DNA from: an uncultured Oscillospiraceae bacterium
GTDB taxonomy: Bacteria > Bacillota > Clostridia > Oscillospirales > Acutalibacteraceae
Assembly (NCBI GenBank): GCA_902492455.1
Contig: CABULH010000001.1
Coordinates: 143,862-207,861 of the forward strand
Length of the DNA stretch: 64,000 bases
Direction: 5' to 3'
Positions 1 through 64,000 of this stretch are shown piece by piece. How positions within the stretch are numbered: the first letter of the stretch is position 1; each line of letters starts with the position of its first letter. The notes beneath the pieces are model-generated. The model did no database searches and was not told the origin of the DNA. It saw nothing but the letters and a program-made list of their open reading frames with translations. The translations under genes and the position numbers were made by a program.

Positions 1-766
1 CCCTAATAACTTCTCCTTCGGCGGCGTGTCCGGCCTTTCCGTGGTGCTGGCAAAGCTGACGGGGCTGGGACCGTCCACCCTCAATCTGGTGATCAATATG
101 GTGCTGCTGGTGCTGGGATTTCTCTTCCTGGGCCGGGGCTTTGCGTTTAAAACCGTTTATGTCAGTCTGCTTTCCTCCATCGGCCTGAGCGTGATGGAAA
201 AGATCTGGCCCCTGTCCGGTCCGGTGACCGATCAGCCGGTGCTGGAACTGATATTTGCCATCTTTCTGCCGGGGGCCGCCTCCGCCGTGTTGTTTAATAT
301 GGGAGCCAGCAGCGGGGGCACGGATATCGTGGCGATGATTATCAAGAAGTATCGCTCACTGGAGATTGGAACCTCTCTTTTTGTCGTCGACTGCCTGATC
401 GCGGTGTCAGCCTTCTTCGTATTCGACGCGCAGACAGGGCTTTTCTCCCTGTGCGGGCTTTTGGCCAAATCCCTGGTCATCGACGGTGTGATCGAAAGTA
501 TCAACGCCTGCAAATATTTTAATATTGTCTGCGACCGGCCGGAACCCATCTGCGACTACATCTGTCATACTCTGGAAAAAGACGCCACCGTCTATCGGGC
601 GGAAGGGGCTTTCACCAAAAGACAGAAATATGTGATTCTCACTGCAATGAAACGGTCCCAGGCCGTGGAGCTGCGGCGGATGATTAAAGAAAGCGAACCC
701 ACCGCTTTTATCCTGATTTCCACCACCAGCGAAATTATCGGCAAGGGCTTCCAGGGATTTGATTAA
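1..766 (+). CDS. YitT/DUF2179-family membrane protein, 5' partial (reading frame open to window start)
   Basis: ORF 26-766 has hydrophobic helices plus a C-terminal DUF2179-like region. Frame stays open upstream of the GTG at 26 (..NFSFGGVSGLSVV..), matching the YitT N-terminal GG.SGI motif, so the CDS starts outside the window. Confidence 0.6.
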   Translation, partial: PNNFSFGGVSGLSVVLAKLTGLGPSTLNLVINMVLLVLGFLFLGRGFAFKTVYVSLLSSIGLSVMEKIWPLSGPVTDQPVLELIFAIFLPGAASAVLFNMGASSGGTDIVAMIIKKYRSLEIGTSLFVVDCLIAVSAFFVFDAQTGLFSLCGLLAKSLVIDGVIESINACKYFNIVCDRPEPICDYICHTLEKDATVYRAEGAFTKRQKYVILTAMKRSQAVELRRMIKESEPTAFILISTTSEIIGKGFQGFD

Positions 767-793
767 TACCCAAAGAGGCAGCCGATTTAACGC

Positions 794-828
794 ACAGGCG
801 CCCCATGCGAAAAGCATGGGGCGCCTGT
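794..828. terminator. bidirectional Rho-independent terminator hairpin between convergent genes
   Basis: acaggcgccccatgc-gaaaa-gcatggggcgcctgt perfect hairpin between the YitT stop (766) and the sufD stop (846). Confidence 0.5.
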
Positions 829-845
829 CTATCCAGTATGAATTT

Positions 846-1766
846 TTAACCCCGCAGGAAGCCTTGGATGATCTTCTCCTCCGCTTCCTCCTCGGTGAGA
901 CCCAGGGTGCGCAGCTTGAGAATCTGCTCCCCGGCGATTTTTCCGATGGCGGCCTCATGGATCAGAGCGGCGTCCACATGTCCAGCGAACAATTCCGGTG
1001 CGGCGGTAACTGTGCCGCCGTCCACCAGGATTGCGTCGCATTCCGAGTGACCGGTGCAGCGGTTATTCCCCCGGATGCAGGAATGGTAGCTTTGGCGGGA
1101 ACTGCCCTTTGCCACCGAGCGGGAGATTAAATCCACCCCGGAATCCTCTCCGTCCAGGGAGACCAGAAAATCGGTTTTCGCGGTCTGTTCCCCTTCGGTC
1201 AGGAGACTCTCCCGAATAATCAGCCGGGAGCGGGCGGCCAAAATGGCATTGGTTTTGCGGATGGTCCGATCCACACCGCCCAGCTGGACGGTGTCCATCT
1301 CCAGGGTAGCGTCTTCTGCCAGAATCACATCGGTTACCGGATCGATGCGCCGCAGCCCTTTGCCGCTGCCCGCTCCCACGTGCTTTTCTTTATACAGCAC
1401 CCGGGACCCCTTTCCCAAAAAGAAGCGGTGGATACCGTTGTGCCGGGCGTCTTCTTCCCCATCCGCGTGTACGCCGCAGCCGGCCACAATCACCACATCC
1501 GCCCCGGCACCCACGTAAAAATCGTTGTATACCAGATCATCCACGTTGCTGTGGGTGACGCAGGCGGGGATATAGACGGTTTCCCCCTTGGTATCCGGAC
1601 GGATATGGATCACCAGACCGGGGCCGTCGGTTTTGGAGTCAATCTGAATATTCTTGGAAGAGACCCGGCCGGCGCATTCCCCGTCCTCCCGAATGTTGTA
1701 CGCGCCTTCAAAGTTTCCCTTCCAATCGGAAACCATCTGCAGCAGTTTTTCCGTCACCTTGTTCAT
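846..1766 (-). CDS. SufB/SufD-family Fe-S cluster assembly protein
   Basis: SufBD-like beta-helix sequence. Likely start MNKVTEKLL at 1766, overlapping the sufC stop by 4 bp (ATGA); the longer ORF-track N-terminus is a spurious Gly/Arg-rich extension. Confidence 0.65.
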   Translation of the reverse strand: MNKVTEKLLQMVSDWKGNFEGAYNIREDGECAGRVSSKNIQIDSKTDGPGLVIHIRPDTKGETVYIPACVTHSNVDDLVYNDFYVGAGADVVIVAGCGVHADGEEDARHNGIHRFFLGKGSRVLYKEKHVGAGSGKGLRRIDPVTDVILAEDATLEMDTVQLGGVDRTIRKTNAILAARSRLIIRESLLTEGEQTAKTDFLVSLDGEDSGVDLISRSVAKGSSRQSYHSCIRGNNRCTGHSECDAILVDGGTVTAAPELFAGHVDAALIHEAAIGKIAGEQILKLRTLGLTEEEAEEKIIQGFLRG

Positions 1767-2491
1767 ACCAGCGCGTCTCCCTTCCCCAGCGGGCAGCGTC
1801 CCGCTTTTTCTCCCGCCAGCAGGGCGGGAAGCACCTCTTCCCGGGGACCGGCCTGGCGGACCAAGCCGTCGGCCACCACCACGATATCGTCCGCGATTTC
1901 CAGTATTCTCTCCTGATGAGAGATGATCATCAATGCGCCGGTCAGTTGGCTTTTCATCTCCTGGAATACTTCGATCAGCCCGGTGAAGCTCCACAGGTCG
2001 ATCCCTGCCTCCGGCTCGTCAAAGATGGAGAGCCGGGCGCCCCTAGCCAGTACCGAGGCGATTTCCACCCGCTTGATCTCGCCGCCGGAAAGGGAAGCGC
2101 TGATCTCCCTGTCTGCGTACTCCCTGGCGCATAGGCCAACCTGCCCCAATAAATGGCAGAGACGATCTTCATCCAGCGTGTTGCCCGAGGCCAGCTCCAG
2201 CAGATCTCGAACATTCAGTCCCTTGAAGCGGACCGGCTGTTGAAAAGCGTAGCCGATGCCCAGACGAGCACGTTGTGTGACATCCAGCCCGGTGATATCT
2301 TTACCGTCCAGCAGCAGACGTCCGGCAGTAGGAGTCTCCAGGCCGGCAATAATTTTGGCCAGAGAGGTTTTCCCGCCGCCGTTGGGACCGGTGACCACCG
2401 TCATCCGGCCGGCGGGAATGGTGAGATTGATGCCGTCCAGTATTGTTTCTCCGTCTGGAAGCTTCCAGACGATATTTTCCAACGTCAGCAT
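1763..2491 (-). CDS. sufC: Fe-S cluster assembly ATPase SufC (ABC ATPase)
   Basis: Walker A GPNGGGKT, ABC signature LSGGE, Walker B/D-loop SIFDEPEAGID; translationally coupled to the downstream SufBD gene. Confidence 0.8.
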   Translation of the reverse strand: MLTLENIVWKLPDGETILDGINLTIPAGRMTVVTGPNGGGKTSLAKIIAGLETPTAGRLLLDGKDITGLDVTQRARLGIGYAFQQPVRFKGLNVRDLLELASGNTLDEDRLCHLLGQVGLCAREYADREISASLSGGEIKRVEIASVLARGARLSIFDEPEAGIDLWSFTGLIEVFQEMKSQLTGALMIISHQERILEIADDIVVVADGLVRQAGPREEVLPALLAGEKAGRCPLGKGDALV

Positions 2492-2748
2492 ATGACGTCC
2501 CCCTGTCTGATTGTTGCTTTTTTGACAATATATACTATTATAGTAACCTTTTTTCGTCTCTTGTCAAGAGAAGAGCGTAGGGTTCTCTTTCCTGCCTAAA
2601 AAGATCATGGTTTGCAACCGGTGGTTTCATTTTTTCCTGCGATCATAAAGAGACGCGTTATTGCATACCCCACTCTCCTCCGTTACAATAAAGGCAACGG
2701 AATCAACCCCGGGATGCCGGTCAAATCAGCAAGGAAAGAAGGAAATAG

Positions 2749-3292
2749 CATGACGATACAACCGGAAAAGATAGGAGCCTACATTGCAGCCTTGCGTAAA
2801 GCAAAGCAGATGACACAGACTGAACTGGGACAGCGGCTGCAGATTTCCAGTCAGGCGGTTTCCAAGTGGGAGCGGGGCGAATGCCTGCCCGACACAGGGG
2901 TGCTGCTGGATCTGGCAGAAATATTGGGGACCACGACGGATAGCCTGCTGCGGGGAGGAGGAGTGATGCGGACCTACAGCGGGAAGATTCGGGTAGCAGA
3001 TATCTTGGAAGGGATGACCGGTTTCTTTAGCTTTCCCCGCTTGGTGGGAAAGGAAAACACCCTGTATCAGGGAATGATCGAAGGGATCAATCGCCGGATG
3101 AATATGGATTGGGAAGAGGACTTAAAGGGAAGAGACCAGCGATGGTGCATCGAACTTTTTGCCGCTGAGGTGATCATTCAGGAACTCAAGCAGGGGAAAT
3201 TTTTAGATAAAGCGGAGGTCAACCGCCTGTTTACTCTGGATAAGTGGCGGGAGTCCGTGCTGCGTTATGCCGATGCGTATGGCATATCCTGA
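2749..3292 (+). CDS. XRE-family HTH transcriptional regulator with uncharacterised C-terminal domain
   Basis: N-terminal HTH_XRE (IGAYIAALRKAKQMTQTELGQRLQISSQAVSKWERGE). Start chosen at MTIQPEK, after the GGAAAT region. Confidence 0.55.
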
Positions 3293-3302
3293 GGGCTGAT
3301 AA

Positions 3303-3340
3303 AGGGTTCGCGGCTGATAGGTCGTGAACCCTTTATGCCG
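3303..3340 (+). terminator. Rho-independent terminator after XRE regulator
   Basis: aagggttcgcg...cgtgaaccctt hairpin followed by a T-rich tract. Confidence 0.4.
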
Positions 3341-3479
3341 TTTGAGAGAGTATTTTTCAACGGATTAAATGCTCGTGTTCCCCAAAATATAGAAGAAAAT
3401 TTGAAAACAGTGAGAAAATCGCACGGAATATGCTATAATCAGATTGATACAAAGCGGAAACATGATAAGGAGGTTCAAG

Positions 3480-4025
3480 ATGTATTATACAGCGGTATAT
3501 CCGTCGCCCGTGGGAATGATTACGCTTGCGTGTGATGGTACTGGCAGCCATCTGGTAGGACTGTGGATAGAGGGTCAAAAATATCATGGCGAGAGTGTAC
3601 CGGAAGCTATGCTGCCCAACGGCGGCATGCCGATATTGGGGATTGCTCAAAAATGGCTGGATCGATACTTTGCAGGAAAAAGGCCGGATATAGCAGAATT
3701 GTCGTTAACGCCTATCGGCAGTGATTTCCGTCAGAAAGTATGGAGCCTCTTATGTGAGATTCCATACGGAGAAGTGATTACCTACGGCGACATTGCCAAA
3801 AAGATGGCGGTAAAAATGAAAAGAGAAACTATGTCCAGTCAGGCGATAGGCGGTGCGGTTGGACATAACCCTATATCAATTATCATCCCCTGTCATCGGG
3901 TGGTGGGCTCCAACGGCAGTCTGACAGGTTATGCTGGGGGGATTAAAACAAAGATAAAATTGCTGGAACTGGAGGGTGTGGAACCATCTCGCTTTTTTAT
4001 CCCCAAGACAGGCACAGCCTTGTAA
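3480..4025 (+). CDS. ogt: methylated-DNA--protein-cysteine methyltransferase (O6-alkylguanine alkyltransferase)
   Basis: Active-site PCHRV motif, N-terminal MGMT domain, RBS AAGGAGG 7 nt upstream of the ATG; extended -10 TGcTATAAT upstream. Confidence 0.8.
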   Translation: MYYTAVYPSPVGMITLACDGTGSHLVGLWIEGQKYHGESVPEAMLPNGGMPILGIAQKWLDRYFAGKRPDIAELSLTPIGSDFRQKVWSLLCEIPYGEVITYGDIAKKMAVKMKRETMSSQAIGGAVGHNPISIIIPCHRVVGSNGSLTGYAGGIKTKIKLLELEGVEPSRFFIPKTGTAL

Positions 4026-4048
4026 CATAATTATTTTGCTCTCCGCAG

Positions 4049-4083
4049 CGGATGCTTCTTCAATGCAGAGCATCCGTTGTTTA
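4049..4083 (+). terminator. Rho-independent terminator of ogt
   Basis: cggatgct-N12-agcatccg hairpin followed by ttgttta. Confidence 0.5.
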
Positions 4084-4098
4084 TATCATGTCAAAAAG

Positions 4099-4130
4099 CG
4101 ACCGGCAATTCCATTATGAATTGCCGGTCG
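4099..4130 (-). terminator. perfect palindrome (13-bp arms) with a T-tract on the minus strand; terminator or REP-like element
   Basis: cgaccggcaattc-cattatg-gaattgccggtcg, flanked by A-tracts on the plus strand (T-tracts on minus). Sequence-related to the hairpin at 4407-4438. Confidence 0.4.
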
Positions 4131-4134
4131 AAAA

Positions 4135-4328
4135 ACTATTCAGAGATTACGAAAGAGATCCAGAGAAAAATTTCAAGGAGGACTTAATCCCGCGAAAAGC
4201 TGATAGTGATGGTCAACCGTCCTGAACACGCTTGAAAGGAACAGCAAAGGCACGGCGTGACTTTTGGCGGAGAGGAGGAACGACGGAGCGGTATGAGAAA
4301 TCCCCAGCCGGATGGCTGGGGATTTTGA
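4135..4328 (+). ncRNA. candidate small structured RNA of unknown class, bounded by terminator hairpins; strand and extent uncertain
   Basis: ~190 nt with no plausible ORF. Plus-strand intrinsic terminator ccccagcc-ggat-ggctgggg-attttg at 4302-4328. Contains gaaaggaacagcaaagg, weakly reminiscent of the SRP RNA domain IV GGAAGGAAGCAGC. Confidence 0.2.
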
Positions 4329-4406
4329 ATGGAGCATAGTCCATTCCGACGTGTAAGGGTGAGACAAAATGGACCCTACTTATGGTCGAGCCACAAGATA
4401 AAAAAG

Positions 4407-4438
4407 TGGCCGGCAACTCATTACGAATTGCCGACCGC
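4407..4438 (-). terminator. Rho-independent terminator of tRNA-Leu (minus strand)
   Basis: Reverse complement gcggtcggcaattcgtaatgagttgccggccac followed by tttttat immediately 3' of the tRNA. Confidence 0.5.
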
Positions 4439-4443
4439 AGGTC

Positions 4444-4530
4444 TGGTGCCGCTGGCGGGACTTGAACCCGCACACCGTTTCCGGCCAGGGATTTTAAGTC
4501 CCTTGTGTCTGCCGATTCCACCACAGCGGC
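4444..4530 (-). tRNA. tRNA-Leu (anticodon UAA), type II, CCA encoded
   Basis: Manual cloverleaf on the reverse complement: acceptor GCCGCUG/CAGCGGC, D-arm GUG..CAC, anticodon stem AGGGA/UCCCU with loop CUUAAAA, long variable arm, T-arm GCGGG-UUCAAGU-CCCGC, discriminator A plus CCA; 87 nt. Confidence 0.85.
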
Positions 4531-4633
4531 AAATGAGTGGGATGCCATCCAATGATAGCCTATTTCAAGCGGGATGTCAAGCCGGCGAAGTGGATTCCCG
4601 CGCATATTTTCCCGTCCTAGACCGCATTTTTTC

Positions 4634-4662
4634 TTGACAGAGGGACAGGATAAGTCTATAAT
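4634..4662 (+). promoter_or_regulatory. sigma-A type promoter (TTGACA-17-TATAAT) of the DAHP synthase leader
   Basis: ttgaca gagggacaggataagtc tataat with exact consensus hexamers and 17-nt spacer. Confidence 0.6.
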
Positions 4663-4710
4663 TTGAACATATCTTGGATAAGGCAGCTGAACCGGAGGAG
4701 GACGCACGGG

Positions 4711-4794
4711 ATGAATCATTTTATCGTTACTGTCGTATACGCCGGCCTGTATGATGTCTATACGGGTTTTCTTGTGCTGCCTTTGTCCCGATAA
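4711..4794 (+). CDS. candidate 27-aa leader peptide (MNHFIVTVVYAGLYDVYTGFLVLPLSR) in an attenuator
   Basis: RBS ggaggagg 9 nt upstream; 3 Tyr and 2 Phe in 27 codons; stop lies 14 nt before a strong terminator hairpin that precedes an aromatic-pathway gene. Confidence 0.35.
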   Translation: MNHFIVTVVYAGLYDVYTGFLVLPLSR

Positions 4795-4807
4795 AACCGA
4801 CGATGGA

Positions 4808-4850
4808 ACGGGGGCGGCCTTTGGAAACAAAGGAAGCCCCCGTTTTACTT
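4808..4850 (+). terminator. leader (attenuator) terminator upstream of DAHP synthase
   Basis: acgggggcggcctttgg-aaa-caaaggaagcccccgt hairpin followed by tttactttgtt, inside the 5' leader ~20 nt before the RBS. Confidence 0.55.
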
Positions 4851-4871
4851 TGTTCATAAGGAGATGGTCTT

Positions 4872-5882
4872 GTGGTTGTTATTCTGAAGAAAAATGCCGA
4901 TGCGGGTAAAATCCAGGCATTGCTGCGGCAGATTGACACCCTAGGAGTAAAAACCAATTACAGTGAGGGTACGGAAGCCACGGTAATCGGTTTGATCGGC
5001 GATACTTCCCGGGTGGATATGGACACCCTTTTGGCAAATGAAGCGGTGGAGGATGTCAAGCGGATCACCGAGCCGTATAAGGCTGCGAACCGCCGGTTTC
5101 ATCCGGAGGATACGGTGGTATCGGTGGGAGCCGTGTCGGTGGGAGCGGGTACCTTCAGCGTGATCGCCGGTCCCTGCTCCATCGAAAGTGAGGAACAGTT
5201 AACCACGGTGGCCTGGGCGGTGAAGCAAAGCGGCGCCAAGCTGCTGCGGGGCGGCGCTTTCAAGCCCAGAACCTCTCCCTACTCCTTTCAGGGGCTGGAG
5301 AACGAGGGGCTGCGGCTGTTGCTGGCGGCGGGAAAAGAAGTGGGGCTGCCGGTGGTGACCGAAATCATGGGGGAGTCCCAGCTAGACGACTTTGCCGATG
5401 TGGATGTGATCCAGGTAGGCGCACGGAATATGCAGAATTTTCGTCTGCTGAAGGAACTGGGCCACAGCCGCAAGCCCATCCTGCTGAAACGGGGACTGTC
5501 CGCCACCATCGAGGAATTTCTGATGAGCGCGGAATATATCATGGCTGGGGGAAATCCCCATGTGATCCTTTGTGAGCGGGGAATCCGCACCTTTGAAACC
5601 ATGGTGCGCAACAATCTGGATATCTCCGCCGTTCCGCTGCTGAAACGACAGTCCCATCTGCCGGTGATTGTGGATCCCAGCCATGCGGCGGGAATGGCCT
5701 GGATGGTGGAGCCGCTGTCCCGCGCGGCCATTGCCGCGGGGGCGGACGGTTTGATGATTGAGGTGCACAACAATCCCAAGGCCGCTTTGTGCGATGGCGC
5801 CCAATCCCTGGATCCGGAGGAATTTGACCGGCTGATGGGAACGGTGAAAACCCGGGCGGCTTTTGAGGGACGGCAGATGTAA
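4872..5882 (+). CDS. 3-deoxy-7-phosphoheptulonate (DAHP) synthase, type I-beta, with N-terminal regulatory (ACT/FL-like) domain
   Basis: KDO8PS/DAHPS I-beta core (GPCSIES, LLRGGAFKPRTSPYSFQG, IVDPSH) plus a ~90-aa N-terminal extension. GTG start with RBS AAGGAG. Confidence 0.85.
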   Translation: MVVILKKNADAGKIQALLRQIDTLGVKTNYSEGTEATVIGLIGDTSRVDMDTLLANEAVEDVKRITEPYKAANRRFHPEDTVVSVGAVSVGAGTFSVIAGPCSIESEEQLTTVAWAVKQSGAKLLRGGAFKPRTSPYSFQGLENEGLRLLLAAGKEVGLPVVTEIMGESQLDDFADVDVIQVGARNMQNFRLLKELGHSRKPILLKRGLSATIEEFLMSAEYIMAGGNPHVILCERGIRTFETMVRNNLDISAVPLLKRQSHLPVIVDPSHAAGMAWMVEPLSRAAIAAGADGLMIEVHNNPKAALCDGAQSLDPEEFDRLMGTVKTRAAFEGRQM

Positions 5883-5985
5883 GAGGGTGTGACAGATCTT
5901 GTCCGCCGCTGTTTTCTATGATACAATACTTTATAAGAACGGCCCCGCCGGACGAGAGACGGGGAGAGAGAATGGAGACAACCAT

Positions 5986-8622
5986 ATGAGTGAGAAGAAA
6001 CAACTGGCGAAAACCTATGAGCCGGGAGAGGTGGAGGACCGCATCTATCGGTTCTGGCTGGACGGCGACTACTTTCACGCCGAGGTGAATCCAGATAAGA
6101 AGCCGTATACCATCGTGATCCCGCCGCCCAATATCACCGGACAGCTGCACATGGGCCACGCCCTGGACGAGACTTTTCAGGATATCCTGATCCGCTGGCG
6201 GCGCATGCAGGGTTATGAAGCCCTTTGGATGCCGGGCACTGATCATGCCTCTATTGCCACGGAGGCCAAGATTGTGGCCGCCATGGCGGAGGAAGGCGTC
6301 ACCAAGGAGGAGTTGGGCCGTGAGGGCTTCCTGGAGCGGGCCTGGGCATGGAAAGACAAGTATGGTTCCCGGATTGTGGAGCAGCTGAAAAAGCTGGGTT
6401 CCTCCTGCGATTGGGAACGGGAGCGGTTCACCCTGGATGAGGGCTGTTCCAAGGCCGTCCGGGAGGTCTTTGTCCGGCTGTATGAGAAAGGGCTGATCTA
6501 CCGGGGTGAGCGGATCATCAACTGGTGCCCCCACTGCCGCACCTCCATCTCCGACGCCGAAGTGGAATTTGAGGAAAAGGACGCCCACTTCTGGCATCTG
6601 CGCTATCCCATTGCGGATGATGGGGGCAATCCCACCGGCGAATATCTGGAGCTGGCCACCACCCGGCCGGAGACCATGCTGGGAGATACCGCTGTGGCGG
6701 TGCATCCCGAGGATGAGCGGTACCGGCATTTGGTGGGCAGAAATGTGATTCTCCCCTTGGTGGGCCGTTTGATCCCGGTGGTGGCGGATACGTATGTGGA
6801 GATGGATTTCGGCACCGGCGTGGTGAAGATCACCCCGGCCCATGATCCCAATGACTTTGAGGTGGGGCTGCGGCACAATCTTCCGGTGATTACCGTTACC
6901 ACCGACGACGGCCATATGAACGAACTGGCGGGCACCTATCAGGGACAGAGCCTGATGGAATGCCGCAAGAACATTGTGAAGGATCTGGAAGAGCAGGGCT
7001 ATTTGGTGAAAACCGAGCCTATGAAGCACAACGTGGGTTCCTGCTACCGCTGTCACACGGTGATTGAGCCCCGGGTGTCGATGCAGTGGTTTGTCAAGAT
7101 GAAGGAGCTGGCCGGTCCCGCCATTGAGGCGGTGAAGGACGGTCGCACCAAGTTTGTGCCGGAACGCTTCAATAAGGTGTACTTCCACTGGCTGGAGAAT
7201 ATCCGTGATTGGTGCATCTCCCGTCAGCTGTGGTGGGGACATCGGATTCCCGCCTGGTATTGTCCGGATTGCGGTGAGATCGTGGTGAGCCGGGAGGACC
7301 CCGCCGTCTGTCCCAAGTGCGGCGGCAGCCGTCTGCAGCAGGATGAGGATACGCTGGATACCTGGTTCTCCTCCGCTTTGTGGCCCTTCTCCACCCTGGG
7401 CTGGCCGGAAGAGACCCCTGAGCTGAAATATTTCTATCCCACCGATACCCTGGTCACCGGTTACGACATCATCTTTTTCTGGGTGGTGCGGATGATGTTC
7501 TCCGGTCTGGAGCATATGGGCGAGGTGCCCTTCCGGACGGTGTTTATCCACGGCCTGGTGCGGGACGCCAAAGGCAGAAAGATGTCCAAGTCCCTGGGCA
7601 ACGGCATCGATCCTCTGGAGATCATCGACAAATACGGTGCGGACGCCCTGCGCTTTACGCTGGCAACCGGAAACAGCCCCGGCAACGATATGCGGTTTAT
7701 GAACGAGAAGGTGGAAGCCTCCCGGAATTTTGCCAACAAGCTGTGGAATGCCGCCCGCTTCCTTCTGATGAATATCGAAGGACACGAGGTGGCGCTGTCC
7801 CTGCCGGCGGATTTGGCCATGGAGGACAAGTGGATTCTTTCCCGCTTCAACACGTTGGTGGGCGCCATGACTGAGAATCTGGAGAAGTTTGAGCTGGGCA
7901 TCGCCGTGCAGAAGCTGTACGACTTCATCTGGGATGACTACTGCGACTGGTATATCGAGCTGTGCAAGGCCCGGCTCCAGGGTGAGAACGCCATGGGGGC
8001 CCGGCAGGTGCTGCTTTATATCATGACCGGCATGCTGCGGCTGCTCCATCCCTTTATGCCTTTTATCACCGAGGAGATCTGGCAGTCTCTGCCCCATGAG
8101 GGAGAGACGCTGATGCGGGCTCCCTGGCCGGAACTCCGGGAAGACCTCTGCTTCCCTGCGGAGGAACGGGAGATGGACCGGCTGATGGATGCCATCCGCG
8201 CTATTCGCAACCGGCGGGCGGAGATGAATGTGCCCCCCTCCAAAAAAGCCCAGGTGTATGTGGAAACCGCCTTTACCGATACCTTTGAAAACGGCGCTCC
8301 CTTTATACTGCGTCTGGCTTCGGCGTCCGAAGTCAGGGTGGGCGCGGCTTTTGATCTGCCCGGCGCGGTGAGTATTGTCACGGCGGACGCCACCATCCGG
8401 ATCCCTCTGGACGAATTGGTGGATCGTGAGGCGGAGCTGGCCCGGCTGAACAAGGAGAAGGAAAATGTGAAAAAGCAGCTGGACGGCGTACTGGCCCGAC
8501 TGGCGAATAAGGCCTTTACCGACAAGGCACCGGAAAACGTGGTGGCCACCGCTCGGGAAAACGCCGCCAAGCTGCAGGAAAAGCTGAATCTATTGGAACA
8601 GAGCATCGGACAGTTCGGCTGA
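5986..8622 (+). CDS. valS: valine--tRNA ligase
   Basis: Class I HIGH-like ([12 protein letters not shown]) and KMSKS motifs, ValRS editing and anticodon-binding regions, C-terminal coiled coil. Start MSEKKQ with RBS GGAG. Confidence 0.9.
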
Positions 8623-8639
8623 CGTTAAAGGAGGCGAAC

Positions 8640-9974
8640 ATGAGGAGACAGATGTCGTGGGGCTTGGCTCTGCTGCTGGCGCTGGTTGTTTTAAGCGGCT
8701 GCAGCGGAGACGGGAAGGAGGCATCATCCGCATCTCATTCTACTTCTGTATCCGGCAGCGTATCCGAAAACGCTGCAACGGTTTCCACTGCTTCAACGTC
8801 TCCGGCAGAGACAACAGGCAGCGTTTGGGAAACCTCCGATGCGTCCCATGAGACCACGGGGAGTGGGACGGCGCCATCAACCAGCTCCACAACGACTACC
8901 AGTACCGTGCCGACCAGCACGACGGAAACATTCCCCCCCCTCTCCCTGGTGCAGACCCCCACGTCTCAGACGGCAGCGGTTTTCGGGCGCACCGTAATGA
9001 AGGACGGCCGCCTGCGGCTGGAGTGGAGCGGCAGCGGTTTTGCTGTGCGGGTGGCCGGAACCCAAGCGAAAATTTTCCTCAATGCCGCTGTAGAAAAGGA
9101 CGCGCAGGCACCCTATGTTCGCGTGTGGGTAGATGGAAAGGAACGAGAGACCACGGCGGTCAGCGGCACCGTCAGTATCCAATTGCACCTGGGAGCGGGA
9201 GAACATCTCATCCAATTGGTGCGTCTGTCGGAAGTGCTCACAGTGGCACCCATTCATGTGGTCTCCCTTCAGGTGTATGGGGATCGTCAAATGCCGCCGG
9301 GCTTGCTGTCTCCGCCGGTGCTTCCGCAGCGCCGGATTGAGTTTATCGGGGATTCCATTACCTGCGGTTTCGGCGTCACCGGCCAGCCATATGCCGTTAC
9401 GGGAAAACCGGGTCGTTTCCTCACCGAAGAAGAGGATGTCACCAAAACCTATGCGGGGATAACGGCTGCCTATTTTGGGGCGGACGCCCGCTACATCGCC
9501 GCTTCCGGACGGGGTGTGTGCCATAATCATACAGATGGGGGAGACAGCCTGCTGATTCCCCATCTGTTTGACTTGGCCTCGCCCGAGGATAATACAAAAT
9601 GGGATTTCTCCCTATGGCAGCCTCAGGTGGTGGTGATCAATGCCGGAACCAATGATTACCGCGGAAAAACAACGCCGACGGAAATGCGGGCGGGCGTCAA
9701 AGCATTTCTGGAACAGGTCCGCCGGACCTATCCCGATGCGGAGATCATTTGGATGTATGGCATGATGAATAAAAAGCTGGAAGAACCGCTGGTGCAGGGA
9801 ATTGAGGACTATAACATCGCACACAGCAAGAAGGTGCATTATCTTGCTGTGGCGACCCTCAGGGGAGTTCAGGAACAGGGGGCGCTGAGTCACCCCAACG
9901 TCGCTGCGCAGCGGGACCGGGCCAAACCACTGCAAGAACTGATCACGCAGCTGACCGGCTGGAAGCCGGCCTGA
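8640..9974 (+). CDS. secreted lipoprotein, SGNH/GDSL hydrolase (CE2-like acetyl-xylan esterase architecture)
   Basis: Lipobox LSGC, long Ser/Thr-rich linker, N-terminal beta-sandwich, then GDSL block IEFIGDSITCGFG and a C-terminal NAGTNDY block. Paralog of the partial gene at 63291. Confidence 0.6.
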   Translation: MRRQMSWGLALLLALVVLSGCSGDGKEASSASHSTSVSGSVSENAATVSTASTSPAETTGSVWETSDASHETTGSGTAPSTSSTTTTSTVPTSTTETFPPLSLVQTPTSQTAAVFGRTVMKDGRLRLEWSGSGFAVRVAGTQAKIFLNAAVEKDAQAPYVRVWVDGKERETTAVSGTVSIQLHLGAGEHLIQLVRLSEVLTVAPIHVVSLQVYGDRQMPPGLLSPPVLPQRRIEFIGDSITCGFGVTGQPYAVTGKPGRFLTEEEDVTKTYAGITAAYFGADARYIAASGRGVCHNHTDGGDSLLIPHLFDLASPEDNTKWDFSLWQPQVVVINAGTNDYRGKTTPTEMRAGVKAFLEQVRRTYPDAEIIWMYGMMNKKLEEPLVQGIEDYNIAHSKKVHYLAVATLRGVQEQGALSHPNVAAQRDRAKPLQELITQLTGWKPA

Positions 9975-9983
9975 ATAAAACGA

Positions 9984-10021
9984 AAAGGCAGCGTGCCGGT
10001 TAAATCGGCACGCTGCCTTTT
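9984..10021. terminator. bidirectional terminator between convergent genes
   Basis: aaaggcagcgtgccg-gttaaat-cggcacgctgccttt with A/T tracts on both sides. Confidence 0.5.
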
Positions 10022-10976
10022 ATACCTCTCCTGCGGCGAACAGGTTATCCTTACCCATGCCCAGCACATAAGGATTCTGATCGTATCGATAGCAGAAATC
10101 CAGGAAATCCGCTCGCTGGTTAGGATCCGCCATAATTGTGCGAAGAATCTCTCTCGGAAGAGTCCTTGCGAGGGCGCCCGGCCCCGCCATGTGGATATGA
10201 TGAACGCCGTATCGCTCCAGGATAGCTTTTAGTTCGTCGGGCATGAAAAGATAAGTGATGGGCCAGGGAGCGCCGCCGGATTCGTATTCCGTTATCTCCT
10301 TCTCTCCGCCCATCAGGCCTTCCGCCAGCAGATCTTCGGCTTCCTGGCGGTTAAAACGGAAGGCGCCGACACGTTCTTCCCGGCTGGAGAGCAGCCACTG
10401 AACCCAGGGGTCAGGAGCATGCCCATCCAGAATATAGGGATCTTTTTGCAGCGGATTCGCCAGATAGGGAAGGGTGCCCAATCGGCTGGAGACGCTGAGC
10501 AGAATCCGTTTGCGGGTTATGCGAACCAGCTGCCGGATCACCTGCTCCTGATGAGGATAGGTGTAGGAAACCGGCGCGTCGAAGGAAAGCACCAGGTCGA
10601 ACTGCCCGTCCCGATAGGCGGATAAATCCTCCAGCGCCCCCTCCGCGAATTCCATTTTGTCCAGCACACCGGCCTCAGCGGCCAGCTCCCGGGCCTTATC
10701 GATCATGGGGCGGGAGATATCAAAATGGGTAACCCGAATCCCTTGCTTTGCCAGCAGGATGGAAAAACGGCCGCAGCCCGCTCCGCCGTCAAAGGCGGTG
10801 CGTATCCCATCCAGACTGGCTAAGACCTCCCGTTCCAGATGGTGTTTTTGAATGATATCGTCGATGAAGGTTTGCTCCCGCCGGCTTTCCCGCTCTCCTT
10901 TATCCGGGAGGTTCCACTGCCGCTGGGAAATCTTCCGGCTGTAATCGCCATGGCTTTTTTCCCAGTCCATGCCCAT
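10020..10976 (-). CDS. class I SAM-dependent methyltransferase
   Basis: Motif I DGGAGCGRFS, post-I acidic residue, Rossmann-fold pattern. Confidence 0.6.
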   Translation of the reverse strand: MGMDWEKSHGDYSRKISQRQWNLPDKGERESRREQTFIDDIIQKHHLEREVLASLDGIRTAFDGGAGCGRFSILLAKQGIRVTHFDISRPMIDKARELAAEAGVLDKMEFAEGALEDLSAYRDGQFDLVLSFDAPVSYTYPHQEQVIRQLVRITRKRILLSVSSRLGTLPYLANPLQKDPYILDGHAPDPWVQWLLSSREERVGAFRFNRQEAEDLLAEGLMGGEKEITEYESGGAPWPITYLFMPDELKAILERYGVHHIHMAGPGALARTLPREILRTIMADPNQRADFLDFCYRYDQNPYVLGMGKDNLFAAGEV

Positions 10977-10986
10977 TCCCTCTTTC

Positions 10987-13371
10987 CTATTTCAGTTCCG
11001 CAATAGTGACGCCGTTTTCACCTTCGCCATAGGTGCCCAAACGGTAGGATTTGATGGAGGGATGGCTGCGCAGATGCTGCTGAATGGCGGTCCGCAGGGC
11101 GCCGGTGCCCTTTCCATGGATCAGAGTGATGGTTTCCAAGCCGGACATCACGGCGTTATCAATAAACTGATCCGCCTCCAGCAATGCCTCTTCGATGGAG
11201 AGTCCCCGCAGGTCCAGATCGGTTTTAGCAGACCGTACCTGCCGGGAGGGGACATTCCGGGTACGGGGCGGGGCATAAGGAGAGGCGTTTCCCGTCTGTT
11301 TCTTTCCGGTAATCAGCCGCAGGTTCTCCACCGGCACCCGGGTGCGGATAATGCCCGCCTGCACCTCTACATTGCCGGAGGAATCCGGGGGAGAGAGTAC
11401 CACGCCGGTTTTATCGATATCCGCCAGCCGCACCTCGTCGCCGGCTTTCAGCGGCCGGGGCAGCACATAGGCATCCCGTTTTTTCTCCGCCACTGGGTCG
11501 ATGGAATCCTCCACCGACCGCAGCCGGGAGCGCAGGCGGGTTTTGGCCTCCTGAGCCTGAGCAGCGAAAGCGGCGGCGTTCTTCTGCTTGCGCAGTTCGT
11601 CCAGCTCATCCATCAGCCTTTCCGCATCCGCCCGGGCACGTTCCACCAGCCGCCGGGCATCCGCCCGGGCTTTCTCCATTTCCTGTTCCTTCCGCTTTTC
11701 CAGTTCTGCCAGCTGTTTTTCCGCGTCCCGTCCGGCGGCCTGAGCGGCGCTTCTGGCCGCCTGCGCGTCCGCTAACTCCTGCTCCAGGGCCTGCCGCCGC
11801 TCTTCCAGATTGGAGACCACGTCTTCCAGACGGCGGTTGTCACCCGAAACCAATTCCCTGGCCCGGTTCACAATATGGGCGTCCATGCCCAGGCGCTCGG
11901 ATATAGCAAAGGCATTGGAGCGGCCGGGCACCCCGATCAGCAGACGGTAGGTGGGGCGCAGCGTTGCCACATCGAATTCGCAGCTGCCGTTTTCCACGCC
12001 GGGAGTGTGGATGGCATAGGCTTTCAGCTCCGCGTAATGGGTGGTGGCGATGACCCGGGCGCCCAAGTCCCGCAGCCGTTCCAGAATGGCGATGGCCAGG
12101 GCTGCACCTTCCACCGGGTCGGTACCGGCTCCCAGTTCATCCATCAGGACCAGACTGCCCTCTCCGGCTTCACCAAGGATCCGGATCAGATTGGTCATAT
12201 GAGCGGAAAAGGTGGAGAGGGATTGTTCAATCGATTGTTCGTCTCCGATATCCGCCTGTACATCCCGGAAAATCGACAGGGTGCTGCCGTCTCCCACCGG
12301 CGGCATCAGGCCGCACATGGTCATCAAGGTCAGCAGGCCAACGGTTTTCAGGGTAACGGTTTTGCCTCCGGTGTTGGGGCCAGTGATCACCAGCGTATCA
12401 AAAGCGCCGCCCAGTTCCACATCGATGGGAACCACCTTTTGAGGATCGATCAGCGGATGACGGGCCTTATGCAGCAGAATACGGCCGGTATCGGTCACCT
12501 CCGGCATTCCCGCCTTCATTTTGTAGGCCAGCCGGGCTTTGGCGAAAATCAGGTTCAGTTCCAGCAGTATCTGGTAATCGGTGATGATGGCGTCGGCAAA
12601 ATTGCCCGCATCGGCGGACAGTTCCGCTATAATCCGGTCGATTTCCGCTTCTTCCTTGGACTGCAGCACCTTGATCTCGTTGTTGGCCTCCACCACCCCC
12701 ATGGGTTCCACGAAAACGGTGGCGCCGGAAGCGGAGGTGTCGTGAACCAGCCCCGGGACCCCACTCCGGTGTTCCGCTTTCACCGGCACCACGAAACGGC
12801 CGCCCCGAATGGTGACGATAGGATCCTGCAGCAGCTTCTGATAGGCGGGGGAGCGGATCATCTTGTCCAGCTGTTCCCGCACCCGGGAGGATGCGGCCCG
12901 CATTTTGCGGCGGATATCCGAAAGGGCGGGAGAGGCGTTGTCCGCAACTTCCTCCTCCGACAGTACCACCATGCCGATCCGGTCCTCCAAATATTTGTTG
13001 GGGATCAGAACGGAAAACCGCTCGTCCAGGGAGGTTTCCACCCCGGCGCAGTGGGCGCGCCACTCGGTCATGGAGCGAATGATGCGCAGGGTTTCCGCGA
13101 TATCCAGCAGCTCCCGCAGGGAGAGGGAAGCGCCGGCGCCCGCCCGGCGCAGGGCGTTGGTGACATTTTTCATCTGGCCGAAGGAGGGGCTGCCGAACCG
13201 GGCCATAAGCATATGGGCGTCACCGGTTTCCGCCAGCAAACGGCGGACCTCGCCCAATTCCGCTGCGGGTACCAGCTCTCTGGCCAGAGCAGCCGCGTCG
13301 CCGCAGCTGGTCTCCCCAGCCAGCAGATCAAGAATTTTGTCCAATTCCAATGCTTTATTATTGCGATTCAT
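10987..13371 (-). CDS. mutS2: endonuclease MutS2 (MutS domain + C-terminal Smr domain)
   Basis: Walker A GPNTGGKT, MutS ATPase core, C-terminal Smr (LDLRGLSIEEA...LIHGKGTG). Start ATG 13371 or TTG 13380. Confidence 0.9.
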   Translation of the reverse strand: MNRNNKALELDKILDLLAGETSCGDAAALARELVPAAELGEVRRLLAETGDAHMLMARFGSPSFGQMKNVTNALRRAGAGASLSLRELLDIAETLRIIRSMTEWRAHCAGVETSLDERFSVLIPNKYLEDRIGMVVLSEEEVADNASPALSDIRRKMRAASSRVREQLDKMIRSPAYQKLLQDPIVTIRGGRFVVPVKAEHRSGVPGLVHDTSASGATVFVEPMGVVEANNEIKVLQSKEEAEIDRIIAELSADAGNFADAIITDYQILLELNLIFAKARLAYKMKAGMPEVTDTGRILLHKARHPLIDPQKVVPIDVELGGAFDTLVITGPNTGGKTVTLKTVGLLTLMTMCGLMPPVGDGSTLSIFRDVQADIGDEQSIEQSLSTFSAHMTNLIRILGEAGEGSLVLMDELGAGTDPVEGAALAIAILERLRDLGARVIATTHYAELKAYAIHTPGVENGSCEFDVATLRPTYRLLIGVPGRSNAFAISERLGMDAHIVNRARELVSGDNRRLEDVVSNLEERRQALEQELADAQAARSAAQAAGRDAEKQLAELEKRKEQEMEKARADARRLVERARADAERLMDELDELRKQKNAAAFAAQAQEAKTRLRSRLRSVEDSIDPVAEKKRDAYVLPRPLKAGDEVRLADIDKTGVVLSPPDSSGNVEVQAGIIRTRVPVENLRLITGKKQTGNASPYAPPRTRNVPSRQVRSAKTDLDLRGLSIEEALLEADQFIDNAVMSGLETITLIHGKGTGALRTAIQQHLRSHPSIKSYRLGTYGEGENGVTIAELK

Positions 13372-13729
13372 CTTGTTCAAGCCTTTCCAATGTCAAAAGC
13401 CGTTGTATGTTCCGAAGTTCATCCGATGTGGGCCGCCAGACATAGGCGGTCAGATCCACCCGGCCATCCGGAGAAACAGGAATACCTTCCATTTCCAGCA
13501 GCATCCGCTGACCGTCCCCGGTGCCAAAGGCGGGAAAGGGAGCCAGCCTTCCTTGAGCGTTCAGCACCCGATGACAGGGCACATCCTCGTAGGGACATCG
13601 ACTCATGGCGGTGCCTACTGCCCGGGCAGACCGGGGGCGGCCCAGCCACAGAGCCGCCAGTCCATAAGTAATCACCCGGCCCGCCGGAACCAGGCGAACC
13701 AGGCTGTAAATCTGTTGGGTAAAAGTCAT
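13358..13729 (-). CDS. short MGMT-family protein (alkyltransferase DNA-binding domain only, PCHRV retained)
   Basis: 123 aa with VPCHRVLNAQGRL active-site region and no N-terminal domain; overlaps the mutS2 start. Confidence 0.55.
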   Translation of the reverse strand: MTFTQQIYSLVRLVPAGRVITYGLAALWLGRPRSARAVGTAMSRCPYEDVPCHRVLNAQGRLAPFPAFGTGDGQRMLLEMEGIPVSPDGRVDLTAYVWRPTSDELRNIQRLLTLERLEQDESQ

Positions 13730-13741
13730 GGAAACATCCTC

Positions 13742-14491
13742 TTAGTCGGTAAAGGTGTGATAGAAATCCAGCGTGTGAAAGCTCCGGCCCAGCTGTGCCA
13801 GCAGAAACGCTTCTGACGCTGCCGACAGCGCTTGCATTCCTTCCGGCGTCATGGTGAAGGAGAAGGACTTGTTCAAAGGGGAATAAAGGATATGCCGCAT
13901 GGCGGCCAGCACGTTTCTCCCTGCCGGAATGGCTTCCTGCGGCTGTCTTGCGGCGCATTTCATGCAGGTCAGCACCCCTTTTTGCAGATGAAGCCACATG
14001 GGGGCGCCGTCGTAGCCGCCGCAAACCGAGCAGGCGGTGAGATCCGGCATGAAACCGGCATGAGCCAGCAGCCGCAGCTCCAGTACTGCTTTGACCTGCC
14101 GGGGTTCTCGCTGGCCGCTGCCTAAAAAGTGGAGGGCGTTGAGCATCAGCCGCAGGATATCCTCCGCAGGTTCCTCCTGAGGGGCCAATACCCCAGCCAG
14201 TTCACAGAAATACTGGGCCAAAGCCAGCTTTTCCAGATCGGAGCGCAGATCAAAAAACACCTGCAGCGGCTCAGCGTCGTCGATTATGTATTTTTCCCGC
14301 CCCTTATATAGCGAGAGGCGGGAATAGGAGAGCAGCTGTGTGGCGGAGGCGTTGCGGTTTTTCAGATTTCGCGCTCCCCGGGCGGAGGCGCGCACCACCC
14401 CCAAATCCTTGGTTAAGGCGGTAACAAACCGATCCGCTTCGCCGATATTGTTATTTTCCCGGATGATCAGCGCTTCGGTGGTCAGGCGCAT
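13742..14491 (-). CDS. recO: DNA repair protein RecO
   Basis: RecO N-terminal OB fold (MRLTTEALIIRE), C-terminal zinc-finger CSVCG..C..C; era-recO synteny. Start at MRLTT with RBS GGAGAAA. Confidence 0.8.
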   Translation of the reverse strand: MRLTTEALIIRENNNIGEADRFVTALTKDLGVVRASARGARNLKNRNASATQLLSYSRLSLYKGREKYIIDDAEPLQVFFDLRSDLEKLALAQYFCELAGVLAPQEEPAEDILRLMLNALHFLGSGQREPRQVKAVLELRLLAHAGFMPDLTACSVCGGYDGAPMWLHLQKGVLTCMKCAARQPQEAIPAGRNVLAAMRHILYSPLNKSFSFTMTPEGMQALSAASEAFLLAQLGRSFHTLDFYHTFTD

Positions 14492-14603
14492 GCCGTCGTT
14501 TCTCCTTTGGCGGCGCCGCATAAATGTCGACGCCGCGGTATCGCAGATAATCCTCAATCCGGCCGGTCTTCATAAAGGAATCCCATAATTCTTCCCGTTT
14601 CAT
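14430..14603 (-). CDS. YqzL-like small protein (~57 aa), absent from the ORF track (below its 60-aa cutoff)
   Basis: MKREELWDSFMKTGRIEDYLRYRGVDIYAAPPKEKRR... sits between era and recO, where yqzL lies in Firmicutes, with the W..F..TG.I..YL pattern. Confidence 0.4.
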
Positions 14604-14810
14604 GCCCATCCCTTGCCTTTCCGCCGGAGCGGCCGCATCACCGTCGGAACAGTCCGGCCAGCTTCCGTTTCTTTACTCCTATCCTATGCGGAAAGGCAAA
14701 AGATACCCACGGAAATCCCTTACGGAAACAAATGGCAAATCACCGCTTTTATATTTTTATTATGCAGCAGAAAAACACGGCGGCAAAGGCTGAATGCGGG
14801 GAGGCGGGAA

Positions 14811-15716
14811 TCACAGCTTGTAACCGAAGCCGGTCAGAAGCCCCTGGCGGTTGCGCCAGTCCTCTTTTACCTTAACCCAGCATTGCAGGTTAACCTTGAT
14901 ATCAAACAGATTTTCCATATCCTGCCGGGCCAGGGAGGCGATTTCCTTGAGCATAGCGCCCCGCTTGCCGATAACCATTCCCTTATGGCTGTCCCTTTCG
15001 CAGAAGATGTTGGCCTCCACGTCCAGAATCGGTCCGTTGGGCGTTTCCCGTTCCGCCATGTTCTCCACCACCACAGCAATACCATGGGGAATCTCCTGCC
15101 GCAGCAGCTGGAGCATCTTTTCCCGGACCAATTCGGCGGCAATGACTCGTTCCGGCTGGTCGCTGACCGCATCATCGGGAAAGAAATGGGGACTTTCAAA
15201 TGCGTATTTTCCCAGTTCGGTTTTCAAATCGGCCAATCCGTCGCCGGTAAGAGCGGAAACTGGCAGCACCGCGTCAAAGGGATAGGCCTCCTGCCAGGCG
15301 GCGATGCAGGCCAGCAAAGCGGATTTATCTGTTAAAGTGTCGATTTTGTTGATTACCAGTATGGCCGGCAGCTTGTTCTGCTTAAATTGATCCAGCAGCT
15401 GCTGCTCTGTTTCGTGAACGGCGGGCCGGGGTTCCACCACCAGCATGGCGGCATCCACGCCAGAAACCGCTTCGCCGATGGATTTCACCATGAAATCCCC
15501 CAATCGGGTGCGGGGACGGTGGTTGCCGGGGGTATCCAGAAATACCAGCTGAGTAGCCCTTTGGGTCATCACGCCCATGATACGGTTACGGGTGGTCTGG
15601 GGTTTGTCGGATACGATGGCCACCTTGCGGCCCACAAGGGCGTTGAGCAGGGAGGACTTGCCCACGTTGGGCCGCCCGACGATGGCGATAAAGGCGGAAA
15701 GAGTGGTTTCGGACAT
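14811..15716 (-). CDS. era: GTPase Era
   Basis: G1 GRPNVGKSS, G3 DTPG, G4 NKID, C-terminal KH domain. Confidence 0.9.
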   Translation of the reverse strand: MSETTLSAFIAIVGRPNVGKSSLLNALVGRKVAIVSDKPQTTRNRIMGVMTQRATQLVFLDTPGNHRPRTRLGDFMVKSIGEAVSGVDAAMLVVEPRPAVHETEQQLLDQFKQNKLPAILVINKIDTLTDKSALLACIAAWQEAYPFDAVLPVSALTGDGLADLKTELGKYAFESPHFFPDDAVSDQPERVIAAELVREKMLQLLRQEIPHGIAVVVENMAERETPNGPILDVEANIFCERDSHKGMVIGKRGAMLKEIASLARQDMENLFDIKVNLQCWVKVKEDWRNRQGLLTGFGYKL

Positions 15717-15734
15717 GGTTGTTCTCCTTTTATT

Positions 15735-17429
15735 TTAAACGGCAAGTAGTGTATAAACGACGGTAGAGCCGAGGCAGAAAGCGCCGGTCAGAGCGGCGGT
15801 GCATCCGCGGATCAAACGATAGAACCGGCCCTCCTGTTGGCAGTGTCGCAGCATCAGGCCGATCATCACCGTGCCCACCAGAATAATCGGGACAACATAA
15901 CGGATGTCCATGGAGCAGGTATGGGCAAAGGTCAGGCTGAACTGATAATAGGATACCAGCATCACCACAGCCAGAACCGCCCAAAAAGCCCGTATCGGCG
16001 GCTCCAGCTGGCTGCGCTGAGAAAAGAGTATCCAGCAGAAGGCGGCCACGGAAAGCAGAATCAGCGCTGTGTTGACAATGAATAGAAAGGTGGCGGCGGG
16101 TTTCATCGCCGATCCGGCAAAAGAATAATCGTATTCTCCGAACAGGGAAGATTTCAGCAGATAGATGGTGGGATTATATTCAAAGTAATCGGCGTTTTTA
16201 TCTCCCCAGGCCGTGAATACGGAGGAAAATTGATGGGGAGAGAAATCGAACAGCCGCTTCAACGCAGGGATATAACCAACATACTGGCCGTCATCCGAAG
16301 AAATCATAGGTACATAGGTGATAGGCGTGCCGAAACGGATAAGGTTGCGTATACCCCACCAGAGTCCCAGGGGAAAAACCGCTGCGCCGAAGGCCGCATA
16401 TTGGCCGATCAGCCTGCCGGGCGCTTTGCGGTTTTGTATCAGCTTGATAAGGAATACCACTGCGATTGCCGGAGCCACCATAGCGCCGAACAGCTTGGTC
16501 ATCATGGCGAAGCCGACGCTCAGCGCGATAAAGAGGATATGCTTAAAGGTGGGAGCGTGGTACCAGCGAATGGTCCACAGGATGGCGGCCAGCATCAGAG
16601 TGGTGCAGAGGATATCGTTGTTGCTGCTGCCCCCGAGAATGATAAAGGTGGGGTGAAAGCAAAGAATCGCCATGGGAACCAGCAACGCCATCCCCTTCAG
16701 TTCCAGTTCCCGCAGGATCCGGTAGCTGAGGAGCATACAGGAGGAGGAGTAAAACAGGGTGAGAACCTGGACGCTTTCCCCAGCCTGGAGTACAGAGAGT
16801 CCCAGCCAGGTGTTCAGCCGCATCCAAAGGGCAGCGATGGCGTGATGCAGCGGCGGCTGATAATACTGGGAGCGGGTCAGGGGATCAAAATCCGGCAGAT
16901 GCCCGTTGTCATACAGATAGCGGATGTATCCCGCATGGCCGTAGATATTGTCGAAATACCAGAAATCATGCTGACGGGTGATGCCGTTGGTATACAGGAT
17001 ATAGGCGGCCCGCAGCAGAAAACCGGCCGCCAGCATCAGCAGCACGACCCGGGAAGCGTTCAAGCCGCCGGTACAGAGCAGCCACAGCGCCGCAGCCAGC
17101 AGGAAGAGCAGGCCGCCCGTCAACAGATACCGCACTGGAAAGTTGGATTGAGGATAGAAAGCTGTCCATACACCAATTGCCAGAATGCCGCCCAGCGAGA
17201 CAATCAGCGGGATGCGGCGGCCGGTACCGGCGGGGCGGCTGAGGCCGTAAAGCAGAAAGCCGCCGGCCATCAGACAGACGATCATCAGCAGCATATCGGC
17301 GGGCAGAGGATCGGCCCCGGATATGCAGGAAGCGGCGTGTACCAGCAGGCAGCAAAAGGCCAGAATCAGATAAGGGTGACGCCGCAGTGTCTGCAGCGGG
17401 GTCAGGCGGTTCGAAAGCGTGCCTTCCAT
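15735..17429 (-). CDS. polytopic membrane glycosyltransferase, GT39/ArnT-PMT-like (dolichyl-phosphate-mannose transferase fold)
   Basis: ~12 predicted TM helices, N-terminal loop region typical of GT-C enzymes. Start has RBS AAAGGAGACGG. Confidence 0.5.
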   Translation of the reverse strand: MEGTLSNRLTPLQTLRRHPYLILAFCCLLVHAASCISGADPLPADMLLMIVCLMAGGFLLYGLSRPAGTGRRIPLIVSLGGILAIGVWTAFYPQSNFPVRYLLTGGLLFLLAAALWLLCTGGLNASRVVLLMLAAGFLLRAAYILYTNGITRQHDFWYFDNIYGHAGYIRYLYDNGHLPDFDPLTRSQYYQPPLHHAIAALWMRLNTWLGLSVLQAGESVQVLTLFYSSSCMLLSYRILRELELKGMALLVPMAILCFHPTFIILGGSSNNDILCTTLMLAAILWTIRWYHAPTFKHILFIALSVGFAMMTKLFGAMVAPAIAVVFLIKLIQNRKAPGRLIGQYAAFGAAVFPLGLWWGIRNLIRFGTPITYVPMISSDDGQYVGYIPALKRLFDFSPHQFSSVFTAWGDKNADYFEYNPTIYLLKSSLFGEYDYSFAGSAMKPAATFLFIVNTALILLSVAAFCWILFSQRSQLEPPIRAFWAVLAVVMLVSYYQFSLTFAHTCSMDIRYVVPIILVGTVMIGLMLRHCQQEGRFYRLIRGCTAALTGAFCLGSTVVYTLLAV

Positions 17430-17450
17430 AACCGTCTCCTTTCGGTCCTG

Positions 17451-17939
17451 TTATTTTGGATACTTCGAACGGCGGGGCGGGATGGCATTCTGCCGCCGTC
17501 CGCCACTGATGATAAACCAGAGCGCCAGAGGAAGGGAAAGCAGAAGAAGCACCGGCTTCCACCAGTTTGTCCGAAAATCGGACAGAATACACGTCCAGAC
17601 ATCCCAGCGGGCGAAGAGAATGAATCCGACAGCCACAGCCGCTCCTGCGCACAGCAAAACGGCCCCCGCCGCAACATCCTTCGCGACGCGGGCCCTCATG
17701 CGCCGCCGTGGAGCAGCCAGATTGACGGTCTGCTCCACGGCGGTATTGACGGCCTCGGCAGCAGTCACCAGGCCGATGATCGCTAACAGTGCGGCCCATT
17801 CGCCCCGCGTCAGCGAAAAATACGGTGCAAAGAGAAGAACATAGATAGCGGCCGACATGTGAATGCGGAAGTTCCGCTCATGCCGGATGCAGAACCAGAT
17901 ACCCCGCCCGGCATAGACAAAGCTGCGCAGAAATCCCAT
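17451..17939 (-). CDS. dgkA: diacylglycerol/undecaprenol kinase DgkA
   Basis: Three TM helices and the conserved AAEAVNTAVE motif of prokaryotic DAGK. Confidence 0.75.
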   Translation of the reverse strand: MGFLRSFVYAGRGIWFCIRHERNFRIHMSAAIYVLLFAPYFSLTRGEWAALLAIIGLVTAAEAVNTAVEQTVNLAAPRRRMRARVAKDVAAGAVLLCAGAAVAVGFILFARWDVWTCILSDFRTNWWKPVLLLLSLPLALWFIISGGRRQNAIPPRRSKYPK

Positions 17940-17942
17940 GGA

Positions 17943-18452
17943 TTACCGGCCCTTGCCCAGCATCACATAACTCTCACCGCGAGGCAGGCCGACGGAGGTC
18001 ATGACCGCTTCCTCCCGCTCCCGCATGCGCACGGCCTCCAGCCCGCCGTCCACATGGTCGTATCCCAGCAGATGCAGGATGGAATGAACGGTGAGATAAC
18101 CGATTTCTCTTTGGAGAGAATGACCAAACTGCTCGGCCTGTTCCACGGCCCGTTCTATGGACAGAACAATATCGCCCAGCATCTTGGCGCCGGTTTCGGG
18201 ATTGACGTCATAATGGCCGTTTTCGCCCAGCGGGAAAGAGAGCACATCGGTGACGGCGTCGATTTTACGGTGTTCGCGGTTGATTTCCTGAATTTGAGCG
18301 TTGTCCACGATGGACACGTCCACTTCCGCCGAGCCCTCAAAATTTTCCATTTCCAGCACGGCGTGGCAGCAGCGGCGGATCAGCAGACGGATGCCGGTGG
18401 GGATTTTAACCGTCTTTTGTTTGTTTTCAATTACGACCTTGATTTTTTCCAT
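17943..18452 (-). CDS. ybeY: rRNA maturation endoribonuclease YbeY
   Basis: HSILHLLGYDH (H3xH5xH) zinc motif. Real start MEKIKVV; the longer N-terminus in the ORF track overlaps phoH and is spurious. Confidence 0.85.
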   Translation of the reverse strand: MEKIKVVIENKQKTVKIPTGIRLLIRRCCHAVLEMENFEGSAEVDVSIVDNAQIQEINREHRKIDAVTDVLSFPLGENGHYDVNPETGAKMLGDIVLSIERAVEQAEQFGHSLQREIGYLTVHSILHLLGYDHVDGGLEAVRMREREEAVMTSVGLPRGESYVMLGKGR

Positions 18453-19419
18453 AATTTCTGACTCGTTTCCCTTCTTCGTATTTCTCGTAGGCCTGGATGA
18501 TCCGCTGCACCAGCTGATGACGGACAACATCCTTCTCATTAAATTGGCAGATGCCGATGTCCTCGACACCCTTGAGAACGCGCATGACCTCGCGCAGGCC
18601 GCTCTTGTGACCATCCGGAAGATCGATCTGCGTAATGTCGCCGGTAACAACCATCTTGGAATTGAAACCCAGGCGGGTGAGGAACATTTTCATCTGTTCG
18701 GGAGTGGTGTTCTGCGCCTCGTCCAGAATGATGAAGCTGTCGTCCAGCGTTCGCCCGCGCATATACGCCAGAGGCGCCACCTCAATGTTGCCGCGCTCCA
18801 GGTATTTTTGATAGGTCTCGGTGCCGAGCATATCGAACAGCGCATCGTACAGGGGCCGCAGGTACGGGTCCACCTTGGATTGAAGATCACCCGGCAGAAA
18901 ACCCAGTTTTTCGCCTGCCTCCACAGCGGGACGGGTCAGGATAATGCGGTTGACCTCCTTGGCCCGAAAAGCCTTGACGGCCATGGCAACCGCCAGATAG
19001 GTCTTACCTGTGCCCGCGGGCCCGATACCCAGCACCACCGTGTTGCTGCGGATGGCCTCGATGTATCGTTTCTGCCCCAGGGTCTTGGGTTTGACCGGCC
19101 GTCCCTTGGAGGTGATGCAGATACTGTCGCCCGACAGCTGGGGAAGTTCCTGATCACTGCCTTCATCCACCAGAGTGAGTACATAGCGGACATTCTGCTC
19201 GTTGAGCTGTTCGCCGCGGTTGATGAGCTGAAGAAGTCCCTCGATGGCCCGGACCGCCTTGGCGACGCCTTCGCCCTCCCCGCTTACCTTCAAATCTGAA
19301 CCGCGGCTGACGATATCCACGCCGTAATGCTGTTCAATCAGCCGCACATTTTCATCGAAGCTGCCGAAAAGGGAGACCGCCTGTTCCATACGGTCCACAT
19401 TGATGATTTGTTCAAGCAT
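18427..19419 (-). CDS. phoH: PhoH-like ATPase (YbeZ)
   Basis: Walker A GPAGTGKT, PhoH family conservation; phoH-ybeY-dgkA synteny. Confidence 0.85.
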   Translation of the reverse strand: MLEQIINVDRMEQAVSLFGSFDENVRLIEQHYGVDIVSRGSDLKVSGEGEGVAKAVRAIEGLLQLINRGEQLNEQNVRYVLTLVDEGSDQELPQLSGDSICITSKGRPVKPKTLGQKRYIEAIRSNTVVLGIGPAGTGKTYLAVAMAVKAFRAKEVNRIILTRPAVEAGEKLGFLPGDLQSKVDPYLRPLYDALFDMLGTETYQKYLERGNIEVAPLAYMRGRTLDDSFIILDEAQNTTPEQMKMFLTRLGFNSKMVVTGDITQIDLPDGHKSGLREVMRVLKGVEDIGICQFNEKDVVRHQLVQRIIQAYEKYEEGKRVRNYGKNQGRN

Positions 19420-19665
19420 GTGAAACCTCCGTTTAGATTAGCCATAGGACGCGGAGCACAAAGCTTCACGCCGTATGTTTTGCCGCTTTCGCCGGTTGAC
19501 TGCCTGAACAGAGGAGATCCGGTAACAGCGCCCGAAATACCGCGGATAGTATGCTATGTAAATTTATTATACCAATATATTATCGGTTTGTCATGGTGCA
19601 ATACCGCCAAAATTTTCCCCGTCGTTTCCGTTGCGGTCTGTATCCGTAAAGCGGGGCGATGGACA

Positions 19666-20841
19666 TCAATCCAGCAGAATCTGCTCTTCCACGCCGATAT
19701 CCTCAATACACCCGTAGAAACCCTTCAGAATATAGTATCCGTCCGCCAGATTTCCCTGATACCGGGAGGCGGTGATCTGCGCGTTGCCCAATTCCGCCTG
19801 TTCCTTCTGCTTCAGCTGCTGTTCCGCCATGGCGGCAGCTTCCTGTTCGGTACGGGTTATTTCCGTGGGGGCCATGAGAATATAGCGGCGACTGGTAACG
19901 GAGAGGGGCATGGGCAGGCCGCCGGCCATCAGCGCGTGTTCCGTTTCCTCCAGGGAATATTCGCTGTCGATGGGGCCGTCGGTATACCAGGGGATGGAGA
20001 TGGTGAAAAAGTTCAGGGATGGCCGAAAAATGGTGCGGCCGGTAGGCAGCAGCCGGGTTTCCTTCAAGGGAATCCGCACCTCCAGCTCCCGATTTGTTTC
20101 CGCAATGATCTTGGCCTGGGAGCGGCGCAGAATAGTGCCCTGGGTTCCCTCGATAACGCCGCTGACCAGCAGCATCCCCTCGGTGACGGCGTCGCCGTTC
20201 TGTACCGCAGCCTCCCCTCCGTAAACCGAGAATTCGATGATCCGTCCGTCCCGGGCCGCCCGGATATTGGAGGGGCGGTTGGGGTCGGTAGGCGTGGGGG
20301 GCAGGGTGCGTTCCTTAACCTCCACCCGGGCCACGCTGCCGCTGAGATTCACCGCCAGCCAAGCCACATCTGGAATTTTCTGCAAAGCGATCAGCTGGAT
20401 ATTGGGAATATCCAGGTTCTCCGAGCGATTGCCCAGTTCCACGCCCATAGGCTCCAGCACGGACAGAATCTCCCGGTCGGTGAGTTTTTCGGTGCCGATC
20501 ACATCGATTGCCCATATGCGCTGAGAAAAGAAATGCAGTAGCAAAACATAAGCGGCCAAACCCACGGCAATCCCTGCCCGGGCATGGTATCGCCGCAGGA
20601 AGAAGGGAACACCGTGGCGTTCCCGCACCCGCATGCGCATACAGGCTTTGCGGGCGGGCTGCCGCAGCTTTTTGTAATCCCTGGCCCGGCAGCAGGCGGT
20701 CAGGGTAATGCCCTGGCGGCTGATGCCCCAAAGCTGGATTTCTTCTCTTGCCGCCAGGTTCAGCAGCCGCTCGGGAAAGCCTCCTTCCGCTGTCAGCCGT
20801 ATCCAGCCGAAGAGCCAGCGGAGAAAACGAATCAAAAACAT
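19666..20841 (-). CDS. yqfD: sporulation protein YqfD (stage IV)
   Basis: Full-length YqfD family architecture (N-terminal segment, central TM, C-terminal domain); yqfC-yqfD-phoH synteny. Confidence 0.7.
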   Translation of the reverse strand: MFLIRFLRWLFGWIRLTAEGGFPERLLNLAAREEIQLWGISRQGITLTACCRARDYKKLRQPARKACMRMRVRERHGVPFFLRRYHARAGIAVGLAAYVLLLHFFSQRIWAIDVIGTEKLTDREILSVLEPMGVELGNRSENLDIPNIQLIALQKIPDVAWLAVNLSGSVARVEVKERTLPPTPTDPNRPSNIRAARDGRIIEFSVYGGEAAVQNGDAVTEGMLLVSGVIEGTQGTILRRSQAKIIAETNRELEVRIPLKETRLLPTGRTIFRPSLNFFTISIPWYTDGPIDSEYSLEETEHALMAGGLPMPLSVTSRRYILMAPTEITRTEQEAAAMAEQQLKQKEQAELGNAQITASRYQGNLADGYYILKGFYGCIEDIGVEEQILLD

Positions 20842-20906
20842 GCCGGTTCCCCCTTATTCTTTAGGTAAGCAATGAATTCATCCGATGCGAAGGAAGAGCC
20901 CTTTGC

Positions 20907-21287
20907 TCAGGATAAGAATTCCACCGAAAGAATGGTGCCGGAAACCACGGCGCTGTCCTCCGTCAGACAGTTCATGGTAAGATCACGGCCCATGAAGCGG
21001 ACGATGCCGCTGGTGGTGTTCAGGCGGATGACGCCTTCCTCATATTCCAAAATACCCCGGCAACCCTCCACCACGGCCCGGCGGTTGCCGGAGAGTTCCA
21101 CCCGGGCCGCACCGCTGAGAGATCCTTCGGGCAGTTCCAGCACCTGCTCCACCCGCTGGGTGATGGGGGACGGCTGCCGGGCACAGTAATTGCGTTTTCT
21201 TCTCAAGGTTTGGCACACCTCTTTCCGCCTGCGAAAGCGGCGCAAGCCGCAGACTGATAATGGGATTCCTCCTTCTACCATATGCAA
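20907..21287 (-). CDS. yqfC: sporulation protein YqfC
   Basis: YqfC family core (LELPEGSLSGAARVELSGNRRAVVEGCRGILEYEEGVIRLNT) directly upstream of yqfD; true start probably internal to the listed ORF. Confidence 0.5.
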   Translation of the reverse strand: MHMVEGGIPLSVCGLRRFRRRKEVCQTLRRKRNYCARQPSPITQRVEQVLELPEGSLSGAARVELSGNRRAVVEGCRGILEYEEGVIRLNTTSGIVRFMGRDLTMNCLTEDSAVVSGTILSVEFLS

Positions 21288-21418
21288 TTTCTGGGAAATT
21301 CATGCTGGAATCCCTGCCGAAGTTTCAGGCATAAACGGCATGAGACTAGACTATACATGGAAGAGAGGACAAGGAGCCGGATGGCGGCAAGAGGAAGGAC
21401 AGCAGGGAGGAAGTTTTT

Positions 21419-22594
21419 ATGTTTATTAAAACGCTGCACAAATCAGCGATGAAGACCGGCGGCCAGCTGGCAGCGCTGGCAGGAGCGGCCGCTGCGCTGC
21501 TGATCTGGCCCCAGGCAGTGGCCGGCGGGGTGAGCCGGGGACTGTCTATCTGTGGGACGGTGATTATCCCCTCCCTTTTCCCCTTTCTGGTTTTGGCAGG
21601 CTTTCTGGTGCGCAGCGGAATCAGCGCCGCGCTGGGACGGCGGCTGGAGAGGCCCACCCGTTTTTTGTTCGGTCTGCCGGGCTGCTGCGCCGCCGGTATC
21701 CTGGTGGGCTTTATCGGTGGGTATCCGGCGGGAGGCATTGCGGCGGGGGAGCTGCTGGAAGGCGGCTACATTACCCGGACTGAGGGCAGGCGAATGCTGC
21801 GGTTCTGCGTCAATGCGGGACCGGCTTTTATCATCAGCGCCGTGGGTGCGGGAATGATGGGCAGCGTACGGATGGGAGCGGTACTGTTTGCGGCCCATAT
21901 TCTGGCGTCGCTGCTTTTGGGAATCGGCGGCAGGATATGGGATGGACGCAGCAGGAAAAATGAGCCGGAGGAGCGGTCCGTTCTAAGAACCAAACGGCTG
22001 CCCGCAGCAGCTGCTTTTGTAGAATCGGTCAACAGCGCCTGCCGTTCACTGCTGTATATGTGCGGCTTCGTGGTGCTGTTTGCCGCCATTCTGGCGTTGT
22101 GTGACGCCTCTGGCGTCACCGGCTTTGTTCAGCAAGCGCTGCTTCTGCCCTTTCATTTGATCGGAGCGGACGGCAGCGGGCTGAACTGCCTCTTTCCCTG
22201 TCTGCTGGAGGTCAGCTGCGGAGCGGTGGAGGCCGCCGGCGCAGGAAGTTTGGCACCGATGCTGCTGGGTATGGCTCTGGGGTGGGGAGGGCTCTCGGTT
22301 CATTGTCAGCTGGCGGCTAATCTTCACGCCTATAAGGTGATGGATCGGGGATTCTTTGCCGCCCGGGCGGTCCACGCGGCTTTGGGTGGGCTTCTGACAG
22401 TGCTGCTGTTCCGCATCATCCCCATGCCGCTGGAAACCTTTTCACCGCTGACCGATGCGAAGGTCACGCCTTTTTCCAACTCGATAGTCGCTTCGGTGGC
22501 GCTGCTGATGATGTGCGCCATGCTGCTGCTGGTAACGGCTTCCAAGGAGCCGGGGCGAATGAAAATATCACTGGAAAAAGGCCGAAAATTGTGA
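21419..22594 (+). CDS. ylbJ: sporulation integral membrane protein YlbJ (nucleoside-recognition domain)
   Basis: Multi-TM protein with YlbJ family conservation; divergent from yqfC. Confidence 0.65.
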   Translation: MFIKTLHKSAMKTGGQLAALAGAAAALLIWPQAVAGGVSRGLSICGTVIIPSLFPFLVLAGFLVRSGISAALGRRLERPTRFLFGLPGCCAAGILVGFIGGYPAGGIAAGELLEGGYITRTEGRRMLRFCVNAGPAFIISAVGAGMMGSVRMGAVLFAAHILASLLLGIGGRIWDGRSRKNEPEERSVLRTKRLPAAAAFVESVNSACRSLLYMCGFVVLFAAILALCDASGVTGFVQQALLLPFHLIGADGSGLNCLFPCLLEVSCGAVEAAGAGSLAPMLLGMALGWGGLSVHCQLAANLHAYKVMDRGFFAARAVHAALGGLLTVLLFRIIPMPLETFSPLTDAKVTPFSNSIVASVALLMMCAMLLLVTASKEPGRMKISLEKGRKL

Positions 22595-22641
22595 TATACT
22601 GATTCCTATCCGGAGATGCCACAACGGCGGGAGGGGACAGG

Positions 22642-22860
22642 ATGCGGAAAAAATTATACGGCAATACGGTGCAGCCTTCCTGTGAGCACTGTGTCTACGG
22701 CCGAAAATCCTTTGACGGCAATGCAGTGCTTTGTGAGCAGAAGGGGGTTATGCCCCTGTATCACCATTGCCGCCGATATCGATATGATCCGCTGAAACGG
22801 GTGCCTTATCGTCAGCCGGCATTGGCAACCTATACGGAAGAAGATTTTCAAATCGAATAA
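22642..22860 (+). CDS. small Cys-rich hypothetical protein (possible zinc ribbon)
   Basis: 72 aa with CEHC...C...HHC spacing; terminator immediately downstream. Confidence 0.3.
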   Translation: MRKKLYGNTVQPSCEHCVYGRKSFDGNAVLCEQKGVMPLYHHCRRYRYDPLKRVPYRQPALATYTEEDFQIE

Positions 22861-22861
22861 A

Positions 22862-22896
22862 AAGGGGCTGGAGCCGACTGCTCCAGCCCTTTGGCA
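22862..22896 (+). terminator. Rho-independent terminator
   Basis: aaaggggctggagc-cgac-tgctccagcccttt hairpin followed by ggcaaat. Confidence 0.45.
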
Positions 22897-22943
22897 AATG
22901 GCTTCATATTTCCGATGAACTGCATGAGATACGGAGGGATATC

Positions 22944-23681
22944 ATGATTCGGCTGTTTCGTAAACGGGAGGAACCGGTCAATCAGCATCCGCCGGTGTCG
23001 GCAGTGGTAGTGGCTGCGGGCGGCTCCACCCGCATGGGGGTGCCAAAGCAGCTGATTCCGCTGCGGGGCATGCCGGTGATCGCCCGCACTTTACTGGCTC
23101 TTGACGCGGCGGAACTGGTGGACGAGATCGTGCTGGTGGCCCGGCAGGAGGATATGCTGCCCTTTTATACCCTCTGCAAGCAGTACGGGGTGCGCAAGGT
23201 CACCGCTATCGTGCCTGGCGCCGCGACCCGGCAGCAATCGGTGGCCGCCGGCGTGGCTGCCGCACGATCCGGCGCGGCCTATTTTGCTATTCATGACGGC
23301 GCCCGGCCGTTGATCCGCCCAAGTACGGCGGATGCGGTGATCGAGGAGGCTTTTGCCTGCGGGGCCGCGACGGCGGCTGTGCCGGTAAAGGACACGGTGA
23401 AGGAAGCGGATGAAAACGGCTTCATTGCCGGGACGCCGGATCGCAGCCGCTTATGGAATGTTCAGACCCCTCAGGTATTTGAGGCGGACTTGTACCGGCG
23501 GGCTATGGAACAGGCTGCGGCGCTGGGAGAGGATTTTACCGACGACTGTCAGCTGGTGGAGCGCATGGGCTGTCCGGTCCGATTATGCAGGGCGGATTAC
23601 GCCAATATTAAGATCACAACGCCGGAGGATGTGGCCTTTGCCGAGGCCATCCTGCGGGAAAGGGATGACGAATGGCAGTGA
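22944..23681 (+). CDS. ispD: 2-C-methyl-D-erythritol 4-phosphate cytidylyltransferase
   Basis: [14 protein letters not shown]-loop-like motif and IspD family core; 10-bp overlap with ispF. Confidence 0.85.
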
Positions 23682-24187
23682 GGATTGGACATGGCTATGA
23701 CGTGCACCGGCTGATCCCGGGCCGTCCGCTGATTTTGGGCGGTGTGGATATCCCTTATGAGAAGGGGCTGCTGGGCCATTCCGACGCGGATGTGCTGACC
23801 CATGCGGTGATGGATGCCTTGCTGGGGGCGGCGGCACTGGGAGATATCGGCGGGCATTTCCCCGATACCGATCCGGCCTACAGCGGTGCGGACAGCCTGC
23901 GGCTGCTGGAACGGGTGGCGGCGTTGATCCGGGAGAAGGGCTATGTCGTCGGCAATATCGACGCCACGATCCTGGCGCAGGCTCCCAAGCTGAAGTCCTA
24001 TATCGGTGATATGCGGCAGCGGATAGCGGCGGCGTGCGGCGTGGAATTGGATCAGATCAGTGTTAAAGCAACCACAGAGGAAGGATTGGGATTTACCGGC
24101 GCAGGCGAGGGGATTGCCGCTCACGCCGTCTGCCTGCTGGAGCAGCGAACCGAATATCAGGAGGAGGTCAAACATGCCGGAGCCTAA
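23672..24187 (+). CDS. ispF: 2-C-methyl-D-erythritol 2,4-cyclodiphosphate synthase
   Basis: [11 protein letters not shown] and [11 protein letters not shown] motifs. Confidence 0.9.
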
Positions 24188-24647
24188 ACGGGTGGCGGAT
24201 TCCCGGACGGAGCAGATTCAGATTTTAATGCCCGAGCACATCAACGGAGCGGGCCGCCTTTTCGGCGGCAAGCTGGTGGAATGGATCGATGTGGTGGCCG
24301 GCGTGGTGGCCCGGCGGCATTCCGGCCACAACGTCATCACCGCGGCTATCGACAACCTCCAGTTCAAGGAAGGGGCCTATGTCAATAATACCCTGGTGCT
24401 GATCGGCCGGATCACCCATGTGGGCCGTACCTCCATGGAGGTACGGGTGGATACCTATGTGGAAGGGCTGGACGGTATGCGCAAGGCGGTCAATCGCGCT
24501 TATCTGGTGCTGGTGGCGCTGGACGAGGAGGAGCAGCCCACGGAGGTTCCCGGGCTGCTGCTGGAAAACGAGACCGAGAGGGCGGAATGGGATGCCGGAG
24601 AACGTCGTCGGCAGCTGCGCTCCCAACGGCGAAAAGAAGGATATTGA
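24174..24647 (+). CDS. acyl-CoA thioesterase (hotdog fold, YciA-like)
   Basis: Hotdog fold pattern ([25 protein letters not shown]). Start MPEPKR with RBS GGAGGAGG; overlaps the ispF end. Confidence 0.6.
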
Positions 24648-24705
24648 CAGCTTAAAATCCGGTAAGGAAAGCGGGCCGGAGGATGGAAAAGGAGAGGGAT
24701 AATAT

Positions 24706-25578
24706 ATGAAGATCGCCGTCAGTTCCTACAGCTTTCAGGCATTGATTCAGGCGGGAGCCATGACCCAGCTGGATTGCGTCCAGGCGGCGAAACGTCTGGG
24801 CTTCGACGCGGTGGAGTTTATCGGTCTGCAGCCCCACGACAGCTCTGCCCCGGCGGAATACGCAGAGAGAATCCGCGAAGAGAGCGAGCGCTGCGGTTTG
24901 CCGGTATCCAACTATACCATTGCCGCCGATTTTTTGACCGGCAGCGGCGGTGATCTGCAGCGGGAGATTGAGCGGCTGTACGGCGAGGTGGATATGGCGG
25001 TGCGGCTGGGCAGCCGCAGTATGCGCCACGATGCTTCCGGCGGATATCCCGCCGAACAGAGGAGTTGGAGAGGGTTTGAGCAGGCTCTGCCCAGGCTGGC
25101 GGAAGGCTGCCGGAAGGTAACGGAGTACGCCGTCCAGCAGGGCGTGCGGACAATGGTGGAAAACCACGGCTTCTTCTGCCAGGATTCCGACCGGGTGGAA
25201 AAATTGATCAATACGGTGGCCCACGACAACTTTGGCTGGCTGGTGGATATGGGGAATTTCCTCTGCGCCGATGAGGATCCGGCTAAGGCTGTGGGGCGGG
25301 CTGCTCCTTATGCTTTCTATGTTCACGGAAAGGATTTCCTGGTGAAAAGCGGTATGGAGCCGGATCCGGGCAGCGGTTTTTTCCGCAGCCGGGGCGGCGC
25401 TTACCTGCGGGGCACGGTGGTCGGCCATGGGAATGTGCCGGTACGGCAATGCTTGGCGGCGCTGAAAGGCGCGGGCTACGACGGGTATATCGGGCTGGAA
25501 TTCGAGGGAGTCGAGCCGACGGAATGGGCGCTGCGGACCGGATTGGAAAACCTGCGCCGCGCCATAGAAGCGATATAA
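24706..25578 (+). CDS. sugar phosphate isomerase/epimerase (xylose-isomerase-like TIM barrel)
   Basis: AP-endonuclease-2 / xylose-isomerase-like TIM-barrel pattern (VEFIG, ENHG, GLEFEG). Confidence 0.65.
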   Translation: MKIAVSSYSFQALIQAGAMTQLDCVQAAKRLGFDAVEFIGLQPHDSSAPAEYAERIREESERCGLPVSNYTIAADFLTGSGGDLQREIERLYGEVDMAVRLGSRSMRHDASGGYPAEQRSWRGFEQALPRLAEGCRKVTEYAVQQGVRTMVENHGFFCQDSDRVEKLINTVAHDNFGWLVDMGNFLCADEDPAKAVGRAAPYAFYVHGKDFLVKSGMEPDPGSGFFRSRGGAYLRGTVVGHGNVPVRQCLAALKGAGYDGYIGLEFEGVEPTEWALRTGLENLRRAIEAI

Positions 25579-25619
25579 AGCAAAAAGGAAGCCGCGGCCG
25601 CGGCTTCCTTTTTGCTTTA
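25578..25619. terminator. bidirectional terminator, perfect 21-bp-arm palindrome
   Basis: aaagcaaaaaggaagccgcggc|gccgcggcttcctttttgcttt between convergent genes. Confidence 0.6.
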
Positions 25620-27287
25620 TATCGTTATCACTTCCACACTGTCGGGCGACTGTACCTGAGAATCCACGCTGTCGTCTGAACGGCGGCGATGGCTGACCGT
25701 GAGGATGCCATGCGGGGTGGGGTAGCTGCCTTCCGCCCATTCCAGATCCCCAAGCTGTGGCTCCACCGCGATTCGGCGGCATCCGGGTTCCAAAACCTTG
25801 ACTCCCAGAACCTCCTCCGCCAGAAAAGGTACTGGACCGGAGGCCCAGCCGTGACAGAGACTGTGGCGAAAACCGGTATAACAGGCGATACCGTTGTCTC
25901 CGTGGAGATCCCGCTGGTCGCCGGTGGGAAGCTCGTCAATTCTGCCGGTATTCTCCAGCCAGCGCAGATCCAGATCCTCCCAGAAGGAGGTGGCTCCTTT
26001 GTCCAGCATCGCGCCGTAATAGGCGCGCAGCATATGCAGGGCTTCCGCCATCCGGCCGCCTTGGGAGGTGGCTTTGAGTATGTAATAGCTGAGAAATGTG
26101 CACATGCCGGCGGCGCCGTCTTGGGTGATCCGCTGCGCGGCCTCTGCGCAGTCCAGGAATCCGGCCAGCGCCTGAAAGGCGGTGACGGATTTAGCTTCCA
26201 CGCGAGGAACCTCGCGCAATCTCAGTGCCTGGTACTTTTCTTTACATAAAGCCGCCGTTTCTGTATCGCCGTAAAAGCCGGCAAGCCGGCAGGCTTTTTC
26301 CAGAGACAGAGACAGCAGAGCACGAACGCCGGCTTGGGCTGCGGGAGTGCCGTCGGTTGGCCAGTCGAAGAAATAAACCGGCACCTGGTCCTGGCCCTTT
26401 TCATCCACCAGCGCCGTCAGCTGGCGAATCAGCGTCAGGGCATAGTCCCGCTGTCTGGCAAGAAAGACGGCGCTGCCGCTGTAGAGATACCAATCCCACA
26501 GGATGATTATCCACCACATGGAATAGGAAGGCAGACCGTTCATCCAGCCGGGCAGAGGTGTTTGCAGCCGGATAAAATCCAGGCTCTCCTCCACCAGAGG
26601 ATGGGCGCCGAACACGCTGCGGATGGTGAGGGCTTCCGGATGCATGTCTCCGATCCAGACCAACCGGTCTCGCTTGATGCCGTCCCACAGCATTCCCTGC
26701 ATATTCAGGTGACAGGTATAGGCGGCGGTGTCATAAATCCGATTCAGCAAAGGGTCGCTGCAGCGAAAGGATCCCTTATATTCCAGGTCGCGGTAGATGA
26801 AAACCGCGAGCGCCGCTTTCAGCGGCAGAATGGCCTCCGGGGTCAGCAGCTGAATAAAAACAAAACGGAAGCCGGTTTGCCCAAACTCCTGATCGCTCAA
26901 TGGCGGAATGGTCACCGTCATGTCCCGGGCGGCGTGATCATTGGTAGCGTTCTTTTCTCCGATTTCGCTCAGCGCCTCCCCAGCGGATTCCCCAAACCGA
27001 AGCCGTACCTGAACACAGCCGCCGGCATTACCTGCGGCGTTCAGCAGACGGAGGCCGCCGTGAAGCTCACAGCCGTAATCCAGCAGAACACCGGCAGGTT
27101 CGCCTGAATTTTTATTGATCAGGTTGGTGGTATGGAGTTCGCTGAGGCCGATCTGCAGCGGTTTATCCGCCAGCAGCTTTTCCGGATTTTCCACCTTCCC
27201 GCAGATTTTCAGAATGCGGCGGGGAAGAAGAAATTTCCGCGTTCGTTCATCACGTCCGGAAAAGGGTAGGCTATCGATCACGCTCAT
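25617..27287 (-). CDS. GH78-like alpha-L-rhamnosidase catalytic-domain protein (six-hairpin glycosidase), cytoplasmic
   Basis: DGIKRDRLVWIGDMHPE motif characteristic of the rhamnosidase (alpha/alpha)6 domain; no signal peptide. Confidence 0.55.
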   Translation of the reverse strand: MSVIDSLPFSGRDERTRKFLLPRRILKICGKVENPEKLLADKPLQIGLSELHTTNLINKNSGEPAGVLLDYGCELHGGLRLLNAAGNAGGCVQVRLRFGESAGEALSEIGEKNATNDHAARDMTVTIPPLSDQEFGQTGFRFVFIQLLTPEAILPLKAALAVFIYRDLEYKGSFRCSDPLLNRIYDTAAYTCHLNMQGMLWDGIKRDRLVWIGDMHPEALTIRSVFGAHPLVEESLDFIRLQTPLPGWMNGLPSYSMWWIIILWDWYLYSGSAVFLARQRDYALTLIRQLTALVDEKGQDQVPVYFFDWPTDGTPAAQAGVRALLSLSLEKACRLAGFYGDTETAALCKEKYQALRLREVPRVEAKSVTAFQALAGFLDCAEAAQRITQDGAAGMCTFLSYYILKATSQGGRMAEALHMLRAYYGAMLDKGATSFWEDLDLRWLENTGRIDELPTGDQRDLHGDNGIACYTGFRHSLCHGWASGPVPFLAEEVLGVKVLEPGCRRIAVEPQLGDLEWAEGSYPTPHGILTVSHRRRSDDSVDSQVQSPDSVEVITI

Positions 27288-27351
27288 TTGTCAGCCCTCC
27301 ACATATGTTTTTCCCATTGTAGCTTTCTGATGGAAAATTGTAAAGCCCTTT

Positions 27352-28461
27352 TTAGCCTGCTGATTCCTTCAGCGGCTCTGTGAGCAGCCGGGCGGTGACG
27401 CGGACGCCGGTTTCCAATATCCGGCCCTCTGCGGCGCCACCGGATAAGGGCTTCCCTCCTGTTCCCAGAAGAAAAAGCAGACCGCCCGCTGTTTGCTGCA
27501 GATGGGCGTAATCATCCGCCTTGAATGGGAAAAGGAGACGGCGGCTGCCCCGGCAGACCACGCCTTCCATCCCACGAAGTATTTCGCAGGCATTGGTACA
27601 TAGGGAAGGAGCATTGACAACCGGTGGCAGAGAAGAGAAAATACCGGCAGAGAAGGAGACGTTCCAGTGGGCTTCCAGCTTCGCTGCCAACAGCTGGAGG
27701 CGTTCCGCAGTCAGCTGATGCAGCGTTCGGCTGTAAACGCCGATGTATCCATAAAAACGAATGTCCCGCCGGTCGATATCTGTGCGGAGAATGCCCGCCC
27801 GGATGCAGCGTTCTCTGACCGCCGTGTTTCTCAGCAGCCGGGAAATATTTTCCGCGGTGAGGTGAGGATGGGTGGAGAGGGCGGCGACCTGCCGGACGGC
27901 ATCACACATAATCTCTTCCCACTGGGATTTGGTCAGTCCCTCCCGATAGGACAGACGCAGAACAAACCGGGTCAATCCGCTGGCAACCGTTCCCTGGCCG
28001 ATCATCACTTCACCAGCCGGGCCGGTATGAGAGCGAAGGGCGTGAACACAGGCGGAATCCGTGAGAATTTCCGGCGGCAGTTGGTGTGCCCGGCCAACGG
28101 GATAAAAGAGGAAGCGAACAGTACCCCGCCAATCCCGCCGCCGGGCTGCCAGAATCTGCGCCGCGCCCAAGGCCACGGTGGTCTGCAGAGCCCAATCGGC
28201 TGCTTCTTCCACGCAGGAGGCAGGAAGCTGGGTGGCAAAGCAGGTGTTGTCTCCCGGCCTTGCTCCGGATAACCGGGCTATGATGCTGCGACCGTCGTCC
28301 GCTTCTTCGATCAGGGCGCCGCATTCCTCCAGCAAGGTTTTGATAATGGGCAGAGCGGCGTCCGGTTCATCGGCCAGCACGCGCCGCAGTTCCGTCCATT
28401 CCCTTTGCCGTCGTATGATGAAGGGAACAGGGGAAGAAAAAATCTCAGTCATGATTTTCAC
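27352..28461 (-). CDS. M20D amidohydrolase-like protein with apparently degenerate metal-binding motifs
   Basis: Weak similarity to the M20D core (PAGEVMIGQG resembles the GGGAKAMIE motif), but canonical H/D/E ligands are not recognisable. Confidence 0.3.
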   Translation of the reverse strand: MKIMTEIFSSPVPFIIRRQREWTELRRVLADEPDAALPIIKTLLEECGALIEEADDGRSIIARLSGARPGDNTCFATQLPASCVEEAADWALQTTVALGAAQILAARRRDWRGTVRFLFYPVGRAHQLPPEILTDSACVHALRSHTGPAGEVMIGQGTVASGLTRFVLRLSYREGLTKSQWEEIMCDAVRQVAALSTHPHLTAENISRLLRNTAVRERCIRAGILRTDIDRRDIRFYGYIGVYSRTLHQLTAERLQLLAAKLEAHWNVSFSAGIFSSLPPVVNAPSLCTNACEILRGMEGVVCRGSRRLLFPFKADDYAHLQQTAGGLLFLLGTGGKPLSGGAAEGRILETGVRVTARLLTEPLKESAG

Positions 28462-28550
28462 CTTTTTTCTACTTTAAATATTACAAAAAAAGTTATACGT
28501 TTGCCGATGGGCAAACGTGAAGACACAGTCGGTGTACGGTTACACTCCCA

Positions 28551-28600
28551 CCGGCATTCTTCAAAGAGAAAATCTTCGATTTTCTCCAGCATACCAGGAT
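28551..28600 (+). repeat. direct repeat copy 1 (50 bp, contains palindrome gagaaaat-cttcg-attttctc), candidate operator
   Basis: Identical, apart from one C/T, to 28658-28707, 107 bp downstream. Confidence 0.7.
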
Positions 28601-28657
28601 AACGCTGCCACCGGAAGAATGCCAGTGCGGCGAAGCCGCAGGAGGCTGTTCAAGCCG

Positions 28658-28707
28658 ACCGGCATTCTTCAAAGAGAAAATCTTCGATTTTCTCCAGTAT
28701 ACCAGGA
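28658..28707 (+). repeat. direct repeat copy 2, candidate operator
   Basis: accggcattcttcaaagagaaaatcttcgattttctccagtataccagga. An inverted partial copy (gaagaatgcc) lies between the two copies at 28613-28622. Confidence 0.7.
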
Positions 28708-28749
28708 AAAGCGGACGAAAAGGGTGAGAAGCCTTCACGCGGCGGTAGA

Positions 28750-28779
28750 CTTTACGATTGGAAGGATACGGCTTATAAT
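28750..28779 (+). promoter_or_regulatory. candidate promoter of the WYL operon (TTTACG-17-TATAAT)
   Basis: tttacg attggaaggatacggct tataat located 25 nt upstream of RBS aggagggagg. Confidence 0.45.
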
Positions 28780-28803
28780 GATAGCAGGAGGGAGGCGCAT
28801 CAG

Positions 28804-30045
28804 GTGAGCGAATACGGAGAACTGATCAAACGATTCGATAAAATCCGGGATTACATGCGGGATTTCTATGTTTACGGCTTTATGTCGCGGGAGGATTTCC
28901 AACGCAAAAGTCTGCGTTCCTATGACGATGAAAGGCGCCGGATCGAAAGTTATCTGGGGGAATATATGGCCTTCCGTATGGAGGAAAACGGAAAGCGGAT
29001 ATTTCTGGCGGTGAATAGCGCCGACATACCGGAAAATCCCTTATACCGGGCCTTCAAAGCCAAGAGCTTCACCAAAAACGATATAACCCTTCATTTTCTC
29101 ATTCTGGATATTTTACGGGACGGCGGAGCCTTGTCTGCCGGGGATATCGCGGACAGAATCGCGGATTATCAGGATATCTTTCAGGAACCCTTTCTTCCGG
29201 ATTTGTCCACCGTTCGAGGAAAACTGGCGGAATACGAGGCTCTTGGCCTGCTGCACGGAGAGAAGCAGGGGCGAAAGCTGCTTTACAGCCTCTCTCCAAG
29301 AGAGGCGAATCCTGCTACCTTTGGAGATGCGCTGCTGTTTTTCTCCGAAATATCGCCGCTGGGGGTGGTGGGCAGTTATCTGCTGGACAAATGCGGGATA
29401 AAGAACCGGCGGCTGGGCTTCAAGCACCACTACATTATGCATGCTTTGGAAAGCGAGGTGGTGCTGGAGCTTCTGGAGGCGATGCATGCCGGGCAGACGG
29501 TGGAAATGACCCATGCGCCCTCCCGATCCCCGGAGATGCGGCGCTTGGAGGCGGTACCGCTGAAGATTTTGATCAGCGTGCAGGGGGGACGGCGGTATGC
29601 GGCAGTTTTCGAGATCCGCACAAGAAAGATAACCGCCCTGCGGCTGGATCATATCCGCAGCGTCAGCCGAAAAGCGGCGGCGCCGGATTACCCGGTGCTG
29701 CGCGACCGGCTGGAAGAGATGCTGCGGCATACCTGGGGCGTTTCTTTCGGCAACAACCGGAAGCTGCATGATCTGCAGATGACGCTGCGGATCACTCCGG
29801 AAGAGGAATACGTGTTCCAGCGCCTGCAGCGGGAGGGGCGTTTTGGCCGGTTATCCCGGCTGGATGAGGACACCTGCCTGTATGAGATTCAGGTATATGA
29901 CGTCAGAGAGATGCTGCCCTGGCTGCGGACCTTTATCGGCCGTATTCTGTCGCTGGAGTGCGATGTGCCGGAGATTGTTCAGACCTTCCGCAGAGATATG
30001 GAAGAGCTGTACGCTATGTATGGAGGGGACGAGGATGCTGTTTAG
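28804..30045 (+). CDS. WYL-domain transcriptional regulator (wHTH-WYL-WCX architecture, PafB/PafC-like), subunit 1
   Basis: N-terminal winged HTH; central WYL-like Sm fold (..RRYAAVFEIRTRKITALRLDHIRSV); C-terminal WCX-like region. GTG start with strong RBS. Confidence 0.6.
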   Translation: MSEYGELIKRFDKIRDYMRDFYVYGFMSREDFQRKSLRSYDDERRRIESYLGEYMAFRMEENGKRIFLAVNSADIPENPLYRAFKAKSFTKNDITLHFLILDILRDGGALSAGDIADRIADYQDIFQEPFLPDLSTVRGKLAEYEALGLLHGEKQGRKLLYSLSPREANPATFGDALLFFSEISPLGVVGSYLLDKCGIKNRRLGFKHHYIMHALESEVVLELLEAMHAGQTVEMTHAPSRSPEMRRLEAVPLKILISVQGGRRYAAVFEIRTRKITALRLDHIRSVSRKAAAPDYPVLRDRLEEMLRHTWGVSFGNNRKLHDLQMTLRITPEEEYVFQRLQREGRFGRLSRLDEDTCLYEIQVYDVREMLPWLRTFIGRILSLECDVPEIVQTFRRDMEELYAMYGGDEDAV

Positions 30046-30943
30046 CGAGATTTACAGCGCCTATTATCAAGCGGCGGCAGGCTTGATCAACGCGGCGATC
30101 AGCGGGGAACTGACGGCAAAAAACGCGGAAGAGCTGATCGCTTCCAGGGCCTTTCGGGAGAGCTTCGTCTATATTCTCGACGCTATCCGCCGGGAGGATT
30201 GGAAAATTATCACCCGGGATTTCCGCACGTCCCTCCGGTACCCTCCACAGACGCCCCTTTCCACACTGGAGCTGCGGTTTCTCAAGGCGATAACCCTGGA
30301 CGACCGGTTTCGCTTGCTATATGACGGGGAGCCACAGGGGCTGGACGGAGTGGAGCCGCTTTTTACACCGGCGAATTTTCATTTCTTCGACCTCATCAGC
30401 GACGGGGACCCCTATACGGATGCTGCCTATAGGAATCATTTCCGCACGGTGTGGAAGGCGCTGAAGGAAGAGCGCCGCCTGCGGATATCCTTCCGGGACG
30501 GTAAGTGCCGGGATCACACCGGTATTTACACGCCGCGCAAGCTGGAATATTCGGAAAAGGATGACAAATTCCGCCTTTTATGCCAAGGGAGATATCGGCT
30601 GGACATCATCAATCTGGCCCGTATCCGTGGCTGCGAAATGTTGGAAGCATTTGACGAAGAAGTGCTGCCGCCGCTGCGCCGCCGGACGGAGCGGGTGCTG
30701 ATTCGGATACGAGATCAGCGCAACGCATTGGAGCGGTGTATGCTGGGCTTTGCCGACTACGCTAAGGAAACCCGGCAGACGGGGAAGGACGAATATGAGA
30801 TGGAACTCACCTATTATAAAAGCGATGAGACGGAGGTGCTGATTCGGGTGCTGTCTTTTGGCCCTTTGGTGCGAGTGTTGGCACCGGATGGATTCATTGA
30901 GCTGATTCGGGAACGGCTGGACAAACAGCGTCAATTGTGGTGA
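30034..30943 (+). CDS. WYL-domain protein, subunit 2 (translationally coupled)
   Basis: WYL signature KFRLLCQGRYRLDIINLARI and a C-terminal WCX-like region; start MLFSEIY overlaps the upstream stop by 11 nt. Confidence 0.6.
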
Positions 30944-30944
30944 T

Positions 30945-31004
30945 GCGAAGAGAGGAAGGGGGAACCGCCGGCGGTTCCCCCTTCCTCTCTTCGCAGCTTT
31001 TTTT
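30945..31004 (+). terminator. very strong intrinsic terminator: 50-nt perfect palindrome (25-bp stem) plus T9
   Basis: gcgaagagaggaagggggaaccgcc|ggcggttcccccttcctctcttcgc followed by agcttttttttt, directly after the WYL2 stop. Confidence 0.7.
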
Positions 31005-31058
31005 CCATGATAAAGGGAAGATTTTCCTGTATAGTAAAGCCTGCAAAGCCGCTTTGCA

Positions 31059-31149
31059 GGGAACTGCCGGTTCCGGCGGTGCACGGGGCGCTGCCGAAGT
31101 GCATGCCGGCGGCTATGCGAAAATTGGGGTTCGAGTCCCCAGCAGTCCT
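31059..31149 (+). ncRNA. tRNA-like element (canonical T-arm + acceptor-like helix) inside a ~400-nt structured non-coding leader; class unknown (possibly Y-RNA-like tRNA mimic)
   Basis: T-arm UGGGG-UUCGAGU-CCCCA at 31125-31141, then GCAGUCC, which can pair with GGAACUGC at 31059-31066 (one bulged A). No canonical anticodon arm or D-arm. Region 31005-31409 has no credible ORF. Confidence 0.3.
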
Positions 31150-31451
31150 TTCGAGACTGCCCAGGGTTTGGTTTGCGGGTGAAATTCCCGCCCTCTTAAG
31201 GGTGTTCCGCACCCATTTGTAAAAGATGGGGAGGCACGCCGCTGAGCCTGCCGACAGGCAAGCATAATGACTGCCCTGCCGGAAAGCGGATACCGGCGGC
31301 CGGTTTCCCCTGCCAAAGCATAAGCTTCCGCAGGGGAGAACCGCCGTCTGAAGCCTTCCGCCGCAATCAGCATGCGGCTTGACGGCGTGCAGCTTCCATC
31401 GAATGAGACATGATCATCCCGCAGCGATTAGCGGGGAAAGGAATGATGGAT

Positions 31452-32549
31452 ATGAAAATCATCGTAAAAGAAAACGAACGGGGTTTGCTGTTTAAGGATG
31501 GGAACTTCATTAGAATGCTGGCGCCGGGCAGGTACCGCTTTTTCCGCTCGGGCATGCGGGTGGATAAACAGGCCATCGACGGCGCATTTGATGCCAGAGG
31601 GTATGATTTATCCATATTTGCCAGGGACACGGAGCTGAAAAAGCAGCTGGCGGTGGCAGATGTTCCCGATGAGATGGCGGCGCTGCACTACATAAACGGT
31701 AAATATGCCGGCTGCCTGGTCAGCGGCCGCTACGCTTTCTGGAACATCTATGATAAGCATGAGTTCCGGCTGACGGATATGCGGGAGCCGGAGGTGGGCG
31801 AGGATATTCCCCGCTATATCTGTGACCGGATTCCCCTGGAATTGATCCGCAAGGTGGAGGTGGCTCCCTATCAGAAGGCGCTGCTGTTTGTCAATCAGAA
31901 GCTGATCAAGCTGCTGGATGAGGGCACCTACTATTTTTGGAACAACGGCGCGCGGATCGACGTAAAGCTGGCGGATACCCGGCTGCTGCAGATGGAAATC
32001 ACCGGGCAGGAGATGCTGACCCAGGATAAGGTAACTTTGCGGGTCAACTTCATCTGCCGGTACCGGATTGCCGATACCATACGGATTTTTACGGAAATCG
32101 ATGACTACGAGGAACAGATGCACGTTACGCTGCAGCTGGCCTTGCGGGAGGTCATCGGGCAATACCGGCTGGATGAGATTCTGGAAAACAAGGAGCGGAT
32201 CGCCGCATTTGCCCTGCAGCGTCTGAAAGAGCGGGAAGGGGAATTCTTTGTCGCCGTGGCCGATGCGGGCATCAAGGACATCATTCTGCCGGGGGAGATC
32301 CGCGCCATCATGAACACGGTGCTGGTGGCGGAGAAAACAGCCCAGGCAAATGTCATCACCCGGCGTGAGGAAGTGGCTTCCACCCGCAGCCTGCTGAACA
32401 CCGCCCGGCTGATGGAGGAAAACCAGACGCTGTATAAGCTCAAGGAGCTGGAATATCTGCAGAAAATCTGCGAGAATGTGGGTAGCATCTCGGTGACAGG
32501 CGGCGGGGATCTGCTGGCGCAGTTGACAAAGATACTGAAGGGAGCGTAA
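31452..32549 (+). CDS. SPFH/band-7 (stomatin/flotillin-like) domain protein, no TM segment, with degenerate N-terminal repeats
   Basis: SPFH core (..TQDKVTLRVNFICRYRIAD.., C-terminal coiled coil), N-terminal ERGLLF-like repeats. Start chosen at ATG 31452, 9 nt after GGGGAAAGGA; alternatives at 31410 and 31443. Confidence 0.65.
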   Translation: MKIIVKENERGLLFKDGNFIRMLAPGRYRFFRSGMRVDKQAIDGAFDARGYDLSIFARDTELKKQLAVADVPDEMAALHYINGKYAGCLVSGRYAFWNIYDKHEFRLTDMREPEVGEDIPRYICDRIPLELIRKVEVAPYQKALLFVNQKLIKLLDEGTYYFWNNGARIDVKLADTRLLQMEITGQEMLTQDKVTLRVNFICRYRIADTIRIFTEIDDYEEQMHVTLQLALREVIGQYRLDEILENKERIAAFALQRLKEREGEFFVAVADAGIKDIILPGEIRAIMNTVLVAEKTAQANVITRREEVASTRSLLNTARLMEENQTLYKLKELEYLQKICENVGSISVTGGGDLLAQLTKILKGA

Positions 32550-32614
32550 ACTTTTGATATTATGGATCAAAGCCTTTCTGAAGGAATGCGGTGAGGCTTT
32601 GAGAAAGGCGGCAA

Positions 32615-33820
32615 ATGATGCTGGAAATTAAGGGTCAATACAACACAGCGAAGGTTTTTACCGATAGCCTAGAAGAAGCGGCTGCCGCCCAGATCCAGCA
32701 GCTGTGCGATATGGAATACGCGGCAGGGGCCAAGATCCGCATTATGCCGGATGTCCACGCCGGCGCGGGCTGCACCATCGGCACCACTATGACCATAACC
32801 GATAAGGTGGTGCCCAATTTGGTGGGGGTGGACATCGGCTGCGGAATGGAAACGGTCCGGCTGGGGAGCCGGGAACTGGATCTGGAGAAGCTGGACGGTC
32901 TGATCCATGAGCGGATTCCCGCCGGCATGAATGTACGGGAAACGCCTCACCGCTTCAGTGAGGAGACGGAGCTGTCCTCTCTGCGGTGTTTCCGCGACAT
33001 TCATGCGGACTGGGCGCTGCGGTCTGTGGGTACCTTGGGCGGAGGGAATCACTTTATAGAAGCGGATAAAGACGATGAGGGACGGCTGTACCTGGTGGTG
33101 CATTCCGGCAGCCGTTACCTGGGCAACGAGGTGGCGAAGCTGTATCAGGAGAGAGGCTGCGCCCGGCTGAACGGCTGCGACAAGCGGACGGTACAACAGC
33201 TAATCGCCGCTTACAAGGAGGCGGGACGGGCCAGAGAGATTCAATCCGCGCTTAAGGCGCTGAAAGGCCGCGCTGCCACGGCGATTCCCCGGGAACTGGC
33301 CTATGTGGCAGACGATTTGTTTGAGGATTATATCCACGATATGCGGATTGTTCAGCAGTACGCGGCGATCAACCGCCGGGCCATCGCGGCGGATATTCTG
33401 GATGGTATGGGAATGGAGGCGGAGGAGGCATTCACCACCATCCATAACTATATCGACACCGATGCCATGATTCTGCGCAAGGGCGCTGTTTCCGCGAAAA
33501 AGGGGGAGCGGCTGCTGATTCCCATCAATATGCGGGACGGCAGCCTGCTCTGTATCGGTCGGGGAAATGAGGACTGGAACTGCTCCGCGCCTCATGGCGC
33601 AGGGCGGAGAATGAGCCGTGCGGCGGCCAAAAAAACCTTTACCGTGGAGGAGTTCCAGCGGCAGATGGCAGCGGTCTATTCCACCTCTGTGAACGGGGAG
33701 ACCTTGGATGAATGCCCCATGGCCTATAAGGATATGGAGGAGATTGTACAAGCCATCACACCAACGGCGGAGATCGTTGGAATCATCAGACCTGTTTACA
33801 ATTTCAAGGCGGGTGAATAA
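32615..33820 (+). CDS. rtcB: RNA-splicing ligase RtcB (bacterial ~400-aa form)
   Basis: MPDVHAGAGCTIG, GGGNHFIE and TTIHNYID metal/GTP motifs. 65-nt gap from the SPFH gene suggests an operon. Confidence 0.85.
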   Translation: MMLEIKGQYNTAKVFTDSLEEAAAAQIQQLCDMEYAAGAKIRIMPDVHAGAGCTIGTTMTITDKVVPNLVGVDIGCGMETVRLGSRELDLEKLDGLIHERIPAGMNVRETPHRFSEETELSSLRCFRDIHADWALRSVGTLGGGNHFIEADKDDEGRLYLVVHSGSRYLGNEVAKLYQERGCARLNGCDKRTVQQLIAAYKEAGRAREIQSALKALKGRAATAIPRELAYVADDLFEDYIHDMRIVQQYAAINRRAIAADILDGMGMEAEEAFTTIHNYIDTDAMILRKGAVSAKKGERLLIPINMRDGSLLCIGRGNEDWNCSAPHGAGRRMSRAAAKKTFTVEEFQRQMAAVYSTSVNGETLDECPMAYKDMEEIVQAITPTAEIVGIIRPVYNFKAGE

Positions 33821-33849
33821 AAGGGCGCGCCGTATCTGCGCCTCTCTTT

Positions 33850-33904
33850 CCGCAGCAGAATACCGGTCCCTCAACCAAAATGAGGGACCGGTATTCTGCT
33901 GCGG
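33850..33904. terminator. bidirectional terminator (24-bp stem)
   Basis: ccgcagcagaataccggtccctca-accaaaa-tgagggaccggtattctgctgcgg between rtcB (+) and the XRE gene (-). Confidence 0.6.
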
Positions 33905-33911
33905 ATTTGAT

Positions 33912-34241
33912 TTACTGCTTATCCTGGAGTTCGGCCAGCTTACGGATTTGATCCAGAGCGTAATCCTGGAATTCGGGACGCAAAGAACGGAAGATGCGCA
34001 AAGCCTCATCCAACTTGACCGTATCGGCCGGGCTGCTGTCGAACATCTCTCCTTCGCCGGTTTGCAGCCAATGCTCGTTCACTCCATACAGCTGACAGAT
34101 ATGGCGCAGTAAAAGCTCCTTCGGCTGGACACGGTCATATTCCAAGTTGCTGATGACGTCCCGACTGACCCCCAGCCTCTCGCCGAATTCTCTTTGAGAC
34201 AGCTTGAACGCCTCGCGCACGGCTTTGATTCGATTGGACAA
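33912..34241 (-). CDS. XRE-family HTH transcriptional regulator (109 aa)
   Basis: HTH_XRE (FKLSQREFGERLGVSRDVISNLEYDR). TTG start with RBS AAGGAGGT. Confidence 0.7.
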   Translation of the reverse strand: MSNRIKAVREAFKLSQREFGERLGVSRDVISNLEYDRVQPKELLLRHICQLYGVNEHWLQTGEGEMFDSSPADTVKLDEALRIFRSLRPEFQDYALDQIRKLAELQDKQ

Positions 34242-34342
34242 TTCTTCTACCTCCTTCTGCGAGGATATCCTCAGCGAACAAAAGGCGGCCTGTTATGCCG
34301 CATGGGAATGCCTGCCTCACTTTCATCCGCGAGGGTATGTTT

Positions 34343-34432
34343 TTATATTACAACACAAAAATAAGGCTGTCAACACAAAAGCACAGAGAGGTTAGTGTTG
34401 ACAGCCTTGTTTTTGTGTGCTATATTGAGTAT
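34343..34432. promoter_or_regulatory. divergent back-to-back promoters embedded in a ~90-bp dyad-symmetric operator
   Basis: Perfect 14-bp inverted repeat aaggctgtcaacac / gtgttgacagcctt (34363-34376 / 34395-34408). Each arm supplies a TTGACA -35 box, then a 17-nt spacer and TATATT (plus strand) or TAATAT (minus strand). Confidence 0.55.
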
Positions 34433-34463
34433 ATAACACATTTTGGGAAGGGGAGCTGTGGAT

Positions 34464-34640
34464 ATGCCACAAGGTAGTGAGCAGATCAAGAAGCTTGCGG
34501 AGCTGAACGCCCTCTTTTTAAGCCTGAATGACAAGGGTCAGGAGGGAGCTTTGACCGTACTGCGGTCGCTGGAGTTCGCCCAATCGGTGATGGAGCAGGC
34601 AGAGCATCCGCCAACCCCGACCAAGGATCATTCGGTTTGA
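34464..34640 (+). CDS. small protein (58 aa) divergent from the XRE repressor; absent from the ORF track as such
   Basis: MPQGSEQIKKLAELNALF..., RBS gggaaggggag. Shares KLAEL and LRSL-EF motifs with the C-terminal region of the XRE protein. Confidence 0.35.
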   Translation: MPQGSEQIKKLAELNALFLSLNDKGQEGALTVLRSLEFAQSVMEQAEHPPTPTKDHSV

Positions 34641-34659
34641 ATCGTCCAGCGGCATCGTA

Positions 34660-35802
34660 TCAGCTGCCGCTGGAATAGGCGATACGGCCCCGGACCAAGG
34701 TCATTCGGACCCGGTTGTCCGGCCCCAGAACCAGCAAATCGGCATCCTTGCCCGGCTGGATGCTGCCGGTTTCCTTATCGATTCCCAGCCGTCTAGCGGG
34801 AACAGCACTGGCCATACGCACAGCGGCCGGAAATGGAATACCAAAGGAAGCCGCCCGCAGTACGCAGGAGAGCAGGGGCTGAACATTGCCGTTGATGGTA
34901 CCATCCGCCAGACGGCAGATACCATTGACGATTTGGCTGCAGACGCCGTCCATTTCATATTCGCCGTCTCCCTGGCCGGAAAGCGGGGTGTCGTCGCTGA
35001 TCAGAATCAGCCGTTCCTCCCCCAGCAGCCGATAGGCCATACGGATAAAGGCGGGATGTACGTGATGACCGTCCGCAATCAGTTCGGCTGTAGCGCCGCA
35101 GTCCAGCAGCGCGCCCCATATTCCCGGCTGACGGTGCCGGGGATCCGCCATGGCGTTGAACAGATGGGTGACGTGATCTGCTCCCGCCTCCATGGCCTGC
35201 AGCGCCTGGTCGTATTCTGCTGCTGAATGAGCCACTGCGGGCTGGATTCCCCTCTCCCGGCACCATTGAATCAGTTCCGCCGCTTCGGGCAGTTCCGGTG
35301 CTACAGCCAGAAAGCGCAGGGTTCCGCCGGATTCCTGATAATAGGTTTCCGCCAGCTTCCGATCCGGCAGACGCAGGCGATCCGGCCGCATGGCTCCTTT
35401 GAATCGCGGCGAGAGGAAGGGGCCTTCCATATAGATGCCCCGGGGCAGCGCGCCGGGAGCTTCTGCCATATGAAAATCCCGCAGACGAGAAAGGGCCGGC
35501 AGCAGTTCCGTCTCAGACGCGGCGACGGTGGTGGGCAGAAAGGAGGTAACCCCCTGAACCGCCAGCATCCGGGAAAGCTCCCGCAGGCCGGATGCGTCCG
35601 CATCCATCACATAGCGTCCCCGATAGCCGTGAATATGCAGATCAATGAGGCCGGGCAGAACACGGCAGCCGGATATATCCAGTTCCTCCCCTGTTTTTTC
35701 GCCGGAAAAACCGGCGATTTGGCGGCCGCTGATAAACAAGTCTATCTGCCGGAATTCTCCCTCCGGCAGCAGTACGCTTCCGCCCCGCAGCAGCATAGCC
35801 AT
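34660..35802 (-). CDS. nagA: N-acetylglucosamine-6-phosphate deacetylase
   Basis: IDLHIHG metal motif and amidohydrolase-fold conservation. Confidence 0.85.
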   Translation of the reverse strand: MAMLLRGGSVLLPEGEFRQIDLFISGRQIAGFSGEKTGEELDISGCRVLPGLIDLHIHGYRGRYVMDADASGLRELSRMLAVQGVTSFLPTTVAASETELLPALSRLRDFHMAEAPGALPRGIYMEGPFLSPRFKGAMRPDRLRLPDRKLAETYYQESGGTLRFLAVAPELPEAAELIQWCRERGIQPAVAHSAAEYDQALQAMEAGADHVTHLFNAMADPRHRQPGIWGALLDCGATAELIADGHHVHPAFIRMAYRLLGEERLILISDDTPLSGQGDGEYEMDGVCSQIVNGICRLADGTINGNVQPLLSCVLRAASFGIPFPAAVRMASAVPARRLGIDKETGSIQPGKDADLLVLGPDNRVRMTLVRGRIAYSSGS

Positions 35803-35808
35803 TTCCCC

Positions 35809-37434
35809 TTATCTGTTGGTTATTTGTTTCCGCATCCATTCCAGACAGCGGAGGTAGACCTCTGCCAGCTGCTCCTCCCGTCCGCCGGCGCGGTAAGCCT
35901 TTAGCTCAGCAGCGGTCTTCTCCAGCAGCGGCAGCTGGTCCCGAGACACGTGATCGGGATATCCCATCCGGGAGGCATCCTCATCCTGCGGCAGCAGGCA
36001 GCCGCCCAGCGGAGTGAATACATCCAGTCCCTCCGGCGTGTCCGGACCCAGCACACGCCGGGTAAGCTCCCGTCGATAAGCGGCGTCATACGTCAGATCC
36101 CGATGATCCCAGAGCTTATCGCCAAACATCTGGATGCCGGATGGCAGGGTCCAGGAGAAATGTGTTTTTCCCTCCCACGCACACAGACAGCTGCCCAATA
36201 CCTGCTTCTCATATGCCGGCGGGCAGAAAGGACGCTTCAGCGGATTCCAATCGGCCAGCTTCTCATCGGTCATATACAGATCGATGTAACATTCCGGATA
36301 ATCGCAGTTCAGTAGCTCAAATCCCTCTTCCAGATACCGCTCCATGGAGCAGCCCTCCCAGGGGCCCCGGCCGGGAGCCGGAACCCGCCACCAAAAAATG
36401 AGAATATCCCGTGGAATGGCGGGAGAAGAGGCGATATCGATATTGTCGTTTCCCATGATCATCCGTTTGCCCATCCGCTCCAAAATGGTGTGTACCCGGC
36501 GGATAAAGGAATAGAAGATTTCCCGCTTGCCGTGAATATGTTCCCGGCGGCACAGTTCCCGGCAGACGGCGCAGTGTTCCCAGTTGACCCAGAGATCCTC
36601 GGTGCGGATATCCAAAAATTCCAATTCGTCTCCACACAGCATCATAAAGGAACTGTCAAAAACAGTATAAACCTCTTGGTATAAATTTTCAATAAAGGGA
36701 TAAAGTTCCTCATTGCCAACGCAGACCGCCCACTGACTGGACTGAAAACCATCCTCAATCCGGCAGGCCAATTCCGGCATACAATCCAGCAGATGGGTGG
36801 CATGAGCAGGAAAATCGAGGGAGGGAATGGCGTCGATTCCCCAAAATGCGGCATATTCCACCAGCTCCCGCATCTCCTCTGGCGTATACTGCAGCAGAGA
36901 ACTGCGGTTCAGCTGGGGATACCGATGGGACTGCAGAGCGTAATGCGCGGAATCCATCAAATGAAAGATGGCTTTATTCATTTTAGCCTCGGCCATGCGG
37001 CGCAGAGTTTCCTTCACTCGCTGCGGTTCGATGTATTCCCGGGCCATATCGATCAGCATACAGCGAAAGGGACTATCCGGCCAGTCTTCCACTTCAAGGC
37101 AGGGGAGAGTGTAGACGCCGGAATCCATTTGAAGGGCCTGAGACAGGGTGACAAAAGCGTTGCGCAGCCCGTTCCGGTCCCGGCAGGCGATATCCACGCC
37201 TGCCGGAGTAATCTGCAGTCGGTAGCCCTCCGCGGCGAGACATCGGTCCACGGATATGAGCATAGGTATGCCCTGGTGCGCAGCAGCGCCGCTGTCGGCA
37301 GATGCGGCAACAAGCCCCCGGGTGCAGGCGGTTAGCAGCAATGCCGCCTCTTCCGCCAGTTCACCGCTGATGCAGAAGGGAATGTGAAGGGACAGCCTTC
37401 CCTTTGTCAGCTGCATTTTCTTAGTGGTAATCAT
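35809..37434 (-). CDS. GH20 beta-N-acetylhexosaminidase, cytoplasmic
   Basis: R..D.ARHF-like CMLIDMAREY and catalytic MLCGDELEF (GGDE-type) motifs. Confidence 0.65.
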   Translation of the reverse strand: MITTKKMQLTKGRLSLHIPFCISGELAEEAALLLTACTRGLVAASADSGAAAHQGIPMLISVDRCLAAEGYRLQITPAGVDIACRDRNGLRNAFVTLSQALQMDSGVYTLPCLEVEDWPDSPFRCMLIDMAREYIEPQRVKETLRRMAEAKMNKAIFHLMDSAHYALQSHRYPQLNRSSLLQYTPEEMRELVEYAAFWGIDAIPSLDFPAHATHLLDCMPELACRIEDGFQSSQWAVCVGNEELYPFIENLYQEVYTVFDSSFMMLCGDELEFLDIRTEDLWVNWEHCAVCRELCRREHIHGKREIFYSFIRRVHTILERMGKRMIMGNDNIDIASSPAIPRDILIFWWRVPAPGRGPWEGCSMERYLEEGFELLNCDYPECYIDLYMTDEKLADWNPLKRPFCPPAYEKQVLGSCLCAWEGKTHFSWTLPSGIQMFGDKLWDHRDLTYDAAYRRELTRRVLGPDTPEGLDVFTPLGGCLLPQDEDASRMGYPDHVSRDQLPLLEKTAAELKAYRAGGREEQLAEVYLRCLEWMRKQITNR

Positions 37435-37618
37435 ATAAATCCTCCTTTAAAATTGGGAAAAAATGGAAGATAAGTATTAGGCGTATTTGCATGAATAGAA
37501 AGCCGATGAAGATAAAATATTTAGAATAAATATATGAAAAAATATTGAAATGCAAAATAATATCTGGTATACTAATTCTGTTGGTCTGTGGAAACAAGGG
37601 TGGGGAAAGGAGCGTTCC

Positions 37619-38497
37619 ATGTTCGAACGAATTAAGCCTGTATTCAGCGCCGATTGGGAAAACGATCATCTGAAGTACAAGATCAGACTGATCAATCCGG
37701 AAGACAAGGTTGTCATCGCTTATGACGATACGCCGCTGGATGAAATGTATCGCTGTAATTTCCTTGGAAGGCATACCCATGATTTTTATGAGATTGAGTA
37801 CATTCTCTCCGGTTCCGGCACACAGCTGATCAATGACCGGGAATATAAGGTCAACAAGGGCGACATTGTCTTTTTGGGGATCAATGATCAGCATACCTAT
37901 TATCCGGACAAGGATACGGAAAGCTTCGGCGTCATCAACTGCGTATTCCGGCAGATCCCTGTGGGGCTCAAGGACAGAGCAGGGTCGCTGCCCAACATCA
38001 TCTCCCTCCAGCCCCATTCCATTGTGGAGATCGACACCATATTTTCTAAAATGCAGCGGGAATATGAACGCAAGGAAATCGGCTACCAGGATGTGCTCAA
38101 CGCTTATCTTAATCTGATTTTTGTCACCCTGTTCCGGGAATCCAAAATCCAGGCGGACCGCTCTCCGAATCCCAAGGCCAACATGGCCACCATTCTGGAT
38201 TATATAGAGAAAAACTATCAGCATGTCACCCTTAAGGATTGCGCCGATTATGTTTCCTACTCTTCCACGTATTTCTGCCGGCTTTTTAAGGATAACGTGG
38301 GAATGACGCTGACAGAGTACCTCAATCAAAAGAAGATTCAGGCCGCTATGACCCTGCTGACCGAAACCGACCAGTCGGTGGAATCCATCATTATGAATGT
38401 CGGATTTAACCAGCGTAAATATTTTTACGCGCTCTTCAAAACCTATACCGGGATGTCTCCCTGTGAATTCCGTAGGCGAAACCGGCATAAGGATTAA
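37619..38497 (+). CDS. AraC-family transcriptional regulator (cupin sensor + AraC HTH)
   Basis: C-terminal double HTH (YSSTYFCRLFKDNVGMTLTEYLN...GFNQRKYFYALFKTYTGMSP). Start MFERIKP with RBS GGGGAAAGGAG; sigma-A-like promoter TTGAAA-17-TATACT at ~37548-37576. Confidence 0.75.
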   Translation: MFERIKPVFSADWENDHLKYKIRLINPEDKVVIAYDDTPLDEMYRCNFLGRHTHDFYEIEYILSGSGTQLINDREYKVNKGDIVFLGINDQHTYYPDKDTESFGVINCVFRQIPVGLKDRAGSLPNIISLQPHSIVEIDTIFSKMQREYERKEIGYQDVLNAYLNLIFVTLFRESKIQADRSPNPKANMATILDYIEKNYQHVTLKDCADYVSYSSTYFCRLFKDNVGMTLTEYLNQKKIQAAMTLLTETDQSVESIIMNVGFNQRKYFYALFKTYTGMSPCEFRRRNRHKD

Positions 38498-38499
38498 CC

Positions 38500-38533
38500 C
38501 CTCCCGCAGCTGAATGGCTGCGGGAGTTTTTTT
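38500..38533 (+). terminator. Rho-independent terminator of the AraC gene
   Basis: cccgcagc-tgaatg-gctgcggg followed by agttttttt. Confidence 0.55.
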
Positions 38534-38613
38534 GCCCATTTTTAGTATAACGCCCCAGGGATGCGGGAACTAGGCATGAATTTTATGATTTTGTAGTGAT
38601 TCTTGTGATAATG

Positions 38614-38689
38614 CGAAATATGCAGGATTTTATTGAGCATCCTGCATATTTCGACGGGTTTTGCAGGGTGTGCAGGATTTTATATAAGT
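38614..38689. promoter_or_regulatory. candidate AraC-type operator: three copies of TGCAGGATTTTAT (two forming a perfect 15-bp-arm inverted repeat)
   Basis: cgaaatatgcaggat-tttattgag-atcctgcatatttcg (38614-38652) plus a direct copy gtgtgcaggattttatat at 38670-38687, in the AT-rich region between araC and the glycan locus. Confidence 0.45.
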
Positions 38690-39013
38690 GGAATACAAGC
38701 AGACAGCGTAGCTGTCCGCGAATGCATAATGGTAATTTATGCAAATAATCAGAATGCCGAAAGGTTAAAATGGATGATTATCATAAAATACACTACATTC
38801 ATCACAAAATACTACACTGCCAAAAAGGAAGAATCATGGTATTTTTAACATGAACCACATGAGATTCATTTAGGAATTGTACAACAATGTAAAAATCCCG
38901 GCCTGGGCATGCGGACAGGGCACTGTACAAATGAAAAATGCCCGGCAAGAGAAACCAATAGCAGCCTTCGGTAATCTTATATAAAAGCAAAATGGTCTGA
39001 GAGGGGACGAAAA

Positions 39014-40339
39014 ATGCAATCAATCGATATTCAGCCGACCTGCGGACGAGCCACTGTGTATGCGGGCGAATACCTGCTGCTGGACAGCGATGTGTCCCGG
39101 GGCGGCGGCACCAATCAAACGGCGCTGCTGCAGGCGATTCTGGATAAGGCGGAGGATTGGGGTTGCCTGCATCTGGTGATGGACGGTGCCGCCCTGGTGG
39201 ATGGACTGCGGATTCACTCCAACACGACCATTGAATGTGTGAGCGCCTCCTGCGGCTTTTATCTGGATGATCACCGCAGTGAACCGCTGCTTCAGAACGC
39301 CCATCCATGTTTGGCAGGGGAGCGGATGGATCGGAATATCCGGCTCATCGGCGGTACTTATAACCAGAACTGCCGCAACCAGGCCCATCATGTAGAAAAG
39401 CATGAGGAAGGTCCTTGGCCGGAAGAGGGCCGGGACTGGGTGATGTGCATGAAATGGTATGGCGTGGAAGAACTGACGCTGCGGGATGTCACCATTCGCG
39501 ATCAGGCTTCTTTCGGCATTCATGTCGCCAATTTTCACAGCGTCTGTATGGAAAACATCCATATTGATATTCCGCATCTGGGTTTTCTGCGCAACCAGGA
39601 CGGTATCCACTTCTGGGGACCCGGCCGTTTTCTGACCTTGCGGAATATCCGGGGAACTGCCGGGGATGATTTTATCGCTTTGGCGCCTGATGAAGGGGAC
39701 GGCGTTTCCTCCATTACCGACGTACTTATCGACGGTGTGCAGCTGGAGGAGGCGGATCAGGGGATTCGTATGCTGTCCAAGGGATTGGGGCGGCTGGATC
39801 GGGTGACGGTCCGCAATGTCACCGGTACCTACAAGAGTTATGGATTCTTCCTGAATCCCTGGTTTTACGGCACGCAGCGGGAGGGAGGCAGTTACGGCAA
39901 TATCCTGATTGAGAATGTGGATCTGCGTCAGACTGCGCCGAAATACACCCATTATACGCCCTTTCTCTTCCGGATCGGCGGCAATTTTGAGGTGCTGACC
40001 CTGAGGAATATCGCTCACCACCAGCCCATCGATTCCCGGCCAGTTATTGAGATAGACCAGCCGTATCATGAGCCTCATCCCCAGGCGGAAAAAAGAGCTT
40101 ATGTCAGCGATATCGGAGCATTGATTGTGGACGGCCTGACGATTTATCAGGATGAGGAAAGCGCTCCCATGCCCCGTTATTTATACATAAACGGCCGGGT
40201 TCGCCGGTTGTGCCTGCAGAATATCCGCTTGATCCGGACGGAAGAGGCTCAAGCCGCCGGTTCCCTGCTGACAATGGGACCGGGAGGACGGGTTGATCAA
40301 ATGGAGACGGATACGGTTACCGCTCAATCGCTGGGATAA
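39014..40339 (+). CDS. right-handed parallel beta-helix (pectin-lyase-fold) protein, GH28-like, cytoplasmic
   Basis: Repeated beta-helix coils, NQDGIHFWG (NxDG-type) motif, no signal peptide. Confidence 0.5.
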   Translation: MQSIDIQPTCGRATVYAGEYLLLDSDVSRGGGTNQTALLQAILDKAEDWGCLHLVMDGAALVDGLRIHSNTTIECVSASCGFYLDDHRSEPLLQNAHPCLAGERMDRNIRLIGGTYNQNCRNQAHHVEKHEEGPWPEEGRDWVMCMKWYGVEELTLRDVTIRDQASFGIHVANFHSVCMENIHIDIPHLGFLRNQDGIHFWGPGRFLTLRNIRGTAGDDFIALAPDEGDGVSSITDVLIDGVQLEEADQGIRMLSKGLGRLDRVTVRNVTGTYKSYGFFLNPWFYGTQREGGSYGNILIENVDLRQTAPKYTHYTPFLFRIGGNFEVLTLRNIAHHQPIDSRPVIEIDQPYHEPHPQAEKRAYVSDIGALIVDGLTIYQDEESAPMPRYLYINGRVRRLCLQNIRLIRTEEAQAAGSLLTMGPGGRVDQMETDTVTAQSLG

Positions 40340-40372
40340 ATGGAAAAATGAATATCAGGGAGGAAGATCACC

Positions 40373-41833
40373 ATGCGTTTTCACAAGCATCTGGCTCTGA
40401 CCCTGGCAATGACATTAGCGCTGACATTGTTGACTGGCTGCGGCGCATCCCTTTCATCCGACGGCGGAAAGAACGAGGTGAGAGGCGCGCCTTCATCGGA
40501 GGTATCTTCTTCATCGGCTGCGGCAGATGCGCCTGATGTATCAACAGAACCCAGTGAAACGGTAGCCTCGTCGACGAATGAAGTCCAACAGCCGGCACAG
40601 CGATGGGATCAGTTCCATATCTCCACCAATTTCGCCTTCGGCGGCAGCGGCAACCGGGCCATGTACGACAAGGTGATCAGGCAGACCAAGGAGGCGTATT
40701 TTACCACCATTGAAATCACCAATGTAGACGTGGCGGATCCCAGCCCGGAAGGTCCTGCAGCAGACGGCGTCCGCGCGGTGATCCGCACTGCGCTGGATGT
40801 CTGCCGTCAGTATGACATGAGCGCTATTGTAGCGGATCCATATTTGGGCGGCGCCATTGATTACTATCGGGAAATTGGGAAAACCCACGTTCAACAGACG
40901 CTGAATGCTTATCAGGATTATGAGGACGTGCTGTTGGGCTACATCCTGTGGGATGAACCGAAGATACCCCAGTTTTCCCTGATCAAGCAACGAATCGGGT
41001 GGGTGCGGGAAATCGATCCGGACGTGCGGCTGTATTTGAATCTGCTGCCAAGTTATAACGATACCTACACCTGGAAAAAGAATGCCTTTCAGGAATATGT
41101 ATCCACCTTTACTTTTGATGTAGATCCGGAGATGCTGTCGGTGGATTATTACGTCTTTGGGGATAGAACCGACTGCAATCCCAATGTCCTCAGCGCCGAT
41201 CAGGGACTATGGCGGGATATGGGGCTGTTCCGCATGCTGGCGCTGGAAACCGGTAAGCCTTTCGAGTTCTACATACAGGGCGTGGGGGATTTTTCCGCCA
41301 GCAAGGATATCGGCAATATGACTGCGGAGCGCATCGCTTTTCAGATGTACGCCGCTCTGGCCTACGGGGTGAAGAGGGTGAGCTATTTCACCTCCTACGG
41401 CCTGCTGCTGGACGCCAATGGAGATAAAACGCATATGTACGACAGCGTCAAGGCCATCAACGAGGAAGCCCTCCAGGTCGGCAGGTTCCTGTACGATAAA
41501 ACATCGGTGGCCTTGTATCACAGCGGTGCGGGGCAATTGCAGAAGGTGCAGGACCAGATGTACTTGGATAATCTGGCGGAAAGCGATTTGCTGTCGGCCA
41601 TCCCCTCCGAAACCATTGTGTCGGTGTTTGAGGATGAGGCGGGGGGACGCTATCTGATGGTGGCAAATAAGGATTATAACAATGCGGCGGTGGGCCGCCT
41701 GGTATTTAAAAAAGCGGTGAGCCTGCGCCGGTATCAGGCCCTGGAGGACAGCCTGGCGGCGTCCACCGGCGCCCTGACCGAGCTGGCAGTGGAGATTCCC
41801 GCAGGGGGATACCTGCTGTATCGGGTAGATTAA
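40373..41833 (+). CDS. secreted lipoprotein, member of a three-paralog glycosidase-like family with DEP motif
   Basis: Lipobox LLTGC, Ser-rich linker, then a TIM-barrel-like domain with ILWDEPK at the position where clan GH-A enzymes carry NEP; paralogs at 41888 and 56662. Confidence 0.45.
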   Translation: MRFHKHLALTLAMTLALTLLTGCGASLSSDGGKNEVRGAPSSEVSSSSAAADAPDVSTEPSETVASSTNEVQQPAQRWDQFHISTNFAFGGSGNRAMYDKVIRQTKEAYFTTIEITNVDVADPSPEGPAADGVRAVIRTALDVCRQYDMSAIVADPYLGGAIDYYREIGKTHVQQTLNAYQDYEDVLLGYILWDEPKIPQFSLIKQRIGWVREIDPDVRLYLNLLPSYNDTYTWKKNAFQEYVSTFTFDVDPEMLSVDYYVFGDRTDCNPNVLSADQGLWRDMGLFRMLALETGKPFEFYIQGVGDFSASKDIGNMTAERIAFQMYAALAYGVKRVSYFTSYGLLLDANGDKTHMYDSVKAINEEALQVGRFLYDKTSVALYHSGAGQLQKVQDQMYLDNLAESDLLSAIPSETIVSVFEDEAGGRYLMVANKDYNNAAVGRLVFKKAVSLRRYQALEDSLAASTGALTELAVEIPAGGYLLYRVD

Positions 41834-41887
41834 GGATACACGGATTGTTCAGCTGAAAACAAAACGACCATGGAAAGGAATCAATGT

Positions 41888-43252
41888 ATGAAAAGACAAT
41901 TGACCGCCCTGGCGGCTATGGCTTTCCTTTTGGCTGCATCGCTGCCTCTGAGTGGCTGCAAGGATAACGGAGACAGTTCTTCCCCATCGTCCGCTGTGTC
42001 CGGCATGGACAGCACCCCCTCCTCCGGCACATCGAACAGCGGTTTTCCGGATGGTGAACGCTGGACGCCGAATGAGTTTATTATCTCTACTCTGGTCGGG
42101 ATCCCCTCCGGCGCCAACGACGCCCAAAACGACCGGGCGGTAAAGTATCACAAGGAAGCCAACTTCAATATGATCGAGCTGTGCAATTTTTCCGACAAGG
42201 AAATGCTGCTGGCGCTGGAAACCTGCAAAAAATATGGCGTTTCGGCACTGCCGTCCGATATTTCTTTCACCGACCCCAATGTCACGGAAGAACAGATCAA
42301 GGAACGAATGAAATTCTACGAGCCGTATGCGGATACCATCCGCGGCTTTTTGATCCGAGATGAGCCGGCTTATGACACTGAACTGTATCAGCTGCTGAGA
42401 GAGCGGGCGGATCTGGTGCGTTCCCTGGCGCCTACCAAGCTGATGTTCATGAATCTTTTTCCCAGCTACGGCAACTATACCTGGGCTTCGGAAACCGGTG
42501 ACGGAAACGACAGCCAGTTTGCCAAATACTGCAATGATTTCTTCGCGGCCACCGATCCCGATGTGCTGTCGGTGGACCATTACGTCTTCTTCAACAATGA
42601 AGCCTGTATCGCCAACCTGTCGGTCAATGACCTGTGGCGGGATTGGGGCTTCTTCCGCAAACGTTCCATCGAGACCGGCAAGCCCTTCTGGTGCTACATT
42701 CAATCTCTGGGTGTTTTTATGCACGATAAAGGCATAGGTGGCATGACGCCGGAGAAAATCGCTTTTCAGCTCAATTCCGCCATTGCTTACGGCGTTAAGG
42801 GCATCAGCTATTACAATTCCCTGGCCAGCGTCATCGATGAGCGCGCTTACAAAACCGAATTGTTCGACGGGGTGAAGGAGGCCAACCGGCAGGCGCTGCT
42901 TTTCGGGAATTATCTGCTGAACAAAGATTACGGCAAGCTGTACCACACCTCCATGCTGGAAAAGGCGGAGAAGCACTATTACACGGATAAACTCAGTGAA
43001 AGCGATTTGCTGGCGGCCCTGCCGGATAACGCACTGGTTTCCACCTTCACCGACGATACCGCCCGGACCTATCTGATGATCGTCAACCGCAGCTATGAGG
43101 CCGCGATGGAAGGAACCATCGTCCTCAAGGACACCAAGCCCATCGGCATGCTGGACACGGCCAGCGGGGAAGAGTTAGCCGTCAGCGCTTCCGCCGACCG
43201 GATCGCCGTATCGTTGCCTGCCGGAGGCGCTGCCCTTTATATGATCGGCTGA
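41888..43252 (+). CDS. secreted lipoprotein, paralog of 40373 (DEP-motif glycosidase-like family)
   Basis: Lipobox LSGC; LIRDEPAYD motif; collinear similarity to 40373 throughout (DVLSVDHYVF, GKPFW/FEFYIQ, AIAYGVKG). Confidence 0.45.
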   Translation: MKRQLTALAAMAFLLAASLPLSGCKDNGDSSSPSSAVSGMDSTPSSGTSNSGFPDGERWTPNEFIISTLVGIPSGANDAQNDRAVKYHKEANFNMIELCNFSDKEMLLALETCKKYGVSALPSDISFTDPNVTEEQIKERMKFYEPYADTIRGFLIRDEPAYDTELYQLLRERADLVRSLAPTKLMFMNLFPSYGNYTWASETGDGNDSQFAKYCNDFFAATDPDVLSVDHYVFFNNEACIANLSVNDLWRDWGFFRKRSIETGKPFWCYIQSLGVFMHDKGIGGMTPEKIAFQLNSAIAYGVKGISYYNSLASVIDERAYKTELFDGVKEANRQALLFGNYLLNKDYGKLYHTSMLEKAEKHYYTDKLSESDLLAALPDNALVSTFTDDTARTYLMIVNRSYEAAMEGTIVLKDTKPIGMLDTASGEELAVSASADRIAVSLPAGGAALYMIG

Positions 43253-43303
43253 CGGATAAAGGGCCGGCCGATATGGCCGTTATTTTGAAACGGGGGATGA
43301 CTG

Positions 43304-46189
43304 TTGAAGCTGAAACGGTTACGAATAGCGGCGGGGCTGATGACGCTGGTGCTGCTGACGGCGTTTGCGGCGCCTTCCGGCGTGTGGTTCGCCGCCGCGG
43401 AAACGGATGCTGCCGATGAAGGGACGATAACCGGCCAACCGGGCACCGCAGACGGCTATGCCGCCTATCTGGAGGCTCACGGCAGCGCGGCGCGTCCGAA
43501 GGCGGATCTGGTGATACAGGGCGGCGACTTCATCGATGCCGATGGAGCCGAAGTGGAAAAAGTCGCTTCCTATGAAGGCGAAGAAAACGCGGCTCTGTGG
43601 ACCAATCAAACCGGATCTGTAACCTGGGAGGTCCAGGTGGAACAGGCGGGTCTGTACTGCCTGGAGATGCTGTACCATCCGCTGGAAGGCAAACGGGGAA
43701 AGATAGAGCTCAGCCTGGCCGTCAATGGCGTCGTCCCCTTCTCCGGCGCGGGAAAGTTCACCTTCCATCGCCGTTACACCGATGCGCTGGCAGCGGATGA
43801 GGACTTTGAAACGGATAATCTGGGCAATCAGCTGACCCCTTCCCAGGAGGAGACGCTTTGCTGGATGCGGCAGAGTTTTTCCGATGTGGAAGGCTATTTT
43901 ACCGAACCTTATGCCTTTTATTTTGAGGCGGGAACCAACACCATCACCCTGACCTGTATGCGGGAACCCTTTGCGGTGGGCGCTATCCGCCTGTATCAGC
44001 CGGAAAAGGCGCCGTCGTATGAGGATATCAGGCCGACGGAAACCGGCGGCGCTCCGGAAGGGTATATACAGAAGATCCAGGCGGAGCGTCCCGCAGGCAA
44101 ATCCGATTCCGCTCTGCGGGCGGATTATGATAAATCCAGCCCGCTGACCGAGCCTTCCGATCCGGTTCTGACCAAACGGAACATCATCGGCGGAGATAAA
44201 TGGACCAGCCAGTCCCAATGGATTGAGTGGGAGTATACCGTTCCCGAGACCGGTTATTACAAAATCGCGCTGCGTTACCGGCAGAACGCCGTTCGGGGAT
44301 TTTTCACTTCCCGCCGGGTTTATCTGGATGGAGCGCTGACCTATGCGGAGCTGGACGGCGTCCGGTTCAACTACGGCGCCAATTGGCAGGTGCAGGCGCT
44401 GGGAGGCGATGATCCCTATCTTTTCTACCTGGAGGCGGGGATGACCCACGTCATTCGGATGGAGGTCACCACCGGCGACATGGCCCCGATTCTGCGGATT
44501 TTGGATGAAACCCAGCAGGAACTCAACGCCCTTTATCGCAAGATCATCATGATCACCAGCACCTCTCCCGACCTGTACCGGGACTATGAGCTGCAGAAGG
44601 AGATCCCGGGGCTGCTGGATATTATGCTGACTTCGGCGGAAACGCTGCAGAGTCAGGCGGAGGCAATCGAAAGCATGACCGGCTTTTCCGGCTCCGAGGC
44701 AGCTTTGCTGTATCGGGTGGCGGAGCAGCTGCAGAGCTTTGTCAAGGACCCTTATACCATTCCCGAGCGGCTGAGTAACTTCCGGGAAAATATCTCCGGC
44801 CTGGCCTCCTGGATCATGTCGGTAAAGGAGCAGCCGCTGGAGCTGGATTACATAGCCGTCATGGCTCCCGATACCCCGCTGCCTAAGGCGGACGCCGGCT
44901 TCCTGAAAAAGCTGTGGTACGGCGTGCAGTCCTTCATGGCCTCCTTTGTGCTGGACTACAACAGCGTGGGCACCGACGCCCCGGACGAGGAATGCCTGGA
45001 GGTATGGGTGGGCACCGGTACGGATCAAATGTATATTCTGCGGCAGCTGGCGGACAAATCCTTTTATCAGGAGACCGGCGTGCCGGTGCGCCTGAAGCTG
45101 GTAACCTCCTCGCTGCTGGTCCAGGCGATTATGGCGGATATCGGACCGGATGTGGCCATCAACGTCGCCCGGAGCGAGCCGGTTAATCTGGCAATGCGGG
45201 GGGCGCTGGAACCGCTGGACACCTATCCGGGATTTGAAGAGACCGTGGACCGGTTCATGCCCACCGCCATGGATCCCTACCGCTTTTACGGTCACACCTA
45301 CGCCATGCCGGAAACCCAAAGCTTCAACATGATGTTTGTCCGTACCGATATTTTTGAGGAACTGGGGCTCACGCCGCCGGAAACCTGGGATGATCTGTAT
45401 GAAATCGCACCCATTCTCCAGCGGAACAACATGGAGGTGGGCCTGCCTGCCGGCGTGTTCAACATGCTGCTGCTGCAAAACGGCGGCCAGTATTATAACG
45501 ATACGCTAACGGCCATGGATTTTGACAGCGATGTGGCAAATGAAAGTTTCCTGGAATGGGTGCAGTTCTACACCCAATACGGATATTCCCTTTTCAAGGA
45601 TGATTACAACCGGTTTCGTACCGGCGAGATGCCGTTAACCATCATGGCCTATTCCTTCTATTGCCAGCTGCATGTGGCGGCACCGGAAATCATGGGACGC
45701 TGGGAAATGCTGCCCATTCCGGGCACACGGCAGGAGGACGGAAGCATTCTGCGGGCCGATTCCACCACCGCCTCCTCTACCGCTGTCGGCTCGGGTACCT
45801 GCGGCATCCTGCTGAAAAGCAGTGATAAAAAGGAGGAGGGCTGGAAGTTCCTGGAGTGGTGGAGCCGGGCGGATACCCAGACCGAATTCGGCCTGGAGGT
45901 GGAAGAGACCATCGGCACGGCGGCCCGTTACACCACTGCCAACCGGGAGGCTTTTGCCAATCTTCCCTGGACTACAGACGAGTTGGAGATGCTGGAGAAG
46001 CAGTGGGCAAATATCCAGGAAATCCCTGAAGTGCCCGGCGGCTATTATACCTCCCGAAATCTGGACAACGCTTTCCGCGCCTGCGTATACCGGCTGGAGA
46101 ACCCCCGGGAAATGCTGCGTTACTGGACCAACGAGACCAACAAAGAGATTCAACGCAAGCTGGAGGAATACCATCTCGGGCCGCAATAG
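43304..46189 (+). CDS. 961-aa extracellular protein: two N-terminal CBM-like beta-sandwich domains fused to a family-1 solute-binding protein (sugar ABC transporter SBP)
   Basis: Signal peptide; two ~150-aa repeats with CBM6/35-like patterns; C-terminal ~430 aa with SBP family-1 conservation; two CUT1 permeases immediately downstream. Confidence 0.6.
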   Translation: MKLKRLRIAAGLMTLVLLTAFAAPSGVWFAAAETDAADEGTITGQPGTADGYAAYLEAHGSAARPKADLVIQGGDFIDADGAEVEKVASYEGEENAALWTNQTGSVTWEVQVEQAGLYCLEMLYHPLEGKRGKIELSLAVNGVVPFSGAGKFTFHRRYTDALAADEDFETDNLGNQLTPSQEETLCWMRQSFSDVEGYFTEPYAFYFEAGTNTITLTCMREPFAVGAIRLYQPEKAPSYEDIRPTETGGAPEGYIQKIQAERPAGKSDSALRADYDKSSPLTEPSDPVLTKRNIIGGDKWTSQSQWIEWEYTVPETGYYKIALRYRQNAVRGFFTSRRVYLDGALTYAELDGVRFNYGANWQVQALGGDDPYLFYLEAGMTHVIRMEVTTGDMAPILRILDETQQELNALYRKIIMITSTSPDLYRDYELQKEIPGLLDIMLTSAETLQSQAEAIESMTGFSGSEAALLYRVAEQLQSFVKDPYTIPERLSNFRENISGLASWIMSVKEQPLELDYIAVMAPDTPLPKADAGFLKKLWYGVQSFMASFVLDYNSVGTDAPDEECLEVWVGTGTDQMYILRQLADKSFYQETGVPVRLKLVTSSLLVQAIMADIGPDVAINVARSEPVNLAMRGALEPLDTYPGFEETVDRFMPTAMDPYRFYGHTYAMPETQSFNMMFVRTDIFEELGLTPPETWDDLYEIAPILQRNNMEVGLPAGVFNMLLLQNGGQYYNDTLTAMDFDSDVANESFLEWVQFYTQYGYSLFKDDYNRFRTGEMPLTIMAYSFYCQLHVAAPEIMGRWEMLPIPGTRQEDGSILRADSTTASSTAVGSGTCGILLKSSDKKEEGWKFLEWWSRADTQTEFGLEVEETIGTAARYTTANREAFANLPWTTDELEMLEKQWANIQEIPEVPGGYYTSRNLDNAFRACVYRLENPREMLRYWTNETNKEIQRKLEEYHLGPQ

Positions 46190-46242
46190 CGTCCGCCGCG
46201 ACAAGATGACAAGACTGAAAGACAGAAAGGCATGGTGGAACG

Positions 46243-47163
46243 ATGGCTCGAGAGAAACGGGTGAAAGACCCCTACAGCCTGTGGAGCCGGATCTGGCGCG
46301 GGCGGCAGAACTATATGCTGCTGTTTCCCTTCCTAGTATTCTTCTTTATCTTTACCCTGCTGCCGGTTCTGCTGTCCATTGTTTTGGGCTTCACCAACTA
46401 TGATATGATTTCCAGTCCTACCTTTGTGGGCTTCTCCAACTATATGCGGATGTTCTTCGATGACGACGTGTTCCTTATCGCGGTGAAGAACACCATGATT
46501 TTCGCCCTGTTCACAGGCCCGATCAGCTACTTTCTCTGTTTTCTCTTTGCCTGGCTGATCAACGAGATGCGTCCCAAGCTGCGGGCGGTGTGCACTACGG
46601 TATTCTATGCCCCCGCTTTGTCGGGGCAGGCCTTTACCGTGTGGCTGTTTATCTTCAGCTCGGATCAGTACGGCATCATCAACGGGGCGCTGATGCGTAT
46701 GGGCTTTCTCAACGAACCCATCGCCTGGCTCAGCGATCCCGCCTACAACATGACCGTGCTGATCCTGGTACAGCTGTGGATGAGTCTGGGCACCGGCTTC
46801 CTGGCCTTTATCGCTGGCTTGCAGAGCATCGATACCTCCCTGTATGAAGCGGCGGCCATTGACGGTATCCGCAACCGGTTCCAGGAGCTGTGGCATGTGA
46901 CGCTGCCCTCCATGGTGCCGCAGCTGGTGTTCGGCGCGGTGATGCAGATTATTTCCTCCTTCTCGGTGGCGGAGGTATCCATGCGGCTGGCCGGTTTTCC
47001 CAGCGTGGAATATTCCGCTGAAACCGTGGTGACCCATATCATCGACTACGGCACCCTGCGGTTTGAGATGGGATACGCGTCGGCCATGGCCGGATTCCTG
47101 TTTATTGTTATGCTGCTTTCTCAGAAGGCCATCACCAAGCTGCTGCAGAGCATCGGCCATTGA
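46243..47163 (+). CDS. sugar ABC transporter permease (MalF/UgpA-like)
   Basis: Six TM helices, EAA loop (EAAAIDGIRNRFQ). Confidence 0.85.
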   Translation: MAREKRVKDPYSLWSRIWRGRQNYMLLFPFLVFFFIFTLLPVLLSIVLGFTNYDMISSPTFVGFSNYMRMFFDDDVFLIAVKNTMIFALFTGPISYFLCFLFAWLINEMRPKLRAVCTTVFYAPALSGQAFTVWLFIFSSDQYGIINGALMRMGFLNEPIAWLSDPAYNMTVLILVQLWMSLGTGFLAFIAGLQSIDTSLYEAAAIDGIRNRFQELWHVTLPSMVPQLVFGAVMQIISSFSVAEVSMRLAGFPSVEYSAETVVTHIIDYGTLRFEMGYASAMAGFLFIVMLLSQKAITKLLQSIGH

Positions 47164-47185
47164 CGAGAAAGGATTGGACGCGAGA

Positions 47186-48052
47186 ATGAAGCATATGAAG
47201 CTGAAGAAAAATCTTCTGAACCGTTCCAGGGGCGGGAATTTTCTGGTCTATCTGCTGTTGGTGCTGGCGGGCGTGTTTATGGCGCTGCCGCTGGTCTACG
47301 CGATAGCCAGCTCCTTAAAGCCCTTTGAAGAAATATTTCTTTTCCCCCCGAAGCTGTACGTAATCAACCCCACTCTGGAGAATTTTGAGAGCCTTTTCAC
47401 CCTCTCTCAGGATTCGGAGGTTCCTTTTACCCGTTATCTGTTTAACTCGCTGTTTATCGCCGTTGCCAGTACGGTGCTGCAGATTATCATCGCCTCCATG
47501 GCCGCTTATCCCCTGGCAAAAAACGATTTTCCAGGGAAGAACGCTATTTTCGCAGTGGTGGTGGCCTCCCTGCTGTTCGTTTCCCAGGTGACGTCGGTTC
47601 CTCAGTATATCATCATGGCGAAAATGCGGATGATCAACTCCTATTGGGCGCTGATTCTGCCGGCGCTGGGTTCTTCCATGGGCTTGTTTTTGATGAAACA
47701 GTTTATGGAGCAGATTCCCATCTCCCTGATCGAATCCGCCCGGCTGGACGGCGCTTCCGAGTTCCGGATCGTCTTTTCCCTGGTGTTCCCCAACGTCAAG
47801 CCCGCCTGGCTGACTTTGGCTATTTTCACCTTCCAGGCGGTGTGGAACCAGACCGGTACCTCCTTTATCTTTGATGAAAATCTGAAGCTGCTGCCCACGG
47901 CGCTGAATCAGATCACCGCCAGCAACGCCATGGCCCGCATGGGCGTGGGAATGGCGGCCACCGTGATCCTGATGCTGCCGCCTATCGTCTTTTTCATCAT
48001 TTCCCAAAGCAACGTGGTCAAGACCATGGCGTTTGCCGGTATCAAGGAATAA
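47186..48052 (+). CDS. sugar ABC transporter permease (MalG/UgpE-like)
   Basis: EAA loop ESARLDGASEFRI, six TM helices. Start MKHMKLKK. Confidence 0.85.
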   Translation: MKHMKLKKNLLNRSRGGNFLVYLLLVLAGVFMALPLVYAIASSLKPFEEIFLFPPKLYVINPTLENFESLFTLSQDSEVPFTRYLFNSLFIAVASTVLQIIIASMAAYPLAKNDFPGKNAIFAVVVASLLFVSQVTSVPQYIIMAKMRMINSYWALILPALGSSMGLFLMKQFMEQIPISLIESARLDGASEFRIVFSLVFPNVKPAWLTLAIFTFQAVWNQTGTSFIFDENLKLLPTALNQITASNAMARMGVGMAATVILMLPPIVFFIISQSNVVKTMAFAGIKE

Positions 48053-48124
48053 GACAGGGCTGACAGCAGAGTTTCCGGGCGGGAGTATGTGCCCGGTCTC
48101 CATCCATACGTGGGAGGGAAAGGC

Positions 48125-50281
48125 TTGAAAAGAAAGATTGCATGTGTGGCTGTGGTCCTGCTTCTGCTCTTCACCGCCGGCCTGAGTGCCGCGGCGGAGC
48201 AGGTTTACAACAGCTATACCTATGATTATTGGGGCAATCCGGTGGAAGCGCCGGAATCCTACACCCCGGACCGGTTTTATCTGGCGACGGATATGGGAAC
48301 CACCGCCTTCAAGCTGCCGCAGGATATGTTCGTGCAGCAGGAAACGGGCAGGATCTACGTTGCGGATACAGGCAACAACCGCATTGTGATACTGGATAAG
48401 AATTTTCAGCTGGTGCGGGAAATTAAAGAACTGCAGTTGGATCCGGAGGAACTGGGGCTGACGGATCAGGAGAAGAAGGACGCGGCGCTTATGTCCGCCT
48501 CCTTTGCCACCCCCAATGGTTTGTTTGTGGACGGGAAGGGCCTGATTTATGTGGCGGACACCGAAAACAAGCGGGTGGTGATCTGCAGCGAGGACGGCCG
48601 GGTGGTCCGGCTGCTGTCCAAGCCTCAGAGCGAGGTCAACTTCACCGGCATCGATTTTCTGCCCATGAAGGTGGTGGCCGACGACACCGGCTACACCTAT
48701 CTGCTGTGCAAGGGCATCTACCACGGGGCGGTGGTTTACACGCCTGAGGGACGGTTTTCCGGTTATTTCGGCGCCAACACCACCGAGGTGACCTTGTCGG
48801 TTATACTGGACAATTTTTGGCGCAAGCTGTACACCGCCGAACAGCGGCAGAAGATGAACAAATATGTCCCCATCGAATTTTCCAATCTGGATATCGACGA
48901 GAAGGGATTCATTTATACCACCACCTTGATTACCACTACCTATAAGAACCACATTAAAAAGTTCAATCACAACAGCACCAACGTTCTCAGCGGCGCTCAG
49001 GTGATCAGCAGCCAGTACGCGGGATTTTACGGCGATCTGGAACGGGTGTGGTACAACTCGGAGATGTATGAGTCCCGCTTTACGGATATCTGCTACCGGG
49101 ACGGCTTTATCCACGCGCTGGATATGTCCCGGGGCCGGGTGTTCGAATATGACGACAATGGTATGCTGGTTTCGGTTTTCGGGGGAATAGGCAACCAGAC
49201 CGGAACCTTCGGCAATCCGGTGGCGGTGGACGCCCTGGGGCAGAATCTTCTGGTGCTGGATGCCGCCAAAGGCAGCATCACGGTGTTCAAGCCCACGCCG
49301 TATTGCCTGAAGATTCACAGCGCCACCAAGGCGTATAACGAAGGAAGGTATACAGCCTCCCGGAATCAGTGGGAGGAAATTCTGGCGGAGAACAGCAACT
49401 GTCAGCTGGCTTATATCGGCATCGGCAAGGCCTATTATGAAAGCGGCGACTACGAGAACGCTATGACCTATTTCCGTCAGGGCCAGGATCGGGAGGGCTA
49501 CGGCAAAGCGTATAAGCAGTTCCGCAACGAACGGCTGCAGGTGATAATTCCTGTGGTTGTGGTGGTGCTGGTTCTGCTGATTGTAATCTGGAAGCTGGTG
49601 CGCTTCATCCTGAAAAAGACCGGCCGTCTGCGGCCGAGGGTCAAGAGGGAGGAAAAATTCCGCCGGATTCTCTGGGTGTGGTACACCATGCGGCATCCGG
49701 TGAAGGGCTTCACCGACTGTAAGGAAAACAGGCGGTATTCCACCCCCTTCGCTCTGCTGGTGTCCCTGCTGCTTTTTGCGGCGATGATCGTACAGCGGCA
49801 GTTCACTGGCTTTCCCTTCAATTATGAGGATCCGCTGAAGATCAACGTGCTGCTGATCTTTGCCAGTACGGTGCTGCTGCTGGTGCTCTGGTCCATCGGC
49901 AACTGGGCGGTTTCCACCCTGCTGGACGGCAAAGGCCGGATGAGGGAAATCTTTTATGTCACCGCTGTCTCCCTGATTCCCTATCTGCTTAGTGTGGTGC
50001 TGACGGTAATCATGAGCAATGTCCTGGCTACGGATGAAGGGATGTTCATCACCTGGGTATCCGGCTTCGGTATACTGTGGAGCGCATTCCTATTGTTCTC
50101 GGGACTGATGGTGCTGCATGACTACAGCTTCCTGAAAACACTGATGAGCGTGCTTTTGACGCTTTTCCTGCTGGTGGTGGTGGCGTTTATCGCCGTGTTG
50201 CTCTTCAGCCTTTTCCAGCAGACCTTCCACTTCTTCGAGGATATTTACAATGAGATCAATTTCCGGATGATGAAAAGCTGA
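48125..50281 (+). CDS. fusion membrane protein: extracellular NHL-repeat beta-propeller + C-terminal Yip1-family multi-TM domain
   Basis: Signal/anchor, NHL-type blades (IYVADTGNNRIVILD, IYVADTENKRVVICS), TM segment VIIPVVVVVLVLLIVIW, then five Yip1-like helices. Start TTG 48125 with RBS GGGAGGGAAAGG. Confidence 0.5.
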   Translation: MKRKIACVAVVLLLLFTAGLSAAAEQVYNSYTYDYWGNPVEAPESYTPDRFYLATDMGTTAFKLPQDMFVQQETGRIYVADTGNNRIVILDKNFQLVREIKELQLDPEELGLTDQEKKDAALMSASFATPNGLFVDGKGLIYVADTENKRVVICSEDGRVVRLLSKPQSEVNFTGIDFLPMKVVADDTGYTYLLCKGIYHGAVVYTPEGRFSGYFGANTTEVTLSVILDNFWRKLYTAEQRQKMNKYVPIEFSNLDIDEKGFIYTTTLITTTYKNHIKKFNHNSTNVLSGAQVISSQYAGFYGDLERVWYNSEMYESRFTDICYRDGFIHALDMSRGRVFEYDDNGMLVSVFGGIGNQTGTFGNPVAVDALGQNLLVLDAAKGSITVFKPTPYCLKIHSATKAYNEGRYTASRNQWEEILAENSNCQLAYIGIGKAYYESGDYENAMTYFRQGQDREGYGKAYKQFRNERLQVIIPVVVVVLVLLIVIWKLVRFILKKTGRLRPRVKREEKFRRILWVWYTMRHPVKGFTDCKENRRYSTPFALLVSLLLFAAMIVQRQFTGFPFNYEDPLKINVLLIFASTVLLLVLWSIGNWAVSTLLDGKGRMREIFYVTAVSLIPYLLSVVLTVIMSNVLATDEGMFITWVSGFGILWSAFLLFSGLMVLHDYSFLKTLMSVLLTLFLLVVVAFIAVLLFSLFQQTFHFFEDIYNEINFRMMKS

Positions 50282-50331
50282 CGCAGCCGTTACGGCGGTA
50301 TGAGCAAGCGTGAGAAAGGCGGGATTTATAC

Positions 50332-52668
50332 ATGACAACCGTGCGCAAAAAGGCGCTGTCCCTGCTGCTGGGCGTGCTGCTTCTCTGCTCCATGTTTCTG
50401 GCCTCCTCCAGCTCCGGCTTGGCGGAAGCGGATCCGGAAACAGGGGAGGAGATGGTGCTCCGAGAGGGGGCGCCCCAGACGGACGACGCGGATGAACCGG
50501 ATGATTCGGACGGGTCTACGCAGGCAAAGCCGGAGAAAGAGGGAGTAGGCGAGACAGCGGCCGGGATCATTCCCTCCGACTGGCAGGCAGCGGCGCAGGA
50601 TGGCGGGCTGAAGCTGTATGTGGACAAAAAAACCGGCCAATTTGCCGTGGAGAACGCCGCCGGCCGCATTTGGTGGAGTGTTCCTTATGATGCAGGAGAG
50701 GACCCCCAGGCCAAAGGTAAGAACAAGATGAATCAGCAGTCGCTGATGATTATCAAGTACGGCAATCCCGATACCAATACCTTGGATACGGTGAGCAGTC
50801 AGGCGGGTTCGGTGCAGAAAAAGGGGATGTCCATTCAAAATATCGATAAAGGAGTACGGATTACCTACGATTTTACCGGTCCTCAAATCCGGATTCCCCT
50901 GGAGATCGCGCTGAAGGAGGGCCACGTATCGGTAACAGTTGTTACAGAGGATATTGAGGAATATGGGGAGGATTATCTGTACGAAATTCAGCTGCTGCCC
51001 AGTATGGGGGCTGGTTCCACGGCGGACGAGGGCTGGCTGTTTGTTCCGGACGGCAGCGGCGCCCTGATCCGATTCAATAATGGACGGCAGAATCTGAGCA
51101 GCTACAGCGCCATGGTTTACGGCAAGGATCCCAACGCCTCCATCATCCGAAAAATCGAGGTGACGGAAAGCGTCCGTCTGCCGGTTTTCGGTGTGAAAAA
51201 CGGGGAAGGCGCCATGTTGGGCGTCATAGCGGAAAACGATGGACTGGCTTATCTGGAAGCATCGGTATCCGGCAAAAACAGCAGTTACAACACGGTGTAC
51301 AGCCGCTTTGCCCTGCGGAAAACCGACACCTATGTCATGGGACAAAGCACCGGCAACAGCCGGACGGTGACGCTGTATTCCACCGCTCCCCTGCCCACAG
51401 CGCCCATTCAGGTAGATTACTATTTTCTGGAGGGGGAGGAAGCCGATCTACCCGGCATGGCCGCAGTATACCGGGAGGTGCTGAAGGCCGGCGGCATGAA
51501 GGATTTTGCAGGCGACTACCATACCCCCCCTGTATACATCGACGTGCTGGGAGGCGTGTACAAGGAAAAGCCAGTGCTGGGGATTCCCTCTATGTCCGTG
51601 CTGCCGGTGACCACCTTTGAGGACTGCGCGGAGATGCTGGCGGAGCTGAAGAAAAAGGGCATGGAACAATTGGTGGTCCGCTATCAGAACTGGAGCAGCG
51701 ATCTTCTTCGGGGCAAGGTTTCGGACAGCGCCACACCGGACGGGAAGCTGGGCGGCCGGAGCGGCTTGAAAAAACTGCTGGCAGATCAGAGCATCCAGGT
51801 TTATCTGGACGGAGATTTTACCTATGTGAGCAAATGGCAGCTGGGTTATGGGAAAAGCGGTTATGCGGCCAAAAGCATCAGCAATATTCCCACCACGCTG
51901 TACGAGCATGATATCGCTACCTATTTTTCTGATGACCGCTTCCCTCAGAAATGGCTGCTCTCTCCCTTCAAGCTCAACAAAGTGGGGGAAAAGTATCTCG
52001 CTTCCTATGCCAAGCTGAACAATCCCTATCTCAGCACTGGTCAGACAGCGGCGCTGCTGTACGCGGATTACGGCTATCGGGAGTATAACCGCAGCGACAG
52101 CAAAGACGCGGTGACGGCGCTGTACGACCGGTTCGTTGAAGAGGGATTACGGCTGATGGTTTCCGGCGGCAACAGCTATGCCGCCGTTTATGCGGAGCAT
52201 ATTCTGGACGCACCGGTGGCCTCCAGCCGATACGATATTCTGGACGAAAGCGTTCCCTTTTATCAGATGGTGTTCCACGGCAGCAAGCTGCTGGGGTCCG
52301 AGGCCATCAATAACGCCGCCAATCCGCAAACCGCTCTGCTGCGGGCGGTACAGGGCGGCTCCCTGCTCCACTATACCTTCATTGATCCGGACGGCAAGGA
52401 GAGCCTACTGAACACGGTTTATGACAATCTGTTCTGTGCGGATTATACGCTGTATGCGAATCAGGCGGCGGAACAGTATCAGGCGCTGAAGCCGCTGTAC
52501 AGCCGGATCATCGGGCAGACCATCACCGGTTACCGGCAGCTGGCGGACGGCGTAACCCTCACCGTGTATGCGGACGGCACCGAGGTGGCGGTGAATTTCA
52601 CCGAAGAACCCTTTGTCTATCGGGACGAGGAAGTGGGCGCCAGCGGCTATCGCTACTGGCTGAGCTGA
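50332..52668 (+). CDS. large secreted protein of unknown function (778 aa)
   Basis: Signal peptide (LLLGVLLLCSMFLASSSSGLA), acidic linker, no recognisable catalytic motif by eye. Confidence 0.4.
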   Translation: MTTVRKKALSLLLGVLLLCSMFLASSSSGLAEADPETGEEMVLREGAPQTDDADEPDDSDGSTQAKPEKEGVGETAAGIIPSDWQAAAQDGGLKLYVDKKTGQFAVENAAGRIWWSVPYDAGEDPQAKGKNKMNQQSLMIIKYGNPDTNTLDTVSSQAGSVQKKGMSIQNIDKGVRITYDFTGPQIRIPLEIALKEGHVSVTVVTEDIEEYGEDYLYEIQLLPSMGAGSTADEGWLFVPDGSGALIRFNNGRQNLSSYSAMVYGKDPNASIIRKIEVTESVRLPVFGVKNGEGAMLGVIAENDGLAYLEASVSGKNSSYNTVYSRFALRKTDTYVMGQSTGNSRTVTLYSTAPLPTAPIQVDYYFLEGEEADLPGMAAVYREVLKAGGMKDFAGDYHTPPVYIDVLGGVYKEKPVLGIPSMSVLPVTTFEDCAEMLAELKKKGMEQLVVRYQNWSSDLLRGKVSDSATPDGKLGGRSGLKKLLADQSIQVYLDGDFTYVSKWQLGYGKSGYAAKSISNIPTTLYEHDIATYFSDDRFPQKWLLSPFKLNKVGEKYLASYAKLNNPYLSTGQTAALLYADYGYREYNRSDSKDAVTALYDRFVEEGLRLMVSGGNSYAAVYAEHILDAPVASSRYDILDESVPFYQMVFHGSKLLGSEAINNAANPQTALLRAVQGGSLLHYTFIDPDGKESLLNTVYDNLFCADYTLYANQAAEQYQALKPLYSRIIGQTITGYRQLADGVTLTVYADGTEVAVNFTEEPFVYRDEEVGASGYRYWLS

Positions 52669-52693
52669 GCGGGAGAAAGGAGAGTTCCTGTAA

Positions 52694-53572
52694 ATGAAAC
52701 TGCCGTACGAAAGACGAAAGGCGTTGGTTGGGTTTGGATTTACCGTGCCTTTTGTGATCGGGTTCCTAGCCCTTTACTTCTGGCCGTTGATCCAATCCTT
52801 TTATTACTCTCTCAACGATCTCACCATCACCACCTCCGGCTTCACCTCTTTCTTCATCGGTCTGGACAACTATCAGAAGGCGCTGTTCTCCGACGCGGAA
52901 TTTGTCCGTATCTTCGTTTCCACCTTTAAGGATCTGGCTTATCAGGTGCCCACCATACTGGTGTTCAGCCTGATGATGGCGTTGGTGCTCAACCAGAAAT
53001 TCCATGGCCGTCTAATTGTGAGAGCCGTGTTCTTTCTGCCGGTGATCATCGCCAGCGGTGTGGTAATTGAGATTCTCAACGGCGATGTGATGTCCCAGCT
53101 GCTGATGTCGGGGGAGAAGTCCTCTTCCATGTTCCAGGTCAACGCTTTGACCGACATGATGCGCAACATGGGGTTGGGAGAATCGGTGGTGGAACTGATT
53201 ACCACCACCACCAACAGTATCTTTGAGCTGTCCTGGCGTTCTGGCGTACAGATCCTGCTCTTTATCGCCGCCCTGCAGACGGTGCCGGAGCAGCTGTACG
53301 AAGCGGCGGACATGGACGGCTGTACCGCCTGGGAACGGTTTTGGAAGATCACCTTTCCGCTGCTGACCCCCATGCTGATGGTGAATCTGGTATACACCAT
53401 CGTGGATCACTTCACCTCTTATTCCAATGAAACCATGCGCTTGATTCTGCGTTATGGTTCGGAGCTGAAGTTTTCTTACAGCGCCACGCTGGCATGGATG
53501 TACTTTGTAGTGATCGTCGTGATTCTGGCAATCGTGTATGCATTTGTCAACAAGCGTGTGTCTTATATCTGA
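52694..53572 (+). CDS. sugar ABC transporter permease (CUT1, MalF-like)
   Basis: EAA loop EAADMDGCTAWERF, six TM helices. Confidence 0.85.
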   Translation: MKLPYERRKALVGFGFTVPFVIGFLALYFWPLIQSFYYSLNDLTITTSGFTSFFIGLDNYQKALFSDAEFVRIFVSTFKDLAYQVPTILVFSLMMALVLNQKFHGRLIVRAVFFLPVIIASGVVIEILNGDVMSQLLMSGEKSSSMFQVNALTDMMRNMGLGESVVELITTTTNSIFELSWRSGVQILLFIAALQTVPEQLYEAADMDGCTAWERFWKITFPLLTPMLMVNLVYTIVDHFTSYSNETMRLILRYGSELKFSYSATLAWMYFVVIVVILAIVYAFVNKRVSYI

Positions 53573-53588
53573 CGGGAGGTGATCGGCG

Positions 53589-54629
53589 TTGCCGCAACCG
53601 CATTTTATCGCCAGTTTGCAAAATCGCTATGAAGCCGCCAGCGCTGCCGCTGAAGCGATGCTGGAGCGCAACCAGACCAAGCTGAAAAAGGGAGAGCGTC
53701 GGCTGGGCCGCGTCCTCTGGTGGTGTCTGTGCGCGTTCCTGCTGTTCGGCCTGAGCTTCGTTATCCTGTACCCGCTGATCTATATGCTGAGCATGGCCTT
53801 CCGGGTGCCCGCCGACATCGGCGACCCCGCGGTTATCTGGATTCCGAAAAACTTCACCATGGAGAATATCCAGGACGCCTTCCGCTTCATGGACTATGGA
53901 AATTCCCTAAAGAATTCGGTGCTGCTGGGGGTGGTATCCTCCCTGCTGCAGATTATCTCCTGTGCTCTGGTGGGGTACGGCCTGGCACGCTTCCATTTTA
54001 AAGGCCGGGGCTTGATTTTCGGCTTGGTGATCTTCACCATCATCGTGCCCCCCACCGTGACCTACACCCCTACTTACATGATGTATAAGCACTTTACCTT
54101 TGCAGGCGTCACCAATCTAATCCAGCTGATAACCGGACAGGATTTCGCGGTGAATCTCATCGACACTCCCTGGGTGCTGTATCTGCCGGCGGCGCTGGGC
54201 GTGGGGATCAAATCCGGGCTTTTCATCTACATCTTCCGGCAGTTTTACATCAATCTTCCCCGGGAGCTGGAGGATGCGGCATATATCGACGGCTGCGGCC
54301 ATGTAAAGACTTTTCTGCGCATCATCATCCCCAACGCGGGGGTGGCCTTTCTGACGGTGTTCCTCTTTTCCCTAGTGTTTTACTGGAACGATTATTACAA
54401 CGTGTCCATGTATTTCACCAACACCAAAACCGTCTCCACCGCGCTGGCAAATCTGGGCTCCGCTTTTTCCATTGACAGCGCCTATGAGGCCATCCGCGCC
54501 AATCCCTATTTGAAGGCAACCCGTATGCAGGCCGGCTGTTTATTAGCCATTACGCCGCTTTTGGTGATTTATCTGTTCCTCCAGCGGTATTTTGTCACTG
54601 GCTTGGAGCGCAGCGGTCTGGTAGGCTGA
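53589..54629 (+). CDS. sugar ABC transporter permease (CUT1, MalG-like) with long N-terminal extension
   Basis: EAA loop EDAAYIDGCGHVKTF and TM pattern; start may be internal (MLERNQ..). Confidence 0.8.
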   Translation: MPQPHFIASLQNRYEAASAAAEAMLERNQTKLKKGERRLGRVLWWCLCAFLLFGLSFVILYPLIYMLSMAFRVPADIGDPAVIWIPKNFTMENIQDAFRFMDYGNSLKNSVLLGVVSSLLQIISCALVGYGLARFHFKGRGLIFGLVIFTIIVPPTVTYTPTYMMYKHFTFAGVTNLIQLITGQDFAVNLIDTPWVLYLPAALGVGIKSGLFIYIFRQFYINLPRELEDAAYIDGCGHVKTFLRIIIPNAGVAFLTVFLFSLVFYWNDYYNVSMYFTNTKTVSTALANLGSAFSIDSAYEAIRANPYLKATRMQAGCLLAITPLLVIYLFLQRYFVTGLERSGLVG

Positions 54630-54690
54630 TGTCAAAATGGCTCTAGATGCCTTGAGCATTTTATTATCTTGAAGAGAAAGAAGGATCCGA

Positions 54691-56547
54691 ATGAAGAAGC
54701 GATTTCTCCCTTTGGCGGTACTGGTTTTATTCGTGGTTTCTCTCTGTGCGGGATGTAAACCCGGCGACGGTTCGTCCTCTGGCGGCGGGACCAAGCTGCC
54801 CACCGGAAGCAAGGTCACCGGCGATCTGGCTTTTCCGGAGCTGAACAAGCTGACCGGCAGTACCTTCACCATCCTGGGCACCGATATCACGGTTTCCGAC
54901 GAGGATAAGGAGCTGCTGAAAAACGAGTACGGCCTGGAGCCAAAAGTGATTAATGTAGCCTATGATGAGGTCTTTAAACGGGCGGCCACCCTGGTGCTCA
55001 CCGACGATTCCCCGGATATGATCCGGGTCAGCCGCGGCGGTCATAGCTACATCAGCAATAACATCGCCCAGCCCATCGATGAATACATAGATTTTACCCA
55101 TCCCTTCTATAAGGATCTGCTGGACGCTTATGACGAGACCAAGTGGGGGGAGAAGGAGCATTATTTCCTCATCCGCGGTCTGCAGATGCTCAGCGGCATG
55201 ATCTATAACTCCAAAATGTTTGAAGACGCGGGCTTGGAAAATCCCTGGGAGCAATATCAGAACGGCACCTGGGATTGGAACGCCTTCCGGGAGGCGGCTA
55301 ATGAACTGGCTGACGACACCGACGGCGACGGCCAGACGGACGTATACGGCTTCGGCTTCTACCGTCCCCAGATTTTCGGCTACACTACCGGCAAACCCTT
55401 CGGTATGCTGAACACCGACACCATGACCGTTACCAATAATCTGCGGGATGCGGATATCGCCCGGGCGATGAACCTGATCTATGACATGACCTATGTGGAC
55501 AAAAGCGGTCTGAACAATGTGGGTCAGGTGGTGGATACCTTCGGCCAGGGCAAGCTGGGCATGCTGATCTTCGACATCAACGTCATCGGTTTGCCGGAAA
55601 TCCAGAAGGTTGTGGATAAGGGTGAAGCCGGCCTGGCTCCCCTGCCCCGGGACCCCAACCTGGATACCCATTATTCCTACAGCGTTATCGTACGGGACAT
55701 CATTCCCAAGGGCGCCAAGAATCCTCAGGGTGCTATCGCTTACAATGCTGTGGAAAGGTACAACGCTCTCAATAATGAAAATTCCACCAAAGCGGTTGAA
55801 AAGCGCAAAACCGAGCAGCACTTCACCGACGAGCTGGAGGCTCAGTTCCAGGAACTGCACACCATTGAGGGCAGCAAGGTACAGCCCCTCTACGACGATA
55901 TGGAACTGATCGGCTACAACGCCACCTGGGACTGCATCTACAGCGGCCTGGCCTGGGCCACAGCCATTGAAAACCGTTCGGCCGAAGCGGACGCCTATAT
56001 AGCCGAGCTGCTGGAGGTCAAGGAAGTGGACCTGCCGTCCGGCCCCAAGAATCTGGAGCTGTTTGAGAAATACACGGTGGGCGAAAACGAGCCGATTCCC
56101 TCCACCAAGCTCTATTCTATCACCGGCGGCAATCCTAATTTTGAAATCTATCTGGATAAAGAGAACGCCCACGAGGGCAACTATGCCGGTAAAATCTACT
56201 ACAGCTTCGATCCGGCGGAAGGCGATTGGGGCGGCTTTACCAAGAACCTCAACATCACCTGGAACACCAACAACACCATGACCTTCTGGGCCAAGGGCGA
56301 CGGCAAACCGCAGACGATCATCATTCAGTTTGTCGCCAACGGCGTGCCATGGGAGTACACCATGGATATCGACGGCGCCGAAGGCAAGGTATATGAGATT
56401 CCCTTCACCGATTTCAAGGTGGTTGACTGGTGGGAGGATCAGAGTGTGACGCTGGATCTGACCCTGATCGACAACATCAGCTTCAGCTTCAAGGGCGAAG
56501 GCGACCGGTTTATCTATCTGGATGATATCCGCGTAATCCGCAAATAA
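54691..56547 (+). CDS. lipoprotein: family-1 solute-binding protein with C-terminal CBM-like beta-sandwich domain
   Basis: Lipobox LCAGC, SBP_bac_1-like core, and ~150-aa C-terminal domain ending GDRFIYLDDIRVI, related to the repeated domain in 59920 and 60809. Confidence 0.65.
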   Translation: MKKRFLPLAVLVLFVVSLCAGCKPGDGSSSGGGTKLPTGSKVTGDLAFPELNKLTGSTFTILGTDITVSDEDKELLKNEYGLEPKVINVAYDEVFKRAATLVLTDDSPDMIRVSRGGHSYISNNIAQPIDEYIDFTHPFYKDLLDAYDETKWGEKEHYFLIRGLQMLSGMIYNSKMFEDAGLENPWEQYQNGTWDWNAFREAANELADDTDGDGQTDVYGFGFYRPQIFGYTTGKPFGMLNTDTMTVTNNLRDADIARAMNLIYDMTYVDKSGLNNVGQVVDTFGQGKLGMLIFDINVIGLPEIQKVVDKGEAGLAPLPRDPNLDTHYSYSVIVRDIIPKGAKNPQGAIAYNAVERYNALNNENSTKAVEKRKTEQHFTDELEAQFQELHTIEGSKVQPLYDDMELIGYNATWDCIYSGLAWATAIENRSAEADAYIAELLEVKEVDLPSGPKNLELFEKYTVGENEPIPSTKLYSITGGNPNFEIYLDKENAHEGNYAGKIYYSFDPAEGDWGGFTKNLNITWNTNNTMTFWAKGDGKPQTIIIQFVANGVPWEYTMDIDGAEGKVYEIPFTDFKVVDWWEDQSVTLDLTLIDNISFSFKGEGDRFIYLDDIRVIRK

Positions 56548-56661
56548 ATGTCCGCCGTTGCCGGGGGCTGCGGCCCCCGGCAAGCAGACGAAACCATCAA
56601 CAACGGTCCTTCCTCCCCGCCGGAGGGGACTCCAATACAGGGAAAAACGAAAGGGACTACA

Positions 56662-57915
56662 GCCATGGTACACAACAACTATCCCATCGGGTTCTGGAAT
56701 ATCCTGCACGCCACCCAGCTGGGGCCGGAGGCGGTGCAGGACTGGGTGGATTTCGGCACGACGCTTACCACCAGCGGCACCTATTATCCCGGGCAGGATA
56801 AGGAAAAATTTATTCGGATTCTGGATGCCTGTCAGGAAAAGGGAATCCAAGTGCTGGTGGAGGATGCCCGGGCCAGCTATCACAATGTGGACAACGGCCA
56901 TTATGAGGAGGACGCCCGGCAGGTGATCGCGGATTTCGCCTGGCATCCGGCGGTTTATGGCTTCCATCTGGGCGATGAACCGGATGGGCATCAGACGGAA
57001 CAGGCCGTTCGGGCGGTACAGGTTTATAAAGAGCTGTGTCCGGAAAAACAGCAGTACCTGAATCTGCTGCCCTGGTACAGCGATCAGTACGGCGGTGTGG
57101 AGGCCCGGGTGGCCATCCAGACGGATTACAAGCAGTATCTGCTGGATTTTGTACGCCGCTCCGGCATCGGCATCTTGAGCTATGACTGCTATTTTCAGCT
57201 GGAAGAGCTCCATGGCCAGCTTACTGACCGGGCGCTGGAAACCTATTTCCGCAACCTGCGCATCTTTCAAGAGGTAGCGGCGGAAACAGGGATCGAGCTA
57301 TGGTACACCACCCTGGCGGTGGGGCACATGATGTACCGCTGTCCCACTGAAGACGACATTCGCTGGGAGATCAACACCGCGGTGGCTCACGGCGTGCAGG
57401 CGCTGTTCTATTGGTTTTTGTATTCCGGCTTTTACAACGCCAACTATCGGGTGGCGCCTATCAACGAACTGTTTGAGCGCACGGAGACCTTCAACTGGGT
57501 ATCCACCGAGAACCGGCTGTTTCAGGACGTTTTCGGCAAGCTGTTCACCGAGCTCAAGCTGGAACAGGCCTATCACGTGGGCACCGCCTACGGCGGCTTC
57601 CCGCTGCTGGAGGAATCCCGGGATCCTTATGTGAAGAAGGCATATGCTGCCAACGGTGTGCCCTTGATTGTCTCCCGATTCCGCCGGGAAGCCGATCCGG
57701 ATCATCTCTATTACGCGGTGGTCTGCAACAGCCAGCGGGAACCCGCTTCGGTTTATGTAGAGTTCCATGAACCTGCGGAGATATTTGAAGTGCGCAGCAC
57801 CGGCGGCAAAGTGACGCTGTCTCCCCGTGGGCTGAAAGAGTCCATCCAATATTGGTATGCACCCGGCCAAATGTGGGTGATAGCGGTAAAGACAAAGACA
57901 GGGAGCGAGGGGTAA
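56662..57915 (+). CDS. cytoplasmic paralog of the DEP-motif glycosidase-like family
   Basis: HLGDEPD motif and collinear similarity with 40373 and 41888; no signal peptide. Start MVHNNYPIGFWN; the upstream part of the ORF-track call is Gly/Pro-rich and probably untranslated. Confidence 0.45.
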   Translation, partial: AMVHNNYPIGFWNILHATQLGPEAVQDWVDFGTTLTTSGTYYPGQDKEKFIRILDACQEKGIQVLVEDARASYHNVDNGHYEEDARQVIADFAWHPAVYGFHLGDEPDGHQTEQAVRAVQVYKELCPEKQQYLNLLPWYSDQYGGVEARVAIQTDYKQYLLDFVRRSGIGILSYDCYFQLEELHGQLTDRALETYFRNLRIFQEVAAETGIELWYTTLAVGHMMYRCPTEDDIRWEINTAVAHGVQALFYWFLYSGFYNANYRVAPINELFERTETFNWVSTENRLFQDVFGKLFTELKLEQAYHVGTAYGGFPLLEESRDPYVKKAYAANGVPLIVSRFRREADPDHLYYAVVCNSQREPASVYVEFHEPAEIFEVRSTGGKVTLSPRGLKESIQYWYAPGQMWVIAVKTKTGSEG

Positions 57916-57918
57916 CCA

Positions 57919-59883
57919 ATGATCATGCTGGACTACGCGGCCTACCGCCGCAAACTGCGGGGTTGTTTTGTGGGCAAGGCCATCGGCGGCACGCTGGGGA
58001 TGCCGATGGAGGGCTATTTGGGGACAAAGGAAGTTACCTATTATGATCCCGTGCCCACCGGCATGGTGGCCAACGACGATCTGGATCTGCAGGTTGTCTG
58101 GCTGGAGGTGATCCGCCGCTGCGGCCTGCCGGTAAACCGGCGGGATCTGGCGGACGGCTGGCTGGAACATATGCGGGCGCTGCCGGATGAATACGGCGTG
58201 GCGGTTAAAAATCTGGAGACCGGCCTTTATCCGCCGATGAGCGGTTATTACGACAACAAGTTTTATGCGGGCATGGGAGCGGCCATCCGCACCGAGCTCT
58301 GGGCTGCTCTGGCGCCGGGAGATCCTGATCTGGCGGTACGCCTGGCCCGGGAGGATGCCTGTGTGGACCACTGCGCCGACGGGGTGGAAGCCAGTACCTT
58401 CCTGGCGGCGGTGGAAAGCGCCGCTTATGTGGAGAGCGATCGGCAGCGGCTGATCCACACCGGTCTTTCTTATCTGGATCCGCAGGGCCGGATGTATCAC
58501 GCCTTTACCGATACCATTCGCTGGTGGGAGGAATACCGAGATCCGCTGGCGGTTCGGGAAAAAATCCTCACCACCTATTTCCGGCAGAACTGGACGGATG
58601 TGGCCATCAATTTGTCCTTTATCCTGCTTTCCTGGATGGCGGGTGAGGGCGATTTCGGAAAATCCATTTGCACCGCCGCCGGACTTGGCTACGATGCGGA
58701 CTGCACTGCGGCCACATTGGGCGCTATCCTGGGAACAATCAATCCCGACGGCTTTGAGGAGCGCTGGACCCGCCCGCTGGGCGATGATCTGGTTCTGTCC
58801 GCCTGTATCAGCAATATGCATGAGGTGGCTACCATCACGGCTTTGTGTGATCAGGTGGCGGATCTCTGTCAGCAGGTGCTGGAGTATTACGGCTCCAATT
58901 CTCAGTTCACCGCGCCCCCCGCCTTGCAGACATGCTGGGCGGCTCCCTGGGCGCCGGATAACCGGCTGGTGGGACTGCGGGAAAGGTACCGGGAAACGGA
59001 GAGCCTTATCAGTGTCCGGCCTTTCACCATTCGGCTGATTTATCCCGAACGGGTTGCCCTGGCGCCGGGAGAAGCGGCGGATTTCACCGCGCTGATTTCC
59101 AATCCCTTAGGGGGTGAAAGCCGGGGAACCCTGCAGCTGCATGTCCCCGACGGGTGGGCGGTAGAGCCGCAGAATTTTGAACTGGAGCTGGAAAAAGGCC
59201 GGGAACAGACGATTTCCTTCTCGATAAAGGCTCCCGATGACGCGCGGCGCCGTATTCCCCGCAATCCCCTGGATTTCCGGATCGTTTGCGGCGACTGCCG
59301 ATTTGAGGCCAGCGCGGGGCTGGTACAGACCATCGATTTTCTGCGGGTCGCCTGCGACTATGACGGGGAGGAATGCCCGCCGGACGCGCTGTTCCGGAAT
59401 GCGGTGAAGGTTTCCGCGGCGGCTCATTTCCAACCGGTTCCGGAGGGAAGGCATCTGTACATGGCCGAACTGCGGGCGCCGGCGCTGTACCCGGAAACGA
59501 TTCTGGTGGCCCAGGGAACCCGTCCGCTGAAGGTCTGGCTGGACGGCAGACTGATTCTGGATCACGACGGCTGCGAATATGTTCCGGCTTTCCATCGCAG
59601 CGATTATGTGGCTGTACTGCCTTTGAACGGCAGCTGGCAGCGGCTGGTGATCCAAACGGGTGAGGAAGGCCGAAAGGGTGAAAAGGAGGATGTAAACCGT
59701 TCTCCCGGCGCGGCTCGGGTACCCATTCCTGGCAATCCCTCCATGTTTGAGATCCGGAAAAAGTACGACGCGGAGAAGCTGTATCAGGGAGAACCGGGGG
59801 AGATATTCATCGGCTTTGCTTCTCTCACCGGCACCCATTGGCTGTCCGAACTGGAATGGAAGATCCCGCAGTTACAGGCGTAA
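57919..59883 (+). CDS. ADP-ribosylglycohydrolase (ARH/DraG)-fold protein with C-terminal beta-sandwich domains
   Basis: N-terminal ~320 aa with ARH-like motifs (FVGKAIGGTLGMPMEG; AAGLGYDADCTAATLGAILG) in which the canonical GD and GDTDT positions are partly substituted; ~330-aa C-terminal extension. Confidence 0.5.
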   Translation: MIMLDYAAYRRKLRGCFVGKAIGGTLGMPMEGYLGTKEVTYYDPVPTGMVANDDLDLQVVWLEVIRRCGLPVNRRDLADGWLEHMRALPDEYGVAVKNLETGLYPPMSGYYDNKFYAGMGAAIRTELWAALAPGDPDLAVRLAREDACVDHCADGVEASTFLAAVESAAYVESDRQRLIHTGLSYLDPQGRMYHAFTDTIRWWEEYRDPLAVREKILTTYFRQNWTDVAINLSFILLSWMAGEGDFGKSICTAAGLGYDADCTAATLGAILGTINPDGFEERWTRPLGDDLVLSACISNMHEVATITALCDQVADLCQQVLEYYGSNSQFTAPPALQTCWAAPWAPDNRLVGLRERYRETESLISVRPFTIRLIYPERVALAPGEAADFTALISNPLGGESRGTLQLHVPDGWAVEPQNFELELEKGREQTISFSIKAPDDARRRIPRNPLDFRIVCGDCRFEASAGLVQTIDFLRVACDYDGEECPPDALFRNAVKVSAAAHFQPVPEGRHLYMAELRAPALYPETILVAQGTRPLKVWLDGRLILDHDGCEYVPAFHRSDYVAVLPLNGSWQRLVIQTGEEGRKGEKEDVNRSPGAARVPIPGNPSMFEIRKKYDAEKLYQGEPGEIFIGFASLTGTHWLSELEWKIPQLQA

Positions 59884-59919
59884 GGCAATTCCAAATTCAT
59901 ATAGAAGGGAAGCAATCAA

Positions 59920-60771
59920 ATGAAAAAGAAGCTGATCTCACTAGCGGCGGCTGCGCTGCTGACCTGCAGCGCCGTCATGACGGCCTCGGCCGCGGAAACC
60001 GCCCGGGTATGGGAAAACTTCGACAGCTACGGCGGCAACGCCCAGAAGATGGCCCAGACCTGGAAGGTGGTTGCTGGGGGCGCCACATCAAACATGCAGC
60101 TGTTATCCGACGGCAAGGGCGGCCACCAATTGAAGCTCACCTGGGAGCAGGATGTAGGTTGGGGCGGCATCGGCCGGGATGTCAACGAGGATTGGTCCAT
60201 GTTCGAAGGGGTGCGGATCAATGTGAAGGACGGCGACTGCAACACCGTGGTGTTCCAGTTTGCCTGTCTCCAGGAGGATGGCACCTCCACTCCCTTTGAC
60301 GGCCAATTCGATATGACATCGGCGGGAGAAAAATATCTGCCCTTTTCAGCGTTTGTGCCGAAGGACTGGTGCACGTTAAAGGAACTGGATCTTACCGCTG
60401 TAACAGCTGTGACTATAACAGTTGTTACCTCCCGCGGCACCTTCTTTACCATCGACGATATCGCACTGGTGGATGAGGACGGCAAATATGATCCCAACGC
60501 CACCACCGCGCCGCCGCCCACCACTACCGCGGCTCCCACGCAAGCGCCCACCACTGCGGCGCCTACCGAGCCTGATGAGACCAAGCCCGCCGCCTCCGAA
60601 GCCGTCAAGACCACCAAGGCCAACGAGAGCAGCGTACCCGTGGACGGCGACGAAGAGGGAGGTTTGTCCACCGGCGCTATAGTGGGCATTGTGATTGCCG
60701 CCGTGGTGGTATTGGCCGGCGCAGGCGCCGCCGTTTACTTCCTGGTAATCCGCAAGAAAAAGTCGGTATAA
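59920..60771 (+). CDS. cell-surface protein: signal peptide, one CBM-like domain, Pro/Thr-rich linker, C-terminal hydrophobic anchor + KKK tail
   Basis: SP MKKKLISLAAAALLTCSAVMTASAAE; domain ending GTFFTIDDIALV; linker TTAPPPTTTAAPTQAPTTAAPTEPDETKP; C-terminal IVGIVIAAVVVLAGAGAAVYFLVIRKKKSV. Confidence 0.45.
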   Translation: MKKKLISLAAAALLTCSAVMTASAAETARVWENFDSYGGNAQKMAQTWKVVAGGATSNMQLLSDGKGGHQLKLTWEQDVGWGGIGRDVNEDWSMFEGVRINVKDGDCNTVVFQFACLQEDGTSTPFDGQFDMTSAGEKYLPFSAFVPKDWCTLKELDLTAVTAVTITVVTSRGTFFTIDDIALVDEDGKYDPNATTAPPPTTTAAPTQAPTTAAPTEPDETKPAASEAVKTTKANESSVPVDGDEEGGLSTGAIVGIVIAAVVVLAGAGAAVYFLVIRKKKSV

Positions 60772-60808
60772 TCCTGAACCGGTGATCCCTAAAATAAAAA
60801 GGAGTGAA

Positions 60809-63205
60809 ATGTGCATGAAAAAGTTCCTGGCGATGTGTCTGTCCGCAATGGTTCTTTTGGCGAGCATGCCCCTGGTGATGGTTAGCGCAGCCCCGGATAC
60901 CAATACACTCCAATATGTGTTTAACGAAGACTGCACTTGGTCGGGCAATGCCGCGAAGGATGTCAGCGGCGGCTGCCTGAAAATCACCAATACCGATTCT
61001 AACGGCTACAGCTATATCGGCAGCGGCAACGGCTTTAGTAAAAGCCTTACCGGTGCGGATGCCATCCGGCTTTATATCAAGAATTCTACAGATAACGATA
61101 TCAGCCTGTTTGTGTATTTTATGGATGCTTTAGCCCATCATTGGCAGCAGGCGGTCACCATCAAAGGCGGCTCCAATGAATTCGTCGCTTATGACTATCC
61201 TCTGGACAGCTTTACCTATCGGTACAGCAACAATGGTGCTGACAGCAATCTGGTGGAGGGAGGCACCACCTGGGCGGCAGCCAAGGAAGCCGGCAAACTG
61301 ACGGCGGATAACTATAACACTTATACCATGACTCTGTGTTTCAATTCCACAAACGCAGCCGATGAGCTATCCATCAGCAAGTTAACGACCGTCGCCTATT
61401 CCACGGATGAAACGGTCCGCAATGTCTACGATTTCCGCAACTATCCTTCCACCGCCAACTGCGCTGTGGATAAGGATACGGCGGCGCTGAAAATCACAGC
61501 TCCTGGACCGGGAGCTAACGTCAACCTGAGCAAAGCGATCACCATGGATGGCGGCAGAGGAACCGCCAATGTTTCGGACGCCATCCGGATCTATATCAAA
61601 AATCCCGGCAGCGATGCGGTTTTGAAGCTGCATTATCAAGATGAGGCCGCCAACCGCTGGCAGCAGGAAATTACGGTTGAGGGCGGTTCCAACGATTTTA
61701 CCGCGTATGATTTCCCCTTGGAAAGCATGGTCTACCGGTACAGTGATAAAGGGGCGGAGTTTGCTCTTGGCGACGACGGCACCACCTGGGCAGCGATCAA
61801 AGCGGCCGATGCCAGCAAAATTGGAGAGAGCCAGTATCAGGCGTTCAGAATCGGCTTTGATCTGTCCGAAGGCGCCACGGTGTATCTGAGTGATATGCAG
61901 GTGGTTACCTATCCGGAAGAAGGCGGAGAAACCGGCGGTGAGACTGGCGGAGAAACCGGTGGTGAGACCGGCGGAGAAACCGGCGGTGAGACTGGCGGAG
62001 AAACCGGTGGTGAGACCGGTGGTGAAACCGGCGGAGAGACCAGTAAACCTAAGGATAAGGAAATCCGGGATATTTACGATTTCGTCAATTATACCGGAAA
62101 TCAATGTTCTGTAGAGGGCGATGCACTGAAAATGGTGGCTCCGGGCCCAGGTCCCAATGTCAATCTTTCTTTGGCCTTGACGATGGACGGCGGCAGGGGG
62201 ACCGACAATGCTGCGGACGCCATTCGGATTTATATCAAAAATCCCGGCAGCGATACGGTTTTGAAACTGCATTATCAGGATGAAGACGCCAACCGCTGGG
62301 AACAGGATATCACCGTCAAGGGCGGCTCTAACGAATTTGCCGCTTATGATTTTCCGCTGGCTGACATGGTTTATCGATACAGCGACAAGGGTGCGGAGTT
62401 TGCCTTGGGCGACGATGGCACAACTTGGGCGGAAATCCAGACGGCCGACGCCTCCAAAATCGGGGTGGGGCAGTATCAGGCATTCAGAATCGGCTTTAGC
62501 CTGTCCGAGGGCGCCACGGTATATCTGAGCGATATGCAGGTGGTTACCTATGCGGAAGAGGACGGTGATAAAGATCCGCAAGGAAAGATTGAGATACTGG
62601 ATGATTTCAACGGCTATGCCGACGCTGCGGCGCTGAAAAAGGTTTGGCAGAACGCTGGTTCCTCTGCAGGCATCGATTTTGTGCTGGGCCAGGGACCGGA
62701 CGGCAGCAAGGCGGGCAAGCTGACCGCCAGCGCTGCGGGAACTGCGGTGTACAAACTGAACTTTGCCGGCAGCGACGCTTTGAAGGATGCGGAGTCGGTG
62801 CGCATATGGATTCAGGGCACTGGTAAGGTGGTGCTGCAGTTTGGCCAGCCCGTTGAGAAACAGCCGGACGGTTCCTCCACCGCCCCCTTCCAGGCGATTT
62901 TTGATGCCACGCCGGAAGGCAAGGTGCATGAAATCCCGCTGAGCAGCTTCACCTTGGCTGAATGGTGGGGCGGCGCCGGCAACGACACCAGCATCAAGCT
63001 GGATTTGACAAAGGCAAATGTATTCTATCTCCAAGCGATTATGGGTGAGAATACCGCCATTCAGGTGGATGATTTCGCGGTCGTTCACAAGGCGGGAAGT
63101 TCCGGAAATCCGGATACCGGATCGGCCGGCGTTAAGACGGTTTCCCTGCTGGTGGTTGCCGTCGCCGGTACCGGCGTGATTCTTCTGCGGAAAAAGAGAA
63201 GCTAA
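60809..63205 (+). CDS. large cell-surface protein with four tandem CBM-like domains, a (GGET)10 linker and a C-terminal sorting-signal-like anchor
   Basis: Signal peptide MKKFLAMCLSAMVLLASMPLVMVSAA; repeated ~165-aa domain (IRIYIKNPGSD...YLSDMQVVTY); C-terminus NPDTGSAGVKTVSLLVVAVAGTGVILLRKKRS. Confidence 0.55.
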   Translation: MCMKKFLAMCLSAMVLLASMPLVMVSAAPDTNTLQYVFNEDCTWSGNAAKDVSGGCLKITNTDSNGYSYIGSGNGFSKSLTGADAIRLYIKNSTDNDISLFVYFMDALAHHWQQAVTIKGGSNEFVAYDYPLDSFTYRYSNNGADSNLVEGGTTWAAAKEAGKLTADNYNTYTMTLCFNSTNAADELSISKLTTVAYSTDETVRNVYDFRNYPSTANCAVDKDTAALKITAPGPGANVNLSKAITMDGGRGTANVSDAIRIYIKNPGSDAVLKLHYQDEAANRWQQEITVEGGSNDFTAYDFPLESMVYRYSDKGAEFALGDDGTTWAAIKAADASKIGESQYQAFRIGFDLSEGATVYLSDMQVVTYPEEGGETGGETGGETGGETGGETGGETGGETGGETGGETGGETSKPKDKEIRDIYDFVNYTGNQCSVEGDALKMVAPGPGPNVNLSLALTMDGGRGTDNAADAIRIYIKNPGSDTVLKLHYQDEDANRWEQDITVKGGSNEFAAYDFPLADMVYRYSDKGAEFALGDDGTTWAEIQTADASKIGVGQYQAFRIGFSLSEGATVYLSDMQVVTYAEEDGDKDPQGKIEILDDFNGYADAAALKKVWQNAGSSAGIDFVLGQGPDGSKAGKLTASAAGTAVYKLNFAGSDALKDAESVRIWIQGTGKVVLQFGQPVEKQPDGSSTAPFQAIFDATPEGKVHEIPLSSFTLAEWWGGAGNDTSIKLDLTKANVFYLQAIMGENTAIQVDDFAVVHKAGSSGNPDTGSAGVKTVSLLVVAVAGTGVILLRKKRS
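61922..62041 (+). repeat. in-frame 12-bp tandem repeat x10 encoding (GGET)10
   Basis: ggcggagaaacc / ggcggtgagact units alternate (24-bp super-period) and are read as GGETGGET... inside the 60809 CDS. Confidence 0.8.
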
Positions 63206-63231
63206 GGATAGCTGAAAACCACATAGCGGCA

Positions 63232-63262
63232 AAGGAGCGCGGCGTTATCCGCCGCGCTCCTT
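63232..63262 (+). terminator. Rho-independent terminator after the surface-protein gene
   Basis: aaggagcgcggcg-ttat-ccgccgcgctcctt followed by cttatgt. Confidence 0.45.
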
Positions 63263-63290
63263 CTTATGTACGCTTAACGGGGGAACGCTC

Positions 63291-64000
63291 ATGAAACAAT
63301 ATGTTTTTTCCCAGACGGATTGTCGCCTCCTGGGCCGTACCTTCACAGACGGCCAGGGACTGTGGCTGGATTGGTCCATGTCTGGGGTGTGGTTTCGCTT
63401 TCGGGGGACGGGAGCGGTGTTCCATTTCGCCCTGCCCGCCCCGGGGTATATCCCTCAAGTAGGTTTGGAAGTCGACGGCGAAGGATGCGGTATGCATCCG
63501 ATACGGGAAGACAATCTGGATATCCGCACCCCGCCGCTGACAGAAGGAGAACATACGGTGAGACTACTGAAGCTGACGGAGGCGACCGTCGGCATGCCGC
63601 TGCTGCTTAAAGCCATCACCCTGGAGGGAAGCGGCATGTGGCTGCCGCCGCCGAAGCTGCCTTCCCGCCGCATCGAATTTATCGGGGATTCCATTACCTG
63701 CGGTTTCGGCACCCTCAGCGATAAGCCTTCCGATCCATTTACCACTGAAACGGAGGACCCGACGAAAACCTATGCCTGCCGGATCGCCCGTTACTTTCAC
63801 GCCGATGCCCGCTTCATTTCCATGTCCGGGCGGGGACTGCTGCGCGATTGTGCCGGCGCCGCCTTCCGGCCTGTGCCGGAATGGGTGGATTTCACGGCTT
63901 TTTGCCATCCGGAGCCGTGGGATTATACCCGCTGGCAGGCGGATATAGTGGTCATCAACGTCGGAACCAATGATGTAGCCGGAGGGACCCCAGGGTTGGA
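63291..64000 (+). CDS. cytoplasmic SGNH/GDSL hydrolase (CE2-like esterase), 3' partial (runs off window)
   Basis: MKQYVFSQTD... with N-terminal beta-sandwich and the same RRIEFIGDSITCGFG block as the lipoprotein at 8640; no signal peptide; not in the ORF track because no stop lies within the window. Confidence 0.55.
   Translation, partial: MKQYVFSQTDCRLLGRTFTDGQGLWLDWSMSGVWFRFRGTGAVFHFALPAPGYIPQVGLEVDGEGCGMHPIREDNLDIRTPPLTEGEHTVRLLKLTEATVGMPLLLKAITLEGSGMWLPPPKLPSRRIEFIGDSITCGFGTLSDKPSDPFTTETEDPTKTYACRIARYFHADARFISMSGRGLLRDCAGAAFRPVPEWVDFTAFCHPEPWDYTRWQADIVVINVGTNDVAGGTPGL

Follow-up and report, generated by a model that had tools for sequence, protein, structure and literature searches.

The window analysed here, a 64,000 nt stretch of DNA, carries aroF downstream of a promoter, a small ORF and a terminator, and the question raised by this arrangement is whether the leader regulates the gene and, if so, in response to what. 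Synthesis of the aromatic amino acids begins with the product of aroF. In the usual teaching, attenuation by leader peptides belongs to proteobacteria and actinobacteria, and Firmicutes depend on T-boxes, TRAP and riboswitches. An earlier note on this DNA had read the leader as a leader-peptide attenuator, and our analysis supports that reading, mainly by comparison with homologous leaders. We give a probability of about three in four to the proposal that the leader is a ribosome-mediated transcription attenuator, most likely matching aroF transcription to how much charged tRNA-Tyr and tRNA-Phe is available. The elements on which the proposal begins are the following.

4634–4662, + strand: sigma-70-type promoter, with TTGACA at 4634–4639, a 17 nt spacer and TATAAT at 4657–4662, matching the consensus at 12 of 12 positions

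4694–4701, + strand: Shine–Dalgarno site of the leader ORF, GGAGGAGG, 9 nt 5' of the ATG, read directly from the sequence

4711–4794, + strand: leader peptide ORF, MNHFIVTVVYAGLYDVYTGFLVLPLSR plus stop, 27 codons from the ATG at 4711 to the TAA at 4792–4794

4858–5882, + strand: aroF with its RBS, AAGGAG at 4858–4863, the coding sequence running from GTG at 4872 to 5882 (Pfam)

The consensus promoter claimed for the locus is present without a mismatch, three promoter-like sites were seen around the leader against 1.1 expected, and transcription would start near 4669. The promoter of the leader from the sister species (L161) is almost identical. The 27-codon ORF with its own RBS, three Tyr and two Phe codons was found just as described, at 4694–4794; its ATG lies 42 nt past the putative transcription start, the Tyr codons are at 4738–4740, 4750–4752 and 4759–4761 (Tyr10, Tyr14 and Tyr17) and the Phe codons at 4720–4722 and 4768–4770. 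Assignment of the downstream gene to the type I-beta DAHP synthases was borne out by Pfam matches to PF00793 (DAHP_synth_1, E = 1.6e-77) and to PF18152 (E = 8.3e-22), the protein having an N-terminal ferredoxin-like domain. Matches listed from AroF scans of genome and metagenome contigs had identities of up to 72%, and closer relatives came from protein search. Among the matches listed, the closest named relatives of this AroF are Oscillospiraceae, namely Candidatus Fimivicinus (77%) and MAGs of Anaerotruncus (about 70%). A scan across the window found no convincing second combination of leader-peptide-like ORF and terminator.

Aromatic residues are specified by five of the 27 codons (19%), in dispersed positions, where random small ORFs average 2.3 aromatic residues. 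Random ATG-started ORFs of 22–32 codons, taken from the window, reach five or more aromatic codons in 8.8% of cases and combine three or more Tyr with two or more Phe in 1.6%, so that the empirical p for enrichment is 0.016–0.09. The ORF is also among the aromatic-poorest of its class. Taken alone the aromatic count is marginal and not significant, and the case, as read from sequence, rests on the homologs.

Homologous leaders are present in relatives of the window with 70–94% AroF identity. Comparison of the leader by blastn with 80 distant aroF upstream regions gave no meaningful nucleotide similarity; detection of homology needed closer relatives, obtained by protein search together with the encoding contigs, and an nhmmer profile, with which direct homologs of the leader were matched at E values of 1e-11 to 1e-45. 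Homologous small ORFs were found in at least nine other species (L161, L164, L166, L168, L170, L171, L175, L002 and L001), the ORF occupies the same place in 10 homologous leaders, and the alignment of the window with L161 runs through it without internal gaps. Conservation of the small ORF and its aromatic codons in orthologous leaders had been proposed as a check on the earlier reading, and both were found, usually with far more aromatic codons than the window has. Tyr10 and Tyr14 are preserved in relatives through synonymous TAC/TAT swaps. The window and L161 each have five aromatic codons, in shifted positions (4, 10, 14, 17 and 20 in the window; 4, 5, 7, 10 and 14 in L161), and the close homologs L164 and L166 have only two Tyr codons. 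The start site of the L161 ORF is ambiguous.

Attenuation further requires alternative RNA structures, and the predicted elements of the window are listed below.

4670–4687, + strand: segment 1, 5' strand of the anti-antiterminator, UAUC..GGAUAAGGCAGC, pairing with 4776–4793 in the minimum-energy fold

4744–4768, + strand: hairpin H, in which 4744–4753 pairs with 4759–4768 (−10.3 kcal/mol), with a U-rich stretch behind it

4776–4789, + strand: segment 2, GCUGCCUUUGUCCC, partner of either segment 1 or segment 3, ending 3 nt ahead of the stop codon

4805–4818, + strand: segment 3, comprising the terminator's 5' flank and the lower part of its 5' arm, and pairing with segment 2 to give the antiterminator (−17.8 kcal/mol)

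4806–4854, + strand: intrinsic terminator, in which 4806–4815 and 4818–4823 pair with 4828–4833 and 4836–4845, with the tail UUUUACUUUGUU (−30.3 kcal/mol)

The leader as a whole folds far better than its shuffles (z = −5.4). The strong terminator that had been placed ahead of the aroF RBS stands, and only its distance from the leader ORF stop, given previously as 14 nt, is slightly amended: the stem (GAACGGGGGC/GCCCCCGUUU plus CCUUUG-GAAA-CAAAGG, 4806–4845) begins 11–14 nt beyond that codon. Its core, GCNGCCUUUG-N4-CAAAGGNNGC, is conserved across 10 homologs, with compensatory changes in the basal stem, and shares with hairpin H the best-conserved nucleotides of the subfamily. Hairpin H carries the Tyr14 and Tyr17 codons at its loop edges, appears terminator-like by scan and belongs to the RNAalifold consensus of the 10 homologous leaders, its eight pairs being kept in 7–10 of the 10; it may serve to pause RNA polymerase.

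A search for alternative antiterminator pairing, also suggested with the earlier reading, returned the 2:3 pairing in the window, at a z of −1.0 that is not significant alone (151 of 1000 shuffles were equally good); the 1:2 duplex (−23 kcal/mol, z = −1.9) is likewise not clearly better than shuffles. Support for the antiterminator comes from a sister group of leaders, where it is 90% paired across 14 alignable sequences (alignment A4) against 26–47% in slid controls, with five covarying pairs and a covariation score reached by none of 500 shuffles; in the same group eight of 11 terminator pairs covary. The window's own subfamily has no consistent 2:3 columns, the pairing register varying between members. 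In nine of 10 homologs no more than about 20 nt separate segment 2 from the stop codon.

Our working model is that leader RNA starting near 4669 would encode the 27-residue peptide, and that the position of the translating ribosome would set the outcome. With Tyr and Phe plentiful, the ribosome would reach the UAA at 4792–4794, where its footprint would presumably mask segment 2, leaving segment 3 free to form the terminator and stopping transcription before aroF. With charged tRNA-Tyr (or tRNA-Phe) scarce, it would stall at Tyr10, Tyr14 or Tyr17 (4738–4761) and segment 2, left free, would pair with segment 3, blocking the lower terminator stem and allowing polymerase to read through into aroF. 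In a leader that is not translated, segment 1 would take segment 2 and the terminator would form, making the default state off. Hairpin H may pause polymerase and let the ribosome catch up. We infer the translation of the small ORF, the stalling, the footprint geometry and the order in which 2:3 and 1:2 form. When a ribosome is modelled at Tyr10, Tyr14 or Tyr17, the downstream RNA adopts the 2:3 hairpin while the terminator's 3' arm has yet to be made; with the ribosome at the stop codon, that hairpin does not form downstream. In ribosome-masked equilibrium folds, which are silent on kinetics, the terminator wins every time, and read-through must therefore be kinetic. In Thermotoga DAHP synthase the N-terminal ferredoxin-like domain mediates feedback by Tyr and Phe; as the enzyme encoded in the window has such a domain, Tyr and Phe would then act on both the enzyme and its gene.

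Of the inferences in this model, stalling of the ribosome is the weakest, because the window copy has few aromatic residues compared with its class and because segment 1 lies upstream of the Shine–Dalgarno site. Segment 1 is situated 24–41 nt before the ATG, where a ribosome at Tyr10–17 would not cover it, and the classical arrangement, in which segment 1 is under the ribosome stalled at the regulatory codons, is absent from the window. Left uncovered by such a ribosome, segment 1 might capture segment 2 even in starvation. The strand equivalent to segment 1 in L161 lies inside codons 1–4 of the small ORF, and segment 1 is classically placed in L161, L166, L170 and alignment A4. The close stop codon may make a classical segment 1 unnecessary in the window.

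Known RNA regulators were sought with Rfam, and the claim that no T-box is present held at gathering scores as well as at E ≤ 10. At gathering scores the whole window gave no T-box or riboswitch, and the scans of the window and of related loci together returned only tRNA-Leu and the T-boxes of L078 and L080; at E ≤ 10, Rfam 15 (4227 models) gave noise only in 4531–4900 (mir-1255, E = 2.1; CC2171, E = 2.8). The proposed check for a known riboswitch likewise left the window unmatched. Among 20 related loci the only matches were T-boxes, in L078 and L080, so that some aroF orthologs do have T-boxes. A T-box reading of the window was rejected, RF00230 giving no match in 4531–4900 at E ≤ 10 and 101–122 bits in L078 and L080. 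Known Rfam leaders and riboswitches, among them Phe_leader, Trp_leader and the leu-phe leader, were also rejected for want of a model match.

The unusual placing of segment 1 bears directly on one alternative, namely that the leader is a decayed relic of an aromatic attenuator, no longer sensing Tyr or Phe and acting as a constitutive partial terminator or a translation-only switch that damps aroF. Of the N-terminal cluster Y4 F5 Y7 of the sister species (L161), the window has only F4; the segment 1 within the ORF has been lost and its replacement is a strand 5' of the Shine–Dalgarno site that a stalled ribosome cannot cover, and the number of aromatic codons lacks significance by itself. In the sister species another gene lies between leader and aroF, so the locus is being remodelled. 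Yet the aromatic total shows no downward drift, being held at five by new Tyr17 and Phe20 codons, and no damage is seen in the promoter, the Shine–Dalgarno site, the reading frame, segments 2 and 3 or the terminator. With the stop codon 3 nt past segment 2, termination in plenty would be independent of segment 1, and after a stall at Tyr10, Tyr14 or Tyr17 no local fold betters the 2:3 hairpin. We regard a relic as unlikely.

The strong structure of the leader, and the fact that conservation in the subfamily is highest in hairpin H and the terminator core, could instead point to a protein- or metabolite-binding RNA switch (riboswitch-like or TRAP/PyrR-like) with hairpin H and its enclosing helix as the sensor and the small ORF incidental; the conserved 'GLY..TG' residues could then stem from constraint on the RNA rather than on the peptide. 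We think this very improbable, as no Rfam family matches, no conserved core resembling a ligand pocket is visible, and distant members without nucleotide similarity all have an in-frame aromatic-rich ORF between start codon and terminator, 58 of 79 with a Shine–Dalgarno-like site, the aromatic positions shifting while their number is kept. Least credible, in our estimation, is that chance alone brought a random small ORF between promoter and terminator and that none of them regulates, or that a divergent T-box went undetected. The frequency of five or more aromatic residues in random ORFs of similar size, 8.8%, would allow the former and the T-boxes of the orthologs L078 and L080 the latter, but the same ORF recurs in homologous leaders of at least nine other species, enrichment at the level of the class is far above controls, and the covariance model that scores the real T-boxes so highly is silent in the window even at E ≤ 10.

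As a leader-peptide attenuator, the known kind to which the locus most likely belongs, it may be compared with the attenuators of Enterobacteria (trpL, pheL-pheA, pheM-pheST and hisL), which combine a small ORF rich in cognate codons with 1:2, 2:3 and 3:4 pairings and an intrinsic terminator, have segment 2 beside the stop codon and make the position of the ribosome decisive (PMC11802643, PMC9413887), a design that the window would share. The window differs from these in having no sequence or Rfam-model similarity to them, in its host, a Firmicute of the class Clostridia, in its mixed and dispersed Tyr and Phe codons without a tandem run, and in a segment 1 that is upstream of the Shine–Dalgarno site and not under the regulatory codons. 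In the account of Corynebacterium glutamicum aroR-aroF given in PMC11802643 (after Neshat et al., 2014), the operon containing aroF is preceded by a leader peptide whose Phe and Tyr codons form a single Phe-Tyr-Phe block; stalling leads to read-through, and the response is reported to be to Phe and not Tyr. Going by that description, the aroF target and the Phe/Tyr peptide are shared with the window, whereas the host is an actinobacterium and the block is single. The predicted uORFC-13-1 of Acholeplasma and environmental sequences is a Phe-codon uORF with an intrinsic terminator directly behind it, and no gene other than aroF was found downstream of the motif (24 sequences, the U-run encoding at least one Phe; Brewer et al., 2021, PMC8632094); compared by description only, the present leaders differ in being rich in Tyr and Phe (and Trp) and in occurring in other taxa. 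Leader-peptide attenuators for His have been predicted in Firmicutes, including C. difficile (PMC2965389; PMC9413887). Like the present leaders, these are computational predictions in which T-box or repressor control is replaced, but they concern another amino acid and other target genes and have no sequence relation. T-box leaders also sense tRNA charging to control a terminator, and in L078 and L080 occupy the same site before aroF, but they sense uncharged tRNA directly and without translation.

The earlier note had held such control to be uncommon in Firmicutes, and for aroF of Clostridia this needs correction. A small ORF with at least five Phe, Tyr or Trp in 12 residues, together with a terminator, was found in 87 of 168 aroF upstream regions (79 distinct peptides), distributed over Oscillospiraceae, Lachnospiraceae, Peptostreptococcaceae and Negativicutes. 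In a first set, at least six such residues in 10 occurred in 45 of 81 upstream regions, against three of 81 on the reverse strand and three of 78 in a far-upstream control. Aromatic content in the class is 30% in frame and 11–15% in the other two frames, reaching 11 in 12 residues, and a Shine–Dalgarno-like 4-mer lies at −16 to −4 of 58 of the 79 leader ORFs. Across the class, enrichment was seen for a helix that flanks the aromatic cluster (Wilcoxon p = 9e-7); two duplex tests for the antiterminator did not reach significance (one with a median z of about 0, the other, a crude test, with p = 0.16). Judged from these upstream sequences, the design is common before aroF of Clostridia, in about half of the 168 sampled and with C. 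difficile included; what is rare is its description in print, not its occurrence in genomes, and our literature search did not find aroF leader peptides described in Clostridia.

It is possible, but in our view less likely than not, that aroF is controlled mainly by aromatic leader-peptide attenuation throughout Clostridia and Negativicutes (with C. difficile among them), the remodelled copy of the window then being non-classical. If true, transcription and translation would be closely coupled on leaders in these Firmicutes. In Bacillus subtilis such coupling is reportedly lacking ('runaway transcription'). With segment 1 outside the ORF, the copy in the window might then work through, for example, a second initiating ribosome that masks segment 1, or through pausing at hairpin H that synchronizes polymerase and ribosome. 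Leaders of this kind could serve as a natural reporter of how tightly translation is coupled to transcription in Clostridia, and the locus would be the entry to a large family, unmatched in Rfam 15, of Tyr/Phe/Trp-rich peptides that would gate entry into the shikimate pathway, at its first step, in Clostridia of the gut (87 of 168 leaders). The design also offers a mechanism for a published observation in C. difficile 630, where a mapped 3' end lies 38 nt before the start codon of aroF2 and is listed by its source paper as unexplained premature termination. In the C. difficile ortholog of our set (L054, from another assembly), the matching distance falls in the U-tract of a predicted terminator that follows an aromatic-rich small ORF.

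We consider the leader of aroF, the type I-beta DAHP synthase gene, to be a leader-peptide attenuator, with a probability of about 0.75. Within a Clostridia family that is widespread and under-described, the window has an aromatic-poor, remodelled copy. The earlier note had proposed such attenuation from the sequence of 4634-4871, and the proposal is now supported, chiefly by homologous aromatic-rich leaders and by covariation in A4, an alignable sister group of 14 leaders. Re-reading of 4300-5200 recovered all the elements it had described, namely promoter, small ORF with its own ribosome binding site and 3 Tyr and 2 Phe codons, and terminator before aroF:

4444-4530, minus strand: tRNA-Leu(UAA), upstream of the aroF leader
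4634-4662, plus strand: sigma-70 promoter, TTGACA (4634-4639), 17-nt spacer, TATAAT (4657-4662), 12/12 consensus match
4694-4701, plus strand: Shine-Dalgarno (SD) site of the small ORF, GGAGGAGG, read from the sequence
4711-4794, plus strand: small ORF of 27 codons, ATG 4711 to TAA 4792-4794, peptide MNHFIVTVVYAGLYDVYTGFLVLPLSR (sequence reading and ORF listing)
4738, 4750 and 4759, plus strand: Tyr codons of the small ORF; 4720 and 4768: its Phe codons
4806-4845, plus strand: terminator, a two-tier GC-rich hairpin of -30.3 kcal/mol, then UUUUACUUUGUU
4858-4863, plus strand: aroF ribosome binding sequence AAGGAG
4872, plus strand: GTG start of aroF, whose product has domains PF00793 (type I-beta DAHP synthase) and PF18152 (N-terminal ferredoxin-like domain)

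The leader folds at -83 kcal/mol (z = -5.4 vs shuffles). The absence of a T-box, also claimed in the earlier note, was borne out: Rfam matched no T-box or other known riboswitch at gathering scores over the window, or even at E<=10 over 4531-4900. The tRNA-Leu gene has a near-consensus minus-strand promoter (4580-4552; TTGACA, 17-nt spacer, TATCAT), divergent from the aroF leader promoter and about 55 nt from it, and its own minus-strand terminator (4436-4408). Downstream of aroF the ORF listing places valS, a gene usually under T-box control in Firmicutes, after a spacer of about 100 nt (5883-5985) in which neither a T-box (Rfam) nor a plus-strand terminator (terminator scan) was found and the sole promoter-like site, 5899-5927, is weak; valS may be partly co-transcribed with aroF.

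Taken alone, the small ORF barely exceeds chance. Among ATG-started ORFs of 22-32 codons within the window, 8.8% encode 5 or more aromatic residues and only 1.6% combine 3 or more Tyr with 2 or more Phe; we regard the comparative evidence as decisive. A first set comprised 80 aroF loci from species-representative genomes, among the matches listed. Their upstream regions have no nucleotide similarity to the window's leader, and many contain a strong terminator preceded by a small ORF very rich in Phe and Tyr codons (e.g. peptides MERLTAKFAYFYFYLYYTCNTG in L001, NNFFFYYPGYYYGAGFF in L009 and MNILNFAAEYFYFYFFGF in L011). Of the 81 regions, 45 have a small ORF in which 10 residues include 6 or more aromatics, compared with 3/81 on the reverse strand and 3/78 for a region 500-900 nt upstream. 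With 80 metagenome loci, again among the matches listed, and closer relatives added, the set grew to 168 regions, 87 of which (79 distinct peptides) combine at least 5 aromatics in 12 residues with a terminator at least as stable as -10 kcal/mol. The peptides of this class contain 15% Phe, 13% Tyr and 1% Trp (Trp occurring in 22 of them), and aromatic content is 30% in frame and 11-15% in the other frames, a contrast somewhat overstated by the frame having been picked for aromatics. By record title, carriers include Oscillospiraceae, Ruminococcus, Lachnospiraceae, Clostridioides difficile, Haloimpatiens, Phascolarctobacterium and Pelosinus. Two loci have Rfam T-boxes in place of the leader peptide (L078, 1169-1454, 101 bits; L080, 2168-2419, 122 bits), and these are cases of sensor replacement at one gene.

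Direct homologs were sought at the loci of AroF relatives from a graded protein-search series, whose contigs were fetched and searched with an nhmmer profile built from A1, an alignment of six leaders (window, L164, L166, L168, L171 and L002).

Direct homologs of the window's leader (locus; AroF identity; nhmmer E value; peptide)
L161-163; 94%; 8e-17; MGSYFAYGVYVGLYVDVTGELVLP (aligned ATG onward)
L164/165 and L166/167; 82-83%; about 1e-44; MKISSAMTMVYVVVGLYVQGTGLLLLS
L168; 80%; 5e-34; MNNAVWATKYGYYYYLFTNWGRSVFVV
L170; 80%; 1e-21; MRQTVYTAEYGVVVGLYCVYNTGLVLLS
L171; 77%; 2e-43; MKCTVFTANGYPGLYYRGTGLALLS
L002; 70%; 9e-32; MARFARKSAYGYDSLYAYCDMGFFPLQTIAA
L001; 69%; 4e-11; MERLTAKFAYFYFYLYYTCNTGLTLLSPPAN

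The E values of L164, L166, L168, L171 and L002 simply reflect profile membership, because all five sit in A1; L161-163, L165, L167, L170 and L001, which are outside A1, are the independent recoveries by the profile. L175 (AroF identity 76%) has a similar aromatic-rich ORF, MTLSLYTTKYYFDLYYYFTGFVLLQEECSLFS, with a marginal profile match (E = 0.006), and the 77% relatives L172-174 and L176-177 are without such a leader. Small ORFs with aromatic codons are thus conserved in the orthologous leaders of L161, L164, L166, L168, L170, L171, L175, L002 and L001. Between the window and L161 the promoters are nearly identical and the ORFs align without gaps, indels being located in the flanking leader, and Tyr10 and Tyr14 are retained through synonymous TAC/TAT swaps. 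Each peptide has five aromatics, at positions 4, 10, 14, 17 and 20 in the window and 4, 5, 7, 10 and 14 in L161; constant number with shifting position is what selection on regulatory codons would predict. The window's leader directly adjoins aroF, while in two homologous arrangements an unrelated gene intervenes: a methyltransferase gene (528-1289) between the leader with its terminator (238-361) and aroF (1501) in L161-163, and an APH-family gene (296-1156) between leader (129-285) and aroF (1215) in L170. In both, the attenuator would govern a two-gene unit.

An alternative antiterminator pairing is present in the window. In the minimum-energy fold, segment 1 (4670-4687) pairs with 4776-4793, enclosing the entire ORF (the 1:2 helix, or anti-antiterminator). 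An alternative partner for segment 2 (4776-4789) is segment 3 (4805-4818), made up of the lower part of the terminator's 5' arm and its 5' flank; this pairing is the 2:3 antiterminator (duplex -20.6, hairpin -17.8 kcal/mol). By itself neither pairing is significant vs shuffles (2:3, z = -1.0; 1:2, z = -1.9). When we folded only the RNA 3' of a ribosome, ending at the terminator 5' arm, the 2:3 hairpin was the best structure with the ribosome stalled at Tyr10, Tyr14 or Tyr17, weaker at Phe20 and impossible at the stop codon. Once the 3' arm is included the terminator is the more stable in every fold, so that read-through must be under kinetic control, as it is in classical attenuators. Across ten homologs, the RNAalifold consensus contains the terminator, with compensatory changes in its basal stem, and a hairpin inside the ORF (4744-4753 with 4759-4768), which is conserved across the ten leaders and has its loop bordered by Tyr14 and Tyr17. 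Together with the downstream UUUUCUUGUGCU (4744-4780) this hairpin looks terminator-like in a simple scan, and the hairpin and U-rich stretch may plausibly form a pause site synchronizing ribosome with polymerase; alternatively, the hairpin may be simply a constraint behind the conserved 'GLY..TG' residues.

Class-wide, crude duplex tests on 78-84 leaders did not detect the antiterminator above shuffles, and a helix flanking the aromatic cluster was enriched (Wilcoxon p = 9e-7), with 0-3 nt between the end of its 5' strand and the first aromatic codon. In A4, whose peptides resemble ..TAEYRYFSFTYFYGKAYFGLAEN.., the proposed 10-bp antiterminator joins the Gly-Leu-Ala codons GGUUUGGCUG, as 5' strand, to the terminator 5' arm and loop, as 3' strand. 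It is 90.4% paired (26-47% in slid controls), with compensatory change in five pairs and a covariation score reached by 0/500 shuffles. Covariation also occurs in 8/11 terminator pairs, and pairing is 95.5% in the inner hairpin and 82% in the 1:2 helix (CAGCCGAAU with GGUUUGGCUG). A 'TAEY' segment-1 motif is common to A4 and L170, of the window's subfamily, and the two groups therefore appear to be one family.

Our working model follows the same logic as the classical attenuators trpL, pheL and hisL. With ample charged tRNA-Tyr and tRNA-Phe, the ribosome would get to UAA 4792 and, with a footprint that extends about 15 nt 5' of its A site, mask segment 2, and the terminator would form. Stalled at Tyr10, Tyr14 or Tyr17, it would leave segment 2 free to catch segment 3 ahead of 3' arm synthesis, and polymerase would then read on into aroF. 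As the scan shows no terminator in the aroF-valS spacer, valS might be transcribed as well. Without translation, segment 2 would be taken by segment 1, leading to termination. In L161, L166, L170 and A4, segment 1 lies in the ORF directly 5' of the first aromatic codon, so that a stalled ribosome covers it. In the window the in-ORF strand has decayed (AUGGGCAGCUAC to AUGAAUCAUUUU) and the upstream AAGGCAGC is in its role. The weakest step is particular to the window: a ribosome at Tyr10-17 would leave this upstream segment 1 uncovered. For read-through, either the local 2:3 hairpin would have to outpace closure of the 1:2 helix around the ribosome, or a second, initiating ribosome would have to cover segment 1. 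The nearby stop codon in the window may make segment 1 unnecessary for the 'plentiful' state. In 9/10 homologs of the window's leader, no more than about 20 nt separate segment 2 and the stop codon.

Published tables for C. difficile 630 place an aroF2 5' UTR start at 2105557 and a 3' end at 2105845, 38 nt upstream of the aroF2 start (2105883); the source paper left this premature 3' end unexplained. We transferred these positions by start-codon distance to L054, an ortholog from a different C. difficile assembly. Counted back 326 nt from the start codon, the 5' UTR start lands 6 nt 3' of a TATAAT box; the 3' end, at 38 nt, lands inside a T-run (2457-2467) 3' of the hairpin GAGAACTCATTAATGAGTTCTC. 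In at least one member of the class, therefore, the terminator appears functional in vivo. Between both mapped ends (2175-2467) are an SD site and a 51-codon ORF, MKGILKELTAKLYSFYYFMFWGFYFSAGYFFYK..., with 13 aromatics, Trp included, within a 21-residue stretch. Leader-peptide attenuation is a candidate mechanism for the unexplained end.

The earlier note had considered leader-peptide attenuation of an aromatic-pathway gene uncommon in Firmicutes; for aroF in Clostridia genomes this does not hold, about half of the sampled aroF regions (87/168) having the design, and the rarity is one of the literature. We found no description of aroF leader peptides in Clostridia in open-access literature, and no Rfam 15 family matches the window's leader or the related loci tested, the T-boxes of L078 and L080 aside. 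A precedent specific to aroF comes from C. glutamicum, where the leader peptide of aroR-aroF contains a Phe-Tyr-Phe block (Neshat 2014, via PMC11802643). A motif, uORFC-13-1, is predicted 5' of aroF in Acholeplasma (PMC8632094), histidine leader peptides are predicted in Firmicutes (PMC2965389; PMC9413887), and ribosome-mediated attenuation is reported for the antibiotic-response genes bmrCD and vmlR in B. subtilis.

Several aroF promoters, with or without a leader peptide, share a palindrome-like motif, CGCTTTAAA(G/T)CG or 'ACATAAAAGCTTTAAATCG', which the promoter in the window lacks. It is found, for example, in the promoter spacers of L108, L120 and L130 and just 3' of the -10 box in L005, L006, L083, L171 and L172-178. 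Its core, GCTT[TA]AA[AT], occurs in 22/168 upstream regions, where it is about three times as dense as in the rest of the loci, and the motif looks like a putative operator for a repressor of aromatic genes.

Follow-up and report, generated by a model that had tools for sequence, protein, structure and literature searches.

Paired WYL regulators, a predicted large RNA with a tRNA-like module, a Band-7 protein and an RtcB ligase form a conserved gene cluster in Clostridia

To our knowledge, RtcB ligases are widespread among bacteria, but except in the RtcR/Ro60 branch of Proteobacteria little is known of what they act on, which cofactors they need and which signals control them. Within that branch, tRNA fragments ending in cyclic phosphate activate RtcR (PMC7790460), and the rtc locus of P. 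aeruginosa contains a Band-7 gene (PMC13086221). In 2016, Burroughs and Aravind (NAR 44:8525, as relayed in bioRxiv 10.1101/312249) predicted an association of RtcB with an adjoining Band-7 protein and a tRNA-like noncoding RNA, the "band-7-associated tRNA" or b7a-tRNA. CARF/WYL factors are described as regulators of RNA-repair pathways that sense RNA fragments by Iyer et al. 2022 (PMC9503650), who cite Burroughs and Aravind in connection with WYL transcription factors. Single-stranded nucleic acid is the switch of the known WYL factors PafBC, DriD, CapW and BrxR, whose regulons serve stress responses or defence.

We analyzed a window of 64,000 nt from an uncultured Oscillospiraceae bacterium, which carries, in this order on the + strand, two WYL regulator genes (WYL1 and WYL2), a terminator, a noncoding stretch, a gene for a soluble protein of the Band-7/SPFH type and, last, rtcB. 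Its features are listed below.

28547..28710, + strand: two 56-nt direct repeats (28547-28602 and 28655-28710), 95% identical
28751..28779, + strand: promoter-like site of WYL1-WYL2 (TTTACG-17-TATAAT), 10/12 consensus matches, assigned by consensus only
28804..30045, + strand: WYL1, 413 aa (PADLOC, Pfam, AF2/Foldseek)
30035..30943, + strand: WYL2, 302 aa, ATG start at 30035 (PADLOC, Pfam, AF2/Foldseek)
30944..31004, + strand: intrinsic terminator of the regulator genes, a perfect 26-bp hairpin followed by seven T
30988..31014, + strand: conserved DNA box GTTCGCA[AG]C-T7-CCGTGA(T/A)A, abutting and overlapping the -35 hexamer
31007..31035, + strand: predicted sigma-A-type promoter of the RNA-Band7-RtcB operon (ATGATA-17-TATAGT), from consensus and conservation
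31040..31119, + strand: 5' domain of the RNA (P1/P2 pairing permutation test; P3/P4 paired cells)
31125..31191, + strand: tRNA-like module (model R1, covariation)
31192..31258, + strand: variable linker with lineage-specific hairpins, poorly conserved
31259..31380, + strand: 3' domain of the RNA (covariation alignment, model R2)
31452..32549, + strand: soluble Band-7/SPFH (stomatin-like) protein, 365 aa (Pfam Band_7, E=8e-26)
32615..33820, + strand: RtcB RNA ligase, 401 aa (Pfam RtcB, E=2.7e-62)
33850..33905, no strand assigned: 23-bp hairpin, likely a bidirectional terminator between the convergent rtcB and XRE genes

All elements named in a preliminary description of this DNA are present, although their coordinates needed four corrections. 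None of the outcomes named beforehand as fatal to that description was encountered. It put the locus forward as a candidate undescribed module; because the core had been predicted by comparative genomics in 2016, on the account given in bioRxiv 10.1101/312249 and PMC9503650, it is not a new system. As those sources outline the 2016 systems, the shared traits are RtcB with Band-7 and a tRNA-like noncoding RNA, Band-7 as a Ro60-like scaffold, and WYL/CARF regulators. The locus also resembles the Salmonella Ro60 (Rsr)-YrlA/YrlB-RtcB operon in being a ligase operon with a co-transcribed noncoding RNA that has the order (V)-T arm-acceptor-like-D arm and, by analogy, in having a ligand-sensing transcription factor upstream and an RNA presumed to work in a ribonucleoprotein. 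It differs in the lack of TROVE/Ro60, RtcA, RtcR and a sigma-54 promoter, with Band-7 in the place of Ro60 and two WYL proteins in that of RtcR. As had been claimed, gene and profile reading found no RtcR, RtcA, archease or Ro60 encoded at the locus, and no Ro60/TROVE gene was found within ~4 kb on the same strand; none of the features of an RtcR-controlled rtcBA operon (CARF-AAA+-HTH RtcR, sigma-54 promoter and RtcA cyclase) occurs among the locus genes.

The order WYL-WYL-RNA-Band7-RtcB recurs across Clostridia in a survey of 80 related species-level loci from many clostridial families, which bears out the expectation that the neighborhood is conserved well outside this strain. The upstream WYL pair is found at 44 of the 55 loci with sufficient flank, downstream RtcB at 50 of 68 and the complete set at 31 of 51. 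Since RtcB adjoining Band-7 is absent from 18/68 loci and an adjacent WYL pair from 9-11/55, the components are separable. Where the adjacency, order and orientation of the pair are kept (44/55), the outer flanks are completely different, and homologues of the three protein families occur in comparable numbers, thousands each. Aminipila terrae and Oscillibacter valericigenes, both with complete genomes, keep the same gene order, which in the former is followed by RlaP, a ligase-associated nucleotidyltransferase that replaces RtcB at one other locus (L066). Also encoded nearby are an XRE regulator, an amidohydrolase, a GH20 glycoside hydrolase and a protein resembling peptidases. The cluster, predicted to act in RNA repair, is genuine and broadly conserved in Clostridia.

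Profile and fold searches agree in assigning both regulators to the WYL family. With the PADLOC profile for WYL, the match to WYL1 had E=2e-14 and that to WYL2 E=1.1e-9; the Pfam matches lay under the gathering score (WYL1: WYL, 0.0027, and WCX, 0.0069; WYL2: WCX, 3.2e-4), and PF13280 is present in most WYL1 homologues. Foldseek related both to DriD, PafBC, BrxR and CapW with a probability of 1.0 (overall E=4e-12 to 1e-5): the AF2 model of WYL1 matched DriD at 4e-12 and PafBC at 6e-10, with a winged helix resembling SmtB/NmtR/MecI, and that of WYL2 (pLDDT 86.8) matched the same four proteins at 3e-8 to 1e-5. PADLOC and Foldseek place a WYL domain (Sm-like SH3 barrel) and then WCX in each. The pair had been described as PafB/PafC-like HTH-WYL-WCX proteins, which holds for the WYL assignment but only in part for the N termini. 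WYL1 has a poorly modeled N-terminal region of ~95 aa, an ArsR-like winged helix (~96-165), WYL (~212-290) and WCX (~320-405), whereas in WYL2 a helical N-terminal domain (~125 aa), in which Pfam, NCBIfam and PDB profiles detected no HTH and whose helices align loosely with full-length DriD, precedes WYL and WCX. The proteins share the WYL-WCX architecture and fold of PafBC, DriD, CapW and BrxR, in WYL1 together with a wHTH, and the side-by-side paralogous genes of pafB/pafC, but differ in the additional N-terminal region of WYL1, the lack of a recognizable HTH in WYL2, an identity of 11-19% and their presumed target here, an RNA-repair operon. The two families are constantly paired across loci. 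The start of WYL2, formerly placed further downstream, is the ATG at 30035, and the family length is ~302 aa; since the genes overlap by 11 nt (WYL1 stop codon TAG, 30043-30045), translational coupling, as read from the gene arrangement, is plausible.

The Band-7 protein consists of an N-terminal beta-rich region, an SPFH domain and a C-terminal helix, and sequence reading made no membrane segment evident; a PDB profile search matched stomatin at 4e-23. It has >5,800 homologues, typically of 365 aa, and we place its start at 31452 rather than 31410 because more than 100 homologues have this length. After a gap of 65 nt on the same strand follows rtcB, whose product aligns to solved RtcB structures and has the active-site motifs DIGCGM, GGGNHF, HSGSR, HNY and PHGAGR intact in translation.

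Two sets of DNA signals may be relevant to regulation. The direct repeats upstream of WYL1, correctly noticed before and now refined in extent, each contain the near-palindrome GAGAAAATC-TTC-GATTTTCTC (exact 35-mers: 2, versus 0 expected), and the 10-mer GAAGATTTTC is found again at 31018-31027; they are a possible operator of doubtful membership in the system, are specific to the lineage of the window, and do not occur ahead of WYL1 at the other loci. The second signal is the DNA box, whose columns are at least 90% identical across 57 aligned intergenic regions and which occurs as one copy per locus in ~70/81 sources and elsewhere at background frequency. We infer that it is a candidate WYL regulator site or UP-like element. 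No copy of the box was found upstream of WYL1, nor was an operator shared by the WYL and Band-7/rtcB promoters. The operon promoter is of the sigma-70/sigma-A type, with a family consensus of GTGA(A/T)A-17-TGGTAAAAT conserved in both position and sequence, and no sigma-54 promoter was found at the locus. Beyond rtcB, Rfam snoRNA and miRNA matches at 33850..33905 were rejected as hairpin artefacts.

The noncoding stretch, given earlier as ~400 nt, is present and measures ~506 nt because it reaches the Band-7 start at 31452, not 31410. Comparative sequence evidence indicates that it is one large structured RNA of ~340 nt, with three domains, from the predicted conserved sigma-A-type promoter. 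Covariation supports each of these, in the order 5' domain, tRNA-like module and strongly covarying 3' domain, and with them the earlier claim that the regulators are separated from the SPFH-rtcB operon by a structured RNA, part of which is tRNA-like; no Rfam family, including Y-RNA-type and cis-regulatory models, matches it. In the 5' domain, helices P1 (31042-45/31116-19) and P2 (31047-53/31108-14) enclose the hairpins P3 (31060-74) and P4 (31077-31107), of which P4 is highly conserved. P1/P2 strands from the same locus pair at -13.9 kcal/mol, compared with -10.7 kcal/mol for strands from other loci (0/5,000 permutations as good), and 95.8% of P3/P4 cells are paired, compared with 25-58% when slid. 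GCCGAAG at 31093-99 fits the motif GNCGAAG, which is not kept in the family.

The 3' domain is an unbranched rod of 35 bp, in which four helices stack on one another and are interrupted by internal loops. The sequence of its loop at 31290-31297, GGAUACCG, hardly varies, and CUUCCGC, CUGAAG and GCCGC are also conserved. In the MAFFT alignment A6, 87.1% of cells are paired (38-44% when slid), 32/35 pairs show changes on both sides, and covariation is 0.572 versus at most 0.163. Model R2 gives a single match in 82/85 sources (window: 77.6 bits, E=7e-17), and over the 82 sequences 90.4% of cells are paired.

The tRNA-like module comprises a T arm (31125-41, loop UUCGAGU), an acceptor-like hairpin (31142-60), a D-like hairpin (31161-71, loop GGGUU) and a fourth helix (31175-91). 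The element first noticed is the hairpin TGGGG-TTCGAGT-CCCCA at 31125-31141, a T arm conserved throughout the family with compensatory stem changes. Model R1 matches ~68/80 loci upstream of Band-7 with E<1e-6; in the window it aligns all four helices at 15 bits only (E=5e-7 in a 601-nt region). Family-wide, pairing holds in 86.7% of cells, compared with 31-45% when slid, double changes occupy 100 cells, compared with 18-35, and the T loop UUCGAAU and the GG of the D-like loop are nearly invariant; ~38% of loci carry additional T-arm-like and anticodon-like hairpins. ARAGORN and the Rfam tRNA model made no call in the window's intergenic region, and relaxed ARAGORN gave calls with inconsistent anticodons in 17/81 related regions. 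A canonical tRNA was rejected, as the acceptor-like helix is a closed hairpin and the window has no canonical anticodon arm. The order T arm, acceptor-like, D-like is that of YrlA (compared with PMC4201824), from which the RNA differs by its extra 5' and 3' domains and the lack of a Ro-binding stem. The b7a-tRNA is reportedly close to an authentic tRNA, whereas here the mimic, compared with it by description only, has a closed acceptor hairpin and lies inside a ~340-nt three-domain RNA.

We consider it probable that the locus is a Band-7/tRNA-like-RNA/RtcB repair operon of the kind predicted in 2016, governed in Clostridia by a WYL pair instead of the CARF/sigma-54 activator RtcR. WYL1, with the sole clear winged helix, and WYL2 would form a PafBC-like heterodimer that occupies the conserved DNA box near positions -40 to -60, and damaged nucleic-acid fragments occupying the WYL domains would turn the operon on, as modeled on DriD, PafBC, CapW and RtcR. 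The RNA would be a stable cofactor, possibly processed from the operon transcript like the Y RNAs of Salmonella rsr-yrlBA-rtcBA; one of its domains would dock on an oligomeric Band-7 ring or cage, while the tRNA-like module would recruit or position RtcB or its tRNA/rRNA substrates. RtcB would then reseal ribotoxin-made breaks, joining 2',3'-cyclic-phosphate or 3'-phosphate ends to 5'-OH ends, within a repair particle of RNA, Band-7 and RtcB that would be the counterpart of Ro60-Y RNA-RtcB. Setting the WYL proteins against the CARF protein RtcR, Band-7 against Ro60 and the tRNA-like RNA against Y RNA is a reasonable analogy. Vault particles likewise combine an SPFH-fold oligomer (MVP, with its SPFH-like shoulder), a small structured RNA (vault RNA) and a Ro-like protein (the TROVE protein TEP1). 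They would parallel a Band-7/RNA particle, a likeness drawn at the SPFH-fold level only, but are eukaryotic and have no ligase.

The RNA might instead work chiefly in cis, as a 5' leader in the Band-7/rtcB mRNA that binds a protein, a ligand or a Band-7/RtcB feedback partner and controls translation or stability, rather than as a cofactor in trans. A transcription-attenuating form (riboswitch or T-box) was rejected, since the + strand has no terminator-like site between 31005 and 31451 and Rfam gave no cis-regulatory match. A leader acting otherwise would fit the uninterrupted run from the RNA to Band-7 without a terminator, the end of the 3' domain 35-50 nt before the start codon in most of 82 loci, and a short CCU...AGG pairing that recurs beside the Shine-Dalgarno sequence. 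However, the RNA is kept at loci L016, L024, L041, L056, L070, L044 and L063, where insertions of 130-690 nt separate it from Band-7; there is no terminator/antiterminator pair; the T and D loops are retained, as in stable tRNA mimics; and the Y RNAs of Salmonella rsr-yrlBA-rtcBA are co-transcribed yet function as RNPs. We regard a predominantly cis-acting role as rather unlikely.

We give little credence to a reading in which the tRNA-like RNA serves as a decoy or sentinel cut by ribotoxins (anticodon nucleases, colicin-like or toxin-antitoxin RNases), whose fragments are sensed by the WYL pair until RtcB reseals them and resets the switch. Binding of single-stranded nucleic acids is a property of WYL proteins (structures of DriD and CapW), tRNA fragments activate RtcR (PMC7790460), and the extra hairpins in ~38% of loci look as though targets were being multiplied; nevertheless, this reading is reached purely by inference, the acceptor-like hairpin is closed, and the window has no canonical anticodon arm. 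That the WYL pair is a mere neighbor, regulating itself or unrelated genes while Band-7/rtcB is expressed constitutively from its own promoter, seems to us very improbable. The operon promoter with recognizable -35 and -10 hexamers, the terminator between the two units, the failure to find a shared operator and the loci lacking the pair would accord with it, but adjacency, order and orientation are kept in 44/55 loci despite wholly different outer flanks, homologue numbers are comparable among the three protein families, and the box beside the -35 hexamer is conserved far beyond the needs of a terminator or promoter.

Going further than the favored WYL-governed repair operon, we speculate, with considerable doubt, that the RNA is more than the predicted b7a-tRNA and belongs to a hitherto undefined class of ~340-nt three-domain RNAs present once per locus, in which the universally conserved GGAUACCG-loop rod would be the Band-7-binding or regulatory core and the YrlA-like mimic a sentinel or adaptor; coupled to a WYL heterodimer of unequal subunits, one with and one without an HTH, it would make up a damage-sensing circuit induced by fragments of this RNA or of tRNAs.

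In a branch common in gut and environmental Clostridia, RtcB is paired with a soluble SPFH protein and with a large RNA, absent from Rfam, of predicted structure. The coordinates, covariation-backed structures and candidate operator now provided, along with Aminipila terrae and Oscillibacter valericigenes as cultured hosts whose genomes are complete, open to direct test what WYL domains sense in RNA repair, what role a cytoplasmic SPFH oligomer plays with an RNA, and whether tRNA mimicry is a general requirement of RtcB-based repair.

The WYL pair, the RNA, the Band-7 gene and rtcB occupy the + strand of the window from 28.5 to 33.9 kb, with their features in the following order.

Upstream of WYL1, +: intergenic region of 342 nt with two 56-nt direct repeats (28547-28602 and 28655-28710)
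28804-30045, +: WYL1 (413 aa), stop codon TAG at 30043-45
From ATG at 30035, +: WYL2 (302 aa), starting 11 nt inside WYL1
30944-31004, +: terminator hairpin of WYL2, perfect over 26 bp, then seven T
30988-31014, +: box GTTCGCA[AG]C-T7-CCGTGA, just upstream of the promoter; about 70 loci have it in the corresponding place
31007-31035, +: sigma-A-type promoter of the RNA, ATGATA-17-TATAGT, position conserved across loci
31040-31119, +: 5' domain of the RNA, closed by two long-range helices
31125-31191, +: tRNA-like module (T arm, acceptor-like hairpin, D-like hairpin, fourth helix)
31192-31258, +: variable linker
31259-31380, +: 3' domain of the RNA, a 35-bp rod with an almost invariant loop, GGAUACCG
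Downstream of the non-coding stretch, +: Band-7 gene, then rtcB
3' of rtcB: hairpin of 23 bp, between rtcB and the XRE gene that converges on it

The WYL2 terminator and the Band-7 gene are about 450 nt apart, with no credible ORF between them. The proteins encoded beyond this stretch match Pfam Band_7 (8e-26) and RtcB (2.7e-62), and RtcB carries the catalytic signature as read from its sequence. Since homologues of the window's Band-7 protein are nearly all 365 aa long, the gene most likely starts at ATG 31452, behind GGGGAAAGGA, rather than at 31410; the protein is related to the ring- and cage-forming stomatins, and no membrane segment was seen in it. The small XRE/HTH_19 regulator gene that converges on rtcB (33912-34241, - strand) also occurs in same-species contigs (L081-L083) and elsewhere lies outside the conserved module. 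The sole canonical tRNA gene in the window encodes tRNA-Leu (anticodon UAA; 4444-4530, - strand).

A Band-7 profile scan over one genome per species yielded 80 loci, all in Bacillota and mostly in Oscillospiraceae, Lachnospiraceae and Acutalibacteraceae, with Dielma, Robinsoniella and Oscillibacter valericigenes also represented. Neighbours counted by tblastn with the window's proteins bear out the arrangement proposed in the preliminary description: the WYL pair is immediately upstream in 44 of the 55 loci with enough flank (and in 2 more with an insertion), RtcB follows Band-7 in 50 of 68, and the full gene set is present in 31 of 51. Exact protein look-up found the same gene order in closer relatives, including the complete genome of Aminipila terrae, and the outer flanks are unrelated from locus to locus. 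Insertions of 1.7-2.7 kb separate the WYL pair from the RNA in two loci (L033 and L072); in L072 a second copy of the promoter box directly follows WYL2, and the tRNA-like model matches again, weakly, at 3865-3938. A cluster of five tRNA genes (8968-9459) is found about 600 nt 3' of rtcB in a Faecousia locus (L042).

RlaP (PF10127) is a ligase-associated Pol-beta nucleotidyltransferase. Its gene lies 3' of rtcB in the A. terrae locus (L085, CP047591; 7358-8116) and takes the place of rtcB in another (L066; 7158-7907), which ties the module to other RNA-repair components. A phage origin is not supported, as no relative of the Band-7 subfamily was found in IMG/VR viral contigs and PADLOC gave no match for Band-7 or RtcB.

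Both regulators are WYL proteins, as the preliminary description had proposed. Their Pfam WYL/WCX scores are sub-threshold; against the PADLOC WYL profile the E-values are 2e-14 (WYL1) and 1.1e-9 (WYL2) over WYL plus WCX, PF13280 is present in most WYL1 homologues, and both families go by the NCBI name "WYL domain-containing protein." Searching the PDB with either protein by sequence alone was uninformative; a fold comparison was needed. The AlphaFold models (pLDDT 86.8 for WYL2; 69.9 overall for WYL1, high in residues 220-410) had only WYL transcription factors, namely DriD, PafBC, CapW and BrxR, as their top PDB fold matches (E = 4e-12 to 1e-5, probability 1.0). WYL1 has an ArsR/SmtB-like winged helix at approximately residues 96-165, preceded by about 95 poorly modelled residues, and the N-terminal domain of WYL2, about 125 residues long, is helical with no HTH detectable by sequence. 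Likening the two to PafB and PafC is thus a fair analogy but an inexact one, given the extra N terminus of WYL1 and the lack of a sequence-detectable HTH in WYL2.

The promoter of the RNA has the family consensus GTGA(A/T)A-17-TGGTAAAAT. The box beside it is at least 90% conserved, with one copy per locus, and is non-palindromic. In most loci the WYL2 terminator takes its 3' arm and T run from the box, which persists even in loci with no partner strand to complete the hairpin (e.g., L022 and L026); its conservation far exceeds what a terminator or promoter needs. An operator common to the WYL1 and RNA promoters is not supported, the shared words being weakly enriched and the box lacking a second copy. 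Each 56-nt repeat upstream of WYL1 contains a palindrome, GAGAAAATC-TTC-GATTTTCTC. The 10-mer GAAGATTTTC turns up again at 31018-31027, between the -35 and -10 elements of the RNA promoter, where some of the other loci have a palindrome resembling GGAAA-N-TTTCC. The pattern may be a lineage-specific operator.

Comparison across loci supports the structure of each domain of the RNA. In the 5' domain, the strands of the closing helices pair better with their own-locus partners (-13.9 kcal/mol) than with those of other loci (-10.7 kcal/mol), none of 5,000 permutations being as good, and they are exchanged together among loci (e.g., GCAAG/CTTGC, GCAGG/CCTGC and GTAAT/ATTAC). A local hairpin at 31040-31060 in place of these helices (P1/P2) is not favoured, because it is not kept across loci and the long-range helices covary. 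The domain holds two further hairpins, one of them nearly invariant (95.8% of cells paired). In hairpin P4 of the window, GCCGAAG (31093-31099) matches the YrlA motif GNCGAAN0-1G, which is thought to contact Ro60; the family consensus varies at this position (CCAAAG, CCGACG and others), so the fit is probably coincidental.

In the tRNA-like module, the window has a T arm (TGGGG-UUCGAGU-CCCCA), a closed acceptor-like hairpin (GCAGUC-CUUUCGA-GACUGC) and a D-like hairpin (CCA-GGGUU-UGG). Over 42 aligned loci, 86.7% of cells are paired versus 31-45% in slid controls, with 100 double-change cells versus 18-35. The covariance model built from this alignment detects the module in about 68 of the 80 loci; in the window it fits all four helices, but at 15 bits only. 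The tRNA-like element recognised in the preliminary description is the T arm of this module. A tRNA pseudogene or chance T-loop match is rejected, since the hairpin and three further helices carry compensatory changes in about 68 loci. In a MAFFT alignment, helix 4 (GCGGG-TGAAATT-CCCGC) had been matched to the family T arm, making the T-arm hairpin an accessory; closer relatives and the covariance model overturned this. Extra hairpins precede the T arm in about 38% of loci, among them another T-arm-like hairpin, GGGGUUCAACUCCCC, that sits between the 5' domain and T arm (L002, L003, L011-L013, L015, L021, L027, L029, L030, L049, L056, L061, L066-L068 and L075-L078), often after an anticodon-stem-like stem and before a hairpin with a 7-nt CUGUCAA-type loop. 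The arrangement resembles the insertion of another partial tRNA mimic.

No other RNA feature of the system is as constant as the 3' domain. In a sequence-only MAFFT alignment, 87.1% of its cells are paired versus 38-44% when slid, both sides change in 32 of its 35 pairs, and its covariation score is 0.572 (slid controls, at most 0.163). The model of the domain has exactly one match in each of 82 of 85 sources (77.6 bits in the window), with 90.4% of cells paired over the 82 sequences. The distance from its end to the Band-7 ATG is normally 35-50 nt, and 130-690 nt in seven loci with insertions (L044, L063, L070, L056, L041, L024 and L016). Rfam scans by gathering score and by E-value, covering the window and 20 loci, found no family at threshold anywhere in the RNA; they returned only hairpin artefacts, true tRNAs, a tmRNA T-arm fragment and a sub-threshold tRNA alignment resting on a repeated GTATGC word. 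E-value matches to SNORA69 and several microRNA families (33820-33905 and 30932-31012) are artefacts of the two long terminator hairpins, and ARAGORN called no tRNA on the RNA.

The order of stem-loops in the tRNA-like module, (V)-T-acceptor-like-D, is exactly that of the YrlA Y RNAs (PMC4201824). The elements reported at the locus in the preliminary description were all confirmed, and the function and analogies it drew are reasonable; its claim that the module was undescribed is wrong. One preprint credits Burroughs and Aravind 2016 with predicting RtcB beside a Band-7 protein and a tRNA-like RNA named band 7-associated tRNA, and describes this RNA as lacking experimental validation (bioRxiv 10.1101/312249); PMC9503650 also cites the 2016 work on the subject of WYL transcription factors of conflict and repair systems. 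A Band-7 gene is placed in the P. aeruginosa rtc locus by a 2026 paper (PMC13086221), and full-text literature searches returned nothing further on this combination. The locus belongs to a kind already known computationally and experimentally untouched; what is possibly new is how the RNA and the regulator pair are built as a whole.

As to how the system works, the less likely readings are that the WYL pair is an unrelated neighbouring regulator, or that the RNA is a purely cis-acting leader or a decoy or sentinel. It seems rather unlikely that the RNA is a new class of large structured RNA that serves a WYL-controlled circuit as its sensor or adaptor. In the most likely reading, the WYL pair would act as the sensor in place of RtcR, whose activator is tRNA fragments ending in cyclic phosphate (PMC7790460); Iyer et al. 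(PMC9503650) state that factors with CARF and WYL domains may detect such RNAs and control RNA-repair pathways, and DriD and CapW, structural relatives of the pair, were solved bound to single-stranded DNA. Because a clear HTH is seen in WYL1 only and the box is not a palindrome, the simplest model would be an asymmetric, PafBC-like WYL1/WYL2 heterodimer binding DNA next to the -35. Under its control, the RNA would assemble with Band-7 and RtcB into a repair particle, by analogy with Ro60, Y RNA and RtcB.

Follow-up and report, generated by a model that had tools for sequence, protein, structure and literature searches.

The region under study forms the 5′ portion of a structured RNA with two domains, about 370–410 nt in length, which occupies approximately positions 31042–31451 on the plus strand of the 64,000-nucleotide stretch of DNA analysed here (hereafter, the window) and directly precedes the gene of a protein of the SPFH/Band-7 kind and that of the RNA ligase RtcB. 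Since neither Rfam nor ARAGORN gave a match to the element, it is no known RNA gene. Judging from sequence comparisons, we give an even chance to the assumption that this RNA, as the first transcribed part of the operon, acts as a cofactor or scaffold of an SPFH–RtcB particle.

The operon comprises the structured RNA, the SPFH(Band-7) gene and the RtcB gene, in this order, with two genes of WYL-domain regulators upstream (Table 1). The first of the latter, gene A, has weak Pfam WYL and WCX matches, and its place upstream of the RNA is conserved in the majority of the related loci. The in-frame ATG with a ribosome-binding site (RBS) that starts gene B overlaps the stop codon of gene A, and the alignment with relatives of gene B begins at about residue 62–65 of the long ORF. 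The start codon of the SPFH gene was fixed on the basis of a 365-aa database protein with 99% identity, while the NCBIfam RtcB-family matches of the ligase were below the equivalog cut-offs. The WYL genes are followed by an intrinsic terminator, the hairpin of which explains the spurious miRNA-type matches obtained there in the permissive Rfam search. Next to it, there is a promoter/operator motif, at least 90% conserved in 62 sequences, consisting of a -35-like hexamer (31007–31012), a 17-nt spacer and the -10 element TATAGT (31030–31035). This promoter-like match places the predicted transcription start near 31042, and TTTTCCGTGATAAA is a candidate target of the WYL pair. With a promoter-like site just upstream and zero terminators called by the terminator scan between it and the SPFH gene, the designation "leader", given to the region in the initial annotation, is apt.

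Table 1. Features of the locus, with positions in the window (paired strands are separated by a slash)
Feature	Position	Strand	Basis and remarks
WYL-domain regulator gene A	28804–30045	+	413 aa; PADLOC WYL model, E = 2e-14
WYL-domain regulator gene B	30035–30943	+	~302 aa; PADLOC WYL, E = 1.7e-9; Pfam WCX, E = 4.7e-4
Intrinsic terminator of the WYL genes	about 30946–31003	+	20-bp stem and T-run; terminator scan
Conserved promoter/operator TTTTTTTCCATGATAAA	30997–31035	+	promoter scan; family form TTTTTTTCCGTGATAAA
5′ three-way junction	31043–31118	+	Pa (31043–31052 / 31109–31118) around hairpins Px and Pb
Hairpin Px	31060–31074	+	structure-blind alignment; compensatory changes
Hairpin Pb	31078–31107	+	structure-blind alignment; one pair AU 25, GC 20, CG 3
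T-arm UGGGG-UUCGAGU-CCCCA	31125–31141	+	stem 100% paired; 3 covarying pairs
Pc GCAGTC-CTTTCGA-GACTGC	31142–31160	+	abuts the T-stem; closed-acceptor position, equivalent of YrlA "AS"
Pe CCA-GGGUU-UGG	31161–31171	+	small hairpin; family form CCA-GUGGUU-UGG, loop GUGGUU
Pd GCGGG-UGAAAUU-CCCGC	31175–31191	+	covarying pairs
Variable linker	31191–31230	+	MFE fold: local hairpins 31191–31202 and 31212–31230
3′ domain, long irregular stem P0–P5	31234–31390	+	RNAalifold
P0	31234–31248 / 31376–31390	+	drawn by eye
Side hairpin in the 3′ domain	31249–31260	+	
P1	31262–31270 / 31366–31375	+	
P2	31280–31287 / 31353–31360	+	
Conserved GGAUACC	31288–31294	+	
P3	31295–31300 / 31343–31348	+	
P4	31307–31313 / 31330–31336	+	
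Apical P5	31315–31327	+	
Hairpin CCCGC-AGCGAUUA-GCGGG	31418–31442	+	by reading the sequence; abuts the RBS GAAAGGA
SPFH/Band-7 protein gene	31452–32549	+	365 aa; Pfam Band_7, E = 8e-26
RtcB RNA ligase gene	32615–33820	+	401 aa; Pfam RtcB, E = 2.7e-62

The WYL–WYL–SPFH–RtcB cassette with a gap of 450–550 nt was found in 80 loci of species-representative genomes, the SPFH–RtcB protein search having reached close homologues only, and the gap proved to be conserved in nucleotides in nearly all of these loci (100–230 bits with an iterated profile). A search with a pattern of the RNA alone, covering 121 metagenome loci, added 90 copies of the RNA, and in 61 of the 65 metagenome loci with room for it an SPFH gene was located on the same strand within 900 nt; as two of the four exceptions were coordinate overlaps, the proportion is 61–63 of 65. 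In 68 of the 80 genome loci, the covariance model of the T-arm module gave a single match, lying on the same strand as the SPFH gene; the window copy is a divergent one with a low score (37.3 bits vs. 45–79 bits for most relatives). Because an additional gene intervenes between the RNA and the SPFH gene in some loci, the RNA is not tied to the SPFH start codon; in one of the loci (L068) the inserted gene is driven by a second copy of the promoter motif. The RNA is carried by numerous Bacillota of the gut and of anaerobic habit, among them the cultured Oscillibacter valericigenes Sjm18-20 (AP012044.1, about 469.6–478.8 kb), Dielma fastidiosa JC13 and Robinsoniella peoriensis. Among viral contigs there was one pattern match, an unrelated one.

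The structured and non-coding nature of the region, proposed in the initial annotation, was confirmed: the 421-nt stretch folds better than its shuffles (z = -4.0), its modelled helices covary, and no reading frame is consistently open across the relatives. The element also turned out to be larger than described at that time, a second, strongly covarying domain (the 3′ domain) being located beyond the structures noted there. In the 5′ three-way junction, the mean duplex energy of Pa was -12.4 kcal/mol vs. -9.0 ± 0.32 kcal/mol for permuted partners, none of the 200 permutations being as good. A local hairpin at 31040–31060, strong in the MFE fold, was rejected as having no covariation support.

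The T-arm is the most conserved landmark of the RNA. It is a canonical one, as had been noticed from the sequence, with a 5-bp stem, a UUCRANY loop and the G53–C61 closing pair, and each of the 62 full-length relatives has a T-arm that fits the search pattern; the family form of the loop, UUCGAAU, occurs in 48 of the 68 distinct sequences. Its core GGTTCRANTCC appears twice in the window, in the tRNA-Leu gene and in the T-arm considered here, at a chance expectation of 0.3. Both hairpins drawn downstream of it in the initial annotation, Pc and Pd, are indeed there. Compensatory changes were observed at all six modelled pairs of Pc, whose end-closing stem comprises 5.9 bp on average (2.3 bp in shuffles) and is built from 42 distinct 5′ strands. 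The hairpins at the position of Pd in the relatives have an MFE of -7.0 kcal/mol, compared to -2.6 kcal/mol for shuffles, and this hairpin, occupying the position of an anticodon stem, is mostly capped by a stable tetraloop. The third stem pair of Pe, the small hairpin between them, covaries as well (AU 56, GC 9, UG 2, GU 1). Pe is presumably D-loop-like, judging from its GG-containing loop, in which GG was demanded by the detection pattern, and this loop might also touch the T-loop. As a whole, the T-arm, Pc, Pe and Pd were 85.6% paired in the structure-blind alignment vs. 31–48% in slid controls, and 90.6% paired in the model-based alignment. An alternative suggested by MAFFT, with Pd (GCGGGTGAAATTCCCGC) as the counterpart of the family T-arm, was rejected, anchoring on Pc and Pe having established 31125–31141 as the orthologous segment. 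The linker that follows varies among the relatives both in sequence and in length.

The 3′ domain was modelled by RNAalifold from 58 sequences as 33 pairs, 27 of them with compensatory changes. In this domain 88.7% of the cells were paired, compared to 34–45% with slid partners, and the covariation score of 0.675, against 0.173 at most for the slid partners, was reached by none of 500 shuffles. The ratio of G-U to A-C combinations here (140 vs. 65) supports the plus strand. The internal loops GCCYUGYC, CUNAAG and AGCCGC are kept in the family; such a size, a two-domain organization and internal loops without variation are characteristic of RNAs that are bound by proteins or have a tertiary structure. 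The comparison of orthologous loci, advised in the initial annotation as a check for covariation and conservation, has thus revealed both.

The element is not a tRNA gene, in agreement with the initial annotation: the Rfam tRNA model did not match it either at the gathering score or at E ≤ 10, and ARAGORN detected in the window only the tRNA-Leu at 4444–4530 and no tmRNA gene. In the related loci (about 60–68) ARAGORN made one tRNA call inside the element (L051). At the gathering score, no Rfam family matched the element in the window and 16 related loci, and the permissive search over the region and eight loci returned only noise at the terminator hairpin and an 18-nt match of the T-arm to tmRNA; hence, the covariance-model check proposed earlier gave neither a Y_RNA/YrlA nor a complete tRNA/tmRNA match. 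The acceptor-like helix formed by GGAACUGC (31060–31067) and GCAGUCC (31142–31148), put forward from the window sequence, can be drawn there, but is not a feature of the family, as its GGAAC belongs to Px and its GCAGUC is the 5′ strand of Pc. Nor was there a 7-bp acceptor stem joining the 5′ end to the strand that follows the T-arm, as this strand pairs locally in Pc. Between the 3′ strand of Pb and the post-T-arm strand, 6–7 of 7 bp are possible in 25 of the 58 relatives, compared to 3 of 7 bp in the window, and the permutation test detected no covariation of this pairing. Accordingly, of these acceptor-like pairings, the first was rejected as window-specific and the second as a subfamily trait. 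Concerning the arms reported as lacking, the anticodon arm is really absent from the window copy, as well as from minimal family members, whereas the D arm may have a counterpart in the D-loop-like hairpin Pe, right after Pc. In many relatives, the variable insert contains additional hairpins resembling an anticodon arm (loop CUGUCAA) or one more hairpin resembling a T-arm.

RtcB operons are widespread. To our knowledge, the substrates and accessory factors of bacterial RtcB are largely unknown, and the only RNA partner studied is the Ro-bound Y RNA. If the RNA described here is indeed a cofactor or scaffold, the conserved promoter of the sigma-70 type would transcribe it as the first element of the operon, and it would then be freed from the operon transcript or persist as its 5′ portion, serving as a stable component of an SPFH–RtcB ribonucleoprotein similarly to the Y RNA (YrlA) that serves Ro in rsr-yrlA-rtcBA operons. 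Its mimic of the tRNA elbow could engage tRNA-recognising partners or position substrates of the tRNA type, the 3′ domain could bind an SPFH oligomer, and the WYL pair probably turns the promoter on in response to products of nucleic-acid damage, by analogy with RtcR.

Possible, though rather unlikely in our estimation, is a purely cis-acting leader, that is a folded 5′ UTR with no function as a free RNA, which adjusts the elongation, stability or translation of the SPFH–RtcB mRNA to a signal that it senses (damaged or uncharged tRNA, RNA fragment, protein or metabolite). At the boundary between the RNA and the SPFH gene there is no terminator or recognisable processing site, so that the RNA may never exist in a free form, and its constant 5′ leader position, directly upstream of the first gene of the operon and on the same strand, fits a cis-acting element equally well. 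In addition, the window and many of the relatives have small hairpins that overlap or abut the RBS, often a short ACCU...AGGAGGU hairpin in the relatives, and the competition of the acceptor-like pairing with Pb and Pc in about 40% of the relatives, resulting in two mutually exclusive folds, could be read as a switch. However, most members of the family, the window copy among them, do not have this alternative pairing, and it is not backed by covariation, the same being true of the alternative 5′ hairpin of the window. No Rfam T-box or riboswitch model matched, and no conserved expression platform, i.e., a terminator/antiterminator or an RBS-sequestering helix coupled to the conserved core, was detected. 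The RNA is also far bigger and more modular than typical riboswitches and has an intact tRNA-consensus T-arm in every member examined, and in some loci it is followed by inserted genes or by another copy of the promoter.

The tRNA-like module could also be a decoy or sentinel baiting tRNA-targeting ribonucleases (anticodon nucleases, ribotoxins), with the outcome either of their competitive inhibition or of cleavage yielding a fragment to be sensed by the WYL regulators and resealed by RtcB. [quoted passage not shown] Considering, however, that the window copy and the minimal members lack the anticodon-like arm, that Pd usually ends in a tetraloop and that the large conserved 3′ domain is left unexplained, we regard this function as improbable.

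The resemblance to Y RNAs, noted in the initial annotation, is borne out by the arrangement of the modules and the rtcB neighbourhood and fails with respect to the Ro protein. In the tRNA mimic of YrlA, an optional V stem-loop is followed by a T-arm, a stem-loop at the acceptor position and a D-like stem-loop (Chen et al. 2014, PMC4201824); here, the T-arm, Pc and Pe are contiguous in the same permuted order, each of them covarying, and the operon with rtcB and the co-transcription with protein genes, which is predicted for the present RNA, are common to both systems (PMC4201824). That the RNA is a genuine Ro-binding member of the YrlA family is nonetheless highly improbable. The Y_RNA/YrlA models gave nothing at E ≤ 10 within 30850–31550 and no match at the gathering score in 16 related loci, no Ro60/Rsr (TROVE) gene is found among the four cassette genes (WYL, WYL, SPFH, RtcB), the place of the partner being taken by the SPFH/Band-7 protein, and the Ro-binding motif GNCGAAN0-1G occurs in just 4 of 59 relatives. 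The GCCGAAG of the window is part of the Pb loop, and its likeness to the Ro motif seems accidental. Furthermore, the RNA possesses an extra 5′ junction and the large 3′ domain, being with its ~400 nt about three times as long as YrlA (~100–130 nt).

A degenerate tRNA gene or a tRNA 3′ half left by integration, the latter having been offered as an alternative in the initial annotation, or else a small coding region, can practically be dismissed: the window T-arm does lack a complete cloverleaf and random ORFs are present in the GC-rich stretch, but in 68 of the 80 genome loci the T-arm keeps a single place ahead of the SPFH gene within a larger covarying RNA, no frame around it is open in more than one third of the relatives, and plasmid and phage collections gave no blastn matches.

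As for other systems, a tRNA-like RNA named b7a-tRNA, "strongly resembling an authentic tRNA" and experimentally unvalidated as of 2018, was predicted beside Band-7 and RtcB genes (bioRxiv 10.1101/312249). By this account, it is likewise a predicted non-coding RNA adjacent to Band-7/SPFH and RtcB, and was proposed as an RNA-ligation cofactor. The window copy differs from an RNA so described in having no acceptor stem, anticodon arm, ARAGORN match or Rfam tRNA match, whereas the relatives with a possible acceptor-like stem (about 40%) and, sometimes, an anticodon-like arm come closer to it; the two-domain build and the extent of ~400 nt may be a further difference. The RtcR-regulated rtcBA and rsr-yrlBA-rtcBA operons share with the present one a dedicated ligand-sensing regulator and an operon-encoded tRNA-like RNA (Hughes et al. 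2020, PMC7790460). They are controlled by a CARF-containing sigma-54 activator (PMC7790460), in contrast to the WYL pair and the sigma-70-type promoter found here, where RtcA and Ro are absent. The locus would represent a second, independent RtcB operon with its own tRNA-mimicking RNA, in which SPFH/Band-7 replaces Ro and WYL sensors replace RtcR, the RNA itself showing very strong covariation and standing outside any Rfam family. The roles of tRNA-like modules in RNA repair, the function of soluble SPFH proteins and the question of bacterial vault-like ribonucleoproteins become approachable with it.

A search for a transmembrane-like segment in the SPFH protein found none, and the protein is predicted to be soluble. 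Its AF2 model (pLDDT 84.8) consists of three beta repeats, an SPFH domain and a long helix, and the modelled build, with the SPFH domain and long helix coming after the beta repeats, is as in cage-forming relatives. An extension of the cofactor or scaffold reading, in our opinion unlikely, is that the products of the operon make up a vault-like repair particle in bacteria, composed of the SPFH protein, the ~400-nt RNA and RtcB. The SPFH protein would be a "mini-MVP" with three beta repeats, an SPFH shoulder and a cap-like helix, assembling as a cage or ring on which the 3′ domain docks, and the permuted tRNA elbow mimic would present or capture broken substrates of the tRNA type for resealing by RtcB, the operon being induced through the WYL pair upon RNA damage. 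If true, this would be an uncharacterised large ribonucleoprotein, a prokaryotic counterpart of the vault and Ro–Y RNA logic. The vault (major vault protein, vault RNA and the TROVE protein TEP1) is similar in combining a small structured RNA with a soluble protein in which beta repeats are joined to an SPFH "shoulder" and a long helix; it differs in that only three beta repeats are present here, the RNAs have no sequence relation, and a cage of the SPFH protein is hypothetical. By fold, the model matched stomatin, HflK/C and prohibitin, with scores higher than that to major vault protein, which gave the longest alignment.

The stretch flagged in the initial annotation (31005-31409) lies between two genes of the + strand and contains a conserved, covarying, two-domain + strand RNA tied to an SPFH (Band-7)-RtcB operon and to a conserved promoter. 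The start of the SPFH gene was placed at ATG 31452, since a database protein of 365 aa shares 99% identity with the product and the relatives align from this position only; together with the inferred transcription start at approximately 31042 this gives an untranslated stretch of approximately 31042-31451. The promoter motif TTTTTTTCCGTGATAAA is at least 90% conserved across the family. The ORFs of the two upstream WYL-domain regulators, WYL-A and WYL-B, overlap by 11 nt, with no detectable similarity between the two proteins.

Features of the locus and helices of the 5' junction (window coordinates)
Feature	Coordinates	Strand	Basis or remarks
WYL-A ORF	28804-30045	+	PADLOC WYL model, E = 2e-14; weak Pfam WYL/WCX matches
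WYL-B ORF	30035-30943	+	PADLOC WYL model, E = 1.7e-9; weak Pfam WYL/WCX matches
Terminator stem (20 bp; T-run follows)	30946-30993	+	directly 3' of the ORF ending at 30943
Promoter-like site (ATGATA, 17 nt, TATAGT)	31007-31035	+	promoter scan; directly 3' of the terminator
Pa helix	31043-31052 with 31109-31118	+	pairs the extreme 5' end with the strand just 3' of Pb
Px small hairpin	31060-31074	+	blind alignment, compensatory changes
Pb hairpin	31078-31107	+	blind alignment, compensatory changes
SPFH/Band-7 gene	from ATG 31452	+	downstream of the RNA
RtcB ligase gene	32615-33820	+	3' of the SPFH gene

With the SPFH protein as query, 181 relatives were recovered from species-representative genomes, and 80 loci (51-70% identity) were retained, belonging mostly to Clostridia, with Erysipelotrichia and single Fusobacteriaceae and Coriobacteriales MAGs; the cultured carriers include Oscillibacter valericigenes, Dielma fastidiosa, Robinsoniella peoriensis and Bacilliculturomica massiliensis. 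The same cassette, i.e., WYL-A, WYL-B, a gap of 450-550 nt, SPFH and RtcB, was recognized by tblastn in most of them, and the gap itself is conserved as DNA, as the iterated nhmmer profile seeded with the window matched nearly all loci (100-230 bits over about 400 positions). The association was tested from the side of the RNA alone, by searching metagenome contigs with a 32-nt degenerate pattern from hairpin Pb. The remainder of the RNA was present in 90 of the 121 loci returned, the other 31 being close to the expected number of chance matches. Where at least 600 nt were available downstream, an SPFH gene followed within 900 nt on the same strand in 61 of 65 RNA-positive loci (two of the four others are coordinate overlaps), and WYL-B was found upstream in 49 of 65 with room on that side. 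No relatives of the RNA were detected by blastn in plasmid and phage collections.

The T-arm UGGGG-UUCGAGU-CCCCA described in the initial annotation is indeed present at 31125-31141, as are the two hairpins described downstream of it (31142-31160 and 31175-31191), and the structured character of the region is borne out by the folding of 421 nt, which surpasses that of shuffled sequences (z = -4.0). The core pattern GGTTCRANTCC occurs twice in the 64 kb, in the sole tRNA gene and in this T-arm (chance expectation 0.3). A search-pattern T-arm was found in all 62 full-length sequences, with the loop UUCGAAU in 48 of 68 distinct copies, and it is followed by hairpins Pc, Pe and Pd in that order, with linkers of 0-2 nt. 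Pe has the form CCA-GUGGUU-UGG in the family, its third pair being AU in 56, GC in 9, UG in 2 and GU in 1. In a blind alignment of 44 sequences the 18 pairs of the module were 85.6% paired, against 31-48% in slid controls, with compensatory changes at all six Pc pairs; in the model-based alignment pairing reached 90.6%. In 68 loci the covariance model of the module found a match, each time a single one and on the same strand as the SPFH gene. The window copy scores 37.3 bits and is a divergent member.

The 3' domain (31234-31390; helices P0-P5) was analyzed with RNAalifold on a structure-blind MAFFT alignment of 58 sequences, which gave 33 pairs; at 27 of these, compensatory changes were seen. 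Paired cells amounted to 88.7%, compared with 34-45% when partners were slid by 1-3 columns, double-change cells to 524 (92-152 in slid controls), and the covariation score to 0.675 (at most 0.173 in controls); none of 500 shuffles reached the observed values. Helices P1-P5 make up a long, irregular stem, which P0 closes and which bears a side hairpin, with near-invariant unpaired blocks (GCCYUGYC, GGAUACC, CUNAAG, AGCCGC) and a near-invariant apex GCC-AGAAG...CUUUCC-GC. The excess of G-U over A-C (about 2:1) fits transcription of the + strand. The absence of covariation or conservation at orthologous loci, named initially as the outcome that would speak against a structured RNA, was not observed; the window element belongs to a large RNA family that is well supported.

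In the 5' domain (31043-31191), Pa has a mean duplex energy of -12.4 kcal/mol, against -9.0 ± 0.32 for permuted partners (56 sequences). In the relatives, an insert of variable length (7 to about 95 nt) separates Pa from the T-arm. It often contains an additional T-arm-like hairpin (in about 22 of 62) or an anticodon-arm-like hairpin (loop CUGUCAA). The window has a minimal 6-nt linker. A perfect 9-bp local hairpin, CCUGCAAAG-CCG-CUUUGCAGG (31040-31060), competes with Pa in this genome only and lacks covariation support in the family.

The acceptor helix proposed initially, GGAACUGC with GCAGUCC, can be drawn in the window, but its GGAAC is part of Px and the 5' strand of Pc is formed by GCAGUC. 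An equivalent pairing is absent from the relatives. In the relatives an alternative acceptor-like pairing, of the Pb 3' strand (GYGUAUG) with the 7 nt after the T-arm, is complete (7/7 bp) in 19 of 58 and reaches 6/7 bp in 6 more, with at most 5/7 bp in the remainder and 3/7 bp in the window. The 6-7/7 bp group takes in all listed relatives with the CUGUCAA-type arm, as well as one locus (L051) called tRNA-Asp by ARAGORN. This pairing shows no covariation, competes with the covarying Pb and Pc, and is confined to a minority; the cloverleaf-like alternative is therefore a subfamily trait, not the family core.

The RNA has no entry in Rfam 15. No family was matched at threshold in the RNA region. 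At E ≤ 10 the terminator stem drew miRNA-like noise and a few short matches arose by chance, with no tRNA, tmRNA, Y_RNA/YrlA, T-box or RNase P among them; the complete tRNA or tmRNA match that would have marked a mere tRNA fragment is missing from this region. For 16 related loci, and eight more at permissive thresholds, the sole match was that of the 18-nt T-arm to the tmRNA model.

In a tRNA, the T-stem continues with its 3' strand directly into the acceptor stem, and the GG of the D-loop docks on the T-loop. In the present RNA the T-stem leads directly into hairpin Pc, followed by the GG-loop hairpin Pe. In YrlA, as described by Chen et al. (PMC4201824), conserved T and D stem-loops are separated by a non-conserved stem-loop in the acceptor position, with an optional stem-loop upstream of T. 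The order T-arm, Pc, Pe corresponds exactly to this arrangement, so the Y-RNA analogy drawn initially is structurally apt; membership among Y RNAs, however, fails. Unlike YrlA, the RNA has no Ro gene in its cassette (WYL, WYL, SPFH, RtcB), matches neither the YrlA nor the Y_RNA model, and has about three times the length and two additional domains. The GCCGAAG in the Pb loop of the window (31092-31098) matches the Ro-binding motif GNCGAAN0-1G of YrlA, probably fortuitously, since only 4 of 59 relatives have this motif.

The 2016 abstract of Burroughs and Aravind reportedly mentions SPFH/Band-7 modules with 'a novel tRNA-like molecule' (b7a-tRNA). According to a later preprint, b7a-tRNA is strongly tRNA-like and was without experimental validation as of 2018 (bioRxiv 10.1101/312249). 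Our literature search returned no further paper on it, and a term search of the main article of Weinberg et al. (2017) gave no match. The window element sorts with the tRNA-mimicking RNAs of RtcB repair operons, YrlA and b7a-tRNA, the latter compared through a citing description; the combination of a YrlA-type permuted tRNA module with a 5' junction on one side and a large 3' domain on the other is, as far as checked, previously undescribed. The initial observation was largely right, and its interpretation right in spirit.

In the most likely model, the WYL pair would activate the promoter, and the RNA would persist as a stable species that acts as a cofactor of SPFH and RtcB or as their scaffold, as Y RNA does for Ro, with the elbow mimic engaging tRNA-recognising partners or substrates; we give this model as a whole about an even chance. 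A purely cis-acting leader, the main rival, would agree with the invariable position of the RNA as a 5' leader without a terminator and with the small hairpins adjoining the RBS, but a conserved expression platform is absent, the alternative pairings lack covariation, and some loci have extra genes inserted 3' of the RNA. Overall this explanation seems rather unlikely. A third option, a decoy or sentinel against tRNA-cleaving toxins, a role similar to that suggested for YrlA (PMC7790460), seems improbable. A relic tRNA, the alternative offered initially, a true Y RNA and a coding region are effectively excluded.

The SPFH protein, the putative partner in the cofactor model, has no transmembrane-like segment (maximal 19-residue hydropathy 1.28), and its AlphaFold model (pLDDT 84.8) comprises three N-terminal five-stranded beta units, the SPFH domain and a 60-residue helix. 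Two database homologues (P0002, P0003), at 637-638 aa, are almost twice as long as the usual 365-aa protein, and others have about 500 aa, which suggests duplicated or fused SPFH architectures.

Several related loci (L-numbers) deviate from the common plan. In L034 (3381-3998) the RNA and the SPFH gene are separated by an additional ORF of 205 aa that has an RBS of its own, and L087 and L092 have a similar gap of about 650 nt. L068 (5100-5800) and likewise L074 carry an insertion of about 700 nt between SPFH and RtcB, with a similar gap in L061, L071, L076 and L079. In L068 it contains a terminator, a second promoter/operator copy (CTTTTTTTCCGTGAAAAAT...TAAAAT) and an ORF of about 200 aa, driven by this second TTTTTTTCCGTGATAAA-type copy; the motif thus behaves as a portable regulated promoter. 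Downstream of RtcB in L045 (6663-6736, +), in addition to the large leader RNA, ARAGORN reported a 'tRNA-???' with anticodon taaa and an abnormal anticodon loop, which is a candidate for a second RNA partner of the system, closer to a tRNA than the leader. On either side of the RNA and on the strand opposite to it, L051 has two matches to Gut-1 RNA (RF01706; 1534-1617 and 3095-3175, - strand; 50.6 and 44.7 bits), one between the WYL genes and one just downstream of the RNA. L142 (480-720) and L159 (60-320), both on the - strand, carry a short variant in which Px, Pb, the T-arm and Pc are succeeded by a second tRNA-like 3' part that has its own T-arm; it is driven by a TATAAT promoter. Their contigs contain no SPFH, RtcB or WYL gene, and a neighbouring ORF has a weak replication-protein (REP_ORF2-G2P) match. 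Finally, in L101 (1-1313, - strand) an RtcB-like gene (27% identity) is followed at the contig end by a partial RNA copy, Pb with two T-arm-like hairpins, the WYL pair being divergently oriented and the gene order different from that of the cassette.
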